Assembly (NCBI GenBank): GCA_003661775.1
Contig: QMWT01000001.1
Span: 1,199 to 65,198 of the forward strand
Origin: Thermoprotei archaeon
Lineage (GTDB): Archaea; Thermoproteota; Thermoprotei_A; Sulfolobales; Ignisphaeraceae
DNA length: 64,000 bases
Reading direction: 5' to 3'
A program made the position numbers and the translations under genes. Positions 1 through 64,000 of this stretch are shown piece by piece; within the stretch, counting starts at the first letter, position 1; each line of letters starts with the position of its first letter. The notes beneath the pieces are model-generated. The model saw only the letters and a program-made list of their open reading frames with translations. It was not told the DNA's origin and ran no database searches.

Positions 1-365
1 GTATTGACTGCAAGCTGCATCCGAGAAGGTGTTCAGAAGTCCCAAACGCAAATATGCTCTACGTATATGTTGTTGCGAGCGCCGAGGGTTCGATGGTCAA
101 GGTAAACACCGTGTATCTGTTGAAGAAGCTGATACAGGTCGAGGGTCCGCGTATACTACAGGTTATCAACAATCTCGTGCTAACTCTTGTTAATGATGAA
201 AAGACGAGGGCATCGGTGGAGGACTTACTGTACCTAGTATCTATTGTTCGTAAGTATAGGAAGTATACTCAGGATATATTCGTGAAGGTGCCCGAAAACT
301 TGGACGAACTTAAGAAGTTTTCCCCGCTTGTAAGGAAGTTCTTCAGAGTTCTTAGGCGAGACTAG
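1..365 (+). CDS. hypothetical protein (first ATG at 54; the frame stays open back to the window edge, so it may be 5'-truncated)
   Basis: ORF track 54..365. I find no in-frame stop in nt 3-53. No motif recognised. Confidence 0.3.
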   Translation, partial: IDCKLHPRRCSEVPNANMLYVYVVASAEGSMVKVNTVYLLKKLIQVEGPRILQVINNLVLTLVNDEKTRASVEDLLYLVSIVRKYRKYTQDIFVKVPENLDELKKFSPLVRKFFRVLRRD

Positions 366-1139
366 CTACTCAATTAACTTCGGACCCTCGGCATCTACGT
401 AGAACCTTATAGGTCTGGACACGTGATGTACACCCTTCATCTTCCTCACCATAAGCTTCCTAACAGCACTATCTCCCGGCCCGGTTTCATCTGTGACCCA
501 GACCTCTATTACACCATCAACGAGGTGCTCTATGGAACGTAGGAACTTCTGCTGGTCGTCTGTCGATGTATGCAGAGTAGCAAACACCAAGATACCCTCG
601 CCTTTAGCTATAAGCGCCCTAAGCTTTCTTAGAACTTCAACCGTAGTTTTTTCGTTGTAGAGGAGGAGCAGTTCGTTAAGTGAATCCACCACCACAAGTC
701 CGCGTCCGCGCAGCTCTTTCTCAAGCACAACATCTATGATCGTGTACGGCAGCCTCTCAAGCTCATCAGGCTCTACCTCTCTTATAACACCATTAACTGC
801 TGGACGAGGATGTCCAAGTCTATATGAAAAACAGTCTATTATCATGAGCAGTTCGCGCTTTATCAACTGAGCTACATCTATTTTAAATGAGATGTAGTTT
901 TGGAGAACCGTTCTGGGATCATCATCCAGCGCTACGTATATTACAGGCTCTTCCCGCTCCATGAGCGCCTTTGTCATGTGTGCAACCAGAACACTTTTAC
1001 CAGCACCTCCTGGACCTGCTAGTATGATAAGAGAATTTCTGTAGACCCCCGAAGGAAGCACTCTGTCTAAGACTTCAACCCCTAACCGCACCTTATTCCA
1101 CGCAACTATTTCCGGGCTCCTCAAGGACACCCCCAGCAA
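366..1139 (-). CDS. KaiC/RecA-superfamily ATPase (single-domain archaeal KaiC-like)
   Basis: Walker A GPGGAGKS, Walker B-like LVVVDSLNEL and a C-terminal HLVDGVIEV block, a layout typical of KaiC/RadA-like ATPases. Confidence 0.75.
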   Translation of the reverse strand: MLGVSLRSPEIVAWNKVRLGVEVLDRVLPSGVYRNSLIILAGPGGAGKSVLVAHMTKALMEREEPVIYVALDDDPRTVLQNYISFKIDVAQLIKRELLMIIDCFSYRLGHPRPAVNGVIREVEPDELERLPYTIIDVVLEKELRGRGLVVVDSLNELLLLYNEKTTVEVLRKLRALIAKGEGILVFATLHTSTDDQQKFLRSIEHLVDGVIEVWVTDETGPGDSAVRKLMVRKMKGVHHVSRPIRFYVDAEGPKLIE

Positions 1140-1147
1140 ACGTATAG

Positions 1148-2845
1148 TTAAAAAGATTGATTCCCTTTTGAACTGTGTTGCTGAAGCTCGACTAGCTTCT
1201 CAAGTGCCTCTTGTTTTATGCTACGCTTAGCGATCTCATCCTTTAGAAGTCTCACGAATAATTCAGGGTTGACATCCTTAACTTGCAGGTTACGTCTTCC
1301 TCGTACCGTGATAGTGCCTTGCATAGCTTCTCGCATCCCCACTATGATCATATACGGCACCGCCTCGTCGTACGCTCTCTTAATCTTACGAGACACGGTC
1401 TCATCACCATCATCTATATCTACCCTTATCCCCTCGCTCTTCAGCAAGTTCACGATCCTAGCGGCGTAGTCACGTACTTTAGACACCATTGTAATCACAC
1501 GTACCTGCACTGGGCTAAGCCACGTTGGTAGGCGTCCCCCGAAGTTCTCGAGTATTATCGCCATGAACCTCTCAACGCTTCCTAGAATCGCGCGATGGAT
1601 CATTACCGGTCTCTTCTTCGACCCATCCCTATCGGTGTACTCAAGCGCAAATCTCTCTGGCAGAGCAAAGTCAACCTGTATTGTGCTGCACTGCCACCAC
1701 CTACCAAGACTATCTCTAAAATGCACGTCTATCTTGGGCCCGTAGAACGCCCCTTCGCCCTCTCTTACTTCGTAAGGAATCCCCAGCTCCTTAAGAGCTT
1801 CTTCAAGAGCTCTAGTAGCCTTATCCCACATCTCCTCGGTACCTATGTACTTTTCAGGCCTAGTAGACAGGTAGACTTTCACACCCTCACCGCGAAAACC
1901 AAAGAGTCCAAGGACGTACATGACCTCTTTAAGTATAGCTTTAATCTCATCCTTCACCTGATCCTCTCTCAGAAACGCATGACCATCGTCCTGAGTAAAA
2001 CCACGCACTCTGAGAAGTCCATAGAGCTCGCCGCGCTTCTCCCAACGGTATACTGTTCCAAATTCACTTAGCTTCAACGGTAAGTCGCGGTAACTCCTAG
2101 GCCTAGACTTGTATATCAGTATATGCCCTGGGCAGTTCATCGGTTTTAGTCCATACTCCTCATCCTCGACATTAGCGAGTACCATCTTGTCTCGATAAAG
2201 GTAGTAGTGCCCGCTGATCTTCCATAAAACCGAGCGATATACATGTGGTGTGTAGACCTCGCGATACCCGAGCCTTTCGTTGACTTCTCTTATCATTCTA
2301 ATTAGCTCCTCGCGTATCACTTGTCCTTTAGGATGATATATAACGAGCCCTGGCCCTACCTCTTCATGGAATGAGAATAGGTCTAGTTTTTGACCTATAA
2401 CTCTATGATCTCTCTCCGCAGCTTCTCTGAGCCACGCAAAATAGCTCTCCAGCTCTTCTTGGCTACCGAAAGCAACTCCGGAGAGCCTTAGTAACCTAAC
2501 TTCTGGCTCTGGGTTATGGGCAGAGATGTTCAGTATCTTCAACGCACCTACCTTTTTATTAGAAGGCCTCACACTAGGTTCAAGGAACGCCTTAACACCG
2601 TTCACAATGTACATAGCTGTTCTTTCAAGAAGTTTTGGAAGGCCTTCACTTTCAGAAGGTACCTTCTCAATGGTTACGCCTTCTATCTCTACTTCAACAA
2701 CTTTCTTCTCTATTTCAGAGGCCTTCTTCTCATCTAGCCAGACTCCAGGTTTCAGCGGCTGGAAGTCGCAATGGAATCCTCTGTCATCGATGCTGCAACC
2801 TAGGGGCTTCAACTGTTCGTTCATTTTCGAAACACAGTACTGCAC
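1148..2845 (-). CDS. thrS: threonyl-tRNA synthetase
   Basis: Class II core motifs YRWEKRGELYGLLRVRGFTQDDGH, GAFYGPKID and HRAILGSVERF, plus a C-terminal anticodon-binding region. The ORF starts with GTG at 2845; the ATG at 2824 (MNEQL) is an alternative start. Confidence 0.9.
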   Translation of the reverse strand: MQYCVSKMNEQLKPLGCSIDDRGFHCDFQPLKPGVWLDEKKASEIEKKVVEVEIEGVTIEKVPSESEGLPKLLERTAMYIVNGVKAFLEPSVRPSNKKVGALKILNISAHNPEPEVRLLRLSGVAFGSQEELESYFAWLREAAERDHRVIGQKLDLFSFHEEVGPGLVIYHPKGQVIREELIRMIREVNERLGYREVYTPHVYRSVLWKISGHYYLYRDKMVLANVEDEEYGLKPMNCPGHILIYKSRPRSYRDLPLKLSEFGTVYRWEKRGELYGLLRVRGFTQDDGHAFLREDQVKDEIKAILKEVMYVLGLFGFRGEGVKVYLSTRPEKYIGTEEMWDKATRALEEALKELGIPYEVREGEGAFYGPKIDVHFRDSLGRWWQCSTIQVDFALPERFALEYTDRDGSKKRPVMIHRAILGSVERFMAIILENFGGRLPTWLSPVQVRVITMVSKVRDYAARIVNLLKSEGIRVDIDDGDETVSRKIKRAYDEAVPYMIIVGMREAMQGTITVRGRRNLQVKDVNPELFVRLLKDEIAKRSIKQEALEKLVELQQHSSKGNQSF

Positions 2846-2954
2846 TAGAAGACCTGCACGTGCAAGTAGCTCTGGGTCTAGTGCTTTAAACGCGTTTGGC
2901 GCATCTTGTCACCGGCTATCTCTAGTTCTTATGTCGCGGTTTATATAGTGTTCG

Positions 2955-3551
2955 TCATACTCTAGGAACACATCTACGCACGAAACACCCGATATCCAGG
3001 ATATTCTTCATCACCACCTTGTTGGGGTCCTCGGAACCCTCTCTCAACCGAGACAAAAGCGTTTGTAGCTCATCTTGTCCGTACAGCGCCAAAGCCACTC
3101 CTACTACGCGTCCATCTGAAGCATCCACCACGGCTACAAACATCCTCTTTGCTATAGGAGGATACACTTTCTCTACTGATTGCAGCAGTATATCATTTCC
3201 GTAAAGGAATGCCTTAACCCCCCGCTCTTTGACTTCAACAGCTGATATGTATGTGTTTACACACTTGTAGATAATCTCAAAGAGCCATGGAGAAGGAATA
3301 AACATGTTCTTAGTTAAGAAGCCTAGGTTTAACCCGGCGTACACCGCGCCTTTAGAGATCCCGGCATCTAGATGCATATGCTTGGCAGCTTGGCGGGATA
3401 CCGCAACAAACAGTTTCATACCCAAATATTTCGAAGTCATGAGATCGAATTCTTCAAGGCATGCTGCTAAGCCTGTACCCATGTTATCTAGGAATTTCAT
3501 TAATTTGGTAAGACCCGCCCTACTTAGGCGCGTGTTCTTCTCAGCACACAT
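2955..3551 (-). CDS. PUA-domain protein, Nip7-like
   Basis: The C-terminal VEVKERGVKAFLYGNDIL...VAVVDASDGRVVGVALALY looks like a PUA fold. It overlaps the upstream m5C methyltransferase gene by 28 nt, which suggests an operon. Confidence 0.45.
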   Translation of the reverse strand: MCAEKNTRLSRAGLTKLMKFLDNMGTGLAACLEEFDLMTSKYLGMKLFVAVSRQAAKHMHLDAGISKGAVYAGLNLGFLTKNMFIPSPWLFEIIYKCVNTYISAVEVKERGVKAFLYGNDILLQSVEKVYPPIAKRMFVAVVDASDGRVVGVALALYGQDELQTLLSRLREGSEDPNKVVMKNILDIGCFVRRCVPRV

Positions 3552-4564
3552 ATGAAGAACCCCTCAGTCCCGTGTCTATGGGGCCAAAGCCTCAAGCACT
3601 TCCTCACATCTTTACTAAACTTTAGTTCTCTAAAACTCGTAAGTCCTTCAGAACCTACGTTCAGCCTAGGCTCAATCACCTCTACGTCGTTCCGAAGATC
3701 TATTACTTTGTTAACTACATATTCATTTTCTTCAGGTGCTATACTGCAGGTCGAATAGACTATTACACCACCATTTTTAGCCATTTCGATAGCTGCATAC
3801 AACATCTCGATCTCCCGAGCCACAAGCCTCGCTAAGTCTTCAATAGATGTCTTCCGTTTCCGTTCAGGATCGAACATTATAGCTCCTTCAGCGCTACAAG
3901 GAGCATCTAACAAAACCCTGTCGAATCTCAGACGAAGCTTTAAGGGTAGCTCTCTAGCGTCGAAACAGGTCACCACAGTGTTGACTATTCCTAAACGCAT
4001 CAGATTCTCTATGAGAGCTGGCAGTCTTGTCTTAGCCTTGTCGTTCGCCACGAGGAACCCTCTATTCTTCATGAGCTGAGCTATGTGAGTTGCCTTACCC
4101 CCGGGAGCTGCCGCCATGTCCAGCACAAGCTCGTTAGGATGAGGATCTAGAAGTAATGGGGGGAGGAGCGCCGCGATATCTCTGTAAACATAGTAGAAGC
4201 CTTTGAAGTATTCATGAGTGGCGCCCAGAGAAGGTGAAGTAGGTGTTTTCACAACACGAAAACAGTAATCCTTGCACCACTCCACGGGCTTGGGTCCGAA
4301 TCCTAGACGTTCTAGTCTCTTGGTAAGTGATTCGCAATCGATCTTCAACGTATTGCATCTTATTGCGGGTGGTGGTCTTCTTTCAAATGCTTGTAAGAGT
4401 TTGTAGGCTTCTTCCAAGCCTAGCATATCAACGTATCTCTGTACCATGTAGGGGCGGTAGCCAAAAATCTTCGCAATTCTCCTAATGCTTACAGGGATCC
4501 TCTCCTCACTAAGTTGTATTTCTCTCAGCACATCACGGTAATCGACTCTTATGGTACGCACCAT
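3524..4564 (-). CDS. NOL1/NOP2/Sun-family RNA cytosine-C5 methyltransferase
   Basis: SAM site DMAAAPGGKATH; catalytic Cys motifs DAPCSAEG and YSTCSIAPEENE. Confidence 0.85.
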   Translation of the reverse strand: MVRTIRVDYRDVLREIQLSEERIPVSIRRIAKIFGYRPYMVQRYVDMLGLEEAYKLLQAFERRPPPAIRCNTLKIDCESLTKRLERLGFGPKPVEWCKDYCFRVVKTPTSPSLGATHEYFKGFYYVYRDIAALLPPLLLDPHPNELVLDMAAAPGGKATHIAQLMKNRGFLVANDKAKTRLPALIENLMRLGIVNTVVTCFDARELPLKLRLRFDRVLLDAPCSAEGAIMFDPERKRKTSIEDLARLVAREIEMLYAAIEMAKNGGVIVYSTCSIAPEENEYVVNKVIDLRNDVEVIEPRLNVGSEGLTSFRELKFSKDVRKCLRLWPHRHGTEGFFICVLRRTRA

Positions 4565-4571
4565 GTACGGA

Positions 4572-4630
4572 TACCATCAGTAATCCGATAACACATCATC
4601 TGGTCAGCCAGCGGCGATTCATCATAACCA
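4572..4630 (-). ncRNA. C/D box sRNA (2'-O-methylation guide)
   Basis: Minus strand: AUGAUGA (4624-4618), 11 nt, CUGA (4606-4603), 4 nt, AUGAUGU (4598-4592), 12 nt, CUGA (4579-4576). This is the canonical archaeal box order and spacing. Confidence 0.75.
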
Positions 4631-4642
4631 GGAAACTTGCGC

Positions 4643-5887
4643 TCAGGAATACTCTAGGTACTCAAGCGATAAGAGTTTAGCTATTCTTCTAAGCCTAGCA
4701 CGCTGATCGGCCACCATCAACACGTGGTGATTAGCCGGTACCATGTCTAGCAGTGTTTCTTTATCCAAGTTCCCTATATCGACTATCGCTTGGGTCCTAC
4801 AGCGATTCCTAGATAGCATACCGCTTCTCACCATTCTTGCCCTAGCTACCCCCAGCACCATGAAGTCGTAGCTAAGTGATGTTAGTGTCCACTTATCTTT
4901 ACCAAATGATGCCGCGATGCCAAGAGGTCTCCCTGATTCGAAGTGAGGTACTGCACGTAGCGTCTGAACTATATCGAATGCAGCTGTACAGTGTGCTAGT
5001 ACAAGTCTCCCGTTTTCAAACCCGCTTGGATTCGCAATCCAGCCGCTGTGTCCGGTGAGCCCACGCGCTATCACCATAAGCGCTAGGGCTTGCAGATCTC
5101 CCTCACATCCTGCGACAACACCGATGCTATTGAGGTATGCTAGGGGTATACAGGGTGTAAATCCTCTGCGTAGTATGTAGGGGAAACAATCCATCGTTAT
5201 GTAGTTTAGCGACTTGTCCTCCACCAACCTATGCATAGCCGCACATAGTCTAGCTATCTCGGTTATAGTACTCCCATCTACCCCTAGTTTCTCACTAAGT
5301 ACATCAGCCACCTCGTCAACGCTCTCCTTATCAACGTTCTTAAGGTATGTATCGAGCTCTTCGTAAGTTATAGGAACTGTTTCCGAGTCCGCAAACATCT
5401 CATAGTCCAGCATCTCATCGTCCTTATCATCCCGTCCTATGACCCCTACTCTCTTCCTTAGAAGCATGCTGAGTGTGTGCGCTACAGTAACAGCCTCATT
5501 GATCGCATTACGACAGGAATACCCTAGTTCTTCACAATAGAATATTGTCGTGGGTTTACCCTCAATATCGAGTCTTGCTCTCACAGATACTGCCGAAGCT
5601 AAGCTGTTATGCTCACCATGTGCCAGCAGTACACTACATTTAAAATCTCCTACCTCAATGAACCTTCTCGCAATTCTGCTACTACCACCCGTAAGCACTA
5701 GAAGAATAGGCACAACAACCTTATCACCGAGCTTTTTAGCCAGAACACCAGCCTCCTCAATATCTGTCACGGGCTCCAGTACCTCAACCCCGTGACTATT
5801 TAGGTGCGCCTGGAATTCATCAAGTACACCACGGTAGTACTCCTCGCCGTGAACCTTAGATGCAAAAGGCACTGCGACGAGTCTCAT
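4643..5887 (-). CDS. fucose/arabinose-isomerase-like protein (tentative)
   Basis: Size and general resemblance to FucI/AraA-like sugar isomerases, from memory only. No diagnostic motif verified. Confidence 0.35.
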   Translation of the reverse strand: MRLVAVPFASKVHGEEYYRGVLDEFQAHLNSHGVEVLEPVTDIEEAGVLAKKLGDKVVVPILLVLTGGSSRIARRFIEVGDFKCSVLLAHGEHNSLASAVSVRARLDIEGKPTTIFYCEELGYSCRNAINEAVTVAHTLSMLLRKRVGVIGRDDKDDEMLDYEMFADSETVPITYEELDTYLKNVDKESVDEVADVLSEKLGVDGSTITEIARLCAAMHRLVEDKSLNYITMDCFPYILRRGFTPCIPLAYLNSIGVVAGCEGDLQALALMVIARGLTGHSGWIANPSGFENGRLVLAHCTAAFDIVQTLRAVPHFESGRPLGIAASFGKDKWTLTSLSYDFMVLGVARARMVRSGMLSRNRCRTQAIVDIGNLDKETLLDMVPANHHVLMVADQRARLRRIAKLLSLEYLEYS

Positions 5888-5918
5888 TTTCTTTCACACC
5901 TTTGTGTAGCCACTCGGG

Positions 5919-7271
5919 CTAGAAAATTAGTCCTACAACGAAATCATTAACATTAGTTCCCGTGTATCCTGTCATTATAGCCAGTCCCACTTTTGAGAAG
6001 AAGGTGTAGCTATCGTTGTTCTCTAGGTACTTGAGGGGGTCTAAGCCCTTCTCCAGCGCTTTTTCAACCGTACTCCCATCTACTAGAGCTCCAGCAGCGG
6101 GACTGACCCCATCCACACCATCGCTGCCCATACACCCGAATACTATGTTCCTATATCCATGGATACCGAGGGCTATAGATAGGCACAGCTCCTGGTTTCT
6201 ACCGCCTACACCGTTACCCTTTACCGTGACAGTGGTTTCGCCACCTGCCAGTAACGCTGCTGGTCGCGATGCTAGATAGCCCCTATCAGCTATGCTCTTA
6301 GCGATGGCGGCGAGAACCTTTCCTACTTCCCGTGCTTCTCCTTCGAGATACGGAGTTAGTATCACTGCGCGATACCCTTTCGCCTCTAGATACTGAGCCA
6401 TCGCCTCCAGAGAGATAGCGTTGCTGGCAACTATGATGTTGCGCACCTTCTTAAGGACTTCGTCTCCTGGTTTAACCGTTTCAGGTACCTCACCTTTAAC
6501 TCCTCTTTCGAGCCACTCCCTGATCCTGGCGGGGATTTTTTTCCAGAGACCATACTTCCTGAGAACCTCAACAGCTTGCTTAAATGTTGTGGCGTCGGGA
6601 GCTGTAGGGCCTGATGCTATTGTATCTAGTCTATCTCCAACAACATCGCTTATTATGAGCGAGTAGACCTTCTTAGCTCTTATTTTCCTCAGCAGCTTGC
6701 CTCCTTTAACAGCCGAGAGGTGTTTTCTAACGGTGTTAAGCTCAACTATATCCGCACCGGCCCTCATGAGGTCCTTAGAGATCTGGGCTATCTCGCTAAG
6801 CTCTATATCGTCCTCGGGCAACTCAAAAAGTGCTGAACCCCCTCCAGAGATCAGCACTAGCACGACGTCATCGGGTTCAACAGCTTCTTCGAGGTATTGC
6901 AATAGTCTGCGCGAAGATTTCAGAGTATTCTCTCCTGGAACGGGGTGATCGCCTTTCACGATCTCTACAGGGCCTATCCTACCTTCATAGAAGGGGGATA
7001 TTGCAACTCCTCCCTGCACAGCATCCCCCACAACATTGATGACCCCCTTAACCATTCCCACAGACGCCTTACCGAAGCCTACTACGTGTAGCCTCCTCAA
7101 CTCGATCTCGTCACCTGTTATCGACAGCCTGGAGTCTCTTCGTTGTAGTACTTTCTCTACTACTTTCTGAGGATCAGCGGCTGCTAGCCCTACTTGTAGA
7201 GCTTCAAGAATGGTTCTATGAAATGGTGTTATCGCAAGTTCGTCGAAGTTCTTTATACGCAAAACTCTCAC
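5919..7271 (-). CDS. glycerate 2-kinase (MOFRL family)
   Basis: N-terminal GFGKASVGM region and the C-terminal MOFRL signature GGETTVTVKGNGVGGRNQE. Confidence 0.8.
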   Translation of the reverse strand: MRVLRIKNFDELAITPFHRTILEALQVGLAAADPQKVVEKVLQRRDSRLSITGDEIELRRLHVVGFGKASVGMVKGVINVVGDAVQGGVAISPFYEGRIGPVEIVKGDHPVPGENTLKSSRRLLQYLEEAVEPDDVVLVLISGGGSALFELPEDDIELSEIAQISKDLMRAGADIVELNTVRKHLSAVKGGKLLRKIRAKKVYSLIISDVVGDRLDTIASGPTAPDATTFKQAVEVLRKYGLWKKIPARIREWLERGVKGEVPETVKPGDEVLKKVRNIIVASNAISLEAMAQYLEAKGYRAVILTPYLEGEAREVGKVLAAIAKSIADRGYLASRPAALLAGGETTVTVKGNGVGGRNQELCLSIALGIHGYRNIVFGCMGSDGVDGVSPAAGALVDGSTVEKALEKGLDPLKYLENNDSYTFFSKVGLAIMTGYTGTNVNDFVVGLIF

Positions 7272-7316
7272 CGAGACACTATTAGCAGAGACTAGCTTTA
7301 TTAGAAGTTCCGTTGG

Positions 7317-8225
7317 TTGAGACTAGCACAGAGCGTTCTTAAATCTCAAGAGCGTAACCTAGGCTACGGTGAGTTTTGTGTGCCGCGTTGCTTGACCAGG
7401 CTTTATTTTGGTCCTGCCGGCGTACCACATGCCGCTAAGAGAAGGTCAACTATAGAGGGTGTTAGAACAGTCAGGGAGCTTGGACTAGACGCTATGGAGA
7501 TCGAATTCGTTAGAGGCGTCAGGATGTCGGAAACCATGGCCCAGAAGGTCAGAGAAGAAGCGCAGAACCTAGGAATCGTACTTACAGTCCACGCACCATA
7601 CTACATCAATCTCAATTCCGACGATCCTAACAAGGTCGAGGCAAGCAAAGAGAGGATCTACCAAAGCGCGAAGATAGGGTTTATCGCAGGTGCATGGAGT
7701 GTCGTGTTCCATCCAGGTTACTACGGAAAGAGAAGCTCTGAAGAAACCTATAGAAGAATAAGAGACGCGGTGAGGGACGTCGTAGAGAGGTTGAAGTCTG
7801 AGGGTATTGATATATGGTTAAGACCCGAGACTATGGGGGGATTGGCGGAGTTCGGAAGTCTGGAGGAAGTTGTGAAGCTGTCCCAAGATCTAGACCTATC
7901 CATCCTGCCGTGCATAGACTTTGCACATATCCATGCGAGAAGCCGAGGAGGCTACAACTCGTATGAAGAGCTCAGACAATTAATGGAGTACATAGAGCGC
8001 GAACTTGGTAAGGATGCCCTGCACTCCATGCATATACACGTAAGCGGTATAAGGTACGGTGATAGAGGCGAAATAGAGCATCTAAATCTAGAAGAATCAG
8101 ATCTTAACTACAAAGCCGTGATAAAGGTGCTCAAAGAATTCAACGTGGCTGGAGTCGTAATATCGGAATCTCCTAATCTAGAGGAAGATGCTATCCTGTT
8201 GAAGAAGTTATACGAGGAGACGTAA
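7317..8225 (+). CDS. nfo: endonuclease IV-like protein (AP endonuclease family 2, TIM barrel)
   Basis: HAPYYINL, VFHPGYYG, ETMGG, IDFAHIHA and HIHVSG follow the metal-ligand pattern of the family. The in-frame TTG at 7392 is a plausible alternative start. Confidence 0.55.
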   Translation: MRLAQSVLKSQERNLGYGEFCVPRCLTRLYFGPAGVPHAAKRRSTIEGVRTVRELGLDAMEIEFVRGVRMSETMAQKVREEAQNLGIVLTVHAPYYINLNSDDPNKVEASKERIYQSAKIGFIAGAWSVVFHPGYYGKRSSEETYRRIRDAVRDVVERLKSEGIDIWLRPETMGGLAEFGSLEEVVKLSQDLDLSILPCIDFAHIHARSRGGYNSYEELRQLMEYIERELGKDALHSMHIHVSGIRYGDRGEIEHLNLEESDLNYKAVIKVLKEFNVAGVVISESPNLEEDAILLKKLYEET

Positions 8226-8349
8226 TACGGAAAACAGTAGTGCGAAGACATAAGATGTTTGCCTGCTCGCGTAGTGAAGCACGTCATCGCCTCGGAGCAT
8301 CATACTTATAAAACTAAGCTACATTACGAACTTAACGGTAGAGCCCTCT

Positions 8350-8427
8350 GGGCCCGTAGCTCAGCCAGGACAGAGCGCCGGCCTCCTAAGCCGGTGGTCG
8401 GGGGTTCAAATCCCCCCGGGCCCGCCA
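8350..8427 (+). tRNA. tRNA-Arg (anticodon CCU), CCA encoded
   Basis: Hand-folded cloverleaf: acceptor GGGCCCG/CGGGCCC, D stem GCUC/GAGC, anticodon stem CCGGC/GCCGG with loop CUCCUAA, T arm GGGGG-UUCAAAU-CCCCC. Confidence 0.95.
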
Positions 8428-8715
8428 CACCACCTGGTTCCTCATGAAAGCATACACATATTAGCCAATGATTCCTAGTTCTCGAATCTTCTAGGAACTC
8501 ATGCTTGAGTTCTGATTTTCGGCGTTCAAGAGAGTTGGTGTCAGGACTCTGAGTGATGGTGTTGGGTATAGCATCCTTAGGGTTGCCAAGGATAGGCTAA
8601 GCTTTATAATGGCTGTAAGCTTCTCGGTATTGCTAAATCGAGTCTACATAGGTACTTACCAGGTGAGCATGATGCTAGACGAGATTGTTAAGAGCATTTT
8701 CAAGAGCAAGACATG

Positions 8716-9018
8716 TTAGGCTTCATACATAATTCTAATTATTTTCCCTGTCTCTACGTCTAAGACTATTTTGAAGGTTTTTCCTTGAGGCCTCCTCACA
8801 CCTTTAACTATTAGGACTTTTCTTGGAGGCTTGCCAGCCTCAACAACTTGTTCCTTAAAGCTCTTCATAACCGCCTCTACTTCCTCATTAGCCTCAAAGA
8901 AGTCATCCCTTACATCGGTAGGGCCAATTATACCTACCTTATAAACACATAAACATCTGCAATCCTTAACAAGCTTCAACCCAACATAGCGATCCTCAAA
9001 AAACACCACTTCCTTCAA
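8716..9018 (-). CDS. hypothetical protein
   Basis: ORF only; no motif recognised. Confidence 0.3.
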   Translation of the reverse strand: MKEVVFFEDRYVGLKLVKDCRCLCVYKVGIIGPTDVRDDFFEANEEVEAVMKSFKEQVVEAGKPPRKVLIVKGVRRPQGKTFKIVLDVETGKIIRIMYEA

Positions 9019-9070
9019 AAAGCCTCCACCAAGAGTAAATGAGTTACTTTTCCTTAATCTTTTTGACTTG

Positions 9071-9328
9071 TCACGTAAAGTGATTCAAGTCAGCTGTAGG
9101 AACTCTTGGTTTTCTCTTTGCCAAAGCTTTTAATTTTGAAGCCTCTACCAACTCCTTTACACATGGCTGAGGTGCAGGTAGGGGACTTCTCACTTTTGCA
9201 GAACCCACAACTATAATTGCGACATTGCAAGGGTTTGCGGAAATCGTAGACTCACGCAGCCGAGATGTTCTATACGGAATTCCCACAATATTTTCGGCTT
9301 CTTGGAGTAGAACAGGGGTTATTATCAT
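9071..9328 (-). CDS. hypothetical protein
   Basis: ORF only; no motif recognised. Confidence 0.25.
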   Translation of the reverse strand: MIITPVLLQEAENIVGIPYRTSRLRESTISANPCNVAIIVVGSAKVRSPLPAPQPCVKELVEASKLKALAKRKPRVPTADLNHFT

Positions 9329-9557
9329 AGTTGATATCTAGGAATGTTGATGTTTCTAAGTTTGGTGGAGGCCCTGTAGCATAATTTCAGCGTGTTGTCG
9401 AGAAGTACTGTTGAGAAGCCGTTCTTGGGAATTAGCACATTATCAAACCTTTTGAACTGTTCAAAATCGAAAGCTCTGGAGCTTAAGACTGAGATAGAAA
9501 GCGTACAGCTTCTGCTAGGATGGAATTCATGAAGTTGAGTGTATACATATGGTATTG

Positions 9558-10685
9558 CTATAACCTCAGTTTAACCCGGTATTCCTCTAGCTTTCTCTCG
9601 TCTATTTCTACGCCTAAGCCCGGTCTATCTGGAACCTTCGCTCTTGCTCCCTCTATCACTAACCCCTTGACCAGCATGTCTTTAAGGAATTGTGGTCCGT
9701 TTAAGTCGGCAGGCGCTACCAGATCCATAGTTGAGAACAAATGCAGTGCTGCGGTGAAGCCTACTCCGCTCTCCGTCATCCCGCTTCCCATGCAGCTAAT
9801 TCCAGCTGCTTCAGCTAACGCGTATATCTTCAAGGAGGTTCTTATCCCCGATTTCGCCACCTTGAGAACCAGCAGGTCTAGCGCATTCATAGATATGAGC
9901 TTTATTAGGTCGTAGTGCGAGAACAGCGATTCATCTACGGCTATTGGGATTGCGCTTTTCTCTACTATTCTACTCAGACCGTGGAAGTCGAACGTTGGGA
10001 CTGGTTGCTCGATACATATTATGTTCTCCATACTGGATATCTTCCTTAGAAGGAGACGTAGGCTATAGCTAGTATACGCTTGATTTGCATCAAGCCATAT
10101 CAGGCCTTCTGGAACCGCCTCATTCAATGTCTTTACCAACTTGTAGTCCTCCTCAACATCGCCCATTATCTTCAGCTTGAAGCATCTATAGCCCTTCCCC
10201 CACAACTCCCTAGCGTAATCGGCTATGGTATCGGGCGTTCCGGAGATAAGAGCTGATAACTCCACGTAATCATGTATCTTCCCGCCGAGCAATCTGTGGA
10301 TCGGAGCACCCATTAATTTCCCGACTAGGTCGTGCAACGCTATGTCAACCGCAGATTTAGCGAAAGGCTGACCTATGGTAACAGCTGGAGCTATAATCTT
10401 CTCCATTTTTCTATGTATCTTGATTATATTGTATGGATCTTCCCCTACTAGGGCTTCGCTCAGGTACTTCCTTATTGTTGTGTACACGGATTCCATAGTT
10501 TCGTACATCCATGTAGGCATCGGTCTAGCTTCTCCCCATCCTACTTCACCATCACTGGTAACTATTTTGATGTAGATATGTTCTCCAGGTTTCTCAGGAG
10601 CTCCAACGTACCCTCTTGATATCTTGAATGGTCTCACGAACGGTATTTTTAATGGTATGACCTCGACCTCCTTTATCCTCACCAT
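9558..10685 (-). CDS. enolase-superfamily enzyme (mandelate racemase / muconate lactonizing enzyme family)
   Basis: FKLKIMG, LDANQAY, IEQP and AVDES match the family's metal-ligand and acid-base pattern. Confidence 0.8.
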   Translation of the reverse strand: MVRIKEVEVIPLKIPFVRPFKISRGYVGAPEKPGEHIYIKIVTSDGEVGWGEARPMPTWMYETMESVYTTIRKYLSEALVGEDPYNIIKIHRKMEKIIAPAVTIGQPFAKSAVDIALHDLVGKLMGAPIHRLLGGKIHDYVELSALISGTPDTIADYARELWGKGYRCFKLKIMGDVEEDYKLVKTLNEAVPEGLIWLDANQAYTSYSLRLLLRKISSMENIICIEQPVPTFDFHGLSRIVEKSAIPIAVDESLFSHYDLIKLISMNALDLLVLKVAKSGIRTSLKIYALAEAAGISCMGSGMTESGVGFTAALHLFSTMDLVAPADLNGPQFLKDMLVKGLVIEGARAKVPDRPGLGVEIDERKLEEYRVKLRL

Positions 10686-11503
10686 TATCTCACAACACCA
10701 AACTTCTCCTTGAGGTATTTTAGATTATGCTTGAGTCCTACCATGGGATCCGGTAGTTCAGGGCGCCACCACTTCTCATACTCATCAACTACAAACTTAT
10801 CGTATCCCTGACTTCTAAGGTATTCTATCACAGGATCGTGAGGCACCTCGCCATAACTAAGAAGAACTGCTCTCCATTTACTGTCCTCCTTCTTAAAGTC
10901 GTGAAATTGAAATGCTATTACTTTATTGAGATCCACCTTCTTTAGCTCCTCCAACGGGTTCAGCCCCTCCATGTATATGTGCGCGATATCGTATACTATA
11001 GTAAGAGCATCGCAACCAACCTCCTCGAGTACTAAGTTGCACGTATCGCCAGAATATACTAGTTCTCCGTGCGTCTCTATCCCTATAAGTAGACCTCTAT
11101 CCTCGGCTTCTCTACATACGAGCCTACACATTTCAATGAAGAGCTTCATATTCCTCTCGGTTCTCTCCTTAGTACCCGCGAATATCCTAACGTAAGCTCC
11201 ATTCAGATCTACAGCTAGATCTAGATGAGCTCTTGCCTCCTCTAACGCACGTCTTCTAACATTTGGATCGGGTACAACGAAGTTCCTCCCTAGGTATGTA
11301 TACACACCATAGATTCTAATACCTAAGGATTCGGCGAGTTCAACAAGTCTCTTCCTAAATTCTTTAGGTGCATCGATAAATACATGTCCGTCCTCCCTTA
11401 CTCGAATGTCTACACCATCATAACCTAGCTGAGCTGCTGCCTTTATCGCTTCCTCAGCGCTATAGTTTGGAAAAGCAAGTGTGTAGACAGTGAACTTTAC
11501 CAA
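10685..11503 (-). CDS. xylose-isomerase-like TIM-barrel protein (sugar phosphate isomerase/epimerase family)
   Basis: GYDGVDIR, IETHGE, VYDIAHIY and FQFHDF. I trimmed track ORF 10685..11815 to the in-frame TTG at 11503, because the first 104 codons are low-complexity and overlap the divergent gene. There is a 1-nt stop/start overlap with the downstream enolase-family gene. Confidence 0.7.
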   Translation of the reverse strand: MVKFTVYTLAFPNYSAEEAIKAAAQLGYDGVDIRVREDGHVFIDAPKEFRKRLVELAESLGIRIYGVYTYLGRNFVVPDPNVRRRALEEARAHLDLAVDLNGAYVRIFAGTKERTERNMKLFIEMCRLVCREAEDRGLLIGIETHGELVYSGDTCNLVLEEVGCDALTIVYDIAHIYMEGLNPLEELKKVDLNKVIAFQFHDFKKEDSKWRAVLLSYGEVPHDPVIEYLRSQGYDKFVVDEYEKWWRPELPDPMVGLKHNLKYLKEKFGVVR

Positions 11504-11576
11504 GGGGAACGCCTTTCTTATTTTAAAGTCTCTGTAGATATAAGAGATTATCAACTTCCATAATCTAAGTGTATGT

Positions 11577-12608
11577 GTGAGGGCTACCGTGTTGGGAGGG
11601 GAGAAGATAAAAGTCTTGGTAACCGTGCCAAAGCCCTTGTTGGAGGAAATCTCAAAACCTGAGGATAGAGCGAGACTGGAAAGGTTTGCTGAGGTAGTAT
11701 ACAATGATAAGGATAGAAATCTGACCCAGGAAGAGCTGCGTGAGATGATAAGGGGGGTTGATGCATGTATAACGGGCTGGGGTTCACCAAGATTTACGAA
11801 GGAGGTCTTAGACAACGCTGATAAGCTTAAAATTATAGGTCATGCAGCAGGCAGCGTAAAGCCTTATGTAACTGAAGAGGTCTTCAAAAGAGGGGTAGTT
11901 GTTGTAAACGCAGCAGATGCAATAGCGATCAGTGTAGCTGAATTCACTCTTGCCATGATATTGAACTGCTTGAGGAGAATCCCAGACTTCATACACGCTA
12001 TGAAGAACAAAAATTGGGATTTCAGGAAGCAACATAAGTTCTTTACATACGACTTACGAGGGAAATGCATAGGCGTTGTAGGCTTTGGACGAATTGCAAG
12101 ATATCTTGTGGATCTCTTGAAGCCGTTCGAAGTTGAGATACTAGTCTACGATCCTCATGTTCCTGCGGACACCATTCATAGTTTTGGCTGTAAGGCTGTT
12201 GACCTTGATACACTCCTCAAAGAATCTGACGTCGTTACAATACATGCTGCATTAACAGAAGAGACACACCACATGATTGGAGAGAGGGAGCTAAGACTAA
12301 TGAAGAGAACAGCGTACCTGATCAATACAGCAAGAGGTGCCGTCATAGACGAAAAAGCACTGTTAAAAGCTCTGAAAGAAGGATGGATTGCGGGCGCGGC
12401 CTTAGACGTCTTCGAAAAGGAGCCTCTACCAAAGGAAAGTGAACTGTATGAGCTGGAAAACGTATACCTGACACCCCACATCGCCGGACCGTCTGATGAA
12501 CGTAGACACTCATTGTTTGGAGTCATAGTTGAAGAGTTCGAGCGATTCTTTACCGGTAGAAGTCTTAGGTATAAGGTCGAACCTGAAACATTAAAATTCC
12601 GTGCCTAA
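11577..12608 (+). CDS. D-isomer-specific 2-hydroxyacid dehydrogenase (glyoxylate/hydroxypyruvate reductase-like)
   Basis: NAD site GVVGFGRIARYL; NTARG and PHIAG catalytic-region motifs. Confidence 0.85.
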   Translation: MRATVLGGEKIKVLVTVPKPLLEEISKPEDRARLERFAEVVYNDKDRNLTQEELREMIRGVDACITGWGSPRFTKEVLDNADKLKIIGHAAGSVKPYVTEEVFKRGVVVVNAADAIAISVAEFTLAMILNCLRRIPDFIHAMKNKNWDFRKQHKFFTYDLRGKCIGVVGFGRIARYLVDLLKPFEVEILVYDPHVPADTIHSFGCKAVDLDTLLKESDVVTIHAALTEETHHMIGERELRLMKRTAYLINTARGAVIDEKALLKALKEGWIAGAALDVFEKEPLPKESELYELENVYLTPHIAGPSDERRHSLFGVIVEEFERFFTGRSLRYKVEPETLKFRA

Positions 12609-12838
12609 GGATTTTCCAACTCATACATAACCTAGACACAGATAGCGCCGCCTTGACACATTCGGCATCGATGAAGTTAGCAGGTAAATAATACCAATTT
12701 CCTATGCATTGATCATAAGGTATTATCGTGTTTCATTCGCTGGAAATATGTTCAACAATATCTGTACTGATTACGGGTGCATGTGGGATTTATCATAGCT
12801 TCGGTTCAAGAATGGAGACTTAAAAATATAGCCAATGC

Positions 12839-13711
12839 CTAAAGCTTCTCAATTCTTCTTATTAACGAGAGTAGATTCTTTATGCACACTTCCGAGGCTT
12901 CTTCGCCCATCTCTGAGAAGGCTGCTCCACCCGGCTTTATCAGCTGTTCCTCGGTAAGCTTCTTCTTGGGTCTCCAATGGGTTTCGAGCGATAAAAAGCC
13001 GTCATATTTATCGTCTATCAATGCCTTTAATTGACCCACATAGTCGACGTCGCCTTCTCCTACTGGACGGGGCTCTGCTTTACCTGGAGCTAGCCTAACA
13101 GCATCCTTGATGTGTATGTGCACTATCCTTCCCCTTACATAGTTGTAACCATCGGGGTACGGAATCTCACCTTCAGGATCTGATATGTCGTTTCCAGGAT
13201 CCCACAATGCCTTTACATAGGCTGGGTTGCCGAGCGCGTCAAGGAATTGTGCTAACCGCCTCCCGTTATTCACATGGGTACTTGGTTCGTTCTCTACAGC
13301 GACCACGACCCCCTCCTCCTTAACTATATCGAGAGGTTCTTCGAATTTCTTCAGTATCAGTGCTAGATAGTTATCGAGCGGACCCTTCCTCCAGAACGTG
13401 AATATCCTTATCAGGTTTGTATCAAGACTTTTTGCAAATTCTATGACCCTTCTTAGAATTGTTATATGCTGCCTATACTCCTCCTCGCTATCCAGATCAG
13501 CTTTAAAGAATGGAGAGGCTATACATGGCACTACCAGACCGTGCCGGTGCAGAATTGTTCGTATCTCGGATGCTTTCTCCACCAGCTCCTGAGGAGGCTT
13601 ATTCCAAACTGTTCGTATCTCAATCCCATCCAAGTTAAACTTCTTCGCAAACTTAGCTACACGCTCTAAATCTTGAGATACCTCATCGCTTATTACCGAG
13701 AGTTTAAACAT
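12839..13711 (-). CDS. xylose-isomerase-like TIM-barrel protein
   Basis: DGIEIR, VAVENE, HIHIKD and LSLETH pattern. Confidence 0.75.
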   Translation of the reverse strand: MFKLSVISDEVSQDLERVAKFAKKFNLDGIEIRTVWNKPPQELVEKASEIRTILHRHGLVVPCIASPFFKADLDSEEEYRQHITILRRVIEFAKSLDTNLIRIFTFWRKGPLDNYLALILKKFEEPLDIVKEEGVVVAVENEPSTHVNNGRRLAQFLDALGNPAYVKALWDPGNDISDPEGEIPYPDGYNYVRGRIVHIHIKDAVRLAPGKAEPRPVGEGDVDYVGQLKALIDDKYDGFLSLETHWRPKKKLTEEQLIKPGGAAFSEMGEEASEVCIKNLLSLIRRIEKL

Positions 13712-13826
13712 GCCAGCACTCCTATGCTCTAAATTTTAAAACTTTCGATATAAAGATTTTCGAATAGCGTACAAGTCGTTATGTCGGCAGAGTTTTACGT
13801 TCTGAGCCACGAGCTCACCACGCTTC

Positions 13827-14558
13827 TCATCTCATTGTTAAGTTGAGAATCTCAAGAGCTACTATTCTACCCGCGAGATCCCTTAACACATAACGTGTTG
13901 TTATCCATAAATCACTCTTGACCATCGTAAGCGTTATCTCTCCTCCCTCCACAGGTCTTATATCTACGGACCTAACAGTGAAGTACACATGTATAGAGGG
14001 ATAAATAGTTCCTCCGAGCAACACCTTTTCGCTCTTAACCTCGTAATCCATCTGTGTATCACGTGATTCAGCAAGCTCTTCCTTAAGATAGTTTGGAAGC
14101 TGCGAATACGTGCACAGATATATTCTAAGAGCTCCGAGGAGTTCACTAAATAGAGTTTGCGCTACCATATGAGCATCAAAGCCTGTGAAGGTCTTATTAC
14201 CGTTGGGCGTTGTCAGAACAAGCATCTTCACATACATGCTCTTATCTAGCGTCAACATTATTTTAGTACAACCCTCCTCTCCCACAATTTCACATCTATA
14301 TACTTCATCTTCATCACCTTCATATAGACATGATAAAAAGGTTGTGCTATCTTCTTCGCCAGGTCTATGCAGCTTTAGTACCATTGTGAATTCTTTAAAG
14401 TATCTGAGTAATACCAGCGGTTTTTCGCTGAGTCTTAGAGCTCTGCACGTAGATACTTTGGGTATCTGCGAGATGTTGTTGAGGATAAATATGGAGAATA
14501 GCATCACCAGTAGAGAAAGAACTGCTAAGAGCATTGCTTTACCTTTATCATACTCCAA
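13827..14558 (-). CDS. hypothetical protein with an N-terminal membrane anchor or signal
   Basis: Hydrophobic N-terminus (LLAVLSLLVMLFSIFIL); nothing else recognised. Confidence 0.4.
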   Translation of the reverse strand: MEYDKGKAMLLAVLSLLVMLFSIFILNNISQIPKVSTCRALRLSEKPLVLLRYFKEFTMVLKLHRPGEEDSTTFLSCLYEGDEDEVYRCEIVGEEGCTKIMLTLDKSMYVKMLVLTTPNGNKTFTGFDAHMVAQTLFSELLGALRIYLCTYSQLPNYLKEELAESRDTQMDYEVKSEKVLLGGTIYPSIHVYFTVRSVDIRPVEGGEITLTMVKSDLWITTRYVLRDLAGRIVALEILNLTMR

Positions 14559-14618
14559 GCTACTAACCGTTAGCGTCTATGTTACAAAGATTATTTCTTT
14601 CGATCACAGAGACTATCC

Positions 14619-15227
14619 CTAAATGCTTTTCCTTTCGAATACTTCATGGAAGAAGTACCAAGCAGTAAATACGCCTATCGAGATGCCTAAACCTAGCGAT
14701 ATACCCCACGAAAGCGCGTATTTTACTTCAGGGCTTAGAGCCGTTGCATCGAGTACTAGCACCGTGACCATTAGCGCGCTTAGAAGCACCATAAATCCCC
14801 TAACCTTGGCCACTATCCTCATGTGCACCGTAATCGCGTTCACGATCACAAACACGAATATTACCATGAATACAATGCTTACGAGCTTTGCCAGGAACTC
14901 CAACGCTTTAACAACTTCATTCAAATAATTGGGCACCACGATCATGGACACGGCGTAGATAGCTGCAAAAGCTATCCCTACGTTAATGACTATGAGGATC
15001 AGCGTAGAAGCTCTGACACCTATATTCCTCACATAGGGCTCTAGATAGCTATCGAGCTTCGTTAAATTAACTAGCCACTTCGTAAAACGCGTTAGTATAA
15101 GGCCTGCAGCAAACATCAGCGCTACTACAACTATCGAAAGAGCTATCCTCGGAAATACTGCTGCAAGATCCCTTAGAGCAAGCCTGAAAGCCTCGACTAG
15201 TACGTTACTCAATCTCTCCTCACCCAC
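14619..15227 (-). CDS. multi-pass membrane protein
   Basis: Several hydrophobic segments; 8-nt overlap with the upstream transporter-like gene. Confidence 0.5.
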   Translation of the reverse strand: MGEERLSNVLVEAFRLALRDLAAVFPRIALSIVVVALMFAAGLILTRFTKWLVNLTKLDSYLEPYVRNIGVRASTLILIVINVGIAFAAIYAVSMIVVPNYLNEVVKALEFLAKLVSIVFMVIFVFVIVNAITVHMRIVAKVRGFMVLLSALMVTVLVLDATALSPEVKYALSWGISLGLGISIGVFTAWYFFHEVFERKSI

Positions 15228-16533
15228 CGCTTAGTAGCGCTATGTAGTAAGCCATCTTTAAAAATAGGAATAAAAGCATCGCAGTACTGCTCAACGCCAA
15301 TAACTGGAGTGTCAGCGTAAGAGCACTTCTAGCAGCAATGATCATAGTGGTGTAGCTAGCAATAGAGGCGTTATAGAGAATCCTGGAGTAGATCCTAACA
15401 TATTTCTCGGGAGCCAGCGCAACCTCTGATATCGAGGTCATGGCGATTATCAGGGATACTAATGCAAGAGCGCTTGACACTATGAATAACGCATCTACGC
15501 CTAGCTGCAACATCGCTAGATACGAGATGAGCGGCCCTACAACTTGCGCCATACCCGATGCCGAGATCAGGAAAAGTGAAGCACGAATAGGTCCCAGGTA
15601 GTACGCAAGACGTGCATACATAAAACCTCCAAAATAGTTTGCACCGCTAAACAGAAGAACGTTAGCAGATGCAAGTAGTATATGCATGTACGGATCGCGG
15701 ATTAAGAATGCAGCTAAAGGTACTAGGGGGAGTAACGCTATAGCAATACGATAACTTTTGAACCCAACTCTTACCCAAACGAACGCCGCCACTATAGTTG
15801 TTAGAGTTTGTACGGTTGATAGAAGTGAGGCTACCCACGTATGCACACTGAGGATCTTCAAGAGGTAGGAGGGCCATGAAATACTTAGTATAGATGATGA
15901 CGCGAGTAAGAATAGCAAGTACAGAAATACTGTAGCTTGCTTCTCGAGGGCTTCACTCGCCGGAGCTGTGCTGGGCTTAGAACGTAGCTTATCTAAATGC
16001 ATGCGTGATAAGACTACTGTTGCCAGCAGCCCGATACCTAAGGCTGTTAAGAGCAGCTCACGAATTTCAGCACCTCCAGCAAGAGCTAGTGTTGCTAGTA
16101 CCTGCGCGACAACACTAGTTGTTGCCGAGAGGGCTGTGCGCCTACTCATAACCTTCTTGACCAGTTCCTCGTTGCCCAAACCCATGATCAGTAGTGTTAT
16201 GAGGAACCCTGTCATAGTAGCAACAGTGATGCCTGCTAAGTACCCTATTAGACCGAGCATTCCTAGGTATGGTATTGAACACCATAGCACTCTCTCAATG
16301 CCGTGCACTAACAACAGGGTTCTGGCGGAGATCCCGCGTGATTGTAGTAGCGAGTACAAGGATCTTATTGTCAAGACAGCGAGTAGATTTCCCAACGCGG
16401 AAAGCAGCAGAAGCTCCTGTACTTTCAAACCTTGAGAGACTAGATACAGCGGGGCTAAGCTTCTACTAACTGCTAAGTAGAAACCTGAGATTGCTGCTTC
16501 CAAAATCAGTATTATTGAGTTCTTGTTACCCAC
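15220..16533 (-). CDS. multi-pass membrane protein, MFS-like transporter (tentative)
   Basis: About 12 hydrophobic segments in 437 aa; no signature verified. Confidence 0.5.
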   Translation of the reverse strand: MGNKNSIILILEAAISGFYLAVSRSLAPLYLVSQGLKVQELLLLSALGNLLAVLTIRSLYSLLQSRGISARTLLLVHGIERVLWCSIPYLGMLGLIGYLAGITVATMTGFLITLLIMGLGNEELVKKVMSRRTALSATTSVVAQVLATLALAGGAEIRELLLTALGIGLLATVVLSRMHLDKLRSKPSTAPASEALEKQATVFLYLLFLLASSSILSISWPSYLLKILSVHTWVASLLSTVQTLTTIVAAFVWVRVGFKSYRIAIALLPLVPLAAFLIRDPYMHILLASANVLLFSGANYFGGFMYARLAYYLGPIRASLFLISASGMAQVVGPLISYLAMLQLGVDALFIVSSALALVSLIIAMTSISEVALAPEKYVRIYSRILYNASIASYTTMIIAARSALTLTLQLLALSSTAMLLFLFLKMAYYIALLSGG

Positions 16534-16572
16534 GTATCTCCCTTATAGAGCTTGGCTTCTGTACAACGCCCC

Positions 16573-17994
16573 TTAAACGCCTCTTTCACTCTTCATAAAC
16601 TTTATTATTTTCAATAGTTTCTCCACGGCTTCTACCGCGTTTCTCGCAAAGATGTTGATCATAGGTTCTTTACCCCAATCACCTCTGTGGAACACTAAGT
16701 CAGGTACACTCCCAACTCTTTTTATAGCGATCTCGATGCCCCAAGGAATTGTTGCTCCTTCCCTACGCTTAACCTCCTCCGGTTCTTCACTTCTATCATA
16801 GAAGGATACAACCATGCCCAGCTTCTTCGCAGCTTCCACAATACGCTCATCGTACCTCACATTGAGAGCTGCTCTGACCTCGGGGTCGAACTCCATGGCC
16901 TTAAGGACTGCGCGTGCTAGATGCCTCGATACGCCAAAATCGACTTCACCTGCAGGCTTCATCGTATTGCCGTACCTGACGATCCTACCTTTAACTCCCG
17001 CAACATCATCGAGGCTACGGGCGTAACGTGCAGGGAGTGCCATGACTACGTTCATCTGTACCTCGGGTACGAAGGGAGCGATATCCTCGCCATATCTCAG
17101 CAGTAGCCGAAGCGCTTCTTCAACATTCTTTAAAGTGTTGTATCTCTCCGCAGGTATGTCGACCCATGCTGAAGGGTTCACCGGACAGTGCCCCCTCCCG
17201 ATCTTAGAACCGTACTCTATCGCTAATGTTACGAACCTTTTCGCTACCTCCACCGCCTTTTCGATGCTCTTTCCTTTAGCGAGTTCCGCAGCTATAGCTG
17301 CGGAAAAGCTACAGCCGGTTCCGTGGGTACAGCCCTCTCTTATGCGCGGCACCGCAAATACTCTGAAGTCACCATCAACATAAAGCACGTCAACAGCGTA
17401 AGCCCCCTCTAGATGCCCTCCTTTAACAACAGCGCTCCTCGCACCTAGATCCTCCACAATCTTCTTGGCAGCGATCTTGGCATCATCTATACTCTTGATC
17501 TTAACTCCCGTAAGTCTCTCGGCCTCCATCCTATTAGGAGTTACAACCGTGGCTATGGGTATGAGGATCTCCTTAAGACTCTTAATCGCTTCAGGACGCA
17601 GCAAAGGAGCTCCGCTCTTGGCTACCATTACAGGGTCGACAACTAGAAGGAATTCATACCTCTTCACAGTCTTCGCAACCTCCTCTATTATCGCTGAGTT
17701 GCTGAGCATTCCCGTCTTGGCAGCATCTATACCTAGGTCGTCCGCCACAGCCTCGATCTGCTTGGAGACCATCTCCGGAGGTAAGTCGTGTACCGCACGC
17801 ACCTCATAGGTGTTTTGAGCCGTTACGGATGTTACGGCGACTGTTCCGTGAACTCCAAGAGCAGCAAAAGTCTTTAGATCTGCGGCTATACCCGCACCAC
17901 CACCAGAATCCACGCCGGCTATGGTCATGGCAACCGGTATCTTCCGCGCCAAGGCAACATCACCCCGTAGAGCCCATAGCTTCTTCGATACCAC
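16573..17994 (-). CDS. thiDN: bifunctional HMP/HMP-P kinase and thiamine-phosphate synthase (ThiD-ThiN fusion)
   Basis: N-terminal ThiD kinase motifs [16 protein letters not shown] and [12 protein letters not shown], plus a C-terminal domain of about 170 aa as in archaeal ThiDN. Confidence 0.85.
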
Positions 17995-18085
17995 CAGAAG
18001 AAAAACATAGCGGCTACGAACAGCATACAGCTTAACAAAAAATTACAATTTATCTCCAGCTGCAGCTATTTACCGAGGTGAAAAT

Positions 18086-18979
18086 TTGGACGCTGGCGCG
18101 CCTTACATAGGCTTAGGCGATATTATATGGTACCTATTCTTCTTGTGGCTGTTCCTGACATTCTTAACTCCGCAGCTCCGTTATCGGACTCTACAAAGCG
18201 CACGCGCCGAAGTCATAAAGCAACTTGAGCGAAAGCTAGGAGCTAAGGTAGTGACGATGGTTCACAGGCAGGAAAGGATAAGCCTCTTCGGGATACCGGT
18301 CTACAGCTTCATAACCATTGAAGACTCGGAGGCCATCCTCCGGGCAATAAGATCCACGCCTCCGGATACTCCGATCGCGCTTATACTGCACACTCCGGGA
18401 GGATTGGTGTTAGCAGCATCACAGATCGCCATGGCATTGAAGAGGCACCCAGCTAAGAAGATCGTTATAGTTCCCCACTACGCAATGAGTGGGGGAACGC
18501 TGATAGCCTTGGCAGCTGACGAGATATGGATGGACAGAGACGCTGTTCTGGGACCCCTGGACCCACAGTTAGTGCTAGGAGATAGGAGTATTCCTGCACC
18601 CTCGGTTGTCAGGGTTATGAAGTTAAAGGGTATCGATAAGGTTAGTGACGAGACGCTGATCATGGCCGACATAGCAGAGAAGGCGATAAATCAGATGAAG
18701 ATCTTGGTCGAAGAACTTATCAAGGATAAAGTGGGGCCGGATAGAGCGGCAGAAATAGCTGATAAGCTTGTCAGCGGCTACTATACCCACGACTACCCAA
18801 TAACAACAGATGAACTGAGGAAGCTAGGTCTACCAGTACGTGAAGAACTTCCTGAAGAAGTTTACGCATTGATGGAGCTCTATCCACAGGAGGGCATTAG
18901 AAGACCATCCGTAGAGTATATACCTGGTACTCCGCGCAGACTTCACCAACCCTCTTCTCAACGAGGAGCAAAGACCTAA
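18086..18979 (+). CDS. ClpP-fold membrane serine protease (SDH / DUF114-type)
   Basis: N-terminal TM segment, then LILHTPGGLVLAASQIA...PHYAMSGGTLIALAADEI...GPLDPQ. TTG start. Confidence 0.65.
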   Translation: MDAGAPYIGLGDIIWYLFFLWLFLTFLTPQLRYRTLQSARAEVIKQLERKLGAKVVTMVHRQERISLFGIPVYSFITIEDSEAILRAIRSTPPDTPIALILHTPGGLVLAASQIAMALKRHPAKKIVIVPHYAMSGGTLIALAADEIWMDRDAVLGPLDPQLVLGDRSIPAPSVVRVMKLKGIDKVSDETLIMADIAEKAINQMKILVEELIKDKVGPDRAAEIADKLVSGYYTHDYPITTDELRKLGLPVREELPEEVYALMELYPQEGIRRPSVEYIPGTPRRLHQPSSQRGAKT

Positions 18980-20310
18980 CATGTTTTCATATCAACATTT
19001 TTCACTATCTCACACCAATTCGCAATAACACCTCTTCTACGATACTCGTATATCATGTAAGCAAGCCTTTCCTGCTCCTCCCATTCACCGTAAGCTTTAC
19101 CAACCCCTACGAGCTTGGTCACAACCTTCTTTATTCTCTTATCCACTTTGCCAGGAGGATAGTCGTGAAAAGGAGTTCCCGGTAAGGGCATGAAGGTGTG
19201 TGCATGGATTCTAGCTCCCATAGAAACCAACTTCTCCATAATACTTATGGTCATCTCAACATCCTCCTCATCTTCCCCTGGAAGCCCGAAGATGAAATCT
19301 ACCTCGGGTACAAACCCATATTCTCTCAGGATCTCAACAGCGTTGAGTACATGCTCCACGGTGTGACCGCGGTGTATGCGCTTTAGCACCTTTTCAGAGC
19401 CAGACTGTGCACCAACAATAATCCTTTTATTATCAACGTAACGCTTTAGAATAGCTACACACTCACGATCAACACTATCTGGCCTGACCTCGCTGGGGAA
19501 CGAGCCGAAGAATATTCTTCCACCGTAATCATCGACAAGTTTTCTTAGTTTAAACAGCAGCTCTTCCAAAGCGCTGTAGTTAGGCTTTACACCATCTGGA
19601 CTCTGGTAACCCAGTGAATTTGGAGCTATGAACCTTAGGTCACGGAGACCTGCTTTAAGCATATAATGAGATGCCTCTACCACACTATGCACAGACCTGT
19701 ACCTAGGCTTCCCAAACATGAAGCTTACCTGACAGAAATAGCACGCAGAGGCGCATCCCCTCATTATCTCTATAGGACCAAACCTCCTCCTCCAGTAGGG
19801 AAAAGGTGGGTAATCATCAAGGTTCACAGGCTTAAGTCTCCGCCTAAGCACTACACGCGAATTCTCCATCCAAGCAGTGCCGCATACCCGGGGAACTTCG
19901 CGTGGATTATCCAGAACTCTCCCTAGCAGCTCTATTATCGTAGCTTCACCCTCCCCGTGCACCACTAGGTCAAAACCTATCTTTAGGGTGCCGAGGGGAT
20001 CTCCTGTAGCGTGAGGGCCTCCCGCAACAACCATAAGCTTTCTATCTTTTGGTAGCCGAGCTCTGAACTCCTTGATTAACCTCATCAAGTCTAAAATCTG
20101 TGGGAGCTGTGTTGTCAAGAAGCTTATTCCTAAAACAACAGTTCTGTATCTCCTTGTTAACCTAGATAAGCAGTCAAAGAAGGGTGTACCGCCGAGCTCT
20201 ATAGGTACGACATCGACGGACACCCTGCTCCATTCCACAGCAGCCCATATAGCATTGACCCAGTATCTCCAATTTTTGTAGTAACTTAGCACCAGAGCTA
20301 CCTCCTTCAT
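18976..20310 (-). CDS. B12-binding-domain radical SAM protein
   Basis: Radical-SAM cluster motif CASACYFC preceded by a Rossmann-like N-terminal domain. Confidence 0.75.
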   Translation of the reverse strand: MKEVALVLSYYKNWRYWVNAIWAAVEWSRVSVDVVPIELGGTPFFDCLSRLTRRYRTVVLGISFLTTQLPQILDLMRLIKEFRARLPKDRKLMVVAGGPHATGDPLGTLKIGFDLVVHGEGEATIIELLGRVLDNPREVPRVCGTAWMENSRVVLRRRLKPVNLDDYPPFPYWRRRFGPIEIMRGCASACYFCQVSFMFGKPRYRSVHSVVEASHYMLKAGLRDLRFIAPNSLGYQSPDGVKPNYSALEELLFKLRKLVDDYGGRIFFGSFPSEVRPDSVDRECVAILKRYVDNKRIIVGAQSGSEKVLKRIHRGHTVEHVLNAVEILREYGFVPEVDFIFGLPGEDEEDVEMTISIMEKLVSMGARIHAHTFMPLPGTPFHDYPPGKVDKRIKKVVTKLVGVGKAYGEWEEQERLAYMIYEYRRRGVIANWCEIVKNVDMKTC

Positions 20311-20382
20311 ATTCGATCACTGCTCGGAACGCAATGTCTAATTTTTTCCGTATCCCCTATCTAACCCGGGAGGCGCCACAAA

Positions 20383-21321
20383 GTGTTACTTGATAGATTC
20401 GAGCGTGTTGTCAACTCCCTCAGAATAAGTGTTACTGCTAAGTGCAACTATAGGTGTATGTACTGTCACGCAGAAGGGATTCTCGAACATAACCTAGATG
20501 AGATTAGTGTAGATGATATAGTGTTCATAGCTTCTACTCTACGTACGTTAGGTATCGATAAGTTTAAGCTTACCGGAGGCGAACCGCTTCTTAGAAACGA
20601 TATCGTTACTCTCATTAGCAGATTGGCGGAGTTGAAGCCCCGCGACCTGAGCATTACTACCAACGGTTACATGCTCATTGACCTAGCTGAGGAGCTTTCT
20701 GAAGCAGGTCTTATGCGTGTGAACGTTAACTTACCTAGCTTGAAACGGGCTGTCTACGCCTATGTGACGGGGGTTGATGCTCTTCATCGTGTAGTAAAAG
20801 GTCTTGTTAAAGCCTCGGACGTAGGCCTTAAGGTGAAACTCAACTACGTAGTTCTTAAGAATATTAACGCTGCTGAACTGCCCAAATTAGTTGATTTCGC
20901 TTCGAGTCTAGGTGCGGATATAAACCTCATCGAGCTTGAACCTATATCCTTACCCCAGCACTTCTTTGAGAAGTACTTCGTAAAAGCTCCGGATGTACTT
21001 AAGAGTATCTCACGAAGGGTTGCTAAGAAATGGCTTAGGCTGGACCTGCATTCCAGGCCAGTGCTATTACTAGATAACGGTGTTAAGATAGAAGTGATAA
21101 GCTGGGTAAACCACGCGGCGTTCTGCATGAGGTGTAGCAGGCTAAGACTCACGAGCGATGGCAAGCTTAGGTACTGCATAGCGGATCCACAAGCTGTTGA
21201 TCTAAGAAGGTGCTTAGCCGAGCGAAGTAGCGAATGTGTGAGGAAAGCTCTTGCGGAAACAATTTCCATTCGCAGACCCTTCTGGATCAACGGATCCGGA
21301 GGATCAAAAAGGTCAACATAG
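20383..21321 (+). CDS. moaA: GTP 3',8-cyclase (molybdenum cofactor biosynthesis protein A)
   Basis: CNYRCMYC radical-SAM motif and the C-terminal second-cluster motif CMRCSRLRLTSDGKLRYC. GTG start. Confidence 0.85.
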   Translation: MLLDRFERVVNSLRISVTAKCNYRCMYCHAEGILEHNLDEISVDDIVFIASTLRTLGIDKFKLTGGEPLLRNDIVTLISRLAELKPRDLSITTNGYMLIDLAEELSEAGLMRVNVNLPSLKRAVYAYVTGVDALHRVVKGLVKASDVGLKVKLNYVVLKNINAAELPKLVDFASSLGADINLIELEPISLPQHFFEKYFVKAPDVLKSISRRVAKKWLRLDLHSRPVLLLDNGVKIEVISWVNHAAFCMRCSRLRLTSDGKLRYCIADPQAVDLRRCLAERSSECVRKALAETISIRRPFWINGSGGSKRST

Positions 21322-21358
21322 ATTTAACAGAATTTCCAACAACCTAACCTTAGAGAGC

Positions 21359-22429
21359 ATGCGCAGCACATCACAGAAATTCTGCATAGGGTACTCAGAG
21401 GTATTTCTTGATCACAAACCCCCTCCTCAAACCTACCATCCTGAAAACCCCGAGAGACTCACAATAGCTATTGAAGCTCTTAGGAGAGAAGGGATATGGA
21501 ATTCTGCCAATATACTAAGCTATGTGTCTACAGATGCCAATTTAGCCAAGGAAATCCATAGTCACGACTACGTTGAACTTGTGAGAAGGTTAAGCAGTGG
21601 ATATGGGTGGATCGATGCAGACACCTATGTATCTCCTGGCACTTGGAGGGCCGCACTCTCAGCATTAGCCACCTCGACCAAGCTATTCGAAAACAATGTG
21701 ATGAAACGATGTAGTGTAGCACTAGCTTTAGTAAGACCACCCGGGCACCACGCAGGTATTAGCGGCAAGGCTCTAGGCGCTCCTACACAAGGATTTTGCA
21801 TATTTAACAACGTCGCCATAGCAGCTAGAAGAGCTGTCGAGATGAAGTTCACACCTGTACTGATATTAGATATAGATGTGCACCACGGCAATGGAACCCA
21901 AGAGATCTTCTGGTACTCGGCGAACATCGTACATATAGATGTACATGGTGACTATCTCTATCCGGGAACAGGGTACGTGCATGATGTAGGTGGAGGAGAG
22001 GGCGAGGGAACTAAAATCAATATTCCTCTTCCCACTGCTACGGGAGACGAGGATTACGTGTATGTATTCAAGGAGTTGATAATACCGATTATAGAGGTAA
22101 TTAGGCCCCGCACGTTTCTTGTATCAGCTGGTTTCGATGCGTATCAAAACGATGGTCTAGCATTCATGAACTTGACTTACAGAGGGTACAAGGTAATAGG
22201 CTCGATAATCTCTATGCTCTCGGCTAAATACTCTTCGACAGGTATACTCATAGTGTTGGAAGGAGGCTACAGCGAAGGGCTTGACAAAGGTCTTCCAGCA
22301 TTCATAAACGGGGTTCTAAAACCTGTAGTTGTAGAGCATAAGGGTAGAGAGCCCAAGGTTGGCGACCGCATCATCAGGATCTGCAAAAAAGTGCGTGGGA
22401 TAGTAAGAAGGTATCTAGGGCCTATATAA
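21359..22429 (+). CDS. histone deacetylase / acetoin-utilisation (AcuC) family deacetylase
   Basis: RPPGHHA, DIDVHHGNGTQ, SAGFDA and LEGGY. I placed the start at the ATG at 21359, because the track start at 21251 overlaps moaA. Confidence 0.85.
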   Translation: MRSTSQKFCIGYSEVFLDHKPPPQTYHPENPERLTIAIEALRREGIWNSANILSYVSTDANLAKEIHSHDYVELVRRLSSGYGWIDADTYVSPGTWRAALSALATSTKLFENNVMKRCSVALALVRPPGHHAGISGKALGAPTQGFCIFNNVAIAARRAVEMKFTPVLILDIDVHHGNGTQEIFWYSANIVHIDVHGDYLYPGTGYVHDVGGGEGEGTKINIPLPTATGDEDYVYVFKELIIPIIEVIRPRTFLVSAGFDAYQNDGLAFMNLTYRGYKVIGSIISMLSAKYSSTGILIVLEGGYSEGLDKGLPAFINGVLKPVVVEHKGREPKVGDRIIRICKKVRGIVRRYLGPI

Positions 22430-22430
22430 C

Positions 22431-22835
22431 TCAGACTCTTCGCCGGGCAAGATTCTTAACCTTTTCAAGGAACCTACTCCGCTCTATCACATACCTCTCG
22501 TGAATACCCTCACCCACTACAATGTCCTTAAACATTGCTCGTACTTCAAACGTGAGCTTTCTACCATCAATGCCTACAAGTTTTGCCTCTACAGCTATTT
22601 TTTCACCTATCGGAACTGGGGCTTTATGGGATACGCATACCCTTATTCCGACTGTAATCACATCAGGCTCCAACAGATTTTTGACACATTCCATAGCTGC
22701 GGATTCCATAAATGCTATCATAGAGGGGGTAGACAATACATCCACATCACCGCTGCCAACAACCTTAGCTACATGACTGGGCGTTACTATAAACTCCTTT
22801 CTACAGACAAGACCAGGTCTCAGCCCGCTCTTCAT
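22431..22835 (-). CDS. hotdog-fold thioesterase
   Basis: Size and overall pattern of small hotdog thioesterases; no catalytic residue verified. Confidence 0.55.
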   Translation of the reverse strand: MKSGLRPGLVCRKEFIVTPSHVAKVVGSGDVDVLSTPSMIAFMESAAMECVKNLLEPDVITVGIRVCVSHKAPVPIGEKIAVEAKLVGIDGRKLTFEVRAMFKDIVVGEGIHERYVIERSRFLEKVKNLARRRV

Positions 22836-22949
22836 ATCTTCAACCTCTTCATAACCATTATTAACCTTACTGTAAAGACGGATGCTTAGGTGGATGAAGA
22901 GTACCCTCCGGCTCTGATCAGATGATGATAAGGCATTTGACCGACGCCT

Positions 22950-23267
22950 CTATCTACTGCTTCCAGATTTAGATTCCTCGGCTTTCTCGCTCTTCTCCTC
23001 CTTTTTTACTTCCTCCTCTAGTTTCTTCAGCTCTTCTTCTAATTCCTTCTCAATCTCCTCGATAGGTTTCGGAGGAGGTGTAGTAGCAAGTGTATAGCCT
23101 ATCCAGCCAAGTATGCCCATAACCCCCACGACAGCTATCGTGGCAATGAGCTTCATCGTGAGGATCGCTAGGCTCTCCCCCGCGAAGAATAACAAGTATA
23201 TCACTGCTACGATTATGAGGATCGAGCCTCCTAACATACCCAAACCTATGACCTGATCCCTGTTCAT
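22950..23267 (-). CDS. small membrane protein with a Glu/Lys-rich tail
   Basis: Two hydrophobic helices followed by EEIEKELEEELKKLEEEVKKEEK. Confidence 0.45.
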   Translation of the reverse strand: MNRDQVIGLGMLGGSILIIVAVIYLLFFAGESLAILTMKLIATIAVVGVMGILGWIGYTLATTPPPKPIEEIEKELEEELKKLEEEVKKEEKSEKAEESKSGSSR

Positions 23268-23335
23268 AGCGTTGCACCTGACCGGCCGAGGATCTCGTCT
23301 GCGTCTATATAAACGTGCCCCAGTATTAGTATGTA

Positions 23336-23791
23336 ATGGGCAGAGCTTTGAACATGAATAATGAAAGAGGGTTTAGGTATAGGGAGCATACAGCGGACGT
23401 TATAATAGAAGCTTGGGGCCCAACCCTAGAAGCCGCTTTCGAGGAAGCCGCCAAAGCAATGTTTACGCTCATAACCGATATCGAGAAGGTGGAACCGAGA
23501 GAGGAATTTTCCATCGAAGTAAAGGGGTTTGACCTAGAAAACTTGCTGTATCAATGGCTCGAAGAATTGCTTTACTATCACGACTCGCAGAACCTCGTCT
23601 TTTCCAAGTTCCAAGTTATGGAGATTAGCAGAGTAGGCGAGGATTACCTGCTGAAGGCAAAAGTCTACGGAGAGAAATTTGACCGCAAAAAACATATCCC
23701 CGGCACGGTGGTGAAAGCCGTAACCTATGCAGAGATGAGGGTCGAGAATAGGAACGGTAAGTGGTTCGTATCTGCAGTACTCGATATATAA
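23336..23791 (+). CDS. archease
   Basis: N-terminal YREHTADV signature with the typical length. The ATG at 23354 is an alternative start. Confidence 0.85.
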   Translation: MGRALNMNNERGFRYREHTADVIIEAWGPTLEAAFEEAAKAMFTLITDIEKVEPREEFSIEVKGFDLENLLYQWLEELLYYHDSQNLVFSKFQVMEISRVGEDYLLKAKVYGEKFDRKKHIPGTVVKAVTYAEMRVENRNGKWFVSAVLDI

Positions 23792-23843
23792 GCACTTCTT
23801 CTTTAAGCCTTATTTATCTCAGTTCATACCACCTAAAGATGGA

Positions 23844-23919
23844 GCCGCCGTAGCTCAGCGGGGAGAGCGCCCGGCTGAAGACCGGGAGGTCGGGGGTTCG
23901 AATCCCCCCGGCGGCACCA
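23844..23919 (+). tRNA. tRNA-Phe (anticodon GAA), CCA encoded
   Basis: Acceptor GCCGCCG/CGGCGGC; anticodon stem CCCGG/CCGGG with loop CUGAAGA; T arm GGGGG-UUCGAAU-CCCCC. Confidence 0.95.
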
Positions 23920-24020
23920 CTTCTCCTCCTAACCAGGATGAATCCCCTAGACGGATGATGTGAACACGCCTCCGGTGCTGAGAAACCTGATGAAGTCAGC
24001 CTGGAACCGATAACCTAATT

Positions 24021-24800
24021 TCACAAGCTCCTTCGTCGGAACGCATTCAGTATTTCTGCGAATACCTCTTCTTTACATCCACGCTCATCCTTACACTCTT
24101 TATACCTTCTTGCAAGTCTTCTTAGCTCCAGAACATCCTCGTCTTCAAGGTCAAGAAGTGTTCTCACGGGTACTCCAGCTACGCTGCGGCCGAGGATAAA
24201 ACCTAGGACTCTTGTCACGTTACTTGCACACGGATTTATCCTTGCAGACTCTAAGTCTACTACCACAGGCTTAGAAGGATCCCCTTCCCTGTAGATTACT
24301 TGGGAAAGTGGCAATGAGATCTCGGTAATCTCTACAGCAGCGAGACCTATCTTATGAACACAGCCAAGTAGCGATAGCAGCGCTTGTTTAACGACGCTTC
24401 TGTCTCTAGCCAGTAAGAGCTCCTTAAGCGTGGGTCCTTCCACGAGCTCTCTGATAACGAAAAGGTCATTACTTATGTAAACTCTTGGCACACAACCAGT
24501 TCTTTCACACACTTTGAGAAGATTTGCTTCGTGTACCATACTAGGCCTCTTAGAGTCAAACCTTCTTATTTTGGCCGCGACGATGCCGAGCTCCTCATGA
24601 AGTACTGCCACCACGATAGCTGCATGACCTTTTCCTAGAATCCTAATGCCTCTGCCCTCCATTTTGCCTAAACTCACAACTCCCCGAACGCCATACTTCC
24701 TCAGCCTTTCTAGCAACAAGTTGCAGTAGTTAGGGTACCACTGAGGGTAGCATAGCACATGCCTAGCTTCCTCTAGCGGAATAGGCGATAAGCCGTACAT
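24021..24800 (-). CDS. protein-kinase-like fold protein (small archaeal predicted Ser/Thr kinase family)
   Basis: Gly-rich loop LGKGHAAIV plus lysine AAKIRR; no canonical HRD or DFG motif. Confidence 0.45.
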   Translation of the reverse strand: MYGLSPIPLEEARHVLCYPQWYPNYCNLLLERLRKYGVRGVVSLGKMEGRGIRILGKGHAAIVVAVLHEELGIVAAKIRRFDSKRPSMVHEANLLKVCERTGCVPRVYISNDLFVIRELVEGPTLKELLLARDRSVVKQALLSLLGCVHKIGLAAVEITEISLPLSQVIYREGDPSKPVVVDLESARINPCASNVTRVLGFILGRSVAGVPVRTLLDLEDEDVLELRRLARRYKECKDERGCKEEVFAEILNAFRRRSL

Positions 24801-24802
24801 GA

Positions 24803-24858
24803 CCGCTCAGCGTAGCTCAGCCACATCACTTTATCAGAGCCTATACCCTCATCACAGC
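24803..24858 (-). ncRNA. C/D box sRNA with a tRNA D-arm guide
   Basis: Minus strand: GUGAUGA (24855-24849), 11 nt, CUGA (24837-24834), 4 nt, GUGAUGU (24829-24823), 12 nt, CUGA (24810-24807). The D guide GGCUGAGCUACG is a perfect antisense of tRNA positions 6-17 as seen at 8355..8366 and 49881..49892. Confidence 0.8.
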
Positions 24859-25265
24859 GCTGGTCTTCGGGGAGTTTTAATCAGCGTGAGGCTACTTCTG
24901 TCAGCATAGCTAACAGTATAGTACCTAGGTTTAAGTACTTTGACTAGATGTTCAAAAGCCCTCCACGGGTCTTTCTGTGCTTCACTAATATATACATCAA
25001 CCGTTGCGTAACGGTACTCTATCCATGTGTGTACCGCTATATGGCTTCCTACCAGAATCGCTATGACTGATACCCCGCCTTTCTTACCGCCGAAAGTCCA
25101 GCTCTTTATCTCTGCAACCCTCATACCTACAAGATCCGCAGCTTCCAATACAGCTTTCCTGAGCCTGCCTTCATCACAAGCTATTGCCTCATCTACGTCG
25201 TATAAATTTCCAAATACGTGCCTTCCTCCTATGGCTGAGTTCTTACGTCGATCTCCTCTAGACAA
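24852..25265 (-). CDS. pyruvoyl-dependent decarboxylase of the AdoMetDC (SpeH) family
   Basis: Core LVGSHIAVHTWIEYRYATVDVY aligns with the SpeH self-cleavage region (..ESH..HTWPE..). Confidence 0.8.
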   Translation of the reverse strand: MSRGDRRKNSAIGGRHVFGNLYDVDEAIACDEGRLRKAVLEAADLVGMRVAEIKSWTFGGKKGGVSVIAILVGSHIAVHTWIEYRYATVDVYISEAQKDPWRAFEHLVKVLKPRYYTVSYADRSSLTLIKTPRRPAL

Positions 25266-25309
25266 GGCGTCTACCGTTCTTGGATAGCTAGTGAGAGTCT
25301 ATAAAGCGT

Positions 25310-25930
25310 TTACTTAACCTTGGATGGGCAGACCACGGAATAAGGACAATAATTACATTCCCAAGAATAGCGGGGAACTAGTTTCATCTCTAAGTAACTC
25401 CTAACGAGATCCATAACCTCACCATCACTCATAGGCTGGGTTACAGGATATTCCGTAATCCTATCGTTTGTTATGTAGAGAAGTAGGCCTTTACTAAAGT
25501 TCTTAATCCACATGTACAACCTCAACTGGTCAATGTGATGCCTATGAGGGATTCCTACATCACTCCTACCGCTCTTTATCTCAACAATGGTGTCGCCTAT
25601 TATAGCATCTATTCTTCCACGTATCACATAGCTTTGACCCTCAACGACAACCTCCCGCTCCACCTCAACCTCCACATCAACGTTATCTTCACCGAAGATC
25701 TCCTTCAATACCTGTTCAGCTCCCCTATGCAGCAAATCTCCCATTATAAGTACTGGCTCGAATATTCGGGCGAGAGCTAGCTCAGGATACTTCTTGAAGA
25801 GTCTTGGTTTCAGGGGGCACATAAGAAGTTCAGTGACATAGATCTCGTTCTCTAGCTTCTTTTCTGCCTTTTCTTTGAACTCTTCCACCTTCCATCTAAA
25901 CAAATTCTCTACAATTCTCAACTCATTCAA
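25310..25930 (-). CDS. Cas4 / RecB-like PD-(D/E)xK nuclease with an Fe-S Cys tetrad (stand-alone)
   Basis: N-terminal Cys (LLMCPLK), RGRIDAI...VEIKSG, QLRLY, C-terminal CNYCPYSVVCP. Confidence 0.7.
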   Translation of the reverse strand: MNELRIVENLFRWKVEEFKEKAEKKLENEIYVTELLMCPLKPRLFKKYPELALARIFEPVLIMGDLLHRGAEQVLKEIFGEDNVDVEVEVEREVVVEGQSYVIRGRIDAIIGDTIVEIKSGRSDVGIPHRHHIDQLRLYMWIKNFSKGLLLYITNDRITEYPVTQPMSDGEVMDLVRSYLEMKLVPRYSWECNYCPYSVVCPSKVK

Positions 25931-25939
25931 GCTCTCACC

Positions 25940-27010
25940 TTATTCACCATATTCTCCATGCCCACTATACCTACTAAGGGCTTTGAAAAGCAGTCTGGCT
26001 CTACCCTCTTCCCTAAGCTTCCTAAGTTCATCACCTCTAGGCAGCCTTCCATGCTTTCTCATGAAGGTATAGGCATCTTCCTCCAAGTCAAGCTCTGTGT
26101 ACACTCCCATGGAGTTAAGGATGCTCCTAGCCTCTTTGATACTCTTAGTGAAGAGCACTGCTTGTGCTAATGGCGCTACAGCTAGTGTGATGTAAGGATC
26201 GAGAAAGAACGTTATTGTTTGGAGTGGTGAACATTCTATTTCCCTGCTCCCAGCACGTATAACATGCTGACCCCAACACCCTTTGAACGCCTCTAACTGA
26301 ACTCTGCTCGCCTCACTGTGAGCATGTTCAAGTAGCCTTTCCAGGATCTCTACATCCCTAGCTGTAATCCCGCGAGCTCCTAGAAGCCCGCCTAGAGAAC
26401 TAACGGTGCTGATCCTCTCGAGTATGTAACCAGGGGAGAGCTCGCCATCAGCACCAATGCTGTGTACCGCCAGGACTTTCTGTACTTGAACTCTTGCTCT
26501 CACGAGTGCTGCCAGCCCTACAGCATCGGCCAAGGGAGACCATAGCTCATCCTCGTAACCTTTAGCAAGTACGTCACCTCCCACGTCAACCGCTACCACA
26601 GCTTCAACATCTAGTTCTCTAATAAGTTCGGCTAACCCTTCTGCAACACCCTCAGCAGCTGCACTTAGGTCAACAACCGCCACCTCCTCATTAAGTGCCT
26701 GGGCTACATTTGATGCTTGGAATGCTACCTCACGCCCCCCTCTTAGCGCCCTTGAAGAGCCTTTAACCATAGCTGAGTATCTGCCTATCCTATGTACACC
26801 GACGAGCTCATCTATGGGTATCGGTCCTGGCACTGGATCTACGGACATACGCTCCCAGACAACTGAGCCAATATATGCTCGGTACCCTTCTCTACGAGCG
26901 GCAAGAGCTAGCATTGCCGCTGTAACGACATCTCCTCCGCCACCTATTCCGAAAAACAATACATTCTTTACGGAGAGAAAGTCCTTAATCAACCAATCCG
27001 CACCCTGCAT
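25940..27010 (-). CDS. uncharacterised protein, DUF1152-like
   Basis: N-terminal FGIGGGGDVV motif, which I recall as the DUF1152 signature. Needs an HMM check. Confidence 0.4.
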   Translation of the reverse strand: MQGADWLIKDFLSVKNVLFFGIGGGGDVVTAAMLALAARREGYRAYIGSVVWERMSVDPVPGPIPIDELVGVHRIGRYSAMVKGSSRALRGGREVAFQASNVAQALNEEVAVVDLSAAAEGVAEGLAELIRELDVEAVVAVDVGGDVLAKGYEDELWSPLADAVGLAALVRARVQVQKVLAVHSIGADGELSPGYILERISTVSSLGGLLGARGITARDVEILERLLEHAHSEASRVQLEAFKGCWGQHVIRAGSREIECSPLQTITFFLDPYITLAVAPLAQAVLFTKSIKEARSILNSMGVYTELDLEEDAYTFMRKHGRLPRGDELRKLREEGRARLLFKALSRYSGHGEYGE

Positions 27011-27045
27011 GCATGGAATATCTCGGAGATTAGACTATTGCGGTA

Positions 27046-27108
27046 GAGATCAGCGTAGAATGCGTTCATCACTGTCTCCTCAGACCGTGGTCGTCTCATC
27101 AACTCCAC
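27046..27108 (-). ncRNA. C/D box sRNA
   Basis: Minus strand: UUGAUGA (27102-27096), 12 nt, CUGA (27083-27080), 7 nt, GUGAUGA (27072-27066), 12 nt, CUGA (27053-27050). A terminal stem of about 6 bp is possible. Confidence 0.8.
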
Positions 27109-27214
27109 GCATATACGAACACAGTAGCCTCAGACAGTCTGTTCAACAGCTCTAAAGCCTCTCCACCTTCTAGAGAAGTACCGCCCCTCTTAGCCTTAAC
27201 TTCATAGCTAGCTC

Positions 27215-27829
27215 CTACAAAGAGTATTTTGCGTCAATACCTCCACTGCTTACCGATACTAGAGCCTTGCCCAACCTCAGCTCGCCAACCAGCTCTTTCA
27301 ACTTGTTGAAGAGGTGCAGTCCTGCGATACTCTCTTTTCTCACTAGTCTACCCTTAGCAATGACCTCAGCTATGAACTCATCTTTCATTAAGACACTCAA
27401 TCTTTCATCGAATTCAGAACGGACAACTAAGTACTTGCTAAGCTCCCTACTTAAACCGTGCAGCGTATACTCTGCGAAGAGCAAAACACGTGCGGTTCTT
27501 ATACCCAGAGGCAGAGGATTAACGTGAAGCTTCACCTCTAACTTCTTCTCAACTTTTCCTTCATCTTGACACAAGATGCCCATTTTAGCAAAGTCTATAG
27601 GTACATGCCTAGGCATTAACCTTATAGAAGCTCTACTACCTCCTCTGTCTATATACAGCACTACCTCAACATCATCAACTTTCTTCGGTGAAGGAAATGT
27701 AAGCAGGGGCTTACCTTTACTGTACTCCAGCGTCGATAGGGGCTCTGCCAGACATTTATCGTCGGTTAGTACATCGAGGATCCTATCACAGTATCCTAGG
27801 ACTTTAAAACTGAGCGAACGCATCAACAA
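27215..27829 (-). CDS. hypothetical protein
   Basis: ORF only. Confidence 0.4.
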   Translation of the reverse strand: MLMRSLSFKVLGYCDRILDVLTDDKCLAEPLSTLEYSKGKPLLTFPSPKKVDDVEVVLYIDRGGSRASIRLMPRHVPIDFAKMGILCQDEGKVEKKLEVKLHVNPLPLGIRTARVLLFAEYTLHGLSRELSKYLVVRSEFDERLSVLMKDEFIAEVIAKGRLVRKESIAGLHLFNKLKELVGELRLGKALVSVSSGGIDAKYSL

Positions 27830-27874
27830 TGTTCTACGCCTACATCGATGCTACGTGAGATACAGCTATTAAGT

Positions 27875-28894
27875 TCATAAAGTTCTAGAGACTTCAAGCA
27901 TTGCTTTTCTAAGCATAGATTCTACCTCATTGATATCTACGTCTTTTCTGAGCTTGAGAAGCGCTAACGATTGGTGTCCACCTGCATCCTCAACAATCCC
28001 CATTCTTACTAAGACCAAGGCTATGCGGTAAGGTAACGCACCTTTACCTCTAATTATAAGTAGCGGTGCACGATCTTTGGTTTCTACGATCACGGCCACC
28101 GGCGATCGAAAAGTTCTATAAAGCATCGATGCAAGAGCGCTCCCACCCCTAGATCTTAGCTTGCCACGTGCATCCACTAGTCGTAGATTGAATATTCTGT
28201 GTGCAGTTGGAGCAAGCTCCGTTGCAAGCTCCTTAAGCCTCTTATCACTGCTTTCGCTAATTCTCCGGATCCTTTCGATGACGTCGTGGCTAAAGGGCAT
28301 AGCAGAAAATGCTAGTGGCGATGCAAGCCATTCGACGAGCCTACGCCACAACTCTTCTTCTCTCAGATGAGTGAGAGCTTTAGATATATCAACGACTATT
28401 CTAACTAAACGCTCCAATCTCTTAGAAGGTCTTTTACTTCTCTCGATAACTCCCGTTGCTCTTACGAACATCTCTAGACGAGGTGTTAACCTCGCTCCTA
28501 TGGTCTTAAGTAGGTGGTATACCAACAAGGCCGTAGGCACCTTACCCACTATAAGCTCGTCAACAATTTTCTCTAACTCTTTACTTTTGAATATCGTAGA
28601 TAGGTGGTGGTCTATGTAGACCAAGGAAATACTTCTCGACTTAGCTTCTCTAAGGAATTTGCCTACCGAAGTTGTGAAAGGTATGTCGACTAATGCTATG
28701 ACCCGCGGTTCAACGCTCAGAATCTCGTCAGCAACCTCCTCAATACTTCTAGGACCTACCGGTCTCACCATAACGTTGCAGCGCTTCTTAATAGGATACA
28801 ATCCTAAGTTCCTCTGCGCATACAAGAGCTCTGCAGCTGAAACTACTCCATCAGCGTCCCAATCCCCTAGGATCACCACCTCAATATTACTCAA
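27875..28894 (-). CDS. DHH/DHHA1-family phosphoesterase (RecJ/NrnA-like)
   Basis: DHH motifs DWDADG, VDIP and IDHH; DHHA1 GGH motif (DAGGHQ). Confidence 0.75.
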   Translation of the reverse strand: MSNIEVVILGDWDADGVVSAAELLYAQRNLGLYPIKKRCNVMVRPVGPRSIEEVADEILSVEPRVIALVDIPFTTSVGKFLREAKSRSISLVYIDHHLSTIFKSKELEKIVDELIVGKVPTALLVYHLLKTIGARLTPRLEMFVRATGVIERSKRPSKRLERLVRIVVDISKALTHLREEELWRRLVEWLASPLAFSAMPFSHDVIERIRRISESSDKRLKELATELAPTAHRIFNLRLVDARGKLRSRGGSALASMLYRTFRSPVAVIVETKDRAPLLIIRGKGALPYRIALVLVRMGIVEDAGGHQSLALLKLRKDVDINEVESMLRKAMLEVSRTL

Positions 28895-28972
28895 CTCCTA
28901 GAGCCCCGTGCACAGTTTAGAGAGCTTAATTTAAAACACTCCACAGACCTTCTTAAGGAGGTCGCGAGGCAG

Positions 28973-29563
28973 ATGATCATAGGTATCTCGGGAACACCCA
29001 GTACTGGTAAGAGTACAGTTGCAAGATTACTTGCTGAAAAACTCAAGGCGCTCTACATCAATCTCTCGGATCTAGTTGTAAGAAAGAAATTGTATGTGGA
29101 GTACGACGAGGCAAGACAGAGCTATGTGATTGACGAGTCGCGTGTTAGAGATTACTTAGCTAATATAAGCAGAGGGGATCTGGTTATCGTTGATAGCCAT
29201 TACGCAGAGATAGCCCCGAAGGAGCTAGTAAAGAAAGTTTTCGTACTAAGACTTCACCCATTGATACTTATGGAAAGGCTTATCAAGAGGGGGTGGCCTC
29301 TCAGAAAGGTTGCTGAAAATGTGGAGGCAGAGTTGCTTGGAGTATGCACTAGAAATGCTGTTGACGAGCTTGGACCCGAACTCGTTGTGGAGATAGACGT
29401 TACTAATAAAAGACCCGAGGACGTTGTTGAGGAAATCTTGAAGCTACTTAAAAATGGTAAGAGGCCTCAAGAAAATTGGATTGACTGGACTATTCTCCTT
29501 ACTGATGAGGAGCTGGAGAAAGTTCTTGAGTTCATAGAGCTTGGTTATTCGTCATCCGACTGA
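28973..29563 (+). CDS. AK6/Fap7-type adenylate kinase-like NTPase
   Basis: P-loop GTPSTGKST; size and layout of archaeal Fap7 homologues. Confidence 0.7.
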   Translation: MIIGISGTPSTGKSTVARLLAEKLKALYINLSDLVVRKKLYVEYDEARQSYVIDESRVRDYLANISRGDLVIVDSHYAEIAPKELVKKVFVLRLHPLILMERLIKRGWPLRKVAENVEAELLGVCTRNAVDELGPELVVEIDVTNKRPEDVVEEILKLLKNGKRPQENWIDWTILLTDEELEKVLEFIELGYSSSD

Positions 29564-31067
29564 GCTTCTTATATACTTTGCTAGCCCTCCACTCAGCTAC
29601 AGCATCGAGGTCTATACCAACCCTTTTCTCGGGGACGTAGTCTACTTTGGCAACCGTAGGTATCCTAACCCACTCTCCGAGAAGAAGCGCTTCACCGACA
29701 TTAAGCGCCGATAATTCCTCTACGAGCTCTTGTGTAACAGCTTCACAGTGTTTAGCAATGTAGTACCGATCTTCGGGATGCGCTATCCTTAGCACAGCCA
29801 GGCTCCCCATCTGGCTTAGTATGTTAGGGTCTAGCCCCCTAGGTCTCTGCGACACTACGATCATACCTACACCAAACTTCCTTCCCTCACGCGCTATATG
29901 CTCAGCGGTTTTCTTAGTAGCAGTATCTTCGTCTATGGGGATAAACACGTGTGCTTCTTCAAGAACCACCACCACGGGTATAGGCAGTTTCACAAGGCTT
30001 CCACTGCTGTACCTGCTCCACAGAGCAAGTTTCCTTTCTTCAAGAACACGCTGAAGCCAATGAGCAACAACGGCATCAGCCTGCGATGCGCGTAGTTCGC
30101 TGAGATCTACCACGTTAATAGCTCCAAGCTCTATTCTTTCAAGCACATCCTCGACCTTCTCATCTATTATCTTGCACAGTAGTCGCGAATATGTAATGAG
30201 CGACTCTAGTACCTTCTGTGCAGGTTCTCCTACACGAAGCGCCTTACCTTGGATACAGTTCCTTAGCTTATCAAAGAAGCTCATTCCATACTTCTTATCA
30301 TCACCATTTTTCAGATTTTCGAAACATTCTAATAATACCATGCGCTGTCTTGTAGCGTTTGGTCTTAGCCCTAGAAGTCTGGCAAGTTCGTCAAATTCTA
30401 ACTTGTAGGGATTTATTTGAGGTGTTATTACGTTCACATGCACGTTTCTGAAGAACATGTTTGTGTACTCACCGTGATAGTCAAATATTATGACTGTTCC
30501 TCCAAGCTCGCCTATTCTCTTGGACAACAAAGCAACGAGGTTGCTCTTACCCATACCCGTCATGGCTAAGATCCCTAAATGTTTTGAGACTATTTTATTA
30601 ACGTTAACTCTTACCTCAACAGTAGGCTCACGTAATAGTGTACCGACTTTGACCCACCCATCCTCAGCAGGGCTGAAGATCCTTCTAAGGATTGTGGGAG
30701 GTGCTCTGAACACCTCTGTGCCGGGCGGAGGAGGTACTGGCGGTATTGAGACCCTGCCATTGTGATCGAGATTACCAACAATCCTTACACGCCCCCGGTA
30801 GTAGTACACCCTTTCGTGTCCCCGAACCACCTTAACGAGCCTCTCGACATCGCGTGGATCGAGGATGTTCTCGCTCAAAATCATGCTGCCAGTAACCGTT
30901 GATTCCACGAATGCTAGCGAGCGATAGCCGTAGTACTCCATATACACATATTCTCCCAGAAGAAGCGGTCTGAAAGAGACTATGTTGGCCATGTAGGGTC
31001 TCGATTCGCCTACTACATAACCCACTAAACTACTTCTATGTTCAGATTCGTTGTCGAAAAGCTTCAA
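29532..31067 (-). CDS. herA: HerA-type hexameric DNA translocase/helicase (DUF87 ATPase)
   Basis: N-terminal barrel region, Walker A MTGMGKSN, Walker B VVVVLEEAH, and SQRP. Confidence 0.8.
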   Translation of the reverse strand: MKLFDNESEHRSSLVGYVVGESRPYMANIVSFRPLLLGEYVYMEYYGYRSLAFVESTVTGSMILSENILDPRDVERLVKVVRGHERVYYYRGRVRIVGNLDHNGRVSIPPVPPPPGTEVFRAPPTILRRIFSPAEDGWVKVGTLLREPTVEVRVNVNKIVSKHLGILAMTGMGKSNLVALLSKRIGELGGTVIIFDYHGEYTNMFFRNVHVNVITPQINPYKLEFDELARLLGLRPNATRQRMVLLECFENLKNGDDKKYGMSFFDKLRNCIQGKALRVGEPAQKVLESLITYSRLLCKIIDEKVEDVLERIELGAINVVDLSELRASQADAVVAHWLQRVLEERKLALWSRYSSGSLVKLPIPVVVVLEEAHVFIPIDEDTATKKTAEHIAREGRKFGVGMIVVSQRPRGLDPNILSQMGSLAVLRIAHPEDRYYIAKHCEAVTQELVEELSALNVGEALLLGEWVRIPTVAKVDYVPEKRVGIDLDAVAEWRASKVYKKLSRMTNNQAL

Positions 31068-32082
31068 CTATGAACACCTCTCGCAATGGTTCGCGAGCAG
31101 AGGGATCTAGAAGGATGCCTGCTATACCAGCAAGTCTCTTGATATCATTATGCGTGATTCTTGCGAGTTCATCGGCTCTAAGTAGCACGTAGGGATACCC
31201 TCCAACACTTCCTTGCTCTAGAATCCTCATGAGAAGCTTTATGTGATGCTTTACATCTTCTAGGACATTTTCTGAACCATGCACAGAGTTTACCGGTATC
31301 TCGACTCTGTAAACTCTTCCTCCCTCCTTTAATCTGAGATAGCTTATCGCTACGTCTTCAAAATATTCAATTCCGTGGATACCTGCAAAAGCTCTGAGTT
31401 TAGATATTAGTGAGGATACGCCACTTATTCGTGAAGCTAGAACAGGCTTCGCGTAACCTGGAACTCCATCTGTGTATTTCTCGAAGTAGTAAACATCTCC
31501 TTTAGCAAACCCTAGAATGTCGCGGGAACTAGAGTTTTTCGCTACGAACACAGTTCGGAAGCCCAGCTTAGAAACCGCTTCAAGCATTTCTCTCAGAATC
31601 TCACTGGGCTTTTTCATTTTACCATTCTTTACAAGCTCTAACTCACCACGTGTTCTAAGAAGAGTACTTGATTTAGCAAGTAACGAACCATCCACTAGGA
31701 TAAGACCGTTTTGATTTTCCTTAATAGATCTCTTAAGCATCTTAGTCTCTAGCTCAATACCCTTAATAAATAGTTCATGCTCAATGTTGTTACTCGAAAA
31801 CAAGTCTACATCTACATCACCCTCATAAAGTTCTTCTCCATCATGTTTTAACATAACTAGTGCTACATCTACCACATATAGTGCATACCCTCTATACTCA
31901 ATATAATTGAAGCCGCTGTCTATACCAGCAAGATTTACACGTATACGGGAAGCGCATGGAGAAACACACTCGACCCATAAAGATTTTATGTACTTAATCT
32001 TATCTAGGGGCAGCAACTCATCTACCTTAGCCTTTATATGCTCAATGTTCTTCATCAGGATCTCTAACGCCTCTGGCAACAT
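31042..32082 (-). CDS. nurA: NurA-domain 5'-3' nuclease
   Basis: Aspartate motifs AGIDSG and LVDGSL; 26-nt overlap with herA. Confidence 0.7.
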   Translation of the reverse strand: MLPEALEILMKNIEHIKAKVDELLPLDKIKYIKSLWVECVSPCASRIRVNLAGIDSGFNYIEYRGYALYVVDVALVMLKHDGEELYEGDVDVDLFSSNNIEHELFIKGIELETKMLKRSIKENQNGLILVDGSLLAKSSTLLRTRGELELVKNGKMKKPSEILREMLEAVSKLGFRTVFVAKNSSSRDILGFAKGDVYYFEKYTDGVPGYAKPVLASRISGVSSLISKLRAFAGIHGIEYFEDVAISYLRLKEGGRVYRVEIPVNSVHGSENVLEDVKHHIKLLMRILEQGSVGGYPYVLLRADELARITHNDIKRLAGIAGILLDPSAREPLREVFIVEAFRQRI

Positions 32083-32213
32083 CTTGTTACCCCACTACTT
32101 ACGGCATGCCTGATTAGGCGGTATTACCACAATATTAAAAAGGAGAGGGAACATCGAAACTACTCGTCTATCGAGGGTGGTAGTTTCCTAAAGATACATG
32201 GTGGGGCCTATAC

Positions 32214-32879
32214 ATGAAGAAGGTGTATCTAAGAAGGCACTTGATGGTTAAGGGAAGATTTGCGGATTTGATATTAAAGGGTACCAAGACCACTACGATT
32301 AGACTTGGCGAGGTTGTACCTAAGTACGACGAAATAATAATACATGGAGGAGGTAGACCTATTGCCAAGGCAAAGATAACTAGCGTGAAGGTGAAGAGAA
32401 TCAAAGAGCTTACGGAAGAAGATGCTAAGAAAGATGGGTATAGCTCCCTAGAAGAGCTACTCAAAGATCTTGAACGGGTGTACAGCCGCAAGATTCTGCC
32501 TGACGATGTTGTTACAATAATAGAGTTCCGTGTAATTCAGAGATTTACTGATTTGAATCCTGATGACGTTTATCTAGGGCTTAGCCCTGTAGATATCGCC
32601 AGACTAGGACTTAGGTATTTAGGCAAGGAGCTAGGAGACGACGAGCGTAGGATCCTGCATGCTGTTCTACGTTTTCAGAGCATTAGAACTGCTTCCATAA
32701 AGCTATTCGGGACTCTAAACATGAGATGGAAAATTAGGAGGGTTCTTAGGAAAGTGCTGTTTAGACTCATCGAAAAAGGATTGCTTAAAGTAGACAAGAA
32801 AAAGCTTTCAGAACTTCTGAAGCTCCGGGGATATAGGTCGCTCGAGAATCTTATTATGGAGAAGGAAAATGAAAGTTGA
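32214..32879 (+). CDS. ASCH-domain protein with a helical C-terminal extension
   Basis: N-terminal RFADLILKGTKTTTIRLG...ITSVKVKRIKELTEEDAKKDGY resembles the ASCH/PUA-like barrel. Confidence 0.5.
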   Translation: MKKVYLRRHLMVKGRFADLILKGTKTTTIRLGEVVPKYDEIIIHGGGRPIAKAKITSVKVKRIKELTEEDAKKDGYSSLEELLKDLERVYSRKILPDDVVTIIEFRVIQRFTDLNPDDVYLGLSPVDIARLGLRYLGKELGDDERRILHAVLRFQSIRTASIKLFGTLNMRWKIRRVLRKVLFRLIEKGLLKVDKKKLSELLKLRGYRSLENLIMEKENES

Positions 32880-32967
32880 ACTCGCCCCGATTTCAGCATT
32901 ATGTCGCACATAACAATCAGCTTTAACTGGGAGGGGCTAGTCACAAGAACTTGTAGGGCGAGTTCTT

Positions 32968-34083
32968 TTGAGAATTCGGGATAGATTATGTAGATTGCTG
33001 AACGAGAGAGGAGTACAAGCTGTCATGATTTTTGACCGGGCAAATTTCCGTTACGTAACACGAGGCGACCTTGATTATTCGGCAGCACTTCTCTTAGTAG
33101 ACTCGAGAAAATGTAGCTATGTACTCATAACACACGTACTCGAGCACGCTAAATACGAAGAAGCTCTGAAAGTTAAGCCGCAAGACGTTTACCTATACTC
33201 TACATACCCGTTATCATACGATCATCAGTACATGCTCGTTAATAACATTGTTGAAGCTGTTGACAGGGCTGCAACCAAGTATTTAGATCCCGAAAAAGAC
33301 TCCGTGGGATTTCTCTCTACGTGGTGCAGTGATGGTATTGTTAGGTATCTAGCAAAAAGATGGAAACTTGTCGACGTTTCGGACATATTTACGTATAGCA
33401 GACTTGTTAAAGAGGCAGATGAGATCGAATCTATTAAAAAAGCAGGGAGTATTCTTTGCAGGTCTGTACATCAAGCTCTAAGCGAGCTAAGAGCAGGTAT
33501 TACAGAGCTTGACCTAGCATCGTTGATAGTATCTGAGATCATTCGATTAGAAGGGCGGCCGGGAGTCTTTCCTATAATTGCGTCAGGCACCCGGTCAGCT
33601 ATACATAATGCTAAAGCAAGTAACAAGAAAATAGAGATCAACGAGCTTGTGGTCATAGAGATCGTTGTTGAGTACGAAGGGTATAATGCAGATGCAACCT
33701 TCACTTACGCAATGCCAAAGGTTAAGAAAGAGCTTAGAGACGTAGCTAAGATCGTTGAAGAAGCTCAACTCAATACAAAGAACATGGTTAGAACCGGTAT
33801 CAGGGCTAGAGACCTAGATAGCATAGCGAGGAAGTATATAGAGATGAAAGGCTACGGCAAGTACTTTATCCACCCCACGGGACACGGGATAGGGCTAGAG
33901 ATTCACGAACCTCCGTACATCGCCCCAGAAACGGATACCGTACTCGAGGAGGGGATGATCCTGACTGTGGAGCCAGGGATACATATCCTGGGCCTTGGCG
34001 GCGCTAAGATCGGGGATACTGTTCTAGTAACCAGAAAAGGATATGAGGAGTTAACACCCTGCTTAAAGCTGAAAGGTGTTTAG
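32968..34083 (+). CDS. M24-family Xaa-Pro peptidase
   Basis: HPTGHGIGLEIHEPP and the EPG motif. TTG start. Confidence 0.85.
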   Translation: MRIRDRLCRLLNERGVQAVMIFDRANFRYVTRGDLDYSAALLLVDSRKCSYVLITHVLEHAKYEEALKVKPQDVYLYSTYPLSYDHQYMLVNNIVEAVDRAATKYLDPEKDSVGFLSTWCSDGIVRYLAKRWKLVDVSDIFTYSRLVKEADEIESIKKAGSILCRSVHQALSELRAGITELDLASLIVSEIIRLEGRPGVFPIIASGTRSAIHNAKASNKKIEINELVVIEIVVEYEGYNADATFTYAMPKVKKELRDVAKIVEEAQLNTKNMVRTGIRARDLDSIARKYIEMKGYGKYFIHPTGHGIGLEIHEPPYIAPETDTVLEEGMILTVEPGIHILGLGGAKIGDTVLVTRKGYEELTPCLKLKGV

Positions 34084-34085
34084 CT

Positions 34086-34316
34086 ATGAGTGACAAGACT
34101 AAGAGTGAGAAACCCCTCGAAGTAGCGGATATAGAGAACATATGGTTTGAATATGATAGACAGAATGATATACTGTACATAAACTTCGGCTACGATGTAG
34201 AAGACGCTGATGAATCATTACTCACCGAGAACAACATTGTTGTAAGAATAAAGAACGGTAAAATTGTGAGTCTTACAGTTTTCGACTTCTCTAGGAGAGT
34301 AGGACTTGAGATATAA
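34086..34316 (+). CDS. small DUF2283-like protein
   Basis: The YDRQNDILYINF...IVSLTVFDF pattern resembles DUF2283. This is from memory. Confidence 0.4.
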   Translation: MSDKTKSEKPLEVADIENIWFEYDRQNDILYINFGYDVEDADESLLTENNIVVRIKNGKIVSLTVFDFSRRVGLEI

Positions 34317-34527
34317 ACCTTTTTATGAAGATCTTCGCATTGTATCAACAACAAAATCCCCCTTTATTCGGAAATAAGTAGCGCTATGATTTCTTGATCT
34401 TCATTCTTAGAAACCCATTTAAAAGCGATAGCGACATATTAAACATATATAAATTTCGTGAACAAGGGGTAAGGATAGGTTTAAGTGTGATCAAGTAGAT
34501 AATGATACTTAAGAGGTGTAATAGCAG

Positions 34528-35577
34528 ATGAAGAGATTATCTGAAGTGAGAAAAGTACAGCGCTTCGGTAAATCAACCCTCATGGTCTCGTTGCCTGCCG
34601 AGTGGGTTAAGGTAATGGGGCTTAAACCAGGGGACCTTGTAAGAATTAATGTACGCGAAGACGGGACCCTAGTCGTAGTTCCTCATAGCTCAACTGTACA
34701 TCGTGAAGAGAGCATAGTCGAAATTCTCATCTCAAGCAAGACGAGCGATGAACTTCTCCGAAGAGCTATCTACACCTCCTACATAACGGGTCATGATAAG
34801 ATCGTGATCAGGAGTGTGGATCCCAGCCTCACTGCAGATCAGGTTCAAGGAGTAAGGTCTATGGTACGAGCTTTAATAGGGGCGGAAATAGTTGAGCAAG
34901 ACCTATCAAAAATAGTTGTTCAGGTATTTATCGATACGGCCCGCTACAATATACAGAACCTGGTTTCACGTATGATTAACATAATAAAATCTATGATCAG
35001 CTACCTCAATGCAGGACTTCATGAATTCAAAACATCACTTTTCAGAGAACTGCTTGAGCTAGAATTCGAATTAGATAGAGTCTACACACTTGCCGTACGC
35101 TACACATATGTGCTAAGCTCACAACGTGAACAGGAAAGTGCTGAAGAACTTCCACTTCTCACCGAGTACAGAGCACTCATAAAATCGCTAGAGGACGTTG
35201 GGGATACTCTATCTTCGATAGCTAAGCTTGTAGATGGCGACAGCACCTTCGAAAAACTGGCGAGGATTCTCAGAGAACCTATAGCCGAAATCTCGGATCT
35301 CATAAACTACTCTCTAGACGTTATGATGGCCTCTCTTAACAGTAGAAACGTATTGCTAGCTAACAAATCTGTTGATATAACAGCAGAATTAGTATCCTAT
35401 TTCTCTAAGCTTGAGTACTCAGTGGTGAAAAAGGTTGGTATGGAGGAATATCCCAAGGTGAGAAGTATGCTAGAGCGTATAAGACTAGCGTGTAACTATT
35501 TGCAGAGCTCGGCTGAGATGATATTTGACATAGTTGTAGCGTCAAAGGGTAACCGCATAGACCTGACGATGAAGTGA
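34528..35577 (+). CDS. AbrB/SpoVT-PhoU fusion regulator (phosphate-uptake-regulator-like)
   Basis: N-terminal VQRFGKSTLMVSLPAEWV swapped-hairpin motif followed by two PhoU-like helical repeats. Confidence 0.75.
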   Translation: MKRLSEVRKVQRFGKSTLMVSLPAEWVKVMGLKPGDLVRINVREDGTLVVVPHSSTVHREESIVEILISSKTSDELLRRAIYTSYITGHDKIVIRSVDPSLTADQVQGVRSMVRALIGAEIVEQDLSKIVVQVFIDTARYNIQNLVSRMINIIKSMISYLNAGLHEFKTSLFRELLELEFELDRVYTLAVRYTYVLSSQREQESAEELPLLTEYRALIKSLEDVGDTLSSIAKLVDGDSTFEKLARILREPIAEISDLINYSLDVMMASLNSRNVLLANKSVDITAELVSYFSKLEYSVVKKVGMEEYPKVRSMLERIRLACNYLQSSAEMIFDIVVASKGNRIDLTMK

Positions 35578-35624
35578 GGAGAGAATGGTGGGCCCGCGGG
35601 GATTTGAACCCCGGACCACGGGGA

Positions 35625-35639
35625 CTTTCGCCTGTAGGT
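35625..35639 (-). other. tRNA intron 2 (15 nt, canonical 37/38 position)
   Basis: BHB motif: the outer helix is the anticodon stem, the central helix is UUCG/CGAA, the bulges are GG|A and AG|U, and there is an inner CC/GG helix with a UACA loop. Confidence 0.75.
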
Positions 35640-35644
35640 CCCGA

Positions 35645-35667
35645 GTCGGGCACCGAGTACTCGGTGT
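35645..35667 (-). other. tRNA intron 1 (23 nt, between positions 32 and 33)
   Basis: BHB motif: a 4-bp helix CGGG/CCCG flanked by the 3-nt bulges GU|A and AC|U, with an inner helix CACCG/CGGUG. Confidence 0.7.
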
Positions 35668-35729
35668 ACCCCGCATCCTACCAGGCTAGACGACGGGCCC
35701 AGCCATGCACACTTACTGTTCTGAGCTGC

Positions 35730-35736
35730 TTTTAAA
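35730..35736 (-). promoter_or_regulatory. TATA-like box upstream of tRNA-Pro
   Basis: TTTAAAA on the minus strand, about 30 nt upstream of tRNA position 1. Confidence 0.4.
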
Positions 35737-35757
35737 GCTTGAACATAATCAGAATGA

Positions 35758-36519
35758 GTGGTACCAGCCTTGGTCTCCCGCTACGCTATTGAAGTAATTG
35801 CCCGGCGCATAGCAGGAGACATAGTGCTGGCAGAGAACACGGCCTCTGCCATGAGGAAGTGGCGTGAGATCTTCGGCTTAACACAATCAGAGCTCGCTAA
35901 ACTCATGGGTATCTCGCCCAGCGTTTTAAGCGACTACGAGAAAGGAAGACGTGTCCCCGGCGCGAGATTTCTGAAGAGATTTGTTGAGGCGCTGCTAAGA
36001 GCTGATGAGGCGCGCGGGTGGCCTACTGTAAGAAATCTGCTGAGCAACGTTGTTCCCCGGATGGACGCTGTTATTGATATGCACGAGTTCTGGAATCCCA
36101 TAACGGTTGCCCAGTTAGTAGAGCTTGTAGAGGGTATTGTGCTAAACACCTTTGTCGACAATAAGCCTATTTACGGCTATACGGTGGTCGATAGCATCAG
36201 AGCTATAGAGACAATGCGTGGTTATGAGTACTGGCAACTTCTGGGGATGACAAGTGAAAGAGCTGTGATCTTCACACGTGTATCCAAGGGTCGTTCACCG
36301 ATGGTCGCGGTGAGGGTCTCACCTTTGAAACCTGCTGCGATAGTGATACACGGCCCTCGGAGAACTGTTGATCCGTTAGCACTTAAAATCGCTGAGCTTG
36401 AGCACATTCCGTTTATACTGAGCTTGGCTGCAACAGTCGATGAGCTTGTCAGCAAGCTTAGAAGAGCCGTCGAGCCGCGTACGGGCTATGTAGAACTCAG
36501 TACTTCCCTAAGTTCTTAA
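35758..36519 (+). CDS. XRE-family helix-turn-helix transcriptional regulator with a C-terminal domain of unknown function
   Basis: HTH LTQSELAKLMGISPSVLSDYEKGRR. The ORF has a GTG start, and the true start may be internal. Confidence 0.65.
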   Translation: MVPALVSRYAIEVIARRIAGDIVLAENTASAMRKWREIFGLTQSELAKLMGISPSVLSDYEKGRRVPGARFLKRFVEALLRADEARGWPTVRNLLSNVVPRMDAVIDMHEFWNPITVAQLVELVEGIVLNTFVDNKPIYGYTVVDSIRAIETMRGYEYWQLLGMTSERAVIFTRVSKGRSPMVAVRVSPLKPAAIVIHGPRRTVDPLALKIAELEHIPFILSLAATVDELVSKLRRAVEPRTGYVELSTSLSS

Positions 36520-36950
36520 CCGCTCTTCTGCTGAAGCATCATAAGTGCTGCTGCTATATCTCCCTTAGCCCTTATTAGAGCTTGCCTAGCCTCCTCCTCA
36601 CTAACGCCTGCATACTCTGCTACGAATCTCACATCATCCTCACTAATACTTATAGCAGGCTCAGCTTCTCTGATGCTTTCCCTAGCCACTTCGCGTACCT
36701 TACCAGCAACAATTTGATATACTTTCTGTTGTCCGAACTCCATGACCATTACTTGAGGTTCCTCAAGCACTAGATCCTTGTCTTCGAGCTCTAGAATCAC
36801 CTTCTTAACTCCTTCTAGCTGGTTTATTGAAATGCCCATTCTTTTTAGCTGCCTGAGCTGTCTTTGAAGCTCCCTCGGATTTATAGGTAGCAATACGCCT
36901 CTCCCACATACAGAGGTGTGGTACGAGTATATATCGTCTCTCATGTTCAT
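36516..36950 (-). CDS. nac: nascent polypeptide-associated complex protein (NAC alpha homologue)
   Basis: NPRELQRQLRQLKRMGI, the NAC barrel (EEPQVMVMEFGQQKVYQI) and a C-terminal UBA (EEARQALIRAKGDIAAAL). The start is uncertain: ATG at 36950, or TTG at 36893 about 38 nt downstream of a TATATA element. The track start at 36989 overlaps the divergent gene. Confidence 0.8.
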   Translation of the reverse strand: MNMRDDIYSYHTSVCGRGVLLPINPRELQRQLRQLKRMGISINQLEGVKKVILELEDKDLVLEEPQVMVMEFGQQKVYQIVAGKVREVARESIREAEPAISISEDDVRFVAEYAGVSEEEARQALIRAKGDIAAALMMLQQKSG

Positions 36951-36972
36951 GCAACAGCCGTGGTGATGGTGT

Positions 36973-38244
36973 TTGGCAAAGCTAAGCATATCTATACTTG
37001 GCGGAGGGCGTGAGGTAGGAAGAGCTGCCGTGATCGTGAGCGATGGTTCTCATAAGGTTCTTTTCGATTATGGTATAGGGCTGGGCGAGGACGATATCCC
37101 TATCCTCCCGCTTCCAGCAAAACCCGCAGAACTGGATCTTATAGCGATAACACACTCACATCTAGATCATATAGGTGCTGCTCCATTTCTGTACGTATCG
37201 AAACGTACACCCGTGTTAATGACTGGTTTAACCCGCAATCTTGCACAGGTAATGATATCAGATATGCTGAAGCTCGCTGGCTATTACCTACCTTTCGAAT
37301 ACCCAGAACTTAATACTATGCTTGAAAGCGTTGTTGAGGCTAAACTTGGTAGCACCGTCGAAGTTGCAGGCGTGCAGGTCGACGTGTTCAACGCTGGACA
37401 CATACCTGGAAGTGCAATGTTTAGGGTAGAGCTAGGGAATAAGTACATGCTATATACGGGTGACGTGAATACCATAGATACCAAACTTGTAAAGGGTGTT
37501 GAGCTCAGCGGTGTAGAAGCAAATACAGTAATAATAGAGTCTACGTACGGCAATGTAGATCATCCACCCAGAGAGTTGGTCGAAGAGGAATTCCTGTCTA
37601 TTGTCAAAAGTGTTGTGGAAGAAGGAGGTAGGGTGCTTATCCCTGCTTTCGCTCTTGGTAGATCTCAAGAGATTCTATGCCTCTTAGCCGAGAAGATGCC
37701 GTACGCCAACGTGTATTACGATGGTATGGCCAGGCATATCATGGAGATATTGCTGAATAATCCCGAAGGTCTCAATAGAATTGACTTGTTAGAAAAGGCC
37801 TACAGGATCTTCACGCCGGTAACCAAGTCCAGCATGCGCAGGAAAATCCTTAAGGAACGCGGAGCCGTAATAGTGACACCCGCGGGAATGTTGAAGGGAG
37901 GTCCAGCTCTCTACTATATAAAGCGTATGTGGAGTGACAAGAACAGTGCTCTGATATTCGTTAGTTTCCAAGCGCCTTCAACGCCAGGGAGGAGAGTTCT
38001 TGAAGAGGGTGTGTTTGAAGAACTGGGTCCCAAGGTCCAAGCAAAGGTGCGTTGGTTCGACTTCTCAAGTCATGCAGGAGTAAGCGGACTCATCAGAATA
38101 CTGAAGAGTGTGAAAGGTCTCGAGAATGTGGTTGTGGTCCACGGCAATGATCCCACAGCTTTTGATTTCGCTGCTCTTGTCGAGGAGGAGCTGGGTGTGA
38201 AGGTATACGTTCCATCAAATGGCGAAACATTAGTTATAGATTAA
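36973..38244 (+). CDS. beta-CASP metallo-beta-lactamase ribonuclease (aCPSF2-like)
   Basis: THSHLDHIG motif, beta-CASP region, C-terminal VVHGN; about 420 aa without KH domains. TTG start. Confidence 0.8.
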   Translation: MAKLSISILGGGREVGRAAVIVSDGSHKVLFDYGIGLGEDDIPILPLPAKPAELDLIAITHSHLDHIGAAPFLYVSKRTPVLMTGLTRNLAQVMISDMLKLAGYYLPFEYPELNTMLESVVEAKLGSTVEVAGVQVDVFNAGHIPGSAMFRVELGNKYMLYTGDVNTIDTKLVKGVELSGVEANTVIIESTYGNVDHPPRELVEEEFLSIVKSVVEEGGRVLIPAFALGRSQEILCLLAEKMPYANVYYDGMARHIMEILLNNPEGLNRIDLLEKAYRIFTPVTKSSMRRKILKERGAVIVTPAGMLKGGPALYYIKRMWSDKNSALIFVSFQAPSTPGRRVLEEGVFEELGPKVQAKVRWFDFSSHAGVSGLIRILKSVKGLENVVVVHGNDPTAFDFAALVEEELGVKVYVPSNGETLVID

Positions 38245-38302
38245 AGCGTCAGCCCGCTGAAATCACATCACCTCTCAGATTCCAGCGCGCTCATCAACCA
38301 AC
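38245..38302 (-). ncRNA. C/D box sRNA
   Basis: Minus strand: UUGAUGA (38297-38291), 12 nt, CUGA (38278-38275), 3 nt, GUGAUGU (38271-38265), 12 nt, CUGA (38252-38249). It fills the 58-nt convergent gap exactly. Confidence 0.8.
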
Positions 38303-41300
38303 TTAAGTCACTCTTCCCGTGGCTAGTATGTACAGTGTTCGCGCTATGTAGCTACAAACTCGCTTAATCTCATCTCCACACCTCCGCTCGCTTTCTCTGC
38401 ACCGAGGAATAAGAGGTCTACGTTTACTGTGCGTGAATTTTGCTACGATTTCAACAACGTCTCCTAAGGAGACGTCCCTTCTGTAGATTTTCACCACTAA
38501 TGGGTAGAGATCTATAATTCTTCCTTCGTTGCGTAGTACGTCGAAGAGCAATGCGGCTGTCCTATCTTCGGAGGCTATAGTTTGTAACATAGAAAGCTGT
38601 CCGAAGTGTACGAGGAGCACATTACTGGTTCTATAGGTGTAATCTAGAATCTCTTTTAAACCTTTGATAACCTCCGTACATGGAGTACTTTCGAAGGAAG
38701 CACATAGAGCTGATTCTTTTAAAGCAACAGGGGCACTGCCGTAGGATGATAAGCACCAGTAGTTCATTCCCCGAAACGAAATTTGTTCCACGTACAGAGA
38801 TATTACTTTATCCTTACCTTGTAAGAGAGGTTTCAGGGAAGGGATCACGCCGTGTATCTTGAATACTACATGATCCAAGAGCTCATTGGCTAGCTCCTTA
38901 ACTTTCTTCCAATCACCCCTAAGTACATCAGCAAAGTACATAGCAGCTATATCGTCGACGGCCTTCAGCAACACAAAGTGTATTGGACTTGAACCTAGCT
39001 TGTCAACAGAATCGCGTATCTTATTCCAGTCAATACTTGTTAGTATACCTGCAGGTTCCGGCTCCCACACTAAGAGTATAGGTCTCGACTTCACCTGTTC
39101 CTGAACTACAAATTCGACCTCCCTTAAGGGGATTTTGTAGTCAGATAGTCTGAGGGTTACCTGTAGAGCAGCTGCTGCAACTTTAGCTTCCTCTACCTTT
39201 ACACGCGGAGGAAGCTCTATCGTAAAACCATAAGTAAGCCCTTTATAGGATCCGATGCAAGGAGCAGGTACTTCAATAGATTCTCGTCTGTATGTAACAA
39301 CAATTCTATCACCTATCTTGACGGGGCGTGGCCTAGAAGATTCCACTAACCATTTAACATAAAGTGGTTCTTCGAGGAAGAACCCAAAACCTTTCTCAGG
39401 AGTCCTAACAGATATCACCACTAGCGACTGAAGTCTACCACTCAGAACATCTGAGCGGAGATCCGCCTTCTCACCCCATCTAAGCTTTATCAATGCATAA
39501 TGCCTCGAAACCTCGGCTAATACTTCATCAGGTTCCCTCAGCGCTTCGCTTAAGGGTTTTTCCACAATACCTCGCCTAGGGTCAGCTTTCAAAACTATGG
39601 CCTCGTTACCTACATCGAAATTATACAGCTGAAACTTCTCAACGAAATCTCTTCTTGAAACTTCTTCAAGCGGTTTAACTTCGTCATCTTTTTTAATAAA
39701 GCGAGGAACTCCGTAAGGTGGTCCAAACTCGTAGAAGTTTATGTAGAACCACACTCTTCTACCCTCAGAGCTCAAAACAAGTCTTTCTCCATATAGTGAA
39801 CGTTGAAACTCTATTAACCCGAGAGCCTTCAACAGCTCAAGCTCTTTATCCTCAAGTTCCTGCCTTGTGAAGTACTTTACTAAAGCTTTGAAGAGTTTTA
39901 CATAATCATTCTCGGGATTTATATAAACTCCTTCAACCTCTTGTGATAGCCATTCCTTAAGAGCGTCAAGACCAAGCGAAACAAGTTCTCGATCCCACGG
40001 AAACAGCGGCAATACTATACTTTCGGTGAACGGTATTTCTCTTCGCCTACCTTTACGCCCTTCACGTTGTCTAAGTTCTCTTATATCGCGTGGTAGACCG
40101 TAGTGAATAACCCTTACAACTGTTCCTATATCGATTCCCTGCAATAGCGTTCTTACAGTGAAGACAACCTTTATGGTGTTTCTCCTGAGTCCTTCCTCTA
40201 TCCTTGTTCTTACATCCTTGGGTACTAGATGGTGATGCACAGCAACTTTATCGCGATATTCGGAAGGTATAAGCATACCTACTCTTGCAGCTAATCTTTC
40301 GGCAGAACGTATGCTTGGGCAGAACACTATAGTAACTCCATCTTCTTCACCTATAACATATCGTGCTAAGATCTTTTCATATTCTGGATAAGGCTCTTCG
40401 ATTCTGTAACCAGCACTTCTCAATTCTTCAACTACTAACGAAAAATACTTCTTGAACTCGTCGAAGGAGCTCGCCAGCGGCTGTAGATAGGACAATTTGG
40501 GATTTTCTCTTACCAATGTCTTAGCAAGTCTCCACAGATTGTAGAGGTTTCTACCTAGCACGATGTACCATCTATTCCTAACACGAAATGCTTTGCCCCT
40601 AATCACTACCGTTTCTCTTCCTGTCACTCTATCAAGATGTTTCTTCAGATTATCTACGCCTCCAACAGTAGCGCCTAAAACCACGATCTGAGGTTTATGT
40701 GTTATCTCGGCAAGCAGCTCAAGCATTGCAATTAGCAAACTAGCTCTAGAAGAACCATAGAAGTCAAGTTCATCAACCACAATCAACCTTACTTCTCTTA
40801 GAAACTCGGAAAGCCACGAAGATCCATGTGTTATCAATCTCTTGAGATCAGCTAACAAGAATGCTGGGTTTGTTAGTAGTATAAGGGTGGATAATACGTC
40901 CTTTGCCAACACGTATCTTGCCTTAGCGGGTCCATACCTATTCATTAAATCCCTTACATATGTAGAATCAATGCGCATTACCTTTAGTTCGCCGCTAACC
41001 GCATTCAGGTAACTCTTAAGACGTTGAAACTGGTCATCCGTAAGCGCCAATGTGGGATATATTGCTAGGGTACGGATTTTGTTCTTCAGTACATACATGG
41101 CCCAGCTCTCAGTTTTTCCGGAACCCGTGCCCGATACCAATACCACATTCTTTCCTTGTGCAAGATTTTTGAAAACCTCAAGCTGATGTTTATACATACG
41201 TTGCTTAGCTAAGTATCGACATCTCTCATCGCCTTTTGTTAATTGCGGAAGTATATCGGCGAAGGTCATGTCTACGGTTTCGGGCTCAGAGGGGCTCTCT

Positions 41301-41362
41301 TCAAAGTAGAGGTAATTATAGTTGTCTCTCTTCAGTATCTCCTCCGTGTTAATGACCTTCAA
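38303..41362 (-). CDS. large SF2 (DExD/H) helicase with an uncharacterised C-terminal half of about 540 aa
   Basis: Motif I SGTGSGKTE, Ia YPTLALTDDQ, II VVDELDF, III GAT, VI QREGRKGRR. I recognise nothing after about residue 480. Confidence 0.75.
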   Translation of the reverse strand: MKVINTEEILKRDNYNYLYFEESPSEPETVDMTFADILPQLTKGDERCRYLAKQRMYKHQLEVFKNLAQGKNVVLVSGTGSGKTESWAMYVLKNKIRTLAIYPTLALTDDQFQRLKSYLNAVSGELKVMRIDSTYVRDLMNRYGPAKARYVLAKDVLSTLILLTNPAFLLADLKRLITHGSSWLSEFLREVRLIVVDELDFYGSSRASLLIAMLELLAEITHKPQIVVLGATVGGVDNLKKHLDRVTGRETVVIRGKAFRVRNRWYIVLGRNLYNLWRLAKTLVRENPKLSYLQPLASSFDEFKKYFSLVVEELRSAGYRIEEPYPEYEKILARYVIGEEDGVTIVFCPSIRSAERLAARVGMLIPSEYRDKVAVHHHLVPKDVRTRIEEGLRRNTIKVVFTVRTLLQGIDIGTVVRVIHYGLPRDIRELRQREGRKGRRREIPFTESIVLPLFPWDRELVSLGLDALKEWLSQEVEGVYINPENDYVKLFKALVKYFTRQELEDKELELLKALGLIEFQRSLYGERLVLSSEGRRVWFYINFYEFGPPYGVPRFIKKDDEVKPLEEVSRRDFVEKFQLYNFDVGNEAIVLKADPRRGIVEKPLSEALREPDEVLAEVSRHYALIKLRWGEKADLRSDVLSGRLQSLVVISVRTPEKGFGFFLEEPLYVKWLVESSRPRPVKIGDRIVVTYRRESIEVPAPCIGSYKGLTYGFTIELPPRVKVEEAKVAAAALQVTLRLSDYKIPLREVEFVVQEQVKSRPILLVWEPEPAGILTSIDWNKIRDSVDKLGSSPIHFVLLKAVDDIAAMYFADVLRGDWKKVKELANELLDHVVFKIHGVIPSLKPLLQGKDKVISLYVEQISFRGMNYWCLSSYGSAPVALKESALCASFESTPCTEVIKGLKEILDYTYRTSNVLLVHFGQLSMLQTIASEDRTAALLFDVLRNEGRIIDLYPLVVKIYRRDVSLGDVVEIVAKFTHSKRRPLIPRCRESERRCGDEIKRVCSYIARTLYILATGRVT

Positions 41363-41368
41363 GGAGTT

Positions 41369-42208
41369 CTATACCTCAACAACCTCTAATCCTAAAGCTC
41401 TAGCTACTTCTTTAATCGCTTCACGAATACCTTTTCTTATCTTCTTCTCAATGACTACCCTACGAATCTCGGGTGTAGATCTTATAGCCTGTTTCGCAAC
41501 ATTATTCACTTCGGCCTCGCTCAAGCTCTTCAGGATGTAGGCAGGGATTATATGACCATAACACTCATCAAGCTTAAACGCTCTAGCTGTAAACTTTGGA
41601 GCATAGTGGCTTCCTCCAAAGCCCACGGATACTGTACAAGCACATTTACCACTTGAGGTTAACTGTTTAATGGACCCTAGCACTGCTCTAGCCACCACTA
41701 CCTGAGCTTCTTTCATTGTCCACTCTTCGTAGCTGCTTCCAATCTCAACAAAGCATATTGGTTTCTCTACGGCTGTAGGTCCGTGATGTGTAGCCTCGTA
41801 GGTTACGTCGAAATCAAGCAATCCATATTCCTCTCTGAGATCTCTTAAGAACTTCAATACAGCCCAGGAAAGGTACGGATTAGAAGGTGGTAGTTTAAAC
41901 ACACTTGACTTCTCACCACGTTCTATTACCCCAGGATGATGCACCGTAAACGATTTCATTCCCGAAGCACTGCTATGTCGTGAAAGAATTACAAAGTAGT
42001 TGACAGCGGTGGCAAGAATGTTCAAGAAATCAAATTCTACCACATCCTCTTCGAACCCTACTAGGTAGGAGCTCAACATTTCGCTATACCACGCTTCTTT
42101 GGATCTAGGAACCTCAACCTCCTGGAAATCACCTACTAGTTCAAGCAGACGAGAGGCTATGCCCCTTCCTGCCGGGTCGTTCACGCTGTAGCATAGGGCA
42201 AACTTCAC
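41369..42208 (-). CDS. dtdA: D-aminoacyl-tRNA deacylase, archaeal type (DTD2)
   Basis: SRHSS, YEATHHGPT, FVEIGSSYEEW, GGSHYAPK and GHIIP match the DTD2 family core. Confidence 0.85.
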   Translation of the reverse strand: MKFALCYSVNDPAGRGIASRLLELVGDFQEVEVPRSKEAWYSEMLSSYLVGFEEDVVEFDFLNILATAVNYFVILSRHSSASGMKSFTVHHPGVIERGEKSSVFKLPPSNPYLSWAVLKFLRDLREEYGLLDFDVTYEATHHGPTAVEKPICFVEIGSSYEEWTMKEAQVVVARAVLGSIKQLTSSGKCACTVSVGFGGSHYAPKFTARAFKLDECYGHIIPAYILKSLSEAEVNNVAKQAIRSTPEIRRVVIEKKIRKGIREAIKEVARALGLEVVEV

Positions 42209-42266
42209 TTCTAACCCCGCAACCTATAATGCGCAGCGAGGCAGTATTAGAGAGCATGGTCGTGGC

Positions 42267-42764
42267 ATGCGCACTGCGATCAGAGGAGGATATATACTCG
42301 TGTTCACCCTAAATATTCCGATAGAAGTAACTTATGGGAAGAGTCACTGTTACCTAGAACCAGGACTCTATGCATACATAGGCTCCGCCATGAACGGAGT
42401 CTACGGAAGGGTGGCAAGACACTGCAGGAAGCGTAAGAGGGTATTCTGGCACATAGATAGACTAACGCAATTACAGGAAACCAGGGTATTGGGAGCATTA
42501 GTGTTAATAACTAACGAGCGGAATGTAGAGACCTTTCTAACACATTTAGCACTAAAATACTTCATCCCGGTATGCCCGGGCTTTGGATGCAGCGATACCT
42601 CGGATATCACACACTTGTTCAATATTGCGAGGAGTGCTGATCTACTTAATCTCTGTCGTGATCTCAAAATGTATTATTTACCCTGTGATAAAGCCTACAG
42701 CAGAGGAGATGCAGAGCCTTGTTCAGAGGGGATAGCGAGGCTCTTCACACAGACATACGCATAG
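42267..42764 (+). CDS. DUF123-type GIY-YIG-like protein
   Basis: GLYAYIGSA...GRVARH...FWHIDRL...GFGCSD...THLF matches my recollection of the DUF123 signature. Confidence 0.6.
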   Translation: MRTAIRGGYILVFTLNIPIEVTYGKSHCYLEPGLYAYIGSAMNGVYGRVARHCRKRKRVFWHIDRLTQLQETRVLGALVLITNERNVETFLTHLALKYFIPVCPGFGCSDTSDITHLFNIARSADLLNLCRDLKMYYLPCDKAYSRGDAEPCSEGIARLFTQTYA

Positions 42765-43375
42765 TGCTTGAGAGATTAGCCCCTCATGTGTACCTAGACG
42801 ATATAGTTGGGAAGATAAAGGGATTCTATGCACGTGGAAAGATCAGCCTTAACCATGCATTAGCGGAGGTTGTGATTGCACACTACCTAAGAGCTCAAGG
42901 TTTTAAACACGTTGATGTAGAGCATAACATAGCCCCTCGAATAGTCTGTGATGTTTATGGAGAACTTGAGCGGGGTAAGCTATGTGTTGAGATCGAGTAT
43001 GGATTCGTACCACCAGAATACGCTACAGAACCCAACTCCTATCTTAGAGCTAGGATAGCAAAGAAAATAGCGACGATCTCGCAACACGTTGATATTCTCG
43101 CATTCGCTATACCGCCTCACTACATACCACCTATACCGCTTATCTTGTTAAGACCGCCATGCACACGATCGCGGAGTAGAAGAGGACTATCCGATCTAAT
43201 CTCATTAATAAAAAGATTTTACCCTGATAGCGATATCGAAGCCACCGAGAAGATATTAACACGTGCCGAGATAGGATTCTTTTTAATAGTTGACATAGAT
43301 AGAGGGAAAGTTGCTAAGCTGACCCCTCAGCAAATGGAAATACTTCTAACGACTATCGACTCCTTTCTCACTTGA
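42764..43375 (+). CDS. hypothetical protein, possibly a PD-(D/E)xK-like nuclease fold
   Basis: I placed the start at the GTG at 42764, which overlaps the upstream TAG by 1 nt (TAGTG). CDVYG...CVEIEYG is reminiscent of a D..ExK-type site, but the lysine is not evident. Confidence 0.35.
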   Translation: MLERLAPHVYLDDIVGKIKGFYARGKISLNHALAEVVIAHYLRAQGFKHVDVEHNIAPRIVCDVYGELERGKLCVEIEYGFVPPEYATEPNSYLRARIAKKIATISQHVDILAFAIPPHYIPPIPLILLRPPCTRSRSRRGLSDLISLIKRFYPDSDIEATEKILTRAEIGFFLIVDIDRGKVAKLTPQQMEILLTTIDSFLT

Positions 43376-44768
43376 TCTGTATTTCCTCTAGCGACCTAAG
43401 CACATCATTGAATACCTTGATAACCTCATCAACGTATTCCATTTTGTTTTTATCCAGGTACAGCCTCACTACAGCGATCATACTAGGCGCATAAAGCCAT
43501 GTGAACTCTGTTACATGTCTAGCTAACACACCGTGTCCATGCTTTATAAAGATGTACTCATCCTGCAACATAGGATTTAAGGGAAGTTTTGGCGTATCCA
43601 CGAAGTAATCTCTTCCCGGTTTAAGCTCTATGCCTCTAGCCATTAACACCTCATCCATTTTCTGCTCAAGGTACCTAGCACTGAACCCAGCCATTTCTGC
43701 AATAGATCCGCGTTGTCCATGCAGGAGGAACTTATGTTCTGCCACTGCTTTGAAGGGTATCCTTCGAGACAAGAGCGCTTTAGCCTCTGGTAATCTTCTT
43801 ATCTCGGGGTGTGAAAGTAGGAAATAATCATCTAGCTCCATGTAAAGCCTTACATTTTTGACATAGTTCGACAAACCCATAATTCTATCCACGTTTTCTA
43901 GCAGCGAACAAACAAGCTTCTCGATCGCCCGGACCTTTTTGTGGTAATACACCGTAGAGAACATGAACACCCTGGCTATGAGCACTTGGTCAACAACTTC
44001 CAATGCACGTTCATCAACAACAATTTTATCCTCATGTATTTCCGAGAAGTGCGCCAACCTTATCCAGTCTATAGACTTGGAGTATCCAGCACCTGTAAAG
44101 TACGAGTCGCGAAGAAGGTAATCAATGGTATCGCCGCTGAAAGCCCCCTTTAAAATATAGAATAGCGCTTTCTCGTTCGCATTACCAGCAAAAGAATTGC
44201 CGAAAGGCCATTCCTTAATACTTTTGCTTGCAAGAGCCGCAGCTACATCGTTAACCTTATAACCATATTCCTCAACTAGATCCTCTACAATACCGGTAAT
44301 TTCAGATTCGTTAAGCAGAATGTTTGCAGACATCAACTCGTGATCTAGTCCTTTAGGGATGAGTACACACCCCTCGAATGTATGACTGAAAGGGCCGTGA
44401 CCTATATCATGTAGAAGCGCCAGTAACCTCATCAAGACTACGTATTGGATAAAATCGTCATTTGTGACCCCTGCCTTCACCAGCAACTCGCGCATCATGG
44501 TTTCAACTACGTGAGCTACTCCTAAGCTGTGCTCAAACCTCGTATGCTGAGCTCCTGGATATACCAAGTAAGCCATGCTTAACTGCTTGATCCTTCTAAG
44601 TCTTTGAAAAGCAAGTGTGTCCACTATTGGAAGTTCGTGAGCATAAATGCGTATATACCCATGCACCGGGTCTTTAACTATTTTATACTTATCGGGCCGG
44701 GGCTTCAACGCCACTTCATGGTATACTAATAACTCTGTATGAATAATGAAGTTTCTGCTTATAAGCAT
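43368..44768 (-). CDS. HD-domain phosphohydrolase (SAMHD1 / dNTP triphosphohydrolase-like)
   Basis: RFEHSLGVAHV and LLHDIGHGPFSH. The true start may lie downstream of the track start. Confidence 0.8.
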   Translation of the reverse strand: MLISRNFIIHTELLVYHEVALKPRPDKYKIVKDPVHGYIRIYAHELPIVDTLAFQRLRRIKQLSMAYLVYPGAQHTRFEHSLGVAHVVETMMRELLVKAGVTNDDFIQYVVLMRLLALLHDIGHGPFSHTFEGCVLIPKGLDHELMSANILLNESEITGIVEDLVEEYGYKVNDVAAALASKSIKEWPFGNSFAGNANEKALFYILKGAFSGDTIDYLLRDSYFTGAGYSKSIDWIRLAHFSEIHEDKIVVDERALEVVDQVLIARVFMFSTVYYHKKVRAIEKLVCSLLENVDRIMGLSNYVKNVRLYMELDDYFLLSHPEIRRLPEAKALLSRRIPFKAVAEHKFLLHGQRGSIAEMAGFSARYLEQKMDEVLMARGIELKPGRDYFVDTPKLPLNPMLQDEYIFIKHGHGVLARHVTEFTWLYAPSMIAVVRLYLDKNKMEYVDEVIKVFNDVLRSLEEIQIK

Positions 44769-44801
44769 TGGAGTAACTCCGTATTATTTGGTAAGGGTAT
44801 C

Positions 44802-46166
44802 ATGAGCTATCTGACGCTGACGCCCAAAGATCTCGAAGCGCTAGTGATGGCGGTTAAGCTAGCTGAGGAAGTAAAACCTAGTCAGCAAGCTAAAAGAGAT
44901 GTGTTTAGCAAGTATGGTATAGCAGGAAGCTACAAGGATCGTGTACTCACAGCGATATTCTACGACCTGCATAAGAGAATGGGGATAATCGATAGGATTA
45001 TATGCGAGTTAACTGGGGTAAGCAATACCGCCATACTCGATCCGTGGCTTCGGGCAGCATTGAGGGTTGCCGTGGAGCTCTTAGTCTTCGAGAGGCATGT
45101 CAAGGATGAGGTTTCTCTCAAGGATCTGCTTGTTAAGTATTTCAAGTCCCGAATAGCGAAATTTCTCTCGGATTCCACCCATCCGTATGTGAGCATGTAC
45201 TTCTGGGACCTTGTAGATAAAATACGGGATTATAGATACGAAGCTAAGGATCTTATATCACGTTGGGAGTATAGATATTTGATTTCACGCACTATAATAG
45301 AGAGAATGATCAAACTCATAGGAAAGGAAGAGACAAGAAAACTTCTCAAGGCATTCAACAGAATACCTATGATAAATGTCCGGGTAAACATACTCAAAGC
45401 TACAGTTGAGGAGGTTGAAAAGAAACTTCTTGAAGAAGGAGTTAAGCCTGCAAGAGGTAAGTACGTACCCACAGTACTCAAATTCGAAGGACCTTACGAT
45501 TTTGATAAAAGCGAGTTATTCCAGGAGGGCAAGATCATAATACAGGATGAGGCTGCGGCAGCAGCTTCTATCCTGCTCGATCCTAAGCCCGGAGAGGTTG
45601 TTGTAGATATGGCAGCCGCTCCCGGTGGTAAAACTGAGCATATGGGTGAACTTATGAAAAATAGCGGAGTCATACACGCTTTCGACATCGACAAGTTCAG
45701 GGTTAGAAGAATGAAGGAGCTACTGCGGAGAGCGGGTATAACGATAGTGAAGATCCACCTCGAGGACTCTCGACGCGCTCCCGAGATCTTGGGTGAAGAA
45801 ATAGCAGATAAGGTACTTCTCGATGCCCCATGTACATCGAGCGGCACCATAATGAAGAATCATGAGCTGCGGTGGAGGATCATGGAGAAGAAAATTCTTG
45901 AGATGTCTAAGCTACAGCTTGAGATGCTTGAAGCAGGATTCAAACTTCTTAAACCTGGTGGGATGCTTCTCTACACAACTTGTTCGCTCTTTAGAGAAGA
46001 GAATGAAGATGTTATTGAGAAGTTCCTAAGAAGATATGCAAACGCCAGACTGATAGAGCTTAAAGGTCCGTTCGACCTCGGCTTTATCCCAGGGACTATG
46101 AGGGCTTGGCCACATAGACATGGTACTTTAGGCTTCTTCTATGCTCTCATAGAGCGCAAAACTTGA
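44802..46166 (+). CDS. RsmB/NOP2-like RNA m5C methyltransferase with a NusB-like N-terminal domain
   Basis: DMAAAPGGKTEH, DAPCTSSGT and YTTCSLFREENE. I placed the start at the ATG at 44802 to avoid overlap with the divergent HD gene. Confidence 0.85.
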   Translation: MSYLTLTPKDLEALVMAVKLAEEVKPSQQAKRDVFSKYGIAGSYKDRVLTAIFYDLHKRMGIIDRIICELTGVSNTAILDPWLRAALRVAVELLVFERHVKDEVSLKDLLVKYFKSRIAKFLSDSTHPYVSMYFWDLVDKIRDYRYEAKDLISRWEYRYLISRTIIERMIKLIGKEETRKLLKAFNRIPMINVRVNILKATVEEVEKKLLEEGVKPARGKYVPTVLKFEGPYDFDKSELFQEGKIIIQDEAAAAASILLDPKPGEVVVDMAAAPGGKTEHMGELMKNSGVIHAFDIDKFRVRRMKELLRRAGITIVKIHLEDSRRAPEILGEEIADKVLLDAPCTSSGTIMKNHELRWRIMEKKILEMSKLQLEMLEAGFKLLKPGGMLLYTTCSLFREENEDVIEKFLRRYANARLIELKGPFDLGFIPGTMRAWPHRHGTLGFFYALIERKT

Positions 46167-46282
46167 TATTCCCGGAAAACCCTAACATGAGTAGGCCCGC
46201 GACCCCGCGCAACGGGGCCGATGGCCTAGTATGAGCGCGGGGCCCCCAAGCGGCGCAGATAGCGCCCCTCGCTACATAATTT

Positions 46283-46972
46283 CTAACGCATCTTCACAGT
46301 GTAACTGTTCCCGTTCACAGCCACTATAGCTATATCGGCTAGGTCTTTAGTTAACCGTACGAAGTATTCCTCCAGCGCTATCAATTCTTCGTAGGTAGGT
46401 GAAGGCAAGAAGTATATCTCCTGAAGGTCGTTCATCACAACCAGATACTGTGATACCCTTGATACCATGTAATCGAAGAACTCCTCGCTGAGTATTTCAG
46501 CGACCTTTAACCATCCCTGATGAGCATGAGGAGACAAACATAGTATCCTAGCACTTTCACCATCAAGGTTGATGCCTACACACTCAACCTTCTGCTTAAG
46601 CTGGTACGCGTCGATTACATCGTAAGGCGTGGGTATATGTATGGGTACAGGATGCGTATGGAATGCACCAAGAAATTCTCTGCAAAATCTTGGCATCTTG
46701 ACAATCTCTTCTGCAGGCACCTCCATAGGATAAGTGCCTACATACACAGCCGATTTACTACACATAGCATAGCTTTCCTCAGTGAGGTAGCTACTATGCA
46801 AGGGTACTCGGTTATTTTCGGCCATGTATTTTAGAAGAGGTTCCTCCCCCTCTTCAACACTCTTCAACACTATATCACGCACAATCAGATTACGTCTTCC
46901 TACGTAACTCGCTACCGGCGTAGTATCGATGATTATCGAAGCCAGTACAGACATAAGGTCTTCATCTAGCAT
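46283..46972 (-). CDS. JAB/MPN (JAMM)-motif protein
   Basis: FHTHPVPIHIPTPYD fits HxHx7(S/T)xxD. The flanking regions are unrecognised. Confidence 0.45.
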   Translation of the reverse strand: MLDEDLMSVLASIIIDTTPVASYVGRRNLIVRDIVLKSVEEGEEPLLKYMAENNRVPLHSSYLTEESYAMCSKSAVYVGTYPMEVPAEEIVKMPRFCREFLGAFHTHPVPIHIPTPYDVIDAYQLKQKVECVGINLDGESARILCLSPHAHQGWLKVAEILSEEFFDYMVSRVSQYLVVMNDLQEIYFLPSPTYEELIALEEYFVRLTKDLADIAIVAVNGNSYTVKMR

Positions 46973-47109
46973 ACCTGTTCACAGGTCTTACTACTTTAGC
47001 GCCGGGAGTAAAAAGTAATGTTAGTTCTTCGAACCGGTTCTGCCAAAGCATTACACAAGAGAAATCTCTTTGTTACTGCTACTCTGCGTAGGGTATTTGG
47101 AAGAACCTT

Positions 47110-47388
47110 ATGGAGAAGGAAGAACTCAGATCTGTGTTGCTTGCAGACCCTAGATTGTGCACGAAGTGCAGATTATGCGAAAAACTATGCCCTACATATG
47201 CTATAATCTTTGATAACAAGGGTACACTCGTGTTTCGCACTGAACGCTGTATAGCATGTTACGGCTGCGTAGTTATTTGTCCTAAAAAGGCACTTTCATT
47301 AGAAGTGCAAGCACCTGAGGTAGACCTTGACAAGCTTTGCCAGGAAAAAAGTAGCCGTTCCCTTATCAACTTTATACACAGAGAATGA
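47110..47388 (+). CDS. 2x[4Fe-4S] ferredoxin-domain protein
   Basis: CTKCRLCEKLCP and CIACYGCVVICP. Confidence 0.8.
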   Translation: MEKEELRSVLLADPRLCTKCRLCEKLCPTYAIIFDNKGTLVFRTERCIACYGCVVICPKKALSLEVQAPEVDLDKLCQEKSSRSLINFIHRE

Positions 47389-47392
47389 GGAT

Positions 47393-47455
47393 AAGCTCAG
47401 TAGCGCCAGCCTTCTTCACCTTTAATCCGACGGGGTTTAGAACTCATCATCTTCT
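47393..47455 (-). ncRNA. candidate C/D box sRNA (degenerate internal boxes)
   Basis: Minus strand: AUGAUGA (47450-47444), 12 nt, GUCG, 8 nt, GUGAAGA (47419-47413), 12 nt, CUGA (47400-47397). It starts 12 nt after the eL38 stop codon. Confidence 0.45.
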
Positions 47456-47462
47456 CATTGAT

Positions 47463-47666
47463 TCAAACCTCGACTATCTGAGGACATTTTAGTTTTTTGA
47501 GGAATTCCTCGAGTTTTTCTAGAGGAATTTTAATTGTGTAGAGATACCTCTTTGTTCGAGCTTTTACCTTAGCTATACCCTCTTTTTCAATTCTCTTTAC
47601 TCTACATTCGCGAGCTCTCTCTGTTATTTTTATGAACTCCTCTTCGTTTGTCATGAATACAGGCAT
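47463..47666 (-). CDS. rpl38e: 50S ribosomal protein L38e (eL38)
   Basis: MPVFMTNEEEF...KARTKRYLYTIKI...LKKLK aligns with the eL38 core (RYLYTL). I placed the start at the ATG at 47666, because a TATA-like box at 47708-47715 would put the transcription start downstream of the track start at 47705. Confidence 0.8.
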   Translation of the reverse strand: MPVFMTNEEEFIKITERARECRVKRIEKEGIAKVKARTKRYLYTIKIPLEKLEEFLKKLKCPQIVEV

Positions 47667-47707
47667 TCTTGCTACACCCCCATCTGTGTAAAAGCCTTCA
47701 CACACCC

Positions 47708-47715
47708 TTTAAATA
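47708..47715 (-). promoter_or_regulatory. TATA-like box for eL38
   Basis: TATTTAAA on the minus strand, about 45 nt upstream of the ATG at 47666. Confidence 0.4.
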
Positions 47716-47719
47716 GAAT

Positions 47720-47780
47720 TCGTTCAGTGGGTAACCGCTTCATCATCATTTCAAGTCCCCGAAAAATTCATCATCTCGAT
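47720..47780 (-). ncRNA. C/D box sRNA (degenerate D')
   Basis: Minus strand: AUGAUGA (47774-47768), 12 nt, CUUG, 5 nt, AUGAUGA (47746-47740), 12 nt, CUGA (47727-47724). Confidence 0.65.
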
Positions 47781-47826
47781 ACTCCTTTTAGTTTCCGAGG
47801 CTAAAACACTGCTGACGTGATGTGGG

Positions 47827-48807
47827 ATGCTTAAGTACTATGCTAAATGGAAAGATCTAGCTCTAAGAACCTTGGAAAGTGAAGTTCTTAACGTTAAGAA
47901 GTGTGAAGATGCTGAACTTGTAGTTGTTAGTGGCATGGGTGGCAGTGGTATCGTCGGCGACTACCTTTCGTCTTTAGCTGATGAAACAGGAAAATATCCC
48001 GTGTTCGTAGTTAAGGACTTCAGCATACCAAAGTGGATTGATTCATCAAGAACATTTATTGTCAGCATAAGTTATTCAGGTGAAACTCTTGAAACTATCA
48101 AGGCGTTCACCTACGTATCGGACCTTGCTAAGTGTATAGGCGTCGTAACCTCCGATGGAAAGCTTGCAGACCTTGCTAAGAGCTATTCCGTACCTCTCCT
48201 ACTACTTGAGCGTGGATATGTACCACGTGCAGCATTCCCAGCTCTACTCTTCGGCACTTTCAAGCTTCTCCATGAGGTAGGTATCGATATACTGCCTCTT
48301 GATATAGTGAAACGTAGTGTTAACGCTATAGACATAGATAGGGCAAAAAGTATAAGTGAGAAACTTGCCTCTTTCCTTGTCACCAGCAAATATCCCCTGA
48401 TTGTTGCGCCTTGGAAATACAGGGCTTTAGCCATAAGATTCAAGAACGAACTCAATGAAAACTCGAAGGTTCCTGCGAAGGTTGAGGTAATACCTGAACT
48501 ATTCCATAACGATATAGTTGGATGGGAGCAGAAGAAATTCGCAGATAAAGCTATTCTAATCACAGGAAGTAATTCCATGAACAAGGAGCTTGTAGAGTTT
48601 TACCGCGGTTTCCTTGAAGACGTAGGGTTCGAAACTTTCGTATTGAAACTCGAAGGTGAAGACTACCTACAAGAGCTACTCTACGGCACTCTTTGTGCCG
48701 GAGTAGCATCAGTACTTCTAGCTTCTGAGCTAGGTGTCGATCCTCTGAAGACCCGATCCATCTCCAGTTACAAAAAGTTCTTGGGAAAGCTGGTATCATC
48801 AGCATAG
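47827..48807 (+). CDS. bifunctional phosphoglucose/phosphomannose isomerase (SIS domains)
   Basis: GMGGSGIVGD and SYSGETLET; size typical of the crenarchaeal PGI/PMI. Confidence 0.8.
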   Translation: MLKYYAKWKDLALRTLESEVLNVKKCEDAELVVVSGMGGSGIVGDYLSSLADETGKYPVFVVKDFSIPKWIDSSRTFIVSISYSGETLETIKAFTYVSDLAKCIGVVTSDGKLADLAKSYSVPLLLLERGYVPRAAFPALLFGTFKLLHEVGIDILPLDIVKRSVNAIDIDRAKSISEKLASFLVTSKYPLIVAPWKYRALAIRFKNELNENSKVPAKVEVIPELFHNDIVGWEQKKFADKAILITGSNSMNKELVEFYRGFLEDVGFETFVLKLEGEDYLQELLYGTLCAGVASVLLASELGVDPLKTRSISSYKKFLGKLVSSA

Positions 48808-48813
48808 GATTCC

Positions 48814-49629
48814 CTAAGTAATATAGGTGGTTTCTCTACCTGTTCTGCCCTCTTTTCTCTCTACACCTGCCCTCTCTACATATCTACGGTATAGGGATGC
48901 CGCCTCGCGCTCTATACTGCTTCCTTTGGCGATCAGCTCGTCTACCGATACAGGTATGTCGTGGACATGAGAAAGAAATTCCACTAAAGCAGCCGCAGCC
49001 CTATAATCAACTAACTCTAATTCTACTATGACCCTCCACGTCTCACCAAGAGCGCTAATAGCAGCTATATCGTATAGCGAAGCCCAGCCAACAACTATGC
49101 CATTCATTCCCGTTATAACTCCTTCACCGAGCTTAACTGCTCCGTAAGATACGTATTTCTCTACTATCTCAGCATTGTTACCTGCTATGAACACTCTACG
49201 TCTAGCTGAAGGATTTTCGAGATCCATGACAAATGCTGCTGTTGCTACAAGCTCTACTATCCCCCTTTCGCTAAGCTCCCTAACTATAGCATCACTAAGT
49301 TCGTGCTGATGGAGATCAGTAAGAGGCTGCGCATTCCCGGTAACCAGAACTATATCCTTATCCCTAACCTTAGCGTGATAAAAGTCAATGTGAATTATAT
49401 CGGCAACACCATTCTTCTCAACCATTAGCTGTGCAGGGAAGCCACAGTGATACATAACCATGAATTTGCTAGCATTCAGCTTAGTTATCAAGTAGTCAAC
49501 AGCTGTCTTACCCACAAGCCCCATACCAGGAAATCCTATAATAGCAACCCCTCTATCCAGTACAACATTCTTAAGAACCTTTCTCCGTATATACAATGTC
49601 GCCAACACCGCTAACCTCGACCTTAGCAC
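48814..49629 (-). CDS. PAC2-family (proteasome assembly chaperone-like) protein
   Basis: GFPGMGLVGKTAVDYL N-terminal signature. Confidence 0.7.
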   Translation of the reverse strand: MLRSRLAVLATLYIRRKVLKNVVLDRGVAIIGFPGMGLVGKTAVDYLITKLNASKFMVMYHCGFPAQLMVEKNGVADIIHIDFYHAKVRDKDIVLVTGNAQPLTDLHQHELSDAIVRELSERGIVELVATAAFVMDLENPSARRRVFIAGNNAEIVEKYVSYGAVKLGEGVITGMNGIVVGWASLYDIAAISALGETWRVIVELELVDYRAAAALVEFLSHVHDIPVSVDELIAKGSSIEREAASLYRRYVERAGVERKEGRTGRETTYIT

Positions 49630-49670
49630 AAGATATACCGGGCTAAAAACGTTTCTCTAAGCCAAAACCC

Positions 49671-49678
49671 TTTTATAA
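49671..49678 (+). promoter_or_regulatory. TATA-like box for the C2H2 micro-ORF
   Basis: TTTTATAA centred about 30 nt upstream of the TTG at 49704. Confidence 0.4.
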
Positions 49679-49703
49679 ACCCTCTAACCTACAGGGGTTA
49701 GAC

Positions 49704-49838
49704 TTGGTTTATGTATGTAAGAGATGTGGAAAAGTCTTCCGTTCGCGAAGAGCGTACGTGTTTCATATATTGGCAGGACATGGCAAGGTAGGAGGTGTAG
49801 CAACTACCAAAACTGATTATAGAAAAAGAGCGAAGTAA
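49704..49838 (+). CDS. 44-aa classical C2H2 zinc-finger protein (absent from the ORF track)
   Basis: My translation is (L/M)VYVCKRCGKVFRSRRAYVFHILAGHGKVGGVATTKTDYRKRAK. It fits Y-x-C-x2-C-x3-F-x5-Y-x2-H-x4-H. TTG is the only start codon after the upstream in-frame stop at 49644. Confidence 0.55.
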   Translation: MVYVCKRCGKVFRSRRAYVFHILAGHGKVGGVATTKTDYRKRAK

Positions 49839-49875
49839 AGCTAAAAACTGCGGCATTAAGAATATGCTATCTGGT

Positions 49876-49952
49876 GGGCCCGTAGCTCAGCCCGGCAGAG
49901 CGCCCGGCTCATAACCGGGTGGTCGGGGGTTCAAATCCCCCCGGGCCCACCA
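49876..49952 (+). tRNA. tRNA with anticodon CAU (elongator Met, or Ile2 if C34 is agmatinylated), CCA encoded
   Basis: Acceptor GGGCCCG/CGGGCCC (not initiator-like); anticodon stem CCCGG/CCGGG with loop CUCAUAA. Confidence 0.9.
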
Positions 49953-50801
49953 AAGAATTGAGGTCCTCTCAACTCTTCTATAATGCTTATCCAAGTTCCA
50001 TTCTACCCTATGATCACTATTCAAGAACGCTGCTTACTTTCTCAGGAGATATTCGTAGAACCCGTATCAGAGACCATACCGCATTGATATCGCATCTTAA
50101 ATTCTTTTCACACTCCTTTATACAGTTCTATCATATGACCATTTTGTTCATTGAACGACTGCGGTATGTCCCTCTCAACATAACACGTTCGGGAGGCGTT
50201 CCCGATCTACATTAACGAGAGACGCACCATCCCTAAGGCTCGCCTTTAAGATAGCGCGGGTATTCGGAATGAAGAACGAGGATATTTTCATCTATGACGA
50301 GGATAATGACCCTTAGGTACTTGTAAGACTTCAGGTAACACAGGGTAAACTATGCACAAGGAGTGTGTACCAAGTTGAACCACCTAGCTAGGAGTCCAGT
50401 ATGCACGTGTTAAGATATCTGAATGAACACTTGGACATAGTCTTCGAACACGTCATAACATATGTCCTCGAATGAACGCCGCATTAGCCAAATAGAACTC
50501 CTGCTAGCTCACCACAGGCAGATCCCCGAAGCATACAAAATTACAACACAATCCCGAATTCTAGATATTGCATTACACAGATATGCAGCCAGCCATACTC
50601 ATCTCGAACCTTCCCATCTTCAACGCTTCCTTATGTTCACTACCACCGAACGTTTCCTTCGGGTCTACTATTATTAGTGTTAAGCCAAAGCTTCAAAGCC
50701 CTAGATTCATCACACAGAACAATTATCTTCCATAACCTCTACACCCCTAGCCATATACGGCAAAAGGAACCAGAGGATCTAGGATTAATTAAGATGAATA
50801 C

Positions 50802-50873
50802 CGTTTCAGTAAAGGTCACGTTCATCATCCTTAGTCTTGCTTATCTCAGCACCGGTCCACATCATCATTAAGG
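50802..50873 (-). ncRNA. C/D box sRNA with a long D'-C' loop
   Basis: Minus strand: AUGAUGA (50868-50862), 12 nt, CUGA (50849-50846), 17 nt, AUGAUGA (50828-50822), 12 nt, CUGA (50809-50806). Confidence 0.6.
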
Positions 50874-50924
50874 AGCTCGCTCTCCATAATTTCATTAATT
50901 TGCTACCCATCTAATAACGTCTGG

Positions 50925-51440
50925 GTGCAGCTGTTGTTGAAGGAGAAAATCGTGATGTTTTTAATGCTTGCTCTAGGAGGTTTCACTACTTTGACATTCT
51001 CTAGTTTTACGGAGAATCTAATTCTTAGACATACCTACGTGCTAGGGATCTTGGTACTGATGCTTGTAGCACTCGTATCCACACTTATCGAGTTTAAGAT
51101 TTTGGTGCTTACAACAGTATCGCTACTCTATCTGGTAAGTGTAATAGGTCTTATTCTCGAACTTTGTGACGTGCCTCCCTGCATTACAAGATCTTGGTAC
51201 CCCTTTATGTACGTAGACACCAACACGTGCTCTACAACCCCCCATAGTGTTCTTTCACCGTCAATCCCTCAGATATTGGCTGTACTAGCTCTTCATCGAA
51301 CCTATAAACTTTTGGTTTCGAAGCTAGGCAAGACAACAAAGAATATTCATGCTGATTCTACTAGGCATGAAACTTGCAATAATTCTACCGGCGAGATCGT
51401 ATATCTTGGCAGCTTTAAGAAGCACGACGATGTCGCTTGA
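50925..51440 (+). CDS. questionable ORF, hydrophobic N-terminal half
   Basis: GTG start. The 3' end overlaps the convergent gene by 117 nt, so at least part is probably not coding. Confidence 0.2.
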   Translation: MQLLLKEKIVMFLMLALGGFTTLTFSSFTENLILRHTYVLGILVLMLVALVSTLIEFKILVLTTVSLLYLVSVIGLILELCDVPPCITRSWYPFMYVDTNTCSTTPHSVLSPSIPQILAVLALHRTYKLLVSKLGKTTKNIHADSTRHETCNNSTGEIVYLGSFKKHDDVA

Positions 51441-52043
51441 AGCTACGACAACATCATTATTTTTGCTGTGCGATATCAACGTGGTATCAACCTTTTTGGC
51501 AAGCTCGTAATGTATTTTCTTACCGATAAGTTTTCCGAGTATCTCCGCGGTGATCTTAGCATGTTTAGCACTATGGCTAACAGTGCTATCAAATACGAAT
51601 GTTACGTACCTAACTGGGATCCTAGCTAGGTATTTTCCCATAATTTCTATAGCTGTTAGGAGATACTCCCTTTCGCCATGCCTTAACTTGGCTCCTCTGA
51701 GATCCCTCACAAAACCATCATCACAGATGTAAACTCCTTCGTTCTTCAAGGCAGCGATTATCGTTAACAAGACGTTGTAACCGTCCACTATAAGCTCAAA
51801 ATTTGCCAAATCTACTTCCCGTAGATGTCGCAATGCTACATCTTGTACACATTTAGATGTGTGAACGCATCTATAAAGAAGCATTCTCTCCTTTTGACCC
51901 AGCATGTATCTCTCCGTTACAATGTTGAGAGCTGCCTGCTGGGGATAACCACGATCAAGAAGCCATCTGTAATCAGCAATAGCCTTGCACAACCTTCCGT
52001 TAGTAGCTACCCTGCAGAGGTGGGGAAAGCTTCCCGGAGGCAA
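51324..52043 (-). CDS. DUF434-like protein with a NYN/PIN-like C-terminal domain (tentative)
   Basis: RWLLDRGYPQQAALNIV (as I recall DUF434) followed by LIVDGYNVL, a motif like YacP/NYN. Confidence 0.45.
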   Translation of the reverse strand: MPPGSFPHLCRVATNGRLCKAIADYRWLLDRGYPQQAALNIVTERYMLGQKERMLLYRCVHTSKCVQDVALRHLREVDLANFELIVDGYNVLLTIIAALKNEGVYICDDGFVRDLRGAKLRHGEREYLLTAIEIMGKYLARIPVRYVTFVFDSTVSHSAKHAKITAEILGKLIGKKIHYELAKKVDTTLISHSKNNDVVVASSDIVVLLKAAKIYDLAGRIIASFMPSRISMNILCCLA

Positions 52044-52059
52044 ACGTTGTTCCCATCAC

Positions 52060-52578
52060 CTACTCCTTATCGATGTTTATAGGTTCAAATTCTATGTTCA
52101 CAGCTAACCTGATGGCATGTTCATAGGGATTCCTTACTACAACAGCTCCGAAGCCCGGCGGGGAAATAACTCTATAGATAACTAATCCGCTCTCTTCATA
52201 TGAAGGTAGCAAGACAAGTCTTGTACCATTACCACTCATGACAAATTCTACTTCTCTCGGCACATCGCCGTAGGTAGGACTTGATAACCTGATTCTCACT
52301 ATTCCTAGGCAAGGAATAGAGAGAGGAGCTACATACACTCCACCTTGCTCAACTACTATCTGCGTACTGAATAATGCCCGTTTTTCGCATAGGAAGTTAC
52401 GTTCCTTAACGAAGATGGTGGTTGTGATAACACCCCCTTTAGATGTGGGGAACACTAACGTTACACAGCCTCCTAGTAAGCTACCTATAAGGAAGAAAGC
52501 TAGGGCCACTAACCAAGGTCTTTCCTCTGCAAACTCTTCTAAACGTGTAAACATATCCCCTACCCTATTCATAATCAA
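52060..52578 (-). CDS. hypothetical membrane-anchored protein
   Basis: Single TM segment (WLVALAFFLIGSLLGGCVTLVF). Confidence 0.4.
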   Translation of the reverse strand: MIMNRVGDMFTRLEEFAEERPWLVALAFFLIGSLLGGCVTLVFPTSKGGVITTTIFVKERNFLCEKRALFSTQIVVEQGGVYVAPLSIPCLGIVRIRLSSPTYGDVPREVEFVMSGNGTRLVLLPSYEESGLVIYRVISPPGFGAVVVRNPYEHAIRLAVNIEFEPINIDKE

Positions 52579-52654
52579 AAGTTATATAACGTAGGTAACG
52601 AAGAAGCCGGCTGGTACAGTTACAAAATGTATGCGTTCAGACAAATCTTCTACT

Positions 52655-53650
52655 TCACATCTTCCTAAGATAGTTGAGGAACATTTCATATAATTCGTAA
52701 GCGCCTGTGAGGAAATCCCTTCCACCTTCAAGCACTTCGTTTATCACGCGCCGCGCTTCGGGGGCTGTCTTGAGGAAGTTATCATAGACTTCTTTTATCA
52801 GCGTCCTCGCAATTTCAACAGTCTCTATTTCTCTACGCCGTCTTCTTCTGGCATCTAGAAGTCCAGTGTCCCTAGCATAGCTCAAGAAATCGTTGATAGC
52901 TTCTACCACACCTTCTACTCCATCCCCATTTATGCTGTTGGTTCTTATTATAGGTGGTACCCAACCATTCCTCTTAACTCCCTCGAGTGCAAGTTTAAGT
53001 TGCATAGCAAACAACTCTGTTTGAGGTAAATCACTCTTATTCAATACATACACATCTCCTATCTCCATGATGCCAGCCTTCAACGCCTGTATATCATCCC
53101 CCATTAAGGGCTGCAGTATTACCACTACAGCATCTACAAGATCCATTATCTTCACATTCACTTGCCCTGCACCGGGATGTTCAATGAGCACGTAGTCAAA
53201 GCCAACAGTACAGAGAAACTCCATTGTGAGAACGGCCTTCCATGGAAGGGGTTCCTCAGGAGGTGTGCTCATGCTGCGGAAGAATGTCCTCTCGTCCAGC
53301 GTCCTTACACGAACCCTATTCCCAAGAAAAGAACCTCCGCTATAAGGACTTGAAGGGTCGACGGCAACTACAGCTACGCTGAAACCCCTTTTTCTCAGTA
53401 CCTTTATCATGTGATTTATAAGGCTACTCTTACCTACACCCGGAGCTCCAGTGATTCCTATGACGAAGCTGCTAGAATTTCCTGTGAATAATCTATCAAA
53501 GTATTTCCTGAGTTTGCCAGGATCCTCCTCAATAAGTGTTATGACCTTAGATATCGACATAGCGTCCTTGGCATTAAGCGCTTTATCTATCAGATTAGAG
53601 AGTCTCAAAGCTTCTCTCCTCTTATCACTGTGCTTCATAGAGCTATGCAT
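52655..53650 (-). CDS. meaB: methylmalonyl-CoA mutase-associated GTPase (MeaB/ArgK)
   Basis: Walker A GAPGVGKSS and NKSD (NKxD). Confidence 0.85.
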   Translation of the reverse strand: MHSSMKHSDKRREALRLSNLIDKALNAKDAMSISKVITLIEEDPGKLRKYFDRLFTGNSSSFVIGITGAPGVGKSSLINHMIKVLRKRGFSVAVVAVDPSSPYSGGSFLGNRVRVRTLDERTFFRSMSTPPEEPLPWKAVLTMEFLCTVGFDYVLIEHPGAGQVNVKIMDLVDAVVVILQPLMGDDIQALKAGIMEIGDVYVLNKSDLPQTELFAMQLKLALEGVKRNGWVPPIIRTNSINGDGVEGVVEAINDFLSYARDTGLLDARRRRRREIETVEIARTLIKEVYDNFLKTAPEARRVINEVLEGGRDFLTGAYELYEMFLNYLRKM

Positions 53651-53693
53651 AGTTTAAAAAGCTAATAAGGTAGCTGACTATGGGGAGCTTTGC

Positions 53694-54128
53694 GTGTCTG
53701 CATCAACTCCTAGACTTGGAGATCGTAAACCAAAGGTTCTTGTAGCAAAATTAGGGCTAGACGGTCATGATAGGGGCGCTAAGATAGTGGCGCGCGCATT
53801 AAAGGATGCAGGATTCGATGTAGTGTACCTCGGCGTACATCAAACCCCGGAGAACGTTGTGAAGACTGCTATAGAAGAGGATGTGGATGCTATCGGCGTA
53901 AGCATACTGTCGGGTTCCCACATAGAGCTGGTATCAGAGCTTAGGAAGCTAATGAAGGAGAGAGGTATAGATATCCCTCTCATTGTAGGAGGGATCATAC
54001 CGCCGTCCGACACCCAACTACTTAAGAGCATGGGTGTTTTTGAGGTCTGTGGTCCAGGGACGCCACTTCGCAAGATCATTGAAATCTACAAAAAAGCTAT
54101 AGAGATTAGGCGAGGTGAGAAGATATGA
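53694..54128 (+). CDS. methylmalonyl-CoA mutase, B12-binding small subunit
   Basis: DxHxxG motif (LDGHDRGAK). GTG start. Confidence 0.9.
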   Translation: MSASTPRLGDRKPKVLVAKLGLDGHDRGAKIVARALKDAGFDVVYLGVHQTPENVVKTAIEEDVDAIGVSILSGSHIELVSELRKLMKERGIDIPLIVGGIIPPSDTQLLKSMGVFEVCGPGTPLRKIIEIYKKAIEIRRGEKI

Positions 54129-54538
54129 AGATGCTGGGCCTAGATCACATAGCTATAGCTGTGAAGAATTTAGATGAAGCTATAGATACCTTCAAAAAGC
54201 TGTTGGGTGTAGACCCTGAGAAGGTCGAGGAAGTTACGGAGGAGAAAGTTAGGATAGCAGTCTTCGACCTAGGGAATGTGACCGTAGAGCTTCTACAGGG
54301 AATAAGTCCTGATAGCGCGGTGACACGCTTTGTAGAGAAGCGCGGTGAGGGTCTTCATCATATAGCTATCCGCGTTGAGGGTATCAACGAGGCGTGTAAG
54401 GAGCTGGACTCTAAAGGATTCAAGCTGGTATATCCTGAACCTCGTGTTGTTGCTAATGGCGAGCGCAAGATAGAGTTCATACATCCAAAATCTGTTCACG
54501 GAGTGTTAGTCGAACTAGTAGAGAGATTAACGAGATGA
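54125..54538 (+). CDS. mce: methylmalonyl-CoA epimerase (VOC/glyoxalase fold)
   Basis: LDHIAIAV and HHIAIRV metal-ligand strands; operon context. Confidence 0.85.
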   Translation: MKMLGLDHIAIAVKNLDEAIDTFKKLLGVDPEKVEEVTEEKVRIAVFDLGNVTVELLQGISPDSAVTRFVEKRGEGLHHIAIRVEGINEACKELDSKGFKLVYPEPRVVANGERKIEFIHPKSVHGVLVELVERLTR

Positions 54539-54544
54539 GGGTTC

Positions 54545-56257
54545 ATGACCATGTGGGACCCCAGCTATATTGAGAAGTTGAAGCAGAAGCTAGCTGAATG
54601 GGAGAAAGAGGTAGTGGAGCCTATACTCAAAAAACTCCCTGAACGCAAACGCGAGTTCTTAACAGAGCAGGGATTCTCATTAAAGAGACTCTACACGCCC
54701 CTTGATCTAGCTGAAAGGAACTGGGACTACCTAGAGAAACTGAGCTTTCCCGGAGAGTATCCCTTTACCCGGGGCGTTTACCCAACGATGTACCGTGGAA
54801 GACCGTGGACTATACGGCAGTACTCAGGGTTCGGATCGGCTGATGACACCAATAAACGATACCACTACCTTCTCAAAATAGGGCAGACTGGGCTCTCAAT
54901 GGCATTCGATCTTCCGACGCAACTGGGGCTAGATCCTGACCATCCACTAGCTTATTACGAGGTTGGCAAGGTAGGAGTTTCAATGCCTTGTGTAAAAGAG
55001 ATGGAGATAGTGTTTGAGGGTATTCCTATGGACAAGATCACCACCTCCATGACTATAAACGCTACAGCGATGGAGATACTCTCGATGTACATAGTCGTAG
55101 CTGAAAGCAAAGGGATACCACGACACGTTCTCGGGGGTACGGTACAGAACGATATTTTGAAGGAATTCATTGCCCGCAACAACTACATCTACCCGCCGAA
55201 TCCATCAGTGCGTTACGCAACAGACTTAATAATATGGGCCGCGAAAGAGATGCCTAAATGGAATAGCATCTCGATCTCGGGTTACCACTTTGAAGAAGCG
55301 GGCGCCACACCTGCTCAAGAAATAGCTTTTACGCTAGCCGATGGTATAGAATATGTTCGCTGGGTCCTAGAAAGAGGCAAGTCACAGGGGTGGCCCGAAA
55401 ATGTGGATCAGTTCGCACCTAGACTGAGCTTCTTCTTCTCTGCGAGAACCAATCTGTTTGAGCAAGTGGCTAAGTTCAGAGCTGCTAGGCGTATGTGGGC
55501 AAAGATCATGAAGGAGCGGTTCGGCGCTAAGAAGCCACGCTCAATGATGCTCCGTTTCCATACCCAGACAGCGGGCGTTACTTTAACAGCGCAGCAACCT
55601 CTAGTAAACCTGATAAGAACCACCATACAAGCTCTCGCAGCAGTTCTCGGAGGTACGCAGTCGTTGCATGTCAATTCATACGATGAAGCGCTTTCACTAC
55701 CGACAGAAGAAGCAGTAAAGTTATCAATAAGAGTCCAACAAGTAATCCTTTACGAGAGCGGAGTTGTCGATACTGTTGACCCGTTGGGAGGGTCGTACTA
55801 CGTGGAGTGGCTAACCGATATGCTCGAGGAAGAGGCATGGAAGATAATTGACCAGATCGAACATGTGGGCGGTATGCTGAAGGCTATAGAGGCAGGGTGG
55901 CCGCAGGCTGAAATAGCGAGATCTGCTTACGAATATCAGCTCAAAGTCGAGAAAGGGGAGATACCTATAATAGGTGTCAACATCTTCGTCGAGGAGGAGG
56001 AGCCGCGGATACAGATGCTTAAGGTAGATCCCAAAGTCCGTGAGAGAGTAATAAGCAGACTCAAGAAGTTCAGGGAAGAACGCGATAGGGAGGCGTTAAA
56101 GAGAGCACTGGACGAAGTTAGGAGAGCTGCCGAGAAGGAGGATGTGAACCTAATGCCCTACATACTCAACGCCATTAAGTCCAGGGCTACTCTTGGAGAA
56201 GTCAGCAGCGTACTTAGGGAGGTATGGGGTGAATGGAGAGCTCCCGAAGTAATCTAG
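54545..56257 (+). CDS. methylmalonyl-CoA mutase, catalytic large subunit
   Basis: Conserved blocks FPGEYPFTRGVYPTMYRGRPWTIRQYSGFG and HTQTAGVTLTAQQP. Confidence 0.9.
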   Translation: MTMWDPSYIEKLKQKLAEWEKEVVEPILKKLPERKREFLTEQGFSLKRLYTPLDLAERNWDYLEKLSFPGEYPFTRGVYPTMYRGRPWTIRQYSGFGSADDTNKRYHYLLKIGQTGLSMAFDLPTQLGLDPDHPLAYYEVGKVGVSMPCVKEMEIVFEGIPMDKITTSMTINATAMEILSMYIVVAESKGIPRHVLGGTVQNDILKEFIARNNYIYPPNPSVRYATDLIIWAAKEMPKWNSISISGYHFEEAGATPAQEIAFTLADGIEYVRWVLERGKSQGWPENVDQFAPRLSFFFSARTNLFEQVAKFRAARRMWAKIMKERFGAKKPRSMMLRFHTQTAGVTLTAQQPLVNLIRTTIQALAAVLGGTQSLHVNSYDEALSLPTEEAVKLSIRVQQVILYESGVVDTVDPLGGSYYVEWLTDMLEEEAWKIIDQIEHVGGMLKAIEAGWPQAEIARSAYEYQLKVEKGEIPIIGVNIFVEEEEPRIQMLKVDPKVRERVISRLKKFREERDREALKRALDEVRRAAEKEDVNLMPYILNAIKSRATLGEVSSVLREVWGEWRAPEVI

Positions 56258-56354
56258 TTCGGTCATAATCAAAATAGCCTACATCATTTACCCAAGGCAG
56301 AATAGTAAATTAAGCCTCTTACTATCTAGATCCTTAGCTAACGGAGTTGAAACC

Positions 56355-57773
56355 ATGAGCAGCGATATCGACAAGGATCTTGATAGGCTCATAGAAGAGA
56401 TCGTGGAGAAGAGGGAGCCCTCTCTAACCACTAGACAATTAGGAAGAAGCGTAGGGGCACCGCCCAGAAAACTACAGGACATCACACGCGTTTCCACAGG
56501 CATACCCGAGCTTGATAAGGCATTAGAGGGAGGAGTGCCCAAGGGTAGCTGGGTTGCTATAACGGGAGAACCTGGTACAGGAAAATCCATTATGTGCATG
56601 CACTTCGCATATGCGGGGCTTAAAGTTGGAGATCCAGTCATATACATCACGACCGAAGCCGAATTCCGGGATGTTGTCAGACAAGCTAAGCAGTTCGGGA
56701 TGGATTTTGAAGAGTATCCAATATACAATTTGGGCGGAAAAGAACCTGATGAAACTCCAAGGATAGTAGTCATCGATATATTCGGCTTGCTGAAAATGGC
56801 TAGACAGTTAAGTCTTGATAATTCTGAAAGTGATGTAGCAAGGAGAAGGAGATACGCTGCACTTGAGATACCAACTTTAGTAGCTGCCATTCACGAAGCA
56901 TACCAAGTATTGGGGGTAGTCGACGAAGGAAGAAAATCGCCCCGAACCCATGTAAGGCTTGTGGTAGATTCAATGAGTGCTTTTTGGGCTGACAAACCTG
57001 CTATGGCTAGGAGGTATAGCTATGAGCTCAAAATAGCAACACACCGAGAAAATGTAACCGCATACCTAGTAAGTCAATACGCAATGACCACAAAGAGCTT
57101 GGATAGCACTACACCAGTACCGATAGTGTGCAAAGAGCGGATTGTGTTCACTGAGATAGGGGAGCTCTACAATAAGCTTGGGGAGCTCATGAAACTCTGC
57201 GGGCGTAACGGCGTACTTATGACGTACTCTGTCGATATCTCTAATGGAAGAGTAGTGCTGGGAAGGATACGTGGCGTCATAAGGCATTCTGCACCTAAGA
57301 TTCTGTACCGTGTAGTCACAGTTGATGACAGAGAAGTTATAGTAACCTCTGATCACAGCATCTACTCTGTTAGGAAGGGCAGGCTCATTCCGGTGACCGC
57401 AGACACACTGAGAAGAGGTTCAAAGCTTCTAGCGTTCGACCGCGATAGCGGATCTAGCAGAGTTAAGGAGGTGGAAGTAGCTTATGTAGAGCCCGTCGAA
57501 CCTACTACAGAGTACGTCTACGATATATCTGTCGAGTTTCACGAAAACTTTCTTGCAGGCAAAGGCATGCTGCTGGCCCATAACAGCACCTTTGGGTTTG
57601 GTTTAGAACACATAGCCGATGGTGTTTTCCATTTGTGGATGGAGGACGTTGAAAAAGCTAAAGAGGTAAGAAGATACTTCATCATAAAGAAGATGCGTAT
57701 GACTAACCATACCCGGAAGGCGTTTCGTTTAGAGATCGTTGACGGTAGAGGCATTGTTCTCGAAGAGTTGTGA
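56355..57773 (+). CDS. KaiC/RadA-like ATPase interrupted by a mini-intein
   Basis: Walker A GEPGTGKS, Walker B RLVVDSMSAF, extein resumes at STFGFGLEHIADGVFHLW. Intein blocks are listed in the next feature. Confidence 0.8.
   Translation: MSSDIDKDLDRLIEEIVEKREPSLTTRQLGRSVGAPPRKLQDITRVSTGIPELDKALEGGVPKGSWVAITGEPGTGKSIMCMHFAYAGLKVGDPVIYITTEAEFRDVVRQAKQFGMDFEEYPIYNLGGKEPDETPRIVVIDIFGLLKMARQLSLDNSESDVARRRRYAALEIPTLVAAIHEAYQVLGVVDEGRKSPRTHVRLVVDSMSAFWADKPAMARRYSYELKIATHRENVTAYLVSQYAMTTKSLDSTTPVPIVCKERIVFTEIGELYNKLGELMKLCGRNGVLMTYSVDISNGRVVLGRIRGVIRHSAPKILYRVVTVDDREVIVTSDHSIYSVRKGRLIPVTADTLRRGSKLLAFDRDSGSSRVKEVEVAYVEPVEPTTEYVYDISVEFHENFLAGKGMLLAHNSTFGFGLEHIADGVFHLWMEDVEKAKEVRRYFIIKKMRMTNHTRKAFRLEIVDGRGIVLEEL
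57096..57584 (+). mobile_element. mini-intein (163 aa, no homing-endonuclease domain), residues 248-410 of the host protein
   Basis: Block A SLDSTTPV (Ser1), block B VTSDH (TxxH), block F VYDISVEFHENFLA, block G GMLLAHN, followed by Ser+1. Confidence 0.8.
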
Positions 57774-57778
57774 ACGCT

Positions 57779-58642
57779 TCAGGGTCTCGTAACGTATGTC
57801 GGCGCGTCTGAAAGATTAGTTTCTTGACACGCTTTTAGCAGAAGTTCGTGTATCTCTTTGATCCTCGAGGCCACTACCGGGATTTTGTAAACTAGCCTGG
57901 TTATAGGAACAACGCCTAGATCCCTCCCTCTAAGATCCGTCATGAGGCACCCGCATGCACGTGAGAAACTATAGGCTGCAGCTATATCTACATTCCTGAG
58001 CTTAGAACATGCATCTACAAACCCTAAAGCTCTGCCTATAGCAGCGAGGTGCGTAAGCTCCATAGCTGCACTGCCCAAGCTCCTAACTCGGGTTCTTTTG
58101 CCATAGAGCTCCCAGAATTTCTCAAGAACCCGAAGCGCCCGAGGATGTTCAAAATATCCCACAATCACTTCTTCCGGTGCCAATGGTTTAGCGCTAGAAC
58201 CGTTAACAAGACAACCTTCTTCATTGGAGTACGAGTAAGTGGTATCGGTGTGTACGGAGCGTACAACAGACGCCACTATATCTTTCATAGTGGCGTCTCG
58301 TTTGTAGTATGCTACAGCTATCGATACTGCGCACCACGGAATATCCGCGGTGAAGTTAAAGCTTCCATCTACAGGATCCACTATAGCTATGTAGTCTGGC
58401 TCGCTGCAGTAACTACGGCATCCCAATTCCTCGCTCACAACTAGTGTGCAGCCTATTCTATCTAGGATCTTTGAGAGTATGATCTTTTCAGCCTCTACGT
58501 CAAAGGCGCGTGCCTTATCTCCACCTGCATCACTCTCCATCACGATCTGTTTCTTCTCAACAAGTTCCGTCCTTAATCTACGGCTTACCTCCTCAGCTAT
58601 GTCCTCCAATATTTCTCTAAGCACTACAGGACTAAGCTTCAA
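57779..58642 (-). CDS. suhB: inositol monophosphatase / fructose-1,6-bisphosphatase family protein
   Basis: VDPVDGSFNF and WCAVSIAV motifs. Confidence 0.85.
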   Translation of the reverse strand: MKLSPVVLREILEDIAEEVSRRLRTELVEKKQIVMESDAGGDKARAFDVEAEKIILSKILDRIGCTLVVSEELGCRSYCSEPDYIAIVDPVDGSFNFTADIPWCAVSIAVAYYKRDATMKDIVASVVRSVHTDTTYSYSNEEGCLVNGSSAKPLAPEEVIVGYFEHPRALRVLEKFWELYGKRTRVRSLGSAAMELTHLAAIGRALGFVDACSKLRNVDIAAAYSFSRACGCLMTDLRGRDLGVVPITRLVYKIPVVASRIKEIHELLLKACQETNLSDAPTYVTRP

Positions 58643-58964
58643 GACTGCTACCCCTTGCGTAGTTTATCATTTTGTTAATTTTTGTTAAGGTTTTCTCGAC
58701 TAGTTCCTTCTCATCATCGGCGAAAGCATAGAGACCGTGAGGCACGTACATAAGATTCTCACAGCTCCAGTAGCTAACAGGTACATGCTCTAGCAACACG
58801 ATCTTTGTATAGAAGCCTTTGTAACTTCCTATATACGCTGCAACTACAAAAACCCTATCGTCTTTTTTGACCATGAAGATCTCGCATGCAGTTCCCTCAC
58901 TCATCTTCTTAACTTCAAAACCATACGCCTTAGCTAACTCTCCGAACTGCTTGTACAATTTCAT
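58632..58964 (-). CDS. hypothetical protein
   Basis: ORF only; 11-nt overlap with the downstream IMPase gene. Confidence 0.35.
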   Translation of the reverse strand: MKLYKQFGELAKAYGFEVKKMSEGTACEIFMVKKDDRVFVVAAYIGSYKGFYTKIVLLEHVPVSYWSCENLMYVPHGLYAFADDEKELVEKTLTKINKMINYARGSSLEA

Positions 58965-59011
58965 CCCGAAACACTCTTCTCACAAACTCTTTTATATCGG
59001 GTTCTGTCCAC

Positions 59012-60733
59012 ATGTTGAGCGGAACAATGGTGGAAGCATACGAGGTTGTAGAGAAATACTATTCAAAACTAATATCCCTGCCCAGAACACCTGTGATAAT
59101 ATGCAGTATCATAAGCGTAACGCTACTGTTCTCCTTAACCTTCCGTAGATTTGAATGGATATCGAGACCGGAAGTATTCCTAGAGACGTACTTAGCATAT
59201 CTCGCTTCGGTAATGTTACTCGTACTGGTACTGAAGGGTGTTATGAGGAACAGACACATAACGTTGAGAAGAATAGCAGGTGTGGTTTTGGTAGCATTAC
59301 TCATCTATAGCCCAGTAGAAGTTATCGGGACTTACAAAGGTGTTCCCGGTTTAGGAATGGCCTCTTCAGCTGGATTCGTACTCTTTATCTTAACAGCGCT
59401 CAAAACCTTGTACTTAGCTATCCTCGCAACAGTAGTGGGCATAGGTTCAGCCTTGATAACTCTTAGCTTACTACTCTTTGCTACGAAAATTCATTCCTTC
59501 AACTATATCTACCACATAGCAGCAGGCTTATCATCATCTGCACTATTCTCGCTTCTTGTGCTGTACATAAAGCGTGTAGGCAAGAAGTACAGGCTTGACC
59601 CGCTGAATTTTGCGCGTGGATTCATAAATGTGTGGATTGGCGGGAGTGAAGAGTATCTTGAAAGAGAGTTCGCCCGTATCTCTCGATATAAAGACCTGCA
59701 TATCGATGTAATTAAGTTCTGCAGAATTGGGAAAAGACCTATAGTGTTAGTGATACCGACGGTGCATTTCGGCCCCTTTAGAAACATAGGAAGTTCGGCT
59801 CTTCCATACTTCATAGACCGCGAAGCATCCTCTAAGGGGATGCATTCAATGGTGCTTCACAGTGCGGGTTCGCATGAACATAACATGGTACATTCAAAAG
59901 ATTCGCAAGAACTTGCTAAGTACATAATAGAGAAGGCTCTTGGCGTGGAATGCTACGAAGAATTAGCAAATCCCTTTAGAGTACACGAAGACAAGTTTCA
60001 AGCGTTTGCAATACCTACCTCGCGCAGACTAATGATATTGATAACGAATCCTGAGGAAGGTTCAGACGACCTTCCTCCAAGCCTTATCGACATAGCAAAG
60101 AGATTAGAGAATTCATCTAACTACAGCACAATCACACTAGTTGACGCTCATAACGTCAAGGGTGAGAGGCCCCGCAGAATAGAGATACTTGAGAAGTTAA
60201 TCCTAAGGTCGTTATCCACAATTACGCCCGTATGTCGCAGCTCCCGTGTGGGCTTTGCAGAAGTTGAGGTTAAGGGACATGTAGTTGGTCTATGCTACAA
60301 CAAGCTCAAGCTCCTCCTGATAGAGTGCGATGGCAGCGAGTATGCATTGGTTTATGCCTATGGCAATAACGCTGAGCCTAAGGTTAGACGAGACGTTCTT
60401 AAGGAACTTCATTACGCTGGGATTAAGGATGGAGAGTTCATAACTCCTGATGACCATACATGTGCTGCCTCAGCCATGGACAAACCTTACCATGTGATCC
60501 ACTCATCAGAGGCAATAGTATCTGCTGTACGTGAGGCACTGAAGCTCGCTAGGCGGGATCTTGCTCCTTCTAGGGTAGGGTTCCGCAGGCTGAACGTGAA
60601 ACTCGAGGTTATGGATGATAGTGTATGGAAGCTGATAGCTCTACTCGAAGCTGTCGGTTCCTCACTTATGAGATTGTTGCCACTAGTAGTAGTAACTTCA
60701 ATATTGGTACCCTGCGTACTACCTCTCCTCTGA
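59012..60733 (+). CDS. large archaeal membrane protein, DUF2070-like (tentative)
   Basis: N-terminal third with about 6 TM segments, a soluble middle, and a C-terminal TM. The family assignment is from memory. Confidence 0.45.
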   Translation: MLSGTMVEAYEVVEKYYSKLISLPRTPVIICSIISVTLLFSLTFRRFEWISRPEVFLETYLAYLASVMLLVLVLKGVMRNRHITLRRIAGVVLVALLIYSPVEVIGTYKGVPGLGMASSAGFVLFILTALKTLYLAILATVVGIGSALITLSLLLFATKIHSFNYIYHIAAGLSSSALFSLLVLYIKRVGKKYRLDPLNFARGFINVWIGGSEEYLEREFARISRYKDLHIDVIKFCRIGKRPIVLVIPTVHFGPFRNIGSSALPYFIDREASSKGMHSMVLHSAGSHEHNMVHSKDSQELAKYIIEKALGVECYEELANPFRVHEDKFQAFAIPTSRRLMILITNPEEGSDDLPPSLIDIAKRLENSSNYSTITLVDAHNVKGERPRRIEILEKLILRSLSTITPVCRSSRVGFAEVEVKGHVVGLCYNKLKLLLIECDGSEYALVYAYGNNAEPKVRRDVLKELHYAGIKDGEFITPDDHTCAASAMDKPYHVIHSSEAIVSAVREALKLARRDLAPSRVGFRRLNVKLEVMDDSVWKLIALLEAVGSSLMRLLPLVVVTSILVPCVLPLL

Positions 60734-60783
60734 GGCACAACTACAATGGATACAAAGCGTGTTCCAGACTTGCGTCTCACACC

Positions 60784-60791
60784 TTATAAGT
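60784..60791 (+). promoter_or_regulatory. TATA-like box for the cdv operon
   Basis: TTATAAGT, 30-40 nt upstream of the GTG at 60820 and the ATG at 60829. Confidence 0.4.
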
Positions 60792-60819
60792 AATGAATTA
60801 GCTTCAGTATTTCTAACGA

Positions 60820-61557
60820 GTGTTAACCATGGAGTTTACGGTAGATGTAGTTGTTAAGTACCTAGGACAGCCACTTAGAGATATCTACGGGAGAAACATA
60901 GGTGTTGTTACAAGCATATACAGCGATGTAGATGGTGTTGTGAATTCTGTTGAAGTCATGACTAACGAGCTAATACACGAAACTATCCCTGCCAAGAGGT
61001 TTGACCTGACAAGCGATGGTCTTAGACTGCTACCCGAGTGGCTTGTTGAAGCTAAAGAAATCGAGAAGAGACTAGACACCGTTAGAAAGAGGCTTGCAGC
61101 TGTTGAGGAATTATACAGAAAGGGCCAGATCCCTAGCCACGCCTATGAGGAGGTGAAAGGGAGACTATCTGAAGAGATGGACAAACTTAGAAAAAGAGCA
61201 CGCGAGGCAAAGGAAAAACTTCGTAAGAGAGCAAACGACCTTGAGAACATGATAATCCATATAGAGAAGGCTATGACTCATCTGCTAGTTAGCTACACAG
61301 CTGGAGAGATCCCTGAAACCCCCTTCAGAGCAGCGATAGATAAGCTAAGGTTTTCCAAACAGTGTGCGCAGAACGAGAAAAAAGATGTTGAGAAACACAT
61401 AGAGCTCATCGAGAAACTTGAGTTAGAGGCCGTCAAGAAGCTGGAGGTCTCAATCGAGGAGGGTGAGAAGGAGTCCGCCAAGATGCCCGCAGTTCCAGAG
61501 AAGGCTCCTTCAGGATCATCCAGCGGTCCGGTGGTAGTTAAAGTGGTGAATGCCTAG
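60820..61557 (+). CDS. cdvA: cell division protein CdvA
   Basis: N-terminal PRC-barrel-like region, a central coiled coil, and a C-terminal Ser/Gly linker plus a beta-strand tail (GPVVVKVVNA). It lies immediately upstream of cdvB and cdvC. The ATG at 60829 is an alternative start. Confidence 0.85.
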   Translation: MLTMEFTVDVVVKYLGQPLRDIYGRNIGVVTSIYSDVDGVVNSVEVMTNELIHETIPAKRFDLTSDGLRLLPEWLVEAKEIEKRLDTVRKRLAAVEELYRKGQIPSHAYEEVKGRLSEEMDKLRKRAREAKEKLRKRANDLENMIIHIEKAMTHLLVSYTAGEIPETPFRAAIDKLRFSKQCAQNEKKDVEKHIELIEKLELEAVKKLEVSIEEGEKESAKMPAVPEKAPSGSSSGPVVVKVVNA

Positions 61558-61585
61558 AGAGTAACAATTTCTAAGGTGTTCAGTT

Positions 61586-62503
61586 GTGGCAACCCCAATA
61601 CTTTTTGATGGTAATAAAGGGGGTCTACTCTCAAAGTTATTCAGTATCTTCGGAAGTAGTAAGAAGGCGGAACGCGGGCTAATAATGGTAATAGCTGCTC
61701 TCAAAGACTTCAAGGGCAAGCTTGAAGAGATGAGACGACGTCTGGAGGATAGGCATAACGAACTACTAAGTGAAGCCATAAAGGCTTGGACCCAGGGGAA
61801 TAGAGACAAAGCATCTATCTTCGCAAGCGAAGTCATAGAGGTGAGAAAGCTTATAAAGAATATCAATGTTGCCGATCTAGCCATAGAGAAAGTGATTCAG
61901 AGATTGAGGACTATAGACATCGTGCGTGATACTATGAGCTTGATGACCGTGGCAGAGATACTCAAAGGACTTAGAGCCCGTCTATCAACGGTAATGCCCG
62001 ACATGATCTCGGCGCTTGATACTGTGATAAGCAATGTCAACTCACTGGTATCTTCAACACGCGTACCTGAAACGGGTCTGAGCCCCTCTGCTGTAGTTGT
62101 TAAGAATGCAGAGGTCGAGGAGGTGTTAAAGGAGGTTGAGAAGCAAGCCGAGCAACGGACATTAAAAGGACTAGGACCTATGCCTGAGGTCATCGTGAGG
62201 CTTGCACAAAGCGAACCTCGAAAACCGTACATGGACAGTGGTAGAAGCAGGGAGGTAGAGCCCTTACGTGTAACCACCGTGCCCCCGGTACCTGCTCAAC
62301 CAGCATCGTTCCGGGCTTTCGGACATGGGTACGTATTCTCGCACAAGCAGATGATGCTGGAAGATAAGGTTTATGAATATGTAATAACGCATGGTGGTTT
62401 CATAGATGTCGCAGATTGTGCGTTGCGGTTCGGAGTAAGAAAGGAAGATGTTATTGAAGCACTTAAGTCGCTCGAACGTAAGGGTTTGATAAAACTTTCT
62501 TAA
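61586..62503 (+). CDS. cdvB: ESCRT-III homologue CdvB with a C-terminal winged helix
   Basis: Snf7-like helical core and a C-terminal wH (VYEYVITHGGFIDVADCALRFGVRKEDVIEALKSLERKGLI). GTG start. Confidence 0.85.
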   Translation: MATPILFDGNKGGLLSKLFSIFGSSKKAERGLIMVIAALKDFKGKLEEMRRRLEDRHNELLSEAIKAWTQGNRDKASIFASEVIEVRKLIKNINVADLAIEKVIQRLRTIDIVRDTMSLMTVAEILKGLRARLSTVMPDMISALDTVISNVNSLVSSTRVPETGLSPSAVVVKNAEVEEVLKEVEKQAEQRTLKGLGPMPEVIVRLAQSEPRKPYMDSGRSREVEPLRVTTVPPVPAQPASFRAFGHGYVFSHKQMMLEDKVYEYVITHGGFIDVADCALRFGVRKEDVIEALKSLERKGLIKLS

Positions 62504-62549
62504 TTCATCTCAAAAATATTTCCACATTTGTTTAGCGAGGTGGAGGTTA

Positions 62550-63680
62550 ATGTCTAGCCACAGCTATCTAGAAGCTCTTGCAAAGAGATACCTCAACGAA
62601 GCTCTTATCAATGAGAAAGCTGGCAACTACATCGACGCAGCAAAACTATACAGAAAAGCTGCTGAAGTTCTAAAACTTATTGTTGCTCATAGACCAGACG
62701 ATCCTTTATCACCTACATACCGCGAACTTGCCGAGAGCTATGAAAAGAAGGCTCGTGAACTTGAGGAAAACTCAAAGGTGAAAGTCCCTTCAAGTTCCGT
62801 TGAGGACGAGGATAGTAAATTAATTGAAGATCTCATAGTAAAGGAGAAACCTGATGTATGTTTCGAGGATATAATAGGTCTTGAGGAGGCCAAGCAGGCG
62901 ATAATGGACTCGATCGTATATCCAACCAAAAGGCCAGACCTCTTTCCGTTAGGATGGCCTCGCGGGATACTACTTTATGGGCCTCCCGGATGTGGAAAGA
63001 CTTTGCTAGGCGCTGCCGTAGCTCACGAAGTGGATGGGGTGTTTATCTATGTCAGCGCAGCTAATATAATGTCCAAGTGGTTAGGGGAGGCAGAAAAGAA
63101 GGTTTCAGCAATGTTCAGATACGCAAGAAGTATCAGCAACGAACGGAAGAGACCAGTCATAGTGTTCATAGACGAGTGTGACGACATCCTGGGAGTATAT
63201 GAGCAGGAAATAGGTGGTGAAGCTCGTGTCAGGAATCAGTTCCTAAAAGAGATGGATGGTCTGCTAGACAAAGGTAGGAGACACTTCGTTTACGTAATAG
63301 CAGCAACAAACAAACCATGGAAACTAGACATAGGTTTCCTAAGAAGGTTTCAGAGAAGAATATACGTTCCGCCTCCCAACAAAGAGGCTAGGAAAGCATT
63401 GTTTGAGCACTACACTAAAGGCTTGAAACTATCAGAGGATGTCGATTTTGGAACATTAGCAGAGAAAACCGAAGGTTACTCAGCTAGCGATATAAGAGAT
63501 GTTGTCATGGAGGCACACCTCATAACCGTTCGAGAATTGTTCCAACGGGGGGAGATTTATGGACAACCCAGACCGATAACAATGGGTGACTTTCTAGAAG
63601 TTATCAAGCGTAGGAAACCTAGTATATCTCCGCAACTCCTCAGACTCTACGAGGAGTGGCATTCAAGGTTTGGTACTTAA
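62550..63680 (+). CDS. cdvC: Vps4-like AAA+ ATPase CdvC
   Basis: N-terminal MIT-like helices, Walker A GPPGCGKT, Walker B IVFIDECD, and the second region of homology. Confidence 0.9.
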   Translation: MSSHSYLEALAKRYLNEALINEKAGNYIDAAKLYRKAAEVLKLIVAHRPDDPLSPTYRELAESYEKKARELEENSKVKVPSSSVEDEDSKLIEDLIVKEKPDVCFEDIIGLEEAKQAIMDSIVYPTKRPDLFPLGWPRGILLYGPPGCGKTLLGAAVAHEVDGVFIYVSAANIMSKWLGEAEKKVSAMFRYARSISNERKRPVIVFIDECDDILGVYEQEIGGEARVRNQFLKEMDGLLDKGRRHFVYVIAATNKPWKLDIGFLRRFQRRIYVPPPNKEARKALFEHYTKGLKLSEDVDFGTLAEKTEGYSASDIRDVVMEAHLITVRELFQRGEIYGQPRPITMGDFLEVIKRRKPSISPQLLRLYEEWHSRFGT

Positions 63681-63690
63681 TCTTTTACCA

Positions 63691-64000
63691 CTAGGTCCCA
63701 CGTTTTCCTCCTGATACTTCAACTGCTTCTAGCAAGTCAGGAACGAGTTTAAGTACATCATACTCAGAGACTATACCCAGGAGTATACCTCCTTCACCTA
63801 CAACAGGTATGTGACGATGGCCAGTACTGCTCATCAATATAACAACGTCTCTTATCGGTGTATTAGGCTCTACTATCGTAACAGGTTTAGCCATTATATC
63901 ACTGACCCTCACGCTCTGCGGATCTAATCCGCGGGCAACAACCTTATCAACAATATCACGTGCTGTTATAATACCTATTACCCTTCGTTCGTGATCCACA
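63691..64000 (-). CDS. CBS-domain protein (5' end lies outside the window)
   Basis: CBS repeats (GIITARDIV...; PVTIVEPNTPIRDVVILM...HRHIPVV). The ORF runs off the window edge. Confidence 0.7.
   Translation of the reverse strand, partial: VDHERRVIGIITARDIVDKVVARGLDPQSVRVSDIMAKPVTIVEPNTPIRDVVILMSSTGHRHIPVVGEGGILLGIVSEYDVLKLVPDLLEAVEVSGGKRGT

Follow-up and report, generated by a model that had tools for sequence, protein, structure and literature searches.

A predicted box C/D sRNA with a guide antisense to tRNA D-arms, located between an AdoMetDC-family gene and the next ORF in an uncultured Thermoproteota lineage

What occupies the short gap behind an AdoMetDC-family gene in this archaeon, and does the stretch within it that is antisense to the D-arm of tRNAs direct a modification of these tRNAs? 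We analyzed this locus in a 64,000-nt stretch of contig QMWT01000001.1 (hereafter the window). The lineage of the window organism is uncultured and has been seen in metagenome contigs only: the identical AdoMetDC protein was found in one ENA metagenome contig only, the best AdoMetDC identity among GTDB representative genomes was 65%, and the nearest genomes were Ignisphaera-like MAGs with AdoMetDC identities of 59–67%. A preliminary description had proposed that the gap encodes a box C/D sRNA guiding the 2'-O-methylation of tRNA G10. Our analysis favors this reading with a probability of about 75%: the element is probably a canonical archaeal box C/D sRNA gene, encoding a 2'-O-methylation guide, with tRNA G10 as the predicted site of its D guide.

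Architecture and genomic setting of the element

Direct reading of the minus strand gave the order gcgcu-GUGAUGA-GGGUAUAGGCU-CUGA-UAAA-GUGAUGU-GGCUGAGCUACG-CUGA-gcgguc-AUG. The layout that had been described, with four boxes (C, D', C', D), guides of 11 and 12 nt and a 4-nt loop, was thus confirmed. The element and its surroundings comprise the following features:

24804..24859, minus strand: predicted mature box C/D sRNA of about 56 nt (ends inferred)
24859–24857 with 24806–24804, minus strand: terminal stem of 3 bp, CGC with GCG, recognized by eye; could close the K-turn
24849..24855, minus strand: C box GUGAUGA (sequence and conservation)
24838..24848, minus strand: D' guide GGGUAUAGGCU, 11 nt (sequence and conservation)
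24834..24837, minus strand: D' box CUGA (sequence; invariant among homologues)
24830..24833, minus strand: loop UAAA from D' to C', K-loop (sequence; varies among relatives)
24823..24829, minus strand: C' box GUGAUGU (sequence; invariant among homologues)
24811..24822, minus strand: D guide GGCUGAGCUACG, 12 nt, antisense to tRNA nt 6–17 (sequence and conservation)
24807..24810, minus strand: D box CUGA (sequence; invariant among homologues)
24852..25265, minus strand: upstream gene of the S-adenosylmethionine decarboxylase (AdoMetDC) family, 137 aa, the probable host transcript (Pfam PF02675, 3.7e-29; TIGR03330)
24021..24800, minus strand: downstream ORF of 259 aa (ORF259), with its ATG 6 nt past the D box
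25300..25305, minus strand: TTTATA, about 35 nt before the start codon of the AdoMetDC gene, proposed from sequence only as a candidate archaeal TATA box

The element spans 24807–24855 from box to box. At the sequence level, it shows all that is expected of an archaeal box C/D sRNA: an RUGAUGA motif stands close to the 5' end and CUGA close to the 3' end, a short loop (3–4 nt in homologues) links D' and C' boxes in the interior, and the two spacers fall within the range of 10–12 nt (11 and 12 nt, of equal length in all homologues). The minimum-free-energy fold around the element was unremarkable (z = -1.7).

According to the ORF coordinates, the gap between the two genes is 51 nt long, the UGA of the C box at 24854–24852 is also the stop codon of the AdoMetDC-family ORF, and ORF259 starts at 24800, 6 nt past the D box, all as had been described. 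Transcription together with the upstream gene, as implied by the excision from a polycistronic transcript suggested in the preliminary description, is plausible: the C box has no well-placed TATA in front of it, and the AdoMetDC gene is preceded by TTTATA (25305–25300), a candidate promoter of the AdoMetDC–sRNA transcript. A promoter of the sRNA itself at the A/T-rich stretch GATTAAAA (24882–24875) was rejected by eye; it is unlikely because transcription directed by this stretch, the sole A/T-rich one before the C box, would begin within that box. Promoterless sRNA genes lying within 25 nt of protein genes or overlapping them are common (PMC6009581; PMC7994747). No family match was found for ORF259 in Pfam or NCBIfam.

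The box pattern was compared with 300 dinucleotide-preserving shuffles of the window. The strict pattern C-guide-D'-loop-C'-guide-D was found twice in the window and in none of the 300 shuffles, while the relaxed C/D'/C'/D pattern was found five times, each time on the minus strand, against 0.007 matches expected from the shuffles. This excess indicates that the window organism clearly uses C/D sRNAs; shuffled windows yield on average about 1.8 lone C...D pairs. The element is one of the two best-formed C/D candidates in the window. Four further box C/D candidates were found, all on the minus strand (4577–4625, 27050–27102, 38249–38297, and 47724–47774). The first of them is equally well formed, the second lies 39 nt upstream of a DUF1152 gene within the gene cluster around the element, and the D' guide of the last is complementary at 9/9 positions to the site UCCCCGAAA in E. 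coli 23S (nt 813).

At gathering thresholds, Rfam matched only the three tRNAs in the window and no C/D family at the element. At E values up to 10, full-length sub-threshold alignments to sR2, sR14, sR17, and sR1 were obtained at 24805–24859; they agreed at the boxes only, and the best of them, sR2, reached 21.4 bits, with the gathering score set at 42. Since the C/D models of Rfam are guide-specific, a match at the gathering score is not expected, and its absence is no argument against the C/D class.

Predicted tRNA targets and conservation of the guides

The reverse complement of the D guide, CGUAGCUCAGCC, was matched to the tRNA genes of the window, and the pairing reported earlier (12/12 with tRNA-Arg and tRNA-CAU, 11/12 with tRNA-Phe) was reproduced. 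The predicted targets are:

8355..8366, plus strand: tRNA-Arg(CCU), nt 6–17, 12/12 pairs, G10 = 8359
49881..49892, plus strand: tRNA-CAU, nt 6–17, 12/12 pairs, G10 = 49885
23849..23859, plus strand: tRNA-Phe(GAA), nt 6–16, 11/12 pairs, G10 = 23853

The mismatch with tRNA-Phe is at nt 17, beyond the 10-nt core. Counted upstream from box D, the guide reads G1, C2, A3, U4, C5, and C5 stands opposite G10, which agrees with the position assigned to the N+5 nucleotide in the preliminary description. All three duplexes contain at least 9–10 contiguous Watson–Crick pairs spanning N+5 (12, 12, and 11, respectively), with a C–G pair at N+5 itself. A random 12-mer would match one of the three tRNAs with a probability of 1e-5, and some place in the window, both strands counted, with a probability of 0.0075.

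The D-arm sequence GUAGCUCAGC is carried by three of the four tRNAs in the window. The fourth tRNA gene, containing an intron, was located at about 35586–35700 on the minus strand (GGGCCCGUCGUCUAGCCUGGUAGGAU...CCCCGCGGGCCCACCA); it was missed by default ARAGORN and by Rfam at the gathering score, and intron-mode ARAGORN gives it an implausible anticodon. Its D-arm, GUCGUCUAGC, is not complementary to the D guide, and this tRNA is not a target; thus, the D guide would select the large class of GUAGCUCAGC tRNAs and not all tRNAs.

Six distinct relatives have a C/D sRNA directly behind the AdoMetDC gene: L002, L004 (standing also for L025 and L035, in which the sRNA and its flanks are identical), L005 (standing likewise for L027), L016, L019, and L043. 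The AdoMetDC identity with the window protein was 59–67% in the first five of them (66% in L016), while L043 aligns over only 23 residues, with 87% identity. In the alignment of these six relatives with the window (alignment A1, seven homologues), the mean pairwise identity was 0.92–1.0 in the boxes (0.92 in the C box, where only the first base varies, G or A), 0.91 in the D guide, and 0.86 in the D' guide; the values of 0.27 in the 5' flank, 0.22 in the 3' flank, and 0.31 in the D'–C' loop are essentially random. Non-conservation of the boxes and guide in related genomes had been named in advance as evidence against the sRNA; the outcome favors it, the boxes and guide cores being kept in six related genomes where the flanks are unalignable. 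Among the seven homologues, the D guide varies at positions 1 (G/U) and 12 (G/A) only, and its invariant positions 2–11 are exactly the 10 nt that a C/D RNP can pair: for the archaeal RNP, a maximum of 10 nt of guide–substrate pairing with a spacer of about 12 nt was reported (PMC7229835). The sRNA was absent from the AdoMetDC site in L001, L017, L018, and more distant relatives, where the synteny of a PD-(D/E)XK gene with the AdoMetDC gene is retained; its synteny is therefore limited to a sub-clade.

Gene ends around the element differ among these loci. The window AdoMetDC protein ends with ..IKTPRRPAL (24852–24875), a few residues longer than in L004 (..IRT) and L043 (..VKSP), and its ORF runs on to the UGA of the C box. 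In L043, the closest relative of the window locus, the ORF259 homologue (54% identical) apparently begins at an AUG within the C' box (GUGAUGU; positions 100–130) and reads through the D guide and D box, so that the sRNA and the gene start overlap there and are 6 nt apart in the window.

Two more conserved C/D sRNAs were observed near the AdoMetDC gene of relatives. One, with the guides GGCGUCCUAG[A/G] and ..UUCCGGCA, lies about 40–100 nt after the first sRNA (L002 6514–6568, L004 6465–6514, L005 6491–6540, L016 1345–1395, and L019 4527–4578); its closeness suggests a small sRNA cluster in Ignisphaera-like relatives, and no copy of its guide was found in the window. The other, with the guides UCACGGCUGU.. 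and.AACCCGUGUU., was found at L001 2055–2104 (minus strand), L002 5151–5200, L017 1890–1938, L018 1887–1935, and L019 3150–3200. In L002 and L019 it precedes the AdoMetDC gene by about 1.2 kb, in the others it is 2–4 kb away, and it occurs also in genomes without the tRNA-guide sRNA.

The D' guide is likewise under selection in the window/Ignisphaera-like lineage. In the relatives it reads [U/A]GGUAAAGGC[A/G/U] and is conserved at positions 2–10. At 24843 (position 6 from box D', beside the N+5 nucleotide), the window has U, in contrast to A in all six relatives, reflecting either decay of the guide or co-variation with its target. In a search for its target with up to two mismatches allowed, 23 matches were found in the window against 17.6 expected, which corresponds to chance. 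The scattered matches among all fetched loci fell only in loci without the sRNA and were also taken as chance; none of the fetched loci contained rRNA genes. Nothing convincing was identified in the tRNAs of the window and their flanks, and only weak matches were found in E. coli 16S, 23S, and 5S. A scan of the 16S/23S alignments of seven archaea (Dennis et al. 2015) with exact, ungapped 7-mers of the target gave one site only, in 23S near E. coli 2071 (AGCUUUACC), which was rejected because of two mismatches adjoining box D'. The tRNA 3' acceptor strand with ACCA (..GCCUUUACCA) was considered as a target and not adopted.

The tRNA guide (GCUGAGCUACG) was also present in RNA-seq-verified sRNAs of three crenarchaea, catalogued by Dennis et al. 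2015 (PMC4644070, Additional file 1), where we took the last table column as reads:

Pyrobaculum calidifontis sR34: ...GTGAAGA-GGCTGAGCTACG-CTGA, D slot, 12/12 identical to the window; last column 103
Thermoproteus tenax sR139: GTGATGA-CGCTGAGCTACG-CCGA..., D' slot; last column 181,792
Ignicoccus hospitalis sR431: ...GTGAAGA-GGCTGAGCTACG-CGCGA, irregular D box; last column 3,100

The guide was found nowhere else in Additional file 1, including the lists of S. acidocaldarius, M. kandleri, N. equitans, and M. maripaludis, and tRNA targets were not compiled in that work (PMC4644070). The element is therefore less new than the preliminary description implied, the same guide being already in published sRNA catalogues of three crenarchaea. 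In P. calidifontis and T. tenax, the guide has the same spacing from its box as in the window, so the N+5 nucleotide again faces G10; since this spacing is kept despite the different slots (D and D', respectively), the methylated nucleotide itself is apparently selected.

Predicted methylation of G10 and alternative readings

From the established workings of archaeal C/D sRNPs, we infer the expression of the sRNA in the window organism, its assembly into an RNP and the methylation of G10. Most likely, the sRNA would be made as the 3'-terminal part of the AdoMetDC mRNA. With L7Ae bound to the C/D K-turn and C'/D' K-loop, and Nop5 and fibrillarin joining afterwards, the RNA of about 56 nt would be protected while its flanks are trimmed. 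Positions 2–11 of the D guide would pair with G7–C16 of every tRNA bearing a GUAGCUCAGC D-arm, the substrate presumably being unfolded or nascent tRNA at high temperature, and this pairing would set fibrillarin on the ribose of G10, with 2'-O-methylation as the predicted outcome for GUAGCUCAGC tRNAs. G10 is a D-stem position usually base-methylated by archaeal Trm11. An m2,2G10 could form no pair with the guide C, so the ribose would need to be methylated before the base.

The alternative that survives best accepts a genuine C/D sRNA and denies that its pairing with tRNA leads to methylation of G10. The RNA could act as a folding chaperone of pre-tRNA, a role discussed for C/D guides in the case of rRNA (PMC6009581; PMC7994747); methylation could be blocked in vivo by the folded D-arm or by a base-modified G10; or the guide could in reality serve a different RNA containing this sequence. 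In line with this, Gm10 is practically missing from archaeal tRNA maps: m2G or m2,2G was mapped at position 10 in S. acidocaldarius and P. furiosus, with one tentative ribose-methylated G10 derivative only, in P. furiosus tRNA-Glu, and several C/D-guided tRNA sites of P. furiosus, predicted in snoRNAdb, were not detected by mass spectrometry (PMC7668247). We found in the literature searched no report of Gm10 in crenarchaeal tRNA and no mention of m2Gm10 or m2,2Gm10; m2Gm and m2,2Gm have been detected in the bulk tRNA of hyperthermophilic archaea. However, the mapped species may lack the guide: its absence from the S. acidocaldarius sRNA list is a counterweight to the missing Gm10 in the tRNA map of this organism. 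Moreover, the distance between guide and box is constant in the window, its six relatives, sR34 (D) and sR139 (D'), as would follow if the methylated nucleotide is what counts; pairing as such would not require it. The pair at N+5 is, besides, Watson–Crick C–G. We regard a role of the pairing other than G10 methylation as unlikely.

A cis-acting feature of the mRNA is improbable. In such a case, a K-turn bound by L7Ae would fix the 3' terminus of the AdoMetDC message or regulate how ORF259 is translated, and the guides would be incidental. L7Ae binds K-turns in mRNAs and was proposed as an archaeal translation regulator (PMC5539422), and both the 6-nt distance from the D box to the ATG and the apparent start of the downstream ORF within the C' box of L043 would suit such control. 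Yet ORF259 has no homologue at this place in L002, L004, L005, L016, and L019, where another sRNA comes next, and the guides are conserved there base for base. For a K-turn element, 10 conserved nt antisense to tRNA would be superfluous, and the same guide occurs in unrelated genomic contexts of three other genera. Finally, a functionless chance array of box-like motifs or an antisense relic of a tRNA fragment in a short spacer is highly improbable and already effectively refuted: UGAUGA and CUGA are indeed short motifs, and lone C...D pairs arise readily in shuffled sequence, but the full four-box layout did not occur in any shuffle, the boxes and guide cores are conserved where the flanking DNA is unalignable, and the resemblance to tRNA covers only 12 nt, with no further tRNA-like sequence around it.

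Returning to the methylation guide, a broader reading may be offered tentatively, at somewhat less than even odds: the GCUGAGCUAC guide, one of few shared across Thermoproteota lineages (Pyrobaculum, Thermoproteus, Ignicoccus, Ignisphaera-like lineages, and the window organism), would install a widespread, still unmapped Gm10 on GUAGCUCAGC tRNAs. Together with Trm11, this could yield the doubly modified nucleosides of the m2Gm type present in bulk tRNA of hyperthermophiles. If G10 is truly ribose-methylated, a guide would be assigned to a modification of the tRNA core for which nothing was found in the literature searched on archaeal tRNA modification. The prediction is directly testable in cultured Thermoproteales (T. 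tenax, P. calidifontis). Otherwise, the annotation is routine; C/D sRNAs, guides to tRNAs, and sRNA genes overlapping gene ends are thoroughly documented. With this locus, an uncultured Thermoproteota lineage gains one well-supported C/D sRNA, and an antisense-tRNA guide is seen to be kept across several lineages, while the partner guide and genomic context change freely.

Comparison with known guide RNAs

Among the closest counterparts is sR34 of P. calidifontis, seen by RNA-seq. Its D guide GGCUGAGCUACG with the following CUGA is identical to that of the window RNA (12/12) and stands in the same register, and both RNAs are compact, with 47–49 nt from box to box. Unlike the window RNA, sR34 has the C' box GUGAAGA and a degenerate D' box. 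The first 5 nt of its D' guide (GGGUAGUAGA..) agree with the window guide GGGUAUAGGCU, whereas the register to box D' differs (by eye). Gene sR34 adjoins sR40, while the window RNA sits between the AdoMetDC gene and ORF259; as the genomic context of sRNAs is fluid, this difference is weak evidence against orthology. Orthology is nevertheless uncertain because both the partner guide and the context differ. The sR34 family is reported from all six Pyrobaculum species studied (Lui et al. 2018).

In T. tenax sR139, apparently highly expressed if its 181,792 are reads, the antisense-tRNA guide CGCUGAGCUACG has the same spacing from its box as in the window RNA, with G10 at N+5; however, it occupies the D' slot (box CCGA), and the partner guide GCGGAUAAGG is unrelated. 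I. hospitalis sR431 shares the identical 12-nt D guide GGCUGAGCUACG, and neither of its guides has a predicted rRNA target. It differs from the window RNA in the C box GAUGACGA and in an unrelated D' guide, and its register and methylated position are ambiguous because of the irregular D box CGCGA.

In Pyrobaculum, one-third of sRNA families are predicted to target tRNAs; these sRNAs mostly combine one tRNA guide with one orphan guide, and some guides match many tRNAs (PMC6009581). The layout of the window RNA, a tRNA guide together with a guide without identifiable target, is thus the usual one there. The same holds for P. aerophilum sR64, a guide to a sequence shared by many tRNAs (G51, sixteen tRNA families) whose partner guide has no identifiable target (PMC6009581), except that its target lies in the T-stem (G51) and that of the window RNA in the D-arm (G10). 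C/D-guided ribose methylation of an archaeal tRNA was shown experimentally for the intron of Haloferax volcanii pre-tRNA-Trp (Cm34, Um39; PMC7994747). In contrast to the window RNA, this guide resides inside the intron of its own target, serves one tRNA only and acts at anticodon-arm sites.

Human SNORD97 (D97) is a eukaryotic snoRNA with long guides of another sequence, and no homology with it is claimed. Its predicted tRNA-target hotspots, however, are at positions 10, 22, and 34, and Gm10 of Arg-UCU is listed as supported by PARIS2 capture and/or dRMS validation (PMC10576143), which provides, by analogy, a precedent for C/D-guided Gm10.

Follow-up and report, generated by a model that had tools for sequence, protein, structure and literature searches.

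In the window, that is, the whole stretch of 64,000 nucleotides that was analysed, the minus strand from 35700 to 35586 reads as the acceptor stem GGGCCCG/CGGGCCC, a D arm, the T arm CGGGG-UUCAAAU-CCCCG, A73 and an encoded CCA, and 45 nt separate the two strands of the anticodon stem, CGGGG (35673-35669) and CCCCG (35623-35619). This raises the question of which tRNA the gene encodes, how many introns interrupt it and in which order they are removed. The host, which is uncultured, is an archaeon of the Ignisphaera family within the order Desulfurococcales/Sulfolobales (Desulfurococcales according to NCBI), known from a draft assembly of 1.13 Mb that is 55% complete and has 46% G+C. We consider that the best explanation overall is a tRNA-Pro(CGG) gene with two introns that would be spliced sequentially, and we give this reading a probability of about 0.85.

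The unspliced gene is not recognized by common tools. Default ARAGORN did not report it, and Rfam gave no tRNA match at gathering or permissive thresholds; its one match, a chance one, was mascRNA-like and fell on the T arm and acceptor. In intron mode, ARAGORN forced a single intron of 38 nt and called a tRNA-Phe(AAA) with the loop CGAAAGU. An earlier note on this DNA, made from the letters alone, had claimed that no single-intron model yields U33; indeed, none of the eight possible excisions of one intron yields a loop that has U33. When either intron of the two-intron model was removed in silico, ARAGORN called a tRNA-Pro(CGG) carrying the other intron, and when both were removed it returned an intronless tRNA-Pro(CGG) of 77 nt. 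This program, which the earlier note had named as a check, supports the two-intron model on the spliced sequence while its default run misses the unspliced gene. As the gene is either missed or called tRNA-Phe(AAA), draft genomes of this group seem to lack Pro(CGG) or to carry an impossible Phe tRNA, and the conserved signature GGGGUA-hairpin-CCCGAC-UCGGG-ACC... provides a reliable finder for it. The intron mode of ARAGORN made two further calls in this genome, namely "tRNA-Stop(tta)" at contig C37, c[9297-9396], interrupted by 24 nt, and "tRNA-Phe(gaa)" at contig C44, [5958-7431], whose intron would span 1387 nt. Given that the Pro(CGG) gene was itself mis-called as Phe(aaa), these may be mis-called tRNAs with non-canonical or multiple introns.

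By fitting bulge-helix-bulge (BHB) motifs by hand and with a script, we recovered both introns that had been proposed, at positions 32/33 and 37/38, as well as the 5-nt exon UCGGG between them (Table 1). In the intron 1 motif, C27-G30 pair with CCCG (35650-35647) to form the central helix, and the bulges are GU↓A and AC↓U, where the arrow marks the cut; these elements agree with the original description, which had made the inner helix one pair short, as it comprises 6 bp (CACCGA/UCGGUG) and not 5. This motif is a relaxed BHB, since besides the 6-bp inner helix it has an outer helix of at most 2 bp (G26-C34, U25-G35) that competes with the D stem. The intron 2 motif was reproduced as described, with the central helix U32 U33 C34 G35/CGAA (35630-35627), the bulges GG↓A and AG↓U and the inner helix CC/GG, and it is supported by covariation among orthologues (see below). 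It is a strict BHB, its outer helix being the 5-bp anticodon stem and its inner helix having 2 bp. Both introns thus fit the BHB rule of two 3-nt bulges flanking a 4-bp helix with cuts after the second bulge nucleotide, intron 2 doing so once intron 1 is removed. Removing both introns restores a canonical cloverleaf with the 7-nt loop UUCGGGU, U33 and a purine at position 37.

Table 1. Features of the tRNA-Pro(CGG) gene (positions in the window) and of the catalytic-type endonuclease genes (positions on their contigs).
Feature	Position	Strand	Description
tRNA-Pro(CGG) gene	35586..35700	-	115 nt with the encoded CCA (35588-35586); mature product predicted to have 77 nt
TATA-like box CTTTAAAA	35730..35737	-	30-37 nt upstream of G1, read from sequence
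Exon 1	35668..35700	-	tRNA positions 1-32, last base U32; U32 contiguous with U33 in intron-2-only and intronless orthologues
Intron 1	35645..35667	-	23 nt, non-canonical 32/33; A + hairpin CACCGA-GUAC-UCGGUG (35666-35651) + CCCG (35650-35647) + AC
Exon 2	35640..35644	-	5 nt, UCGGG; U33, anticodon C34 G35 G36, G37
Intron 2	35625..35639	-	15 nt, canonical 37/38; A + CC-UACA-GG + CGAA (35630-35627) + AG
Exon 3	35586..35624	-	U38, CCCCG (anticodon stem 3' strand), variable loop, T arm, acceptor 3' strand, A73, CCA
Catalytic-type EndA gene	G000 contig C129:859-1452	+	
Catalytic-type EndA gene	contig C37, locus L113, 1456-2052	-	

The identity of the tRNA, proposed earlier as Pro(CGG), holds on several grounds: ARAGORN calls the spliced sequence Pro(CGG), intronless orthologues have an identical anticodon arm, and the product carries the anticodon CGG, G37, A73 and a body like that of the genome's other proline tRNAs. 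The doubly spliced sequence is identical to the intronless tRNA-Pro(UGG) of the same genome at 68 of 77 positions in a gap-free comparison, and the gene also aligns with the spliced Pro(GGG). ARAGORN in intron mode found Pro(GGG) and Pro(UGG) in the genome and CGG is otherwise missing, so that the gene, the only one for tRNA-Pro(CGG) found in the draft, fills the place of the third proline isoacceptor. The cognate codon is in use, as CCG accounts for 1256 of the 6926 proline codons counted in the long ORFs of the genome. The TATA-like box upstream of the gene is, judged from its sequence, a probable archaeal promoter, many orthologues likewise have A/T boxes upstream, and the gene is presumably expressed in its host.

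To place the two introns in a wider frame, we turned to orthologues. A BLAST search with the 115 nt against 60 relatives gave full-length matches in most of the 13 families sampled from the order, the complete 1.9-Mb genome of an Ignisphaera-genus relative (G006) being among those with the two-intron gene, and a pattern scan of public genomes gave 81 further named loci. After parsing, 86 distinct orthologues were available; 52 of them carry both introns, and in the other 34 intron 1 is the sole intron. Near-identical genes occur in named metagenome records labelled Ignisphaera, Desulfurococcales or Thermoprotei, and the placement of the host in the Ignisphaera family rests on these labels. The intron-1-only group includes Aeropyrum, Acidilobaceae, Thermodiscus, Hyperthermus and some Pyrodictiaceae. 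In a class-wide scan, the intron-1 pattern was present in 124 of 351 genomes and in 13 of the 18 families of the class, compared to a single match for the reversed control pattern. Class-wide scanning also revealed, in a Desulfurococcaceae-like family, genes whose sole intron is intron 2 (GGGG-UUCGGG↓ACC...) as well as intronless ones (GGGG-UUCGGGU-CCCCG). A 16-base pattern scan of the genome collection for genes lacking intron 1 returned chance bacterial matches only. Families f3 (0/52), f17 and f18 matched neither the intron-1 pattern nor the intron-1-less pattern of the class-wide scans, so their tRNA-Pro(CGG) must differ in the anticodon stem or in gene structure.

Two observations concern the sequence around and within intron 2. 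Position 38 (window 35624) tracks the intron state, being A in all 34 intron-1-only genes and U in 47 of the 52 two-intron genes; it is U in the intronless Desulfurococcaceae-like genes and A in one intronless Pyrodictiaceae-like gene. In addition, the intron 2 of the Desulfurococcaceae-like genes is longer, 26-30 nt (L046, L064, L071, L083 and L101; genomes G054 and G198-G200), and it has a conserved loop block, CCGCUGAA/CCGCUGGA, with a box-D-like CUGA, which goes beyond what a BHB needs and is absent from the 15-nt intron 2 of the window.

The relatives with fewer introns allow the junctions to be determined directly. Intronless orthologues in related genera read CGGGG-UUCGGGU-CCCCG, identical to the predicted anticodon arm of the window's gene, and intron-2-only orthologues read CGGGG-UUCGGG↓ACC... 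with U32 and U33 contiguous. The intronless Pyrodictiaceae-like gene has the loop UUCGGGA, which matches the intron-1-only genes. When the fetched genes were submitted to ARAGORN, all intronless genes and two of the three intron-2-only genes were called tRNA-Pro(CGG); the third (L242) was called tRNA-Leu(caa) with a 13-nt intron, and its sequence parses as a Pro(CGG) orthologue. Because these genes represent natural precise deletions, they fix the junctions at 32/33 and 37/38 and demonstrate the gene structure, and the comparison with orthologous tRNA-Pro genes that the earlier note had suggested thereby confirms both intron positions, the 5-nt exon and the mature loop UUCGGGU, which natural intronless orthologues also have. 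The exon sequence UCGGG itself is invariant in the parsed orthologues, but it was required by the search patterns and the parsing expression.

The same comparison bears on two other readings of the gene. Introns at 31/32 and 38/39 would leave as micro-exon the 7 nt CUCGGGA (35645-35639), that is, the whole anticodon loop. Such a loop would be legal (C32, U33, CGG, G37, A38) and ARAGORN accepts it; nevertheless, all four cuts would be shifted by one base from where a BHB is always cleaved, after the second nucleotide of the bulge, the intronless and intron-2-only orthologues have U32 and not C32, and the intronless genes have U38 in the family where both states occur. Moreover, the intron-2 partner of position 32 is a purine in 50 of 52 genes, which fits U32 and not C32. 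We consider these junctions very improbable, and the natural precise deletions in orthologues lead us to reject them. Even less credible is that the gene encodes a tRNA-Phe(AAA) with one 38-nt intron, as the intron mode of ARAGORN has it, or that it is a decayed, non-functional tRNA pseudogene. The Phe loop CGAAAGU has no U33, and both ideas are opposed by the likeness of the body to tRNA-Pro(UGG), by the missing CGG isoacceptor beside Pro(GGG) and Pro(UGG) and by the use of CCG codons. A pseudogene would not be expected to keep its architecture, with compensatory changes, in more than 120 genomes, as is seen here. Both ideas are thus refuted by the comparative data, and the gene is better read as a tRNA-Pro(CGG) with introns at 32/33 and 37/38.

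How much weight the two motifs can bear was assessed by anchored pair counts in Python. When the G+C-rich sequence of this gene was shuffled, a BHB-like motif whose central helix has 4 bp and whose inner helix has at least 5 bp arose in 36% of cases. Since chance motifs are this common on a single sequence, the statistical weight rests on the comparison of orthologues and not on the presence of a motif. The central helix of intron 1, in which nt 27-30 face the four bases ahead of the terminal AC, is paired 4/4 in 86 of 86 orthologues. The invariance of the central helices is partly built in, as the search patterns contained their bases; the BLAST-collected set and the covariation of the hairpin are free of this bias. 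In the parsed set, the anticodon-stem change G29A/C41U comes together with CCCG to CUCG in intron 1 (L027), and G29A matched by CUCG turns up again in two families, in g44 of f8 and in g23 of f11. This three-way covariation indicates that nt 27-30 have two alternative partners. In the first five pairs of the intron 1 hairpin, 412 of 430 cells are paired, compared to 283 +/- 6 in column shuffles, even though hairpin sequence and length vary freely (introns of 17-44 nt) with two to five standard pair types per position. G31 pairs with the next intron-1 base in 0 of 86 genes, so the central helix stays exactly 4 bp long. Of the 52 distinct two-intron orthologues, 49 have a complete (4/4) central helix of intron 2, and 50 place an A or G opposite U32. 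In the unspliced RNA, U33 is preceded by the C at the end of intron 1, and this C could form a pair with the base opposite U32 in only 8 of the 52. Conservation and covariation of both motifs are thereby demonstrated.

We then considered the order in which the introns are removed. The central helix of intron 2 had been said to be complete only after U32 and U33 are joined, and this is correct, since the helix straddles the insertion site of intron 1. The accompanying claim that the two motifs are mutually exclusive stands in part. Both cleavable forms indeed cannot coexist, because a BHB intron at 32/33 must use nt 27-30 and one at 37/38 must use nt 32-35 and the anticodon stem, 5 nt apart; however, this is the geometry of any two introns so close to each other and not a special evolved property. 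The arrangement is asymmetric, as intron 1 interrupts the central helix of intron 2, whereas intron 2 lies outside the central helix and the inner hairpin of intron 1. In agreement with this, a blind BHB scan of the precursor ranked the site 33/56 best, with a 4-bp central and a 6-bp inner helix, and left the intron 2 site with three of four central pairs and without an outer helix. Once intron 1 was removed, the scan gave the site 38/53 with 4/4 central pairs and a 7-bp outer stack.

Folding was modelled with ViennaRNA (nearest-neighbour model) with the cloverleaf core enforced. In the precursor, the predicted intron-1 conformer makes up 12% of the ensemble at 37 C and 8% at 85 C, the anticodon-stem conformer 0.5% and 7.5%, and the partial intron-2 motif about 1e-6 and 3e-4, respectively. 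Once intron 1 is gone, the canonical BHB core is predicted to account for 66% at 37 C and 10% at 85 C. As the intron-1 and anticodon-stem conformers are about equal at 85 C, the energetic argument for an order is weaker at growth temperature. Nevertheless, because of the geometry, of the folding fractions and of the fact that ligation in between would keep the 5-nt exon attached, it is likely that intron 1 is removed first. According to sequence and folding, this gene thus combines two BHB introns of which the second can form its motif only after the first is removed, which is the arrangement of nested splicing.

Splicing in this order would proceed as follows. In the primary transcript, of about 115 nt plus a short leader, C27-G30 would pair with CCCG near the 3' end of intron 1 to form the relaxed BHB, with its 4-bp central helix, two 3-nt bulges and 6-bp inner hairpin and almost no outer helix. 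A splicing endonuclease of the crenarchaeal type, with a catalytic subunit bearing the Crenarchaea-specific loop, would cut after U32 and before U33, and RtcB would ligate the ends left by the excision. Only then would the anticodon stem form and U32-U33-C34-G35 pair with CGAA, giving rise to the canonical 37/38 BHB, which would be cut and ligated in a second round to yield the 77-nt tRNA with the anticodon loop UUCGGGU. Because the steps would be sequential, the 5-nt exon would always be attached to a larger exon and never released.

The same two introns might instead be removed without obligatory order. In that case a relaxed motif would let the broad-specificity endonuclease excise intron 2 already from the primary transcript, and both intermediates would arise. 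Crenarchaeal (alpha-beta)2 endonucleases do cleave relaxed HBh'/BHL motifs (PMC3241643; PMC4090602), at 85 C the folding model gives the anticodon-stem and intron-1 conformers nearly equal shares, and a 3-bp remnant of the intron-2 central helix can form in the precursor together with the 2-bp inner helix. However, in this precursor arrangement a three-way junction with a mismatch of C and A takes the place of the U32-A pair by the 3' bulge of intron 2, an outer helix is lacking, and the partial motif is about 5 kcal/mol worse, with a minute share of the ensemble at either temperature. Furthermore, cutting both introns at once would free the 5-nt exon without means to hold it for ligation. We therefore regard the absence of an obligatory order as unlikely and favour the removal of intron 1 before intron 2, although some cutting of intron 2 first may take place, as crenarchaeal endonucleases accept relaxed motifs.

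The genome carries genes for candidate enzymes of such a pathway. It has an RtcB gene and two catalytic-type EndA genes (Table 1), whose products of 197 and 198 aa are 41% identical to each other and have the alpha subunits of A. pernix and Sulfolobus as best PDB matches. Both have the Tyr/His/Lys region and a lysine that aligns with K44 of the Crenarchaea-specific loop of the A. pernix endonuclease, a residue tied by mutagenesis to broad substrate specificity (PMC3241643). The structural beta subunit was not found in the 55%-complete genome, and each of five relatives has one strong alpha match and one weak beta-like match. The second EndA copy may be a paralogue or may stand in for beta; alternatively, its contig may be a contaminant.

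Judged from the distribution among orthologues, the 32/33 intron appears to be the older and more widespread of the two, which is mildly interesting. One family holds all four states, that is, both introns, either alone and none. We tentatively suggest, at somewhat less than even odds, that the 32/33 intron is an ancient, vertically inherited feature of the class while the canonical 37/38 intron was repeatedly lost or gained. Non-canonical tRNA introns are usually viewed as young and mobile. An ancient 32/33 intron would contradict this view, and the gene would then offer a natural series on which to test how a 5-nt exon is protected by a two-step relay of RNA refolding. In any case, the two-intron, one-intron and intronless alleles form a clean natural experiment that fixes splice junctions without RNA data, and they could be used to study ordered splicing, the substrate limits of crenarchaeal endonucleases and the age of a non-canonical intron.

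Multiple-intron crenarchaeal pre-tRNAs were reportedly described by Sugahara (2007) and Tocchini-Valentini (2009). The closest known case of the 32/33 intron is in Aeropyrum. A study of cDNAs of A. pernix K1, from spliced and unspliced RNA, describes an intron of tRNA-Pro(CGG) that lies at a non-conventional site in the anticodon loop and has a BHB where it is spliced (PMC4307357). This is experimental support, from a relative, for the orthologous intron 1. We found the homologous 44-nt intron at 32/33 in complete genomes of the genus (GGGG-U↓A...CCCGAC↓UCGGG-A-CCCCG) and in Aeropyrum MAGs, and matched it to the K1 study by genus and description. The Aeropyrum gene is orthologous to that of the window and shares the 32/33 position, the flanks and the relaxed BHB that uses nt 27-30; it differs in having a single 44-nt intron and A38. 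In the window's gene, the 32/33 intron is 23 nt long, a second, canonical intron is present, and position 38 is U.

As regards two introns in one gene, published accounts of nested crenarchaeal pre-tRNAs include the double intron of T. pendens pre-tRNA-Pro, which was removed in vitro, and the three-intron tRNAs of Pyrobaculum, and they state that the last motif of nested introns forms only after the others are removed (PMC3241643; PMC3978253; PMC4090602). The nested pre-tRNAs of Thermofilum pendens and Pyrobaculum resemble the window's gene in their multiple BHB introns, in a last motif that forms after removal of the others and in the repeated rounds of (alpha-beta)2 endonuclease and RtcB action that this would require. 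In contrast to these Thermoproteales tRNAs, the window's gene belongs to the Desulfurococcales and has both introns within the 7-nt anticodon loop, leaving a 5-nt exon; its non-canonical intron appears old and widely conserved rather than recently spread. The program tRNAscan-SE 2.0 removes introns iteratively, as some lie too close together for a second BHB to form before the first is removed (PMC8450103). This is the logic needed for the window's gene, but as a prediction routine it is not evidence for the order in the cell. We expect the exact pair 32/33 and 37/38 to be already present in tRNA databases, because genomes of cultured Desulfurococcales carry the two-intron gene. The two-intron tRNA-Pro(CGG) is therefore a well-conserved example of a feature known in this archaeal group rather than a new mechanism.
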